A stretch of DNA of 18,924 nucleotides from Chlorokybus atmophyticus (Eukaryota; Plantae; Mesostigma and Chlorokybus algae): positions 1 to 18,924 of the forward strand of contig RHPI01000385.1 of assembly GCA_009103225.1 (NCBI GenBank). The letters run 5' to 3'. Below the pieces are notes generated by a model that searched no databases, was not told the DNA's origin, and was given only the letters and a program-made list of their open reading frames with translations. Positions 1 through 18,924 of this stretch are shown here, piece after piece (position 1 is the stretch's first letter; every line of letters begins with the position of its first letter). A program made the translations under genes and the position numbers.

Positions 1-311
1 AGACCAAACAATCAGTCCAAGGTTTGTACAAGCTGCATGGCATGTTAGTGTTGGCTTACGGCAAGAATTGCCAGCTTTTGTCAAATGGCAAGGGTCACAT
101 ATTAACAGCAGTGTAACGGCAAAGAAACTGCCGGCTATGGCTGTCAGCTGTACGTAACTACCGGATAACGGCCGTCTGTGCACATCGACCAAAGGGTAAC
201 TGGTTGACAACTCTCGGCCGGTTAGTGCCACTGACAACCACTTTCGGCCCGTGGCCGTCTGCGTCAGTCCACTTAAGCCAACGGCAAACCCAACAGTCCA
301 AAAGTAATATT

Positions 312-348
312 TCAGGCAGGCTCAGGCAGGCTCAGGCAGGCTCAGGCA
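312..348 (+). repeat. 10-bp minisatellite (TCAGGCAGGC) x3.7
   Basis: Read directly from the sequence. Confidence 0.95.
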
Positions 349-351
349 CCA

Positions 352-397
352 GTCAGTCCCTCAGTCCTTAGTCAGTCACCGTGTAAAATTTGCGACG
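352..397 (+). repeat. Conserved 46-nt terminus, copy 1
   Basis: GTCAGTCCCTCAGTCCTTAGTCAGTCACCGTGTAAAATTTGCGACG aligns without gaps to 7454-7499 at 37/46 positions. Confidence 0.9.
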
Positions 398-600
398 GAT
401 GCGGTCATTGCGAAACAAACAAAAGTTGCAAAAGCGCAAGTTTTAGACAAGTAAGGGAGCGCGGCTTCGTTTCTGAACGACTGCAATCTCACTTGCTTCG
501 TTTGTAAAGGTTGATGGAGGTCCTATACGCTGAGGAATATCAGAAACTGTCTGTCAAAGAGCGGCGCAGAAGGCTGGACGATCTTCAGCAGAAAGCTTGA
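398..600 (+). pseudogene. 5'-truncated 3' end of an unknown gene with a 59-nt intron (451-509)
   Basis: Removing GTAAGG(451)...TTTGTAAAG(509) joins two frames into DAVIAKQTKVAKAQVLDK-LMEVLYAEEYQKLSVKERRRRLDDLQQKA*. It begins immediately after the conserved terminus ending at 397. Confidence 0.5.
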
Positions 601-904
601 TACTGTTTTGCGTAAATCATGCAGTGCAGTTGCCCAGAGCAGGATACGTATACATCAGTGTGGTGCTATTAACTCTCGCCACTCCACGGTGGTCTTAAAA
701 AACCGCAATGACGGGGCTCAAGACACGAACATACCTCAGTGAACACACATAGTACATGTAGCAAAACACGGACGCATTGTTTGCGTAAACCGATGCATTG
801 GTTCTGATCAATTGCACACTGTACTCTAGTATGCCAAATATGTTCGGCTAGCAGAGCCTGAATCCTCACATGCCGCAAATAGTGTTGACCAGCATCAGCA
901 TCTT

Positions 905-1466
905 ATGAGCAGCGGCGGTGTCACAATAGCACTGGTGGCGGCTGTCACGAGCGTGGTAACCTTGGTGGGGAAGATGGCTTTTGACTACTTCTACAACCCG
1001 AGCACCACTGACGTTATTGCAGCCAGCGCGCGCTTGGACAAATTGGGCGGTCAGCTGAAGACGTTCTTGTGGCCTCTGTTCGCCACGCTGCGTTCTCAGA
1101 AGACCCTACTAGACAAGATGGGGGCGTCCGCTCTGGACAAGGACCCGCGAGTGAGCGAATACATTCGAGACGATGCAAGAGGCGGTAAAGCTGATACGCG
1201 ATGGGATTGGCGTTGCCGACCTGTCTAGGCAGCTGACCGAAGACTTGCTGCGTTATACCGACTTTGTGGCGCTGTACATCGTGCTGGCGCGCTATACCGG
1301 GAAGGTTGTCGGCACTCCGGCAGATTTCGGGTGCTCGTTCCTAGCCAACGTCATCAGCACGCTGAAGAGCGAAACGACCGCGGTGCGCGATTTAGATCTA
1401 CCAGCAAGACATGTTTCCCATAGGGTGGCGTCCATTGATAAGGGAACGCCAGGTGGCGGGCGGTAG
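905..1466 (+). pseudogene. Hypothetical N-terminally membrane-anchored protein, split by one frameshift near 1172
   Basis: ORFs 905-1228 and 1173-1466 join at ...EYIRD / MQEAVKLIRDG.... Hydrophobic N-terminus (VTIALVAAVTSVVTLVG). No family recognised. Confidence 0.55.
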
Positions 1467-1538
1467 ATTCGGGGTAGGTGTCCCGCGATCTGGCGACAAT
1501 CTCTCGGTCTAAGGACTTTATGGTGTCTGTGTATAGCA

Positions 1539-1826
1539 ATGTCGGGTGCTCCACCGAGCGTCAACTACGCCGCGGCAGCTAATCACGCGGCAAGGATCGC
1601 TGTCGGTGGACTGAACTGGGGCAAGTGGATCGCTATAGGTTTTTTGTGCGCAACGGTAGTAGTGTTGATTGTGCTACACGGCGTTTTTAAGACGGATGAC
1701 AAGAAGTCGGAAGTAGGGTTCACCCGCACGCTCTGGTTGGGCCGCAACACTGGTGCTATACCCCTGCTAACCCGCGTCTTGGTGGTGTTCATGGCCACAC
1801 GCATCATCGTTTTGGTTGCCATCTGA
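1539..1826 (+). CDS. Small hypothetical membrane protein with two hydrophobic segments, 95 aa
   Basis: Intact ATG-TGA ORF with segments WIAIGFLCATVVVLIVLHGVF and LLTRVLVVFMATRIIVLVAI, in the same orientation as its neighbours. Confidence 0.55.
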   Translation: MSGAPPSVNYAAAANHAARIAVGGLNWGKWIAIGFLCATVVVLIVLHGVFKTDDKKSEVGFTRTLWLGRNTGAIPLLTRVLVVFMATRIIVLVAI

Positions 1827-2109
1827 TTCGTATCGAAGCGGATCGCGTTCATCGATCCCGTCCGCGGGCTGTTCCGAGCGTCCGTGGGTGTAGCACAAAA
1901 CTCGCTCTAAGCCAGCGGACTCGGATGGACAGAAACGCAATAGCATGGCGGCGTTCGAGGTGCGTGGATCGGCTGCTGATGGAGACTTTGCCGTCGCGAC
2001 AGCCTTTCTGCGTGGGGGCGGCAAAAAGGTGCAAACGTCCCCGGGCGGACGGTCCATTGCAGGTGCGGCACGGTAGCCGCATGGTCGGGGGCCTCCCCGA
2101 ACTTCGCGT

Positions 2110-3151
2110 ATGTGGACAGCCTCGAGCCGCTCCTAACACCCAGTTGAGATCGCTACGTGATGTTTCCCATAAGATACCCCGATCTGTACGACGCCTACAA
2201 CCAGGCGGTCGCCTCCTTCTAGACGAAGAAGGAGATCGACTTCACCGCCGATCATACCGACTGGAAGAACAAGCTCACCAAGGAAGAGCACGAGTTCTAA
2301 AAACGGTAATTGCGTTCTTTGCGGCAAGCGATGGCATCGTAGCAGACAACTTGGTCCAGAGGTGTTGCATCGACGTGCAGGTGAGTTCCGCGATGTTGTT
2401 GAAAACGTTGGGGTCGCGTCACGATGCTGATGGTATGTTTGCCATAGGTGTCCGAGGCTCGCGCCTTTTACGCGTATCAGATGTTCAACGAGATGATCCA
2501 CTCCAACACGTACAGCCTAATAATCGAGTCGCTGGTTAGCGATCCCGTTGAACAGCGGCGGCTTTTCGGTACGATAGATACTGTCGTGTTCATTAAGCTG
2601 AAGGCGGATTGGCGCTGCGTTGGATGGCTACTAAACAGCCGTTCGCCCACCATCTCATGGCTTTCGCGTGCGTGGAAGGCATCTTCTTCTCTGCGTCATT
2701 CGCAACCCTTTTCTGGTTGAAGAAACGGGGCCTGCTCCCTGGCGTGATTTTCAGCAATTAGCTGATCGCTCGCGACGAGGGCATGCACCAGAACTTTGCG
2801 GCCCTCCTGTTCAAGCACCTGCACTTCAAACCGGACCGGGTCGTTCTCCGCCAAAATGTCAGCAGCGCCGTCGCCGCTGAGATCGCGTTTGTGCGCGAGT
2901 CCTTACCTAAGTGTTTTGTCGGCATGAACGCGGACTCCATGGCGGACTACGTCCGCTTTGTTGCGAACCGTCTGCTGTTGCAGTTCGGGTACGACAATGC
3001 GTTCGGTGCAAACAACCCGATCGACTTCATGGAGGCCATAGCGCTGCAAGGCAAGACCAACTTCTTCGAGCGTAAAGTTGCGGACTACGGCCGCGTGTGC
3101 GACATGTCGGAGCGTTCCGATATGTTGTTCGATACCGAAGCAGATTTGTAG
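2110..3151 (+). pseudogene. RNR2: Ribonucleotide reductase small subunit (class Ia R2) pseudogene, probably viral
   Basis: Reconstruction: EPLLTPS*DRYVMFPIRY...[90 protein letters not shown]. Diiron ligands and the radical Tyr are recognisable. Stops at 2145, 2220 and 2759; 1-nt deletions near 2297 and 2612; intron 2381-2447. It lacks the long N-terminal extension of many cellular R2 proteins. Confidence 0.95.
2381..2447 (+). other. 67-nt GT-AG spliceosomal intron in RNR2
   Basis: CAG|GTGAGT donor, CTGAT branch-like motif near 2427, CCATAG|GTG acceptor. Removal restores DVQ-VSEARAFY in frame. Confidence 0.88.
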
Positions 3152-3214
3152 ACTAGCGACAATGTAGCAGCTTGAGCTCGAAGGCGATAAATTCCCTCGC
3201 GCTTTGCAATACCG

Positions 3215-4087
3215 GTGATGGCGTTCGTGCTGCCTGCCATGCTGCTGTGGAACAAGGGCAGCAAGCAGGAAACGCTTGTGAAAAGCACCTACAAGTATTC
3301 GGCCGATCAGACATTGCAGTTCATTGCTAACCAAACGAACGTGTGCGAGTCGCACGGCTCGACCACGCTCAACCAGATTGTCACCACTGGTGACAAAGAC
3401 GTGCAGTTGAAGTGTCTTAGCGTCGTGCAGCAGTTCGCCGGGTCTCAGCGGACCCGCGCTGCAGGCCGCGCTGGACACGTGCAAGGTGCACAACAGCACC
3501 ATCTCAGACGTGACGCAACGGGGCCTCATGGTCATGACAAACAAGTGCCAGCTGAGCAACTTAATAACGCAAGATCTCGTCATCTAGCTGTCTACGGCGG
3601 TTCAGCAGATGATGAAAGATTCAACGGACGCCGTATCAAACGTGCTCACCAACGCGACAGCTTTGCTGCTCGGGGGCACCAAGAAGAAGTCGACCATCAA
3701 CGAAGTCGACATACAACGTGCTCAACACCGTGTATACGGTCGACAACGTTAACCGGTTCCTCATTGGGATGGCGGAGACAATGAATCAGTACCGTAATCA
3801 CCGGCTTCTGCGACAACTATTCGGTCTCGAACATCGTGCAAGAGGTGGAGTTGTATGCGATGGCGGAGATGGTCTCCAGCAACTCGGCCTTGCAATCGGC
3901 GATTGTGCAGTCGGCACAGCAGGTTGCCCAGGATACGGCGACGGAGAGAAAGGGACTCTTTTCGTCACTAGACAGCCTTTTCAAAGCCTTGTCCAGCCCA
4001 TGGGTCATGATGGCCGTCGCATGCGTCGTGTGCCTGGTGCTAGTCTGGGTGTTCACGTACTTCAAATATCGGTCCGAGTCCAACTGA
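3215..4087 (+). pseudogene. Putative poxvirus L1/F9 (ASFV E248R, iridovirus 53R)-like virion membrane protein pseudogene
   Basis: Three frameshifts (~3455, ~3715, ~3790) and a stop (3585) join into one ~290-aa protein. It is Q/N/S/T-rich with spaced Cys (NVCES, LKCLS, DTCKV, NKCQL, GFCDN), followed by SAIVQSAQQVAQDTATERKGLF and a C-terminal TM helix (WVMMAVACVVCLVLVWVF). Family call is from architecture only. Confidence 0.6.
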
Positions 4088-4133
4088 GCAGCGTCGTCAA
4101 CAGTATTTTGTCAGGCCTTGGCAATACGCTACG

Positions 4134-5212
4134 ATGGTCGTTGAAGAACGCGTGATGGGCCCGTTTGGCATCAAGGCGGCACAAGCAGACCCCAATGTGC
4201 TTGTCTCTAGCGACCCGGGTTACTACATTACTGGCATGTCGGGGTGCTCCGGTGATGCGATCGATCGCATTACGTCCGTGGAATGCAAGAACGCGCTCAC
4301 TGGCAGCGTCGCCTCCAAAATGGACAAGCAGATAGGCACCAGCAAGGGGGGCGGAAACGTCGGGAAGATCGCGTGCCCGGACAACTACTCGGCACTCAGC
4401 GGGTTCATGGTAAAATCGGGCGACGATGTCGTGTCGCTCAGACCCGTCTGCCGGCAATGGGGAGACGTCACCAGCCCACTGAAAGACTTTAACTACCCAG
4501 ACCAGAGCGTGGGCAACAAGTCCGGCACATCGTCGCAGTTGTGCGACAAAGCCAATCAGGCGGTGTACATTAAATGCAGGACATGCATGCGCATGCACAA
4601 GGTGTAGTCCAGTCAGCACGCAGCAACACATGCAAGGTGTCGTACAAATGACATTTAGTTGACCACCGGGCTACTACTAGCACGCTAATCTACTGCCTCT
4701 ACCCCGTTAGACATGCAGCAGTCAATATGCAGTTGGTAATCACCTGCCCACATGGGCATTGGTGTATATATGCGATCGAAGGCGGTGCCAGGGGCGATAA
4801 GGGCACGGTCGTTAATCTGCGGCATTGCACAGACTTTCAAAGTTGGCTCCAGGTTGGCCCGGCGCGTCGGTTCTTGAACAACACGAGCGATCAGGCCGCG
4901 TGCTGCGCTGGCGATGATAGCTCCAATGCGTGCAACGAGCTGAAAAACCAGCCTGGGATGTTCCAGCGCGGACACCATGTCGAAATGGTGCATGAAAGAC
5001 AACGTTGGCACGGATCACTGATGCAAGACGTACCTCAACATAAAAGGGCTGAGCGACCCCTTGGCGCAGAAGCTACTGATTGGTAACGACGACTCCTTCT
5101 GCTGAACGGACAACAGGTGGGCGAACCACGACATGTGCCGGGACATCTGCACGTTCAGCGCGGGCGACAAGGCGTACGGCGCGGCGGGCAAGGAGCGATG
5201 CAACCAGAAGAT
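4134..5212 (+). pseudogene. Beta-prism (jacalin/VMO-I-like) lectin domain fused to an A16/G9/J5-like Cys-rich domain; interrupted and 3'-truncated
   Basis: Three repeats: YYITGMSGCSGDAIDRITSVEC, SALSGFMVKSGDDVVSLRPVC, and QAVYAIEGGARGDKGTVVNLRHC (the third is restored by removing 4568-4770). These are followed by AACCAGDDSSNACNELK..CSSADTMSKWCMKDNVGTDH*CKTYL..SFC*TDNRWANHDMCRDICT..ERC. Frameshift ~4957; stops at 5019 and 5103. Confidence 0.62.
4568..4770. mobile_element. ~200-bp MITE-like insertion at a TA site
   Basis: Excision restores GCG GTG TA|T GCG ATC in frame. TA is present on both sides; the insert begins CA, has TG before (TA)3, and has imperfect ends (CATTAAATGC vs CACCAATGC on the opposite strand). 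Confidence 0.7.
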
Positions 5213-5214
5213 AT

Positions 5215-5672
5215 TGCTACCAATGTATCGTTCATATTCCACTCAATAATCTTCATGAGCCAGTGCTTTACAGTTGGTGAGTGCTGATCCGGGACCATGC
5301 ATGGTCTACGAGGGCCGCTTGCGACCGTACCAGTGCGTATCATTGCCACCCTCAACTCCACTTTCACCGTGCGCAAGTCGGTTGTCGGGTCGCCATATTG
5401 CTGCAGCAAGTACGCAACAAGCTTGCGCTTCAAACTGCCACGAACACAGTAAAAGATCATTACAAACTCTGACGAACAAGGGGGATCTCCCCCCCCCCCC
5501 CCACCCCCCCGCGCTGAAATTGTTTTACAAGTTTCTTAACTTCGCACTCAGTTTGTAAATAGAGCAACGCATTAGAGTAACTGGCCTTGAACGCAATAAT
5601 GATGCGTGCGTCAAGAGGTTGAACTTTGCTGGTTGTGTCGGGAGGCACGGACAGACACTTCACGGTGTCCAC
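5215..5672 (-). mobile_element. pogo/Tigger (DDE_1) transposase remnant
   Basis: Minus-strand peptides VKCLSVPPDTTSKVQPLDARIIIAFKA, KRKLVAYLL..KVELRVAMI, LVDHAWSRIS and TVKHWLMK match the pogo-family LPPNTTSxLQPLDxGII and AWxxV..TIxNCW motifs. Frameshifted; acceptor TGTGCAG at 5673. Confidence 0.8.
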
Positions 5673-6625
5673 CTGCACACAGGGCTCTTGACGCCTGGAC
5701 CTGTCGGAGGTGGCGCGCAGACCATATATGTCACGACTCAGCGTATCTGTGCCGCGACCAGTCCGGCGTGATCGGACCACTGATGGTCCGGCCCCGACGC
5801 CCGCCAATATGGTCTAAATGATCGGAGTAGGGCTGGTCGCGTGTCCCGCGGCTTGTTGACCGGTACAGCACTGGTCAGCACGCGGCCTGAGCAATAGGAC
5901 CAGGGCAGTTCGCATGCCCGGCCTATGAGCCCAGGCAGCACTGGTATCGAACGCATGTATTGTACGGACCAAGCATGGTTCTTCCAAGCAGGACCATGCT
6001 TGGAAGATGGTGTCGCAAGGCGTGCGGGGAGCTAATGTCGCAAAATGTTTCCCCTGCCGGCCGACCAAATATTGGCAATGGCCGTGCACCTGAGGATACC
6101 CATTTAAAATGTCCTGGCTCAGTCCACCTATAATCTCGATACAGGGACCTGAGTATAACGGCCGTCACCATTGGTTGGCGGCCGTCTGCATAAAGGGGCT
6201 GACCCTAATTGATGGTACCTGTAAGGTACCCATCAGTTAAGCAAAGGGACTTGACCTAATTAACAGATAGGCACATGCGACTTTACGCCGACGGTACCTA
6301 ACTGTCACGTACCTATAAAGTACCTTATGGTACCTGACGTTACTTTCAAGAGTACTGACAGGTAATGTTCATTGTACTGTGAGGAACGGCATGTCACAAG
6401 CAATATTGCTATTGAGAATTGAGAAAACTAAAAAAAATACATTGATAACACATTATATGCTGTTGCTATAGCATACTGTGAACTACTAGTACTGCTACTC
6501 CACTTCCCTTAACCTACCCTTCTACTAATTCCTAAACTAACTTGCTCCTCCTCCGCTCCTGCGCCTCCGCTCCTCCTCCTCCTCCACCGCCGCTTTATCG
6601 CAGCTCCAGCACTTCCGCCTGGCAT

Positions 6626-6859
6626 GCTCAGCAAGCAGAGCGGTTAGGCTATTACGCAACGCAACGGCATTACACATACATAAACAAACTCACCTATTAT
6701 GCCATTGCCGCCGCCGCCGCCCCCCGGCCTGGCCTGATCGGCCTAGTCTGCTCGGCAAGCAGGGCGGTGACGCTGCGCTTTTGCGCACCACGGCATCTCA
6801 TCACACATTTACACATATGCAAACAGTCTCACCTACTATGCCATGGTCGCCACCGCCGC
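6626..6859. repeat. Diverged tandem duplication (6626-6720 and 6750-6859)
   Basis: Shared blocks GCTC(A/G)GCAAGCAG(A/G)GCGGT, ACGGCAT, and AAACA..CTCACCTA(T/C)TATGCCAT.G.CGCC.CCGCCGC. Confidence 0.8.
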
Positions 6860-7040
6860 ACACCTGCCCAATTTGCTTGAAGCCGTTGTGCGCTTGAAGC
6901 GCTGCTACTTGGGCAGCAGCAGCATTTGATATGCTCAACGGCTTTAATAGCGCTGATGTACCACTAGATGGTACGATTGTGCCATGGTACAATAGAACCA
7001 TCGCAATGGTACCATAGATTGTGTTCCAAATAAGTGGTCC

Positions 7041-7081
7041 AACTGATATGTCACTGTTCCGAACTGATATGTCACTGTCCC
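7041..7081. repeat. 21-bp period direct repeat AACTGATATGTCACTGT(T/C)CC x2
   Basis: Read directly from the sequence. Confidence 0.92.
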
Positions 7082-7453
7082 AACTCGCTGCCATCGCTCG
7101 TCCCTAAGTTGGGACTAAGCGGAGACTTGCTTACCAATTCGGGCATGTCACCTGTCGCGGGCTTTACACGGTCGGTGGCCAACCGCCGGTAAAAGGGGAC
7201 TGACGGGTATCATTCGTCGCTCAGTAGGGGCCCAAGAGGTCACCTAATTTCTATGATAAGTAAGTCGCCGCCGCGGGTCCTGTACAATCGGCGATCGGCC
7301 GTCATCACAAGTTGCTTAAAGGGCATTACCGGCAAACAAGAGTTCAGTATCGAGTACGACAGGCGGCCATTACAAATTGTCCACGAAATGCATCGGCAGT
7401 CCACTCAGTCCCTTTATGGCCCAAATTGCTAGGGTCCGTTATGGTCAAGCGGG

Positions 7454-7499
7454 GTCAGTCCCTCAGTCTCTAGTCAGTCATGCCGACAGATTTGCGACG
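7454..7499 (+). repeat. Conserved 46-nt terminus, copy 2
   Basis: GTCAGTCCCTCAGTCTCTAGTCAGTCATGCCGACAGATTTGCGACG; direct repeat of 352-397. Confidence 0.9.
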
Positions 7500-8596
7500 C
7501 ACCTTAATCACCATTTCGAATTGCTTGAAGAGGAGCGGCATCATCCCACCTGCTTGGCATGCGCCCACTCCCGACACTGACGCATGCGAGTAGGCTGTTG
7601 TGCAAGATATCGGCGACATCATGCAGTATCTTCCCATTCCACGTGCGGAGATGCTCTCCCCAGCTGAGCTTGTTCACGTCGATGACACCCTCCCAACCGA
7701 AGCCGAGCAAAGCAATGAGGACATCCTTTCAAGCATCGGATGCGTTGAGGGGGCCGCTGCTGAGCCTGATGAAGCTACAAGTGAGGGATCTCTTTGCAGT
7801 ATATGTGTTTGTATGTGTATGGGCACTTACAATGCATTGTGTTGTAGATGATGAGGAGAAAGAATCACCCCCACGCATCACAGTGGCCGAGTGCATGAGG
7901 TTTTTGGATGGTGTGGAGGCCTTCATCGCCACCACCAATGACTGCCCCATCTCAAAGCACCATCAGCTCACCTTACGGCAGCTGCGCAACATGGTCGTCA
8001 AGCATCAGCTGTTTGATGCTGGCCATCAGACCACCATACATGACTTTTTCATTGCGAGTGCTTCTGAGCATGATGCTAGCACCAGTGGCACAAGTGGCTC
8101 AGTCGATAAGCCATTCGAGTTAAAGCAGCGTGCATACCATGCATGCACGAGTGCAGTCTGCAATGCTTGTATTGGTGGTGATAGCCTCGCAGATGCATGC
8201 TGCTTGCTCTTGCACACACATGCGAAGCAATGTGCTCATATCCACATTTAAGCCGATTCATCATGGATCTTATGCATGCGTGCGCACCAACATACATGCA
8301 CACAAACCCTTGTTGTATCATAACACTCTAAGCATGCATGCTGTCGCACAACAGTCTATTACATTGTATGCTATATAGTTGCTTAATGTACGTAAAACTC
8401 ACAATAATGATCATATACATGTGGAATGCACATACTTTGTTAAATAGCATATCAATTCTTGCAAAATGTGCTCATGCGCTTTCCAGGCAGAACCCCTGTT
8501 AAGAGAATATATGTTTTAGTAAAACCAAAAGAGTAACCCCGTTAGTGGCATGAAAAGCTCTAGGATAATCGTGATTCTTATAACGGGGGTAGACTG
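7500..8596 (+). mobile_element. 3' half of a second pogo/Tigger element: transposase C-terminus and right TIR
   Basis: TISNCLKRSGIIP (7501-), stop at 7591, 67-nt intron 7781-7847 (GTGAGG...TTGTAG) joining in frame to DEEKESPPRITVAEC...QTTIHDFF. The end reads CAGTCTACCCCCGTTATAAGAATC on the minus strand and is followed by TA (8597-8598), typical of pogo. Confidence 0.8.
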
Positions 8597-8706
8597 TACC
8601 ACAATATTTAGGATTTGCTTCGCGCGGGGGTACGAGTCGCGCGTACCGAAAGTTCCGGTGCAGAGCAGCGTGCTGTACTGTACCGGAATCCCGAACAGTG
8701 CACAGC

Positions 8707-9024
8707 CCCATGCCTGAGTCAATTTTGCGTGTGCGGCACACCTAGATGCATCTTTGGAGATGCATTCGAGTGGATGCATTTAAGTATGGGTAGGTAAAAT
8801 GCATCTGGTAGGGTGCATCTATTTGCGTGCATTCAACTACATGCATGTAAGTTGCATGAGGTAGTAAGGAAAGGAAAGGTTAAATACATCATATATCATA
8901 GTGTGTTAACATTGCAACATGCTTTTTAAAAACATTTATTTCTGGGTAGGTAAGATGCATGTTACTGGATGCTTCTACCTACATGCATGTAAGTTACATG
9001 ATGCAACATGGAAATGGAAAGTTG
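8707..9024. repeat. Degenerate copies of the same unit, mostly inverted
   Basis: 8978-9024 (ACATGCATGTAAGTTACATGATGCAACATGGAAA..) and 8838-8881 are reverse complements of ~9605-9640. 8707-8737 is a direct match to ~9358-9390. Confidence 0.8.
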
Positions 9025-9259
9025 TATGCGTTATGACAGATCACATAATTGCATAATAATCAACCACACTCAGTAACTTGCAGCGTGCATTTCATGATAT
9101 CGGGTGGAGGGCTTGCGTAGAAAAGAAGAGAGCAAACATGGTCAATTACTTCACTTTCAACGTATTTACGTTGTATGTATTTTTGTACGCAACTTGTTAC
9201 CATTGCAACAATAGCTATTATGCATGCATTCATTATTAAAACCTTCATTCTTATATAAC

Positions 9260-9724
9260 GTAACTTACATGCATTACCTATCCAAAACCTTGAATGATGT
9301 ATCTACCCAGATGCATCGTACAAGATGCATCTCGGTAAATGCCTCATTTAAGAGGCATCCCATGCCTTAGTCAACTTCGCGTGTGCTGCGGGGACTCGCA
9401 TTGCATCTAGGTGGACAACCTTCCTTGATACACCATGTCAGTTATATGCATTACCTATCCAAAACCTTGAAAAATGTATCTACTCATATGCATCGTACGA
9501 GATGCATCTAAGTAAATGCCTCATTCAAGAGGCATCCCATGCCTAAATCAGTTTCGCGTGTGCTGCGACGACTGGCATTGAATCTACCTAGATGATAGGT
9601 AGACAACCTTCCTTGTTACATCATGTAACTTACATGCATTACCTATCCAAAAACTTGAAAGATGTATCTACCCAGGTGCATCGTACAAGATGCATCTAGG
9701 TAAATGCCTCTTTCAAGAGGCATC
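9260..9724. repeat. Tandem array of ~177-188-bp hairpin-rich units (two full copies plus ~100 bp)
   Basis: Units start at 9260, 9437 and 9625 with GT(A/C)A(C/G)TTA(C/T)ATGCATTACCTATCCAAAA. Internal palindromes include AGATGCATC..GATGCATCT and ATGCCTC..GAGGCAT. Confidence 0.92.
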
Positions 9725-10185
9725 AAGTCTGGTGCAAAGGGTAAGACGATTGAAGTGGCAAGCCATGGAAACCCGCACTCAATGTCTTAAAATATGTACT
9801 GAAGGGTTAAGTGGACCAATATCTTTGCACTGTTTGTTGATAAATGAATTCTCAATGTTACATGTTCAACAAGTTGTGAGTTGGCGAAATCTTGTGGCCT
9901 GCACACTTGCAAACCTTTGTACACACAATGCGCTACGTCATTGCTCATGCATAGTGTCATTCATCACACGCATGCATCGGCACAGCAAGCAGTCTGCACT
10001 CACCCTCACATATATTCCACCACCGGGCTATACTACTACATTAAGTACATTACTACCTACACCACCACCCCATTGGTCATGCAAGTTATGCATGCATCAC
10101 ACTGTCATCACCTGTACAAGCACGAGCAGCAGCGTCAATGACGGCAGTGTTGCAGCAGCGTCGCAGCATGCAGCATAGCAACGGC

Positions 10186-10425
10186 TCTCCCTCCCTCCCT
10201 CTCTCCCTGTCATCCTCGTCCTCCTTCAACCCCCTCTCTCTCTTTCTTCCTTCCCCTCCCCCTCCTCTGCCTCTCCTCCGTCCTCCTCCTCCCACTCCGT
10301 CGCTGTTGCCATTGCAACCCTCGTTGTTGCTGGTCCTGCAGGGCCCCTCAGCCCTCCCCCTTCCCTGCTTCTCTCGCCTCCACCTCCACACCTCGCCTCT
10401 CATCCCACCTGCTGCTGCTTCCACA
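10186..10425. repeat. Pyrimidine (C/T)-rich low-complexity tract
   Basis: CCT/CTC runs; this explains the spurious Pro/Ser/Leu and Gly/Arg/Glu ORFs here. Confidence 0.8.
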
Positions 10426-10730
10426 CGCTGTAACCCTCGCAGGGCCCCTCTGCCCCGCCCCTCTGCTCTGCGTGTTGTTGTCTATCCTCACCTCGTGGGG
10501 CTACAGCAAGGTTGGGGGTGTTCGTGGAGTACGCATAAGCAATCATTACCGAGGCTCAGATGCAAACCATGCAAGTGTAAAGCGAGATGCAAGCGGAGAT
10601 TACAGGACAAATCAACCAGCACTACCATGGCTGACCTAGTTCGTGAAGCCCTGCTGCATGTCCATGTAAGCACAATGTGCTCATTGTGCTCGCAGCGCAA
10701 ACCACAATCACCAATGCCAATGGTAGCTTT

Positions 10731-12446
10731 TCATGCGACAGCAGCTGTTTTTCTAGACGAGGGTCCCAGTCCCAGTCCTAGCCAAGCTGCTAATGGAAAC
10801 TGTAAAAGCGCGAGCGCGAGCAGCATGTAGTTGCGGCGCGCACTGTCGAGGCCGTAATGTCTTGACTCGGCCACTAGAACGCGCTTCATCGTCTTGACCA
10901 GAAACATGGCCATGCACATGCCATGCCAGAGAAGAGCCACATAGTACGCCCATGTAGACAGGAACCCAACGCCGATATTCACGCAAACGGGCACAAACAT
11001 GTACCCGCTGTACCCGAGCAGGTCCAAAAACGGTACGCTGAGAGGCACTTGCGGCGTTGCCAGTGCATACAAACCCACTCTCAACAGAAACGCCTCCCCC
11101 ACCCAAGCCAACAGCGCCCGCGAAAGGCGCGCCCCAACCACGTCAGGAGTAAACCTACATGACAAACAGCCACGGTGGTCACATACAAATCAGGAACGAG
11201 GTCAAAACGTGTGTACAGCAGTGCCAATGATGCTACTCTGTTGGTAGTGAGTGAGAAGCAAAGCAAGAACGAGCATCTGATGATCGCGTCAAACGGCAAA
11301 CACAAGCTGCATACCTGTGCTCAACACCGATGGCAATGCTGCACATCATCACGTAAGTGCCAAACGCCATGCATGCAAGGTACAAGTCTGGCGCATTGAT
11401 ATCATAGAGTGGCGGCTTGTATGTCAGGCCTCCAGCTACTTGCTCCGGCACCCTGGTCCATGACCCCTGATGCATGTCAAGGCACGTCAGCCATACTGCA
11501 TCGAACAGTCACACGCCCAGCATGCCAACATACAAAACGACAAGGTCTAACTGCATGGAAAAATCTCCGACTCACTCTATGAAGGAAAGGGCAGAGGACT
11601 ATCTTCAGCTTGTTCAGCACGTAAGTGTTGTTGACTTGGAAGTAATAATGTAGGTCCTGCCCTTGGAAGTACCGTGAGAAATTGCTCTGCATCCTCTCGC
11701 CGTACGAGCGCGCAATTGCGCCGCCCATCGTCCCCATTCCCATGCCCATCCCGCCAAACATCCCAGACCCCGAAGCATCGCCGAATGAGCTGCCTGGTGG
11801 GGTCGGCTGCCTGTATCCATCATACTGGGAATGCACAGGAGAATATTGTTGTGAGCATGTGGTTGTGAGATGAAGTGTTCTTGTTGTCTTCTCTGTTTTA
11901 TAATTTGCTATCCTTTTTTGTCAAATCAATGTACACTCCTGCACCGTAGTGCTGAACATAGACGAGTCTCCAACCCAAGAAAACGTGCTTGCACATGCTG
12001 TCCATTTAACAACAAGAAGCTAACAAAGTGCAAACAAACATAAGCACGCTGCCCCCCCCCAAATACCACGCTGGCACAAGAGCGGCCAGAAACCAAAGAA
12101 AGTTTAAGAGCAGAAATGGAAGCAGGGCTCTATATACACCATGTGAGGAACAATGAAGCAAAACCCAAAACTCAGAAGCATAACTCAGTACTAAAACCTG
12201 CAACCAAACTGGGGTCTACTAATCACCCCATCGGTGGCACTTGGAAAACACTGTTCTTAAAGCTAAAAGCTAACACCATGCGTGTAGATTGTTAGAGACA
12301 TGACGGCTGGAAGATCATCGGCATGACCTAATCTCAATCTGTGATGCGCTAGACTGCTGCTGAATTACCGGAGTAGGTGGATGCTGCTGCCAGCCTCCGG
12401 GCGACACAACAGTCGGCCCGCTTGGGCCATACCCTGGCTGGTACAT
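10731..12446 (-). CDS. YIF1: YIF1 (Yip1-interacting ER-Golgi membrane protein), ~300 aa; exons 12446-12369 (inferred), 11824-11576, 11466-11315, 11154-10731
   Basis: Family motifs YYFQVNNTYVLNKLKIVLCPFLHRGSWTR, YKPPLYDINAPDLY..MAFGTYV, FLDLLGYSGYMFV and FLVKTMKRV. All introns are GT-AG and phase-consistent. The first exon is plausible but less certain. Confidence 0.92.
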
Positions 12447-12753
12447 GGCCCCCTCCCCAAGGCCAAACGACTGCTGGTAGGCCTTCAACCGCCCTAGCGA
12501 GGCCTCCTCAACCCTATCTACCGCACGCGAACCCTGCAAGGCGAAGTGGCGCCACAGCAGTCAGTGAGCTGCACTCATCGCCTGCTTCTACGGATAACCC
12601 TTGTCGTCGGCGACGGCGTCGTCGGCGGCAGGGCTGGTGGTGTTGACTGGCTCAGGGCGGACAAGCAGATCTCTCCCAAATACACTCTCGCGATGCCCAG
12701 GTGCAGCCACTGTCACAAGTGCGCAGTGCGCGACGCAGCTACAGACCCATTGC

Positions 12754-12754
<1 letters not shown>

Positions 12755-12804
<50 letters not shown>
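12755..12804. repeat. (TG)25 microsatellite
   Basis: Read directly from the sequence. Confidence 0.97.
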
Positions 12805-12805
<1 letters not shown>

Positions 12806-14459
12806 TCATCAACCACCATGCAACCATCCTGCATGGTCCATGCATGTTAAATGAATGTACCGTGCGTTGAAACCTGTGATATGCTCCGTCTTTTATCATG
12901 ATGGGCCCTTGTATCTTACCCTATGCATGCAAAATGATTGCAATGCAGCTTTGTGCAAGCTTGCTTCCCAAGCAGGAGCAACCGTTTTCGCAAGGTAGCA
13001 TATCGTTAAGGCTCACGTTAATTGCATTTGATGAAAAAATTTCGTATCTGACAGTACACAATAACTTTGTATTCATTACGAAGGCTATATTATGGCAGCA
13101 AAGCTCCATAGAGGTGCACACTGTTTATCAACTCTTGACGAACTAAAAGCTGTGTATAAAGCGTGACGGGACTGGCTGAGGTCAGATTCCCATATGCGAA
13201 AGTGATCTGATTGCACTTGCAGATTGGGTATGACATTGCGCTGTATTTCAGATGCCGCGGATCAGTTATGATGGGGTGGGCACACGTGCACGGCTTACAC
13301 AACATAATTTAATTCATTTGCTGTGATATATATATATATATACACACACAAGCACTATATACAAGCACTGTATGTTCATTGATGGTGAGGTTTGCTTGCT
13401 GGTTGTAAGTATATTCATAAAATGCGGACGCTGGTTTACGATTATGCCATGTACTATTATGATTGAGATGTACGACTTATGAAGGATTGCGACGGTGCAT
13501 GCTAAATAATCATAACATTGCCACATCACAACTGCAGCAATTAAAAGGTATGGTAATAGTTGCACACTATGCCCCGCACGCGCGTGCGCACAGCATTAAC
13601 GACACCCCCCNCCCCCCCATCACACAAAAAAAACCCACAAAAACACACACAGCGCAAATGACCACCTGCCGAGCGTAACCGCAGAAACATTTGAGGCAGC
13701 ACATCAACACATATACGAGCGCATGCGTGTGCATGCATAATAGCACGCACGCACGCACGCACGCACGATATAGCCCGGTGGTGGTGTATGCAAACGTGCT
13801 GGCATGCATGTGCGTACATCGTTGTGCATGTCTACAACTACCGCGCTCAGAATATGTACACAACACATCACACACGCAGCAATGCAGCAACACCACTGTA
13901 TATCGGTTGCAGTAAATACGAGCAGCCGTGGCGGTATGATATTTACGTCAGTTACCACAGTATATGCTCGTAGCACAAACAGCTTATTGTTCACCTGATC
14001 ACAACGATAACATACATACAAAATAAAAACGAGGTAATTCTTGGTACAACCACCTTAAGTCAGCAAAATAGGGCAGATTTTTTTGTCTGTACACGCTTGC
14101 CATGATAAAAAAAAAAACACAAATAAAAAAAAACTGCAAATAGCAATATGGAAACGCGAAAAATGAGACGGTAAATTGGCGTGATGAGCTGTTCGCTCTT
14201 TTGTTGCTTGGCTGCTGTTTCAGACTTCAGCACAAGTAGTAAGGGCTTAGCGGTTGACGTGGGTTTTGCGGTTAAACTCGCCACTCTGACAAGAGGCTGA
14301 AAGCTAACATAGTCATGAGACCAGGCAGCAGTCTCTAAGTGTTGGATGCAGAAACACATGCACACCATTGCATATTCTACACACTGTCCCTGTAGAGTTT
14401 GTGTGCGCGCGCGCGTGCCTGTTCATATATAACATCGGCAAAACAATGCCTGCGGCACA

Positions 14460-15830
14460 GGTGCGAGCACATTTATGTAATCTGGCTGCTGTAAGCGCGT
14501 TGATCAGCTTGGCCTTCACTTCAACAACAAGAAATGGGTATCTGGTCTGGTACGCATTCAGTAGCGCACCACCTAAGCCCGCCTGAGCCCCCCCNNNNNN
14601 NNNNNNNCCCCCCCCCACCTGTCCAATTGCGGCAACACAACACAAGAGTCTCAGCACCACAACCATTCTTATTGCAAGCAAATGTTTATGTGCATAGGTG
14701 TGCTGCTGCTGTACGAGGCAGTGAGAGCATCCCGAAGGATGTAGCTAGACGGGTAGCCAGAGTTGATGAGGTTGCGCTCCTTCTGCGTGGTGGCGATGTC
14801 AGCCTTCATCTGAGTAAAGAACTGGTTGTCGGCCGGCCAACGGCACCTGAAGCTGGTGGATGACCAGAAATTTTGAGAGCACCCTCGCGTCCTGCGCAGC
14901 CTTTCAATTAGCAAATCCTTTGGTTACACGCGTGCACGCATGCACCACAAGCACACATGTGCACAAGTGTGCTCATGCAACACACCAATGGAGTGACAGA
15001 TGGTGACAGGAGAAGATCTTGAAGATCTAAAGAGGAACAATTACACGTATGCACACCCCGTGCGCGCGCGCACACACATACATGCACACGGTGCGTGCGT
15101 GCGTGACTTGAAAATCTGCGTGCGCATGCACATTCAAGGTGACAGATGGAGGCCAGTGTGTGTGTGTGGGGTGGGGGCATTGCGTGTGAACCTGTGGGGC
15201 TGCGTGTACACGATGAACGAAGTAATTATCCAGTGCATTGGCCTTGATAATGTCCGGAGCCTTAACAGCGGGCGGGTAGAGGATATCGACCCCGCCACAG
15301 TTGTTGTCGGTGATTTCGCGCAGCAACACGCATTATGCGCTCAGGCCCAACGGCACGGAGCAGCAGCACAAGAGTGACGATGCGGAGGTCTTGTTGTAGG
15401 ACGGCCCACTGCTGGAGCTGCCGCAAGACGCCTGGCAGCCTCCGGACTTGACACGCGCAAAATTTTCGTCAAGCGTACACGTGGTGTGTTCGTGTTCTAC
15501 ACACCGTGTGTGTGTGCACACGCTTGAGTGTCTTTTCAAGTACTTTGCACGCTGCCGTTTGCCATGGTCACGTTGTTGCCATTGACGCTACAGGGGTTGC
15601 CTATGGTGCAGAGCTGCTTTACGCCCTTATCGCCGCTAGCTCCCGGGCAGGCGTATGTGGTGAGCGCATTGGTGCGCGCACTCTCTACGAGCATGTGATC
15701 CCGCTCAGCTGCGAGACCGACTACGAGCCGCTGGTCTTTAATTTGAACACGTTGGTGAACCCGTAAGCGAGCTGGTTATCAGCGGGCCCGCCCAGATCAA
15801 CACTGATCCCCACACGATCGCCATGCGTCC
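14460..15830 (-). pseudogene. Unidentified multi-exon coding relic
   Basis: C/G-ending codon-rich stretches join into GDRVGISVDLGGPADNQLAYGFTNVFK(fs)KDQRLVVG..CTIGNPC, GCQASC..LLCCC..SA*CVLLREITDNNCGG, and after intron 15191-14901 AAQDARVLSKF..VPLA(4-bp duplication)DNQFFTQMKADIA. A further possible exon reads YPFLVVEVKAK. Confidence 0.4.
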
Positions 15831-16959
15831 ACACACAGAACGGCACAAAGCAGGCCTGGACCTTGACACTGAGGGCGTTGACCAGGCCATACCTGCGCAT
15901 GTTTTAGCGCAGGGGAGATCAGCGACATAGGCGGGATCAGACACGCACAAGCAAGCAAATTCACACAAGGACACGCACGTGCATGCAGACACATGCATAA
16001 ACGCATACATGCGCACACACACGCCAACACGCACAACGTGTTGCTCACACACATGCAAACACTGAGAGCGTGCACACAGCCAACCCCACCACCCAACCCT
16101 ACCGACCAGACCTAACCGCCAGTGACACAGTGGCCCTGCATGCGGCAGTGCTGACGTTGGCACTGCGCGAGAAGGGTTAGGGTAGTGAGAGAAGCAGCAG
16201 CGGAAACTGCATGGCAGAGTGGGTGGCGGGGGCAGAGGGAGAGCAGGCGGAAGGGAGGGAGTCGTCATGCTGTGCTGCTGCTACTGCTGCCTTTGCCAAC
16301 ACCAACTGACAGAGCCCGTGTGGGCAGGTAATGCACTACTAATACGCATGTATGCATGCCTAACGAGGAGGTCTAGACTAGTGTAGTGTAGTGAGGAACA
16401 AACAGTGTGTGTAGTCCGGTGGTTGTGTTGTAATGTGCTTGCATGTTGCTGTTTGACCCTGCTAGAGAGGGGCGGCGGCGGTGGCGGCGGCTCCGGGCTG
16501 GCAGCCACTGCAGGTGACTCCCCTCGCGGAGGAGGCGGACATTGCACTAGCTGGGAGGACTGCTGGCACCCGTTAGTGGCCCGGTAGTAGCCTGGTTGCT
16601 GTGCTGGCTGCTGTGCTTGCTGCTATGCATGTAGTTCGTGGCTAGGTACGGACATGGTGTACGTCGTGCCCGCGTTTTTGTTAATGCCAATGGTGTTTGG
16701 CATGCTGTGAGTGAGGTCATGCATGTCTCCAGCTACTGCCAGCATATCCTGTACACACAATGCTCTGTGAGCACTTGCGCTCGTGCACAGAATTTCAATT
16801 GAGATTTAGTTGTGCACTGTCGTGCCGGTTTGTACGGATTGTGACATGCAACATGTCGCGCACCGACAGTCCAGCACACATGTGTGACAGCGAGCAAGTA
16901 TGCACAATTATTGGTTCATTTACAGTCTGTACACTGAGCAGCAAAGCTATCACGTGCCA

Positions 16960-18738
16960 TTATGCAACAACTGTTGCTCCTGCAAGCTGCCGCCGAGTAA
17001 GCTGTGCATATTCCCCATTCCTCCTCAACAACTCGTCGTGGGTGCCGACTTCTGCTACCGTACCGTTCTTCATCATGACTATCTGGTCGGCATCACGTAT
17101 CGTAGACAACCTGCAGATAAAAGCGGACGTTGCATCGCAAGTGCCGGTCAATAACAATTTCAATGCAACCTTACCGGTGGGCAATAACGACAACCGAACG
17201 CCTTTCTGAGCCATCACGCCCGCGCATCACTCTATCAAGAGCCTCCTGCACTAGCCGCTCACTTTCGGCGTCGAGCGCAGAAGTGGCCTCGTCAAGAATG
17301 AGAATCTGCGGCCATTGCTTCAGTCAAGTAAAAAGAACAACACAACTCACAATATTGCAGCCAACACCTGTACTCAACACCGCCATATGACATATCACAC
17401 CAAGTGCGGACCGCAAGTACCTTAGGATGTCGGACTAGTGCCCTTGCAATGGCTAATCTCTGTCAACAGATTGTTGAGTCAGCAATGGTAGGTGCACAAA
17501 GAGACAATCAGTTATGAGTGTGGTGTCACCTGTTTCTGTCCTCCGCTCAATGAAGTGTTGCTAACTGGCGTTTTATAGCCCTCAGGCAGCTGCGTGATAA
17601 ACTGATGGGCATTGGCCAACATGGCCGCATGCTCGACTTCAAGCTGGTTGAAGCCGCCTTCTTGAATACCATAGGCGATGTTTGTTTCAATATCAGCAAC
17701 AAACAAGGACGGCTCTTGCGAGACGACACCCAGCTGAGACCGGAACCATTTCACGTCCAGCTCGGTGAGTGGCCAGCCATCAATCAAGACTGTCCCTTCA
17801 GTGGGCTCGTAGAACCGTTGCAGCAGAGAGACAAGAGTTGACTTCCCGCTGCCCGACAAGCCAACCAGCGCAGTCACTTGACCTGGCTTCATCACGAGGT
17901 CCACGCCTTTGAGAATCTGTGCTTGTGGCCTGGTGGGGTAGTGAAAGCTGACATTCCTGAACTCTATGTGGCCGGTCAGCTTCTCAAGCTTGCGGCCTCC
18001 TCCAGGGATCAACTGGGCGGCCGGCGGCTTGTCGAGCAACTCCAGCACGCGTTCTGAGGCACCAATTGCTTCCATCACACCGGCCCATTGCTCGCCAATG
18101 GCCAGCGATGCGGATACGGCGAGCTCAATGTACAGGATGAATGAAGTGAGCTGTTGTGCGGTGAGCTGTCCCCTCATTGCCATGGCACCACCAATGAAGA
18201 CTGCTACCAACTGCCCGCAGTGACGCGTGTCATGGCCAACACTTAAGCAAGTGAACACCACCCATAAAGCTCAATAACCTCCGAACAGACTGCTTACCTT
18301 GGTACCTGTTTGAAAGGTCCACCAGTAAGCAACACTGTTAGGAGCAAACAACATAATAACCAGGCAAGCAAAAGGTTGATGCAAAGGGCAAATCAACCTG
18401 GTTCTTACAACATCATGCCATGTACAAATGCACAGTCATAGGAAAGCTACGCGTCAATGGCTTCACCGTGGTAGAGAAGGCTATTCATGATCGCAAACAA
18501 GCCGTAAGCCGCGACAATGCGTAGGTGGACGCCTGTGCCCCTTCGGTTCCACTCGTGATGTCGAAGCTCCTCACGCTTCTCACCGCCAAACGCTCTCACC
18601 ACACGCACCATTGACATCGCCTCCTCAAGGACCTACAACAGCACGCTGCCTAAGCTGTTACTAGCAATTTTTGGCATTGCATACAAGCTCCCGACAACTT
18701 CTGTCCTCAAATACCTGGCTAGTCCCTGCACGGGTATC
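16960..18738 (-). CDS. ABCB26: ABCB half-transporter, plant TAP1/ABCB26-like, 5'-partial; exons 18738-18715, 18632-18467, 18305-18298, 18210-17530, 17459-17421, 17305-17175, 17110-16960
   Basis: Walker [11 protein letters not shown]-loop SQEP, signature [15 protein letters not shown], Walker [14 protein letters not shown]-loop IAHRLST. TMD end [28 protein letters not shown]. All introns are GT-AG and phase-consistent. The ABCB call is firm; the orthologue name is from recall. Confidence 0.93.
18298..18305 (-). other. 8-nt microexon GTACCAAG of the ABCB gene
   Basis: Flanked by ...TTTCAAACAG and GTAAGC. It bridges a phase-1 exon end (CAC G) to a phase-0 exon start (TTG GTA); without it the frame breaks. 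Confidence 0.85.
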
Positions 18739-18884
18739 CTGCACGCGGTTCAAAGCTTTAGTATTTGATACAAGCGTATCTGTGAGCAGTACAAGTACCC
18801 ACAGCAGTAGATGCATGGTATCCTAGACTGTTTCACAACACCTTGTGACTAAGTAACGTTACACTTCATACACTGGATTCACCA

Positions 18885-18885
<1 letters not shown>

Positions 18886-18924
<39 letters not shown>
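18886..18924. repeat. (TA)n microsatellite running off the window end
   Basis: Read directly from the sequence. Confidence 0.97.

Follow-up and report, generated by a model that had tools for sequence, protein, structure and literature searches.

A Small, Decayed Relic of Probable Nucleocytoviricota DNA in the Genome of the Streptophyte Alga Chlorokybus atmophyticus

Five same-strand genes, every one of them broken, were found within about 4.3 kb (positions 902–5213) of an 18,924-nt stretch of Chlorokybus atmophyticus DNA (contig RHPI01000385.1, assembly GCA_009103225.1), hereafter the window. The block is best explained, with a probability of roughly 0.82, as a dead remnant of Nucleocytoviricota DNA related to the Algavirales. 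An earlier note on this DNA had proposed a giant-virus genome fragment decaying in a eukaryotic chromosome, and the proposal is sustained by the motif and tree of the ribonucleotide reductase small subunit (R2), the homology of gene 4 and a host repeat inside gene 5. The affinity to Algavirales is likely; it is read from the sequences of R2 and gene 4 only, both of which point toward prasinovirus-like relatives. The block is a small relic and not the giant endogenous viral element (GEVE, in the strict sense) that the earlier note had envisaged, because it is 4.3 kb long and contains no hallmark gene.

The Gene Block and Its Decay

Where six or more genes had been claimed, five are definable (902–1466, 1539–1910, 1945–3151, about 3219 or 3239–4087 and 4134–5213, all on the forward strand). 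The description of tightly packed one-strand genes carrying stops and small indels proved correct, with intergenic gaps of 34–90 nt. In total, the block carries seven premature stops (at 1824, 2145, 2220, 2759, 3585, 5019 and 5103), about eight frameshifts, one 67-nt GT–AG intron and one 201-nt host repeat. The decay is real rather than sequencing error at the two lesions bridged, a frameshift near 2612 and the stop at 5103, across which contigs of run X1, possibly the source data of the window assembly, agree letter for letter with the window over at least 31 positions to either side. The CpG observed/expected ratio of the viral DNA is 1.16–1.18, versus 0.75 in host DNA. The block sits in host chromosomal DNA, because it lies in one assembled sequence with the host gene YIF1, contains a host repeat inside gene 5 and has a single-copy-like depth (2.4–4.7 for the viral genes).

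Hallmark genes (PolB, MCP, A32, VLTF3 and D5) were absent from positions 390–5300, and in a comparison of that interval with 6457 viral ORFs and 80 viral loci R2 alone gave a match. Gene 1 (902–1466, about 187 aa) consists of two overlapping ORFs with an inferred frameshift near 1185–1190; it has a GC3 of 0.68 and an N-terminal hydrophobic segment (hydropathy peak at residue 9), and gave no homologue in Pfam, NCBIfam or the viral loci. Gene 2 (1539–1910, 123 aa), interrupted by a premature TGA at 1824, has two hydrophobic segments, and family searches returned no convincing match. Genes 1, 2 and 5 are without a significant homologue in these searches, and the NCBIfam scan gave nothing credible. 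Pattern scans for close relatives of the relic found none in viral contigs and none or one weak candidate in metagenomes; one scan retrieved an ordinary R2.

Host and Genomic Setting

Chlorokybus is a soil alga and an early-branching relative of land plants, which branches earlier than Klebsormidium, Entransia and Interfilum. The host was confirmed by YIF1 (10731–12446, reverse strand), an intact, intron-containing gene whose last exon is 100% identical (141/141 residues) to the named protein jgi/Chlat1/9088 (EP00898 Chlorokybus atmophyticus P008985). The earlier statement that the host genes are free of lesions stands for YIF1, and for ABCB it extends to the one stop-free exon that was checked.

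The left border of the unique stretch is the end of a high-copy, transposon-like host repeat (1–397), with a depth over positions 1–300 of 397 in X1 and 168 in X2, versus 0–2 in the viral bins. Its last letters (352–397) are 80% like 7454–7499, varied sequence follows position 397 in nine X1 and five X2 contigs, and loose ends occur behind it with low agreement (0.43 and 0.53). The edge at 397, formerly taken as a viral junction, is thus a transposon end, where a repeat of depth about 400 terminates, and not a demonstrated virus–host junction. The spacer that follows (398–901) is unique, has no coding signal and was not counted as viral: over 398–900, GC is 0.47, CpG observed/expected is 0.92, the longest open frame (76 aa) is no better than in shuffles (p = 0.48), and a Pfam search of the three forward frames gave no match. 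On the right, the relic is bordered by transposon debris of multi-copy depth (5290–8250), with joints and loose ends at 5290/5336 and a DDE_1/pogo-type fragment at 5463–5813 on the reverse strand (PF03184, E = 4e-4). Among the X1 and X2 contigs compared, none spans either boundary of the relic. This transposon, the R2 intron and the repeat in gene 5 had been overlooked before.

The R2 Pseudogene

The R2 pseudogene (1945–3151, forward strand) is probably of giant-virus type and carries three premature stops and three frameshifts, one of them, near 2075, inferred. It matched PF00268 (Pfam) as six collinear segments (profile positions 1–23, 25–49, 51–77, 79–132, 134–185 and 187–281), spanning two frame changes, two stops and the intron. 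The latter (2381–2447, forward strand, GTGAGT ... ATAG) is predicted to be spliceosomal-type, the exon pieces stopping at profile position 77 and resuming at 79. An N-terminal extension was considered as a glutaredoxin remnant and rejected, since an HMM built from 46 glutaredoxin domains did not score against it.

The motif FYAYQMFNE is of the virus-type YQxxNE form; YxYQxxNE/SE was present in 24 of 199 compared R2s, and YGFQ in all named animal and fungal rows. In the careful tree, the window R2 grouped with giant-virus R2s with a support of 100/97, the smallest set at this support comprising 20 rows: the window and 19 R2s from viral contigs or from unnamed proteins clustering with them. The contigs of those 19 R2s presumably carry capsid-, A32-, VLTF3- and D5-like genes, named by recognition. 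The R2 tree had been suggested as a check on viral origin, and its grouping, together with the motif, favours that origin; on the other side, the AU test did not reject a cellular placement (p = 0.33), the window branch is very long (1.65), the tree held no green-plant R2, and FastTree placed R2 with fungi at a support of 0.49. Fungal and fish R2s likewise rank among the best matches of the R2 C-terminal part, with similar scores. The best R2 identity was 54%, which, with neighbours lacking a close relative, makes the previously suggested undescribed virus lineage plausible, the distance being inflated by pseudogene drift.

Genes 4 and 5

Gene 4 (3239–4087, start possibly at 3218, forward strand; one stop, three frameshifts) is a pseudogene of a membrane protein of about 280 aa with a C-terminal transmembrane (TM) helix, and is homologous to a membrane protein known from prasinovirus-like giant viruses. 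Its best match in 30 giant-virus records (E = 2e-5) is P0142 of bin G046:C28, a prasinovirus-type protein of 265 aa with an MG start and a C-terminal TM, for which BFVD gives a protein of a Bathycoccus virus as the nearest named match. The two are collinear over about 200 aa, with a score of 132 against 47 ± 8 for shuffles, reached by 0 of 1000, P0142 having been chosen as the top match with the C-terminal piece; taken by itself, the N-terminal half falls short of significance (305/1000 shuffles). The top three ESM Atlas clusters for gene 4 are all Nucleocytoviricota, the second bearing PF02442 on 13% of its members.

The name L1/F9, given to this gene in the earlier note, is not established by sequence, and candidate remote L1/F9 is only a lead, for which the ESM Atlas and BFVD results give weak hints. 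The TM helix lies at residue 253 of 280, after an ectodomain with five cysteines, an arrangement expected of L1/F9 proteins, whose TM follows a Cys-containing ectodomain of 200–250 aa; the N-terminal MG myristoylation motif is not visible in the decayed gene. PF02442 is absent from gene 4, in single-frame and read-through pieces, and from P0142, the search controls reaching 9e-64 for pox F9 and 1e-20 for an iridovirus-type L1. A search with an HMM built from 22 L1 proteins of iridovirus type gave no match to gene 4, and weak similarity to true L1/F9 was seen for two of five proteins (3/300 and 5/300 shuffles). As to the L1/F9 fold, a five-helix bundle with two beta-sheets, the single-sequence model of the P0142 ectodomain (pLDDT 42) found at BFVD rank 49 a 293-aa Marseillevirus ‘lipid membrane protein’ with the highest TMq of 50 rows (0.43), but an E of 3.2, and against the PDB it found generic helices only (VIA, best Z 7.6). 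The hhalign comparison gave no usable signal, since it also missed the pair used as a positive control (pox F9 and iridovirus L1). A HMMER search of the last 100 aa of gene 4 against 1.84 billion representatives gave two matches, an ankyrin protein and a repetitive 1721-aa protein, both rejected as repeat noise. In the records behind the R2 loci, PF02442 was found in 0/30 and 0/39, where no control matched either, and the P0142 family was confined to G046 among 50 records, 0/35 and 0/5 (all partial, bounded records).

Gene 5 (4134–5213, forward strand; two stops, one inferred frameshift, one insertion) begins 47 nt after gene 4, is truncated and contains 15 cysteines in 294 aa, with a beta-rich N-terminal part followed by a CC..C..WC..C..C..C..C..C region. 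The insertion is a 201-nt dispersed host repeat (4568–4768) with TA on both sides, a depth of 20–29 in X1 and X2, an X2 contig matching 4563–4763 and a CpG observed/expected of 0.51, versus 1.16–1.18 in the flanking viral DNA. We take the CC..WC pattern to resemble that of A16/G9/J5 members, and gene 5 is an unconfirmed candidate of this type. The A16/G9/J5 name given previously is not established by sequence: no Pfam match was obtained, PF03003 included; an HMM of iridovirus-type A16 did not match; and the Cys-rich region gave no significant score against three iridovirus-type A16 proteins or the PDB. PF03003 was found in 0/30 records behind the R2 loci, and in 3/3 iridovirus-type records it fell below the cut-off. 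The gene stops at 5213 without a TM, and a J5-like domain and TM helix would fall in the lost part. A J5-motif scan of DNA returned two phage loci, rejected as chance matches. In the N-terminal head, three Cys-ended repeats seen by eye are not significant (p = 0.3–0.5); its single-sequence model is all-beta at low confidence (pLDDT 36), with a best Foldseek-PDB E of 0.48. The ESM Atlas listed ricin-B-lectin clusters at under 0.9, with a query that held about 10 residues from the inserted repeat, and a word-index search of the N-terminal 144 aa retained none of 420 candidates.

Origin of the Relic

Viral DNA may have reached an ancestor's nucleus, where host repair would have joined it into a repeat-rich region, unless the block is the leftover of a larger insertion. 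Stops, small indels and the host repeat would then have accumulated without selection, and the block would have been cut off inside gene 5, beside the DDE transposon; today the relic is most likely without function. With R2, the virus would have had its own source of dNTPs. The products of genes 4 and 5 likely sat in the virion membrane and served cell entry, the former L1/F9-like and the latter its Cys-rich partner, whose head is putatively lectin-like. The R2 intron was either already viral, which would imply splicing in the host nucleus, or gained after insertion.

It is improbable that the relic stems from a Pimascovirales-, Asfuvirales- or Imitervirales-like lineage outside the Algavirales, one bearing an entry-fusion complex and an acquired Algavirales-type R2. 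The pairing of L1/F9 and A16 is typical of animal and amoebal viruses in the available part of PMC10100723, moss Nucleocytoviricota (NCLDV) regions were placed near Marseillevirus/Iridoviridae in that of PMC4083422, the R2 sister group (P0078 contigs) has an RPB5-like gene, named by recognition, and the weak L1/F9 similarity of gene 4 fits this origin; against it, both informative genes lead to the same algal-virus neighbourhood, and the iridovirus-type L1 HMM did not match. Even less credence is given to a host-derived pseudogene cluster, in which a divergent retro- or duplicate cellular R2 would lie by chance near unrelated decayed membrane genes or transposon cargo. The AU result, the fungal and fish matches, the spliceosomal intron and the orphan state of genes 1, 2 and 5 agree with it, whereas the virus-type R2 motif, the matches of gene 4 to giant-virus proteins only, and a compact one-strand layout with CpG excess, unlike host DNA, do not. 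Least probable of all is an assembly artefact, in which the contig of a live virus, contaminant or co-infecting, was joined to host DNA via repeats and the lesions are sequencing errors. Misjoins happen at repeats, which lie at both ends, no contig compared bridges the boundaries, and X2 covers host repeats but not the viral genes (not evidence of absence); the two lesions exact in X1, the repeat inside gene 5, the single-copy-like depth and the error-free YIF1 nearby argue against it.

Comparison with Known Systems

The known host range of giant viruses would be extended to Chlorokybus by the preferred viral reading. The GEVE precedent in green algae that had been invoked concerns chiefly chlorophytes, and the present host is a streptophyte. 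As of 2017, no giant virus was reported for streptophytes in the part of PMC5294986 available, and therefore such relics would be a main record of the viruses met by the ancestors of land plants. The same source (Gallot-Lavallee and Blanc 2017) reports NCLDV core genes in Klebsormidium, Entransia and Interfilum and groups these NCLDV-like sequences with Phycodnaviridae; they resemble the relic as Phycodnaviridae-like endogenous sequences of streptophyte algae with no isolated virus, while the Streptophyta rows available from its table do not include Chlorokybus and the window lacks a core marker. A literature search found no giant-virus relic reported for Chlorokybus, the genome paper and subscription journals being outside its reach; Chlorokybus is not mentioned in PMC12344493, nor are DUF5773, L1R and membrane fusion in PMC12906663.

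The NCLDV regions of the moss Physcomitrium patens (Maumus et al. 2014, PMC4083422, as far as available) are likewise kilobase-scale pseudogenised clusters with transposon insertions in a streptophyte; they hold replication and transcription genes at 61 loci near Marseillevirus/Iridoviridae, whereas the relic has R2 and membrane genes, an intron and an Algavirales-like affinity. In 12 of the 15 moss supplements, no mention of myrist, L1R, A16 or ribonucle was found.

Both L1/F9 and A16/G9/J5 were reported absent from algal giant viruses in the available part of Kao et al. 2023 (PMC10100723). A bolder proposal, tentative and on balance doubtful, is that genes 4 and 5 are a true, highly diverged L1/F9 and A16/G9/J5 pair, likewise P0142 and its DUF5773 neighbours, so that the ancestral two-protein membrane-fusion core would have been kept by Algavirales-like viruses infecting green algae and early streptophytes. 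The relic would then be the first record of a lineage infecting the earliest-branching streptophytes, with a lectin-headed A16 for host glycans and a spliced R2. This would contradict the published view of fusion-core loss at the root of algal giant viruses, a claim that would need revision if the fold of P0142 proved L1-like and that of DUF5773 J5-like, and it bears on how prasinovirus-type viruses enter wall-less green algae. Remote homologues are described for a labyrinthulomycete virus in the accessible part of a 2026 preprint (10.64898/2026.08.29.747986), whose figure 2 and supplements may already score Algavirales.

Genes 4 and 5 are like the poxvirus-type L1/F9 (PF02442) and A16/G9/J5 (PF03003) pair, as far as PMC10100723 describes it, in size, C-terminal TM, Cys content and adjacency, and unlike it in having no Pfam match, no visible MG start and, in the truncated gene 5, no J5-like domain and TM. 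P0142, the homologue of gene 4, also adjoins Cys-rich DUF5773 (PF19082) genes, in a layout that is the one described there for ASFV and kaumoebavirus. In G046 the genes run divergently and are separated by a small ORF, whereas genes 4 and 5 stand head to tail; gene 5 differs from DUF5773 proteins in its N-terminal part and has no significant similarity to them (p = 0.03–0.09), and DUF5773 was confined to G046 among 50 partial, bounded records.

Chlorophyte GEVEs, among them punuivirus and the Algavirales GEVE found in C. reinhardtii CC-2938, share with the relic repeat-rich sites, host-like GC and spliceosomal introns in viral genes, in the available parts of PMC9693826 and bioRxiv 10.64898/2026.10.09.758095; they span hundreds of kb, carry hallmark genes and are in some cases active, whereas the Chlorokybus relic is a streptophyte fragment of 4.3 kb with all its genes broken.

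A probable relic of five broken giant-virus genes

Positions 902-5213 were found to carry five genes, all on the plus strand and separated by gaps of 34-90 nt, which we regard as a real endogenous giant-virus relic with a probability of about 0.8. Besides the genes, all of them broken, this piece of host DNA contains an intron and a host repeat. Genes 1 (902-1466) and 2 (1539-1910) are orphans that encode hydrophobic segment(s), gene 3 (1945-3151) encodes the small subunit of ribonucleotide reductase (R2), gene 4 (about 3239-4087) encodes a product of about 280 aa whose TM helix is C-terminal, and gene 5 (4134-5213) is Cys-rich, is split by a 201-nt repeat and ends abruptly without a TM helix. 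The earlier note had counted six or more genes; five are definable, and a sixth was not counted because no coding signal was found in 398-900. Its description of genes broken by stops and small indels was borne out, with seven premature stops and about eight frameshifts in the block, two of the frameshifts placed in R2 via Pfam, three in gene 4 via alignment with its homologue and the rest inferred from overlapping frames. The observed/expected CpG ratio of the viral part (1.16-1.18) exceeded that of host DNA (0.75) and of the repeat inserted in gene 5 (0.51), and GC3 was 0.67-0.79 in the viral genes versus 0.64 in two host exons.

Affinity of the R2 gene

R2 matches PF00268 in six ordered pieces and holds a 67-nt intron (2381-2447, GTGAGT...ATAG) between profile positions 77 and 79. 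Its best full-length identity among 199 R2s is 54%. The motif reads FYAYQMFNE, and every named animal or fungal row has FYGFQ. The YQxxNE/SE type occurs in 24 of the 199 rows, and the viral contigs bearing it carry what we take, by recognition, to be capsid-, A32-, VLTF3- and D5-like genes; judged by its residues, the window R2 is of this viral motif type. In a mixture-model tree of 54 rows, picked from 78 representatives of 312 with no green-plant R2 included, the window R2 (branch length 1.65) fell in a set of 20 rows (support 100/97) that also holds R2s of prasinovirus-like and related giant viruses, but a cellular placement was not rejected in an AU test of 30 rows, again with no green-plant R2 (p = 0.33), and FastTree on the first R2 set joined it to fungi with a support of 0.49.

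Two contigs from sequencing run X2 match only the conserved R2 part at 2655-2700 and carry upstream a different R2-like sequence beside a likely 3' splice site, which is probably a cellular R2 distinct from that of the window. Giant-virus contigs with a conserved gene order (L119-L135) form a weakly supported sister group of the window R2; the order, named by recognition, is presumably capsid, A32, VLTF3, glutaredoxin-R2 fusion, RPB5 and topoisomerase II, and L135 also has what we take to be an Atg8-like gene.

Genes 4 and 5 and a possible entry pair

Gene 4 had been named as a member of L1/F9, a poxvirus-type entry-fusion family (PF02442). Its pieces gave no PF02442 match, poxvirus F9 and iridovirus-type L1 controls did match, and scanning a set of 1.84 billion proteins in full returned repeat noise only. 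Against 30 giant-virus records, gene 4 matched P0142 with E = 2e-5 (for one genome); P0142 has 265 aa and comes from the prasinovirus-like bin G046. Another match in these records (0.004) was discarded as due to chance. The read-through of gene 4 is collinear with P0142 over about 200 aa, with a score of 132 versus 47±8 for shuffles (0/1000), and of 94 versus 51±8 without the TM helix; the N-terminal half alone was not significant. The top score among 1244 background ORFs against gene 4 was 59, from an iridovirus-type L1. P0142 has an MG start and a TM helix at its end, and likewise did not match PF02442. Its single-sequence model was poor (pLDDT 42), and a PDB-wide structure search with it gave nothing informative; in BFVD it retrieved a Bathycoccus virus protein (identity 31%), and a 'lipid membrane protein' of Marseillevirus ranked 49th (E = 3.2) with the highest TM-score of 50 rows (0.43). 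The top three ESM Atlas clusters for gene 4 were all Nucleocytoviricota (0.88-0.89, lead level), one with PF02442 on 13% of its members. What is established is that gene 4 shares ancestry with a membrane protein from an algal giant virus; membership in L1/F9 is a lead. One contig from sequencing run X1 tracks gene 4 to 3499 and then continues with 227 letters of other sequence, which may be another copy of the gene broken in a different way, or an allele.

Gene 5 may resemble A16/G9 in its CC..C..WC..C region and a beta-prism lectin in its head. Repeats within the head did not reach significance (p 0.3-0.5), and a single-sequence model of the head (pLDDT 36) gave E = 0.48 as its best Foldseek match in the PDB. 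Gene 5 had no significant homologue in any search made, and A16/G9/J5 (PF03003, likewise an entry-fusion family) is kept as a candidate name for it. At 9039-12497 of G046 locus L286, the P0142 gene is divergent from two DUF5773 genes, with one small ORF between; both DUF5773 proteins are Cys-rich with a C-terminal TM, and of 50 records, a single one contained the P0142 family, which was also the only one with DUF5773. In ASFV and kaumoebavirus, L1 and A16 are arranged in this divergent way according to the available text of Kao et al. (PMC10100723), who state that neither family occurs in any isolated algal giant virus, including prasinoviruses. Comparing gene 5 with the two DUF5773 proteins gave p values no better than 0.03-0.09, and no significant score was obtained between DUF5773 and iridovirus A16. 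The added value of the relic is a testable lead, namely that a remote L1 and A16 pair has been retained by algal giant viruses, a tentative idea to which we give somewhat less than even chances. A 2026 preprint (10.64898/2026.08.29.747986) reports, in its available part, remote homologues of the entry complex from a labyrinthulomycete virus.

Origin and known relics

Algavirales-like viral DNA would have been inserted into a repeat-rich region, would have decayed neutrally and would have been truncated beside a transposon, leaving a relic presumably without present function; less surely, genes 4 and 5 may have been the virion's entry pair. The R2 intron may predate insertion, as punuivirus has 61 intron-bearing genes (10.64898/2026.10.09.758095, available text); PMC9693826, in the part available, leaves open whether introns were gained before or after insertion. 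The decaying giant endogenous viral element proposed earlier is retained as an endogenous relic, but one that is small and shows no hallmark gene within 390-5300. For moss, the available text of PMC4083422 describes NCLDV regions that are small and decayed; that of PMC5294986 gives Phycodnaviridae-like markers for Klebsormidium, Entransia and Interfilum. Such relics are already known, and Chlorokybus is a host lineage for which titles and abstract openings yielded no published report of a viral element; the genome paper and its supplements, outside that coverage, may bear on novelty.

Boundaries and host setting

The last YIF1 exon (10734-11156, minus strand) matches jgi/Chlat1/9088 (EP00898 Chlorokybus atmophyticus P008985) at 100% identity, with Closterium following at 45-51%, and the whole 300-aa protein maps onto the window as exon pieces. 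This places the window in a chromosome of a streptophyte alga. YIF1 is lesion-free, as had been noted. Contigs of four runs were compared over 1-9000, with repeats present in X1 and X2. Position 397, earlier read as a virus-host junction, is a transposon end, since an X1 depth of about 400 over 1-397 ends sharply there and 9 X1 and 5 X2 contigs continue beyond it into differing sequences. On the right side a DDE_1 transposon starts at 5290, and none of the contigs listed spans either relic end. Four of the X1 contigs listed match the viral part without differences, at 1464-1652, 2535-2723, 2809-2997 and 5003-5177 (depth 2.4-4.7); they span one frameshift (near 2612) and one stop (5103), which favours real lesions, but X1 may be the source data. 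The best sign of residence in a host chromosome is the 201-nt repeat within gene 5, a host repeat with TA at both sides (depth 20-29 in X1 and X2).

Nested transposon debris occupies 5290-8250, with a minus-strand DDE_1 fragment, what we take, by recognition, to be a pogo-like C-terminal exon pair (7594-7848/7850-8250) and inverted joints at 5336/5919, 5336/6000 and 5338/7506 in X1 and X2 contigs. A unit of about 177 nt recurs two to three times at 8740-9774, opposite inverted copies, forming a fold-back or MITE-like element. A pyrimidine-rich repeat flanks YIF1 in opposite orientations (10070-10480 and 16120-16300; inverted pairs I9 and I12). Exon-like, Cys-containing minus-strand frames between YIF1 and ABCB (14669-15775), two pieces of which were scanned without a Pfam match, are probably an unrecognised host gene.
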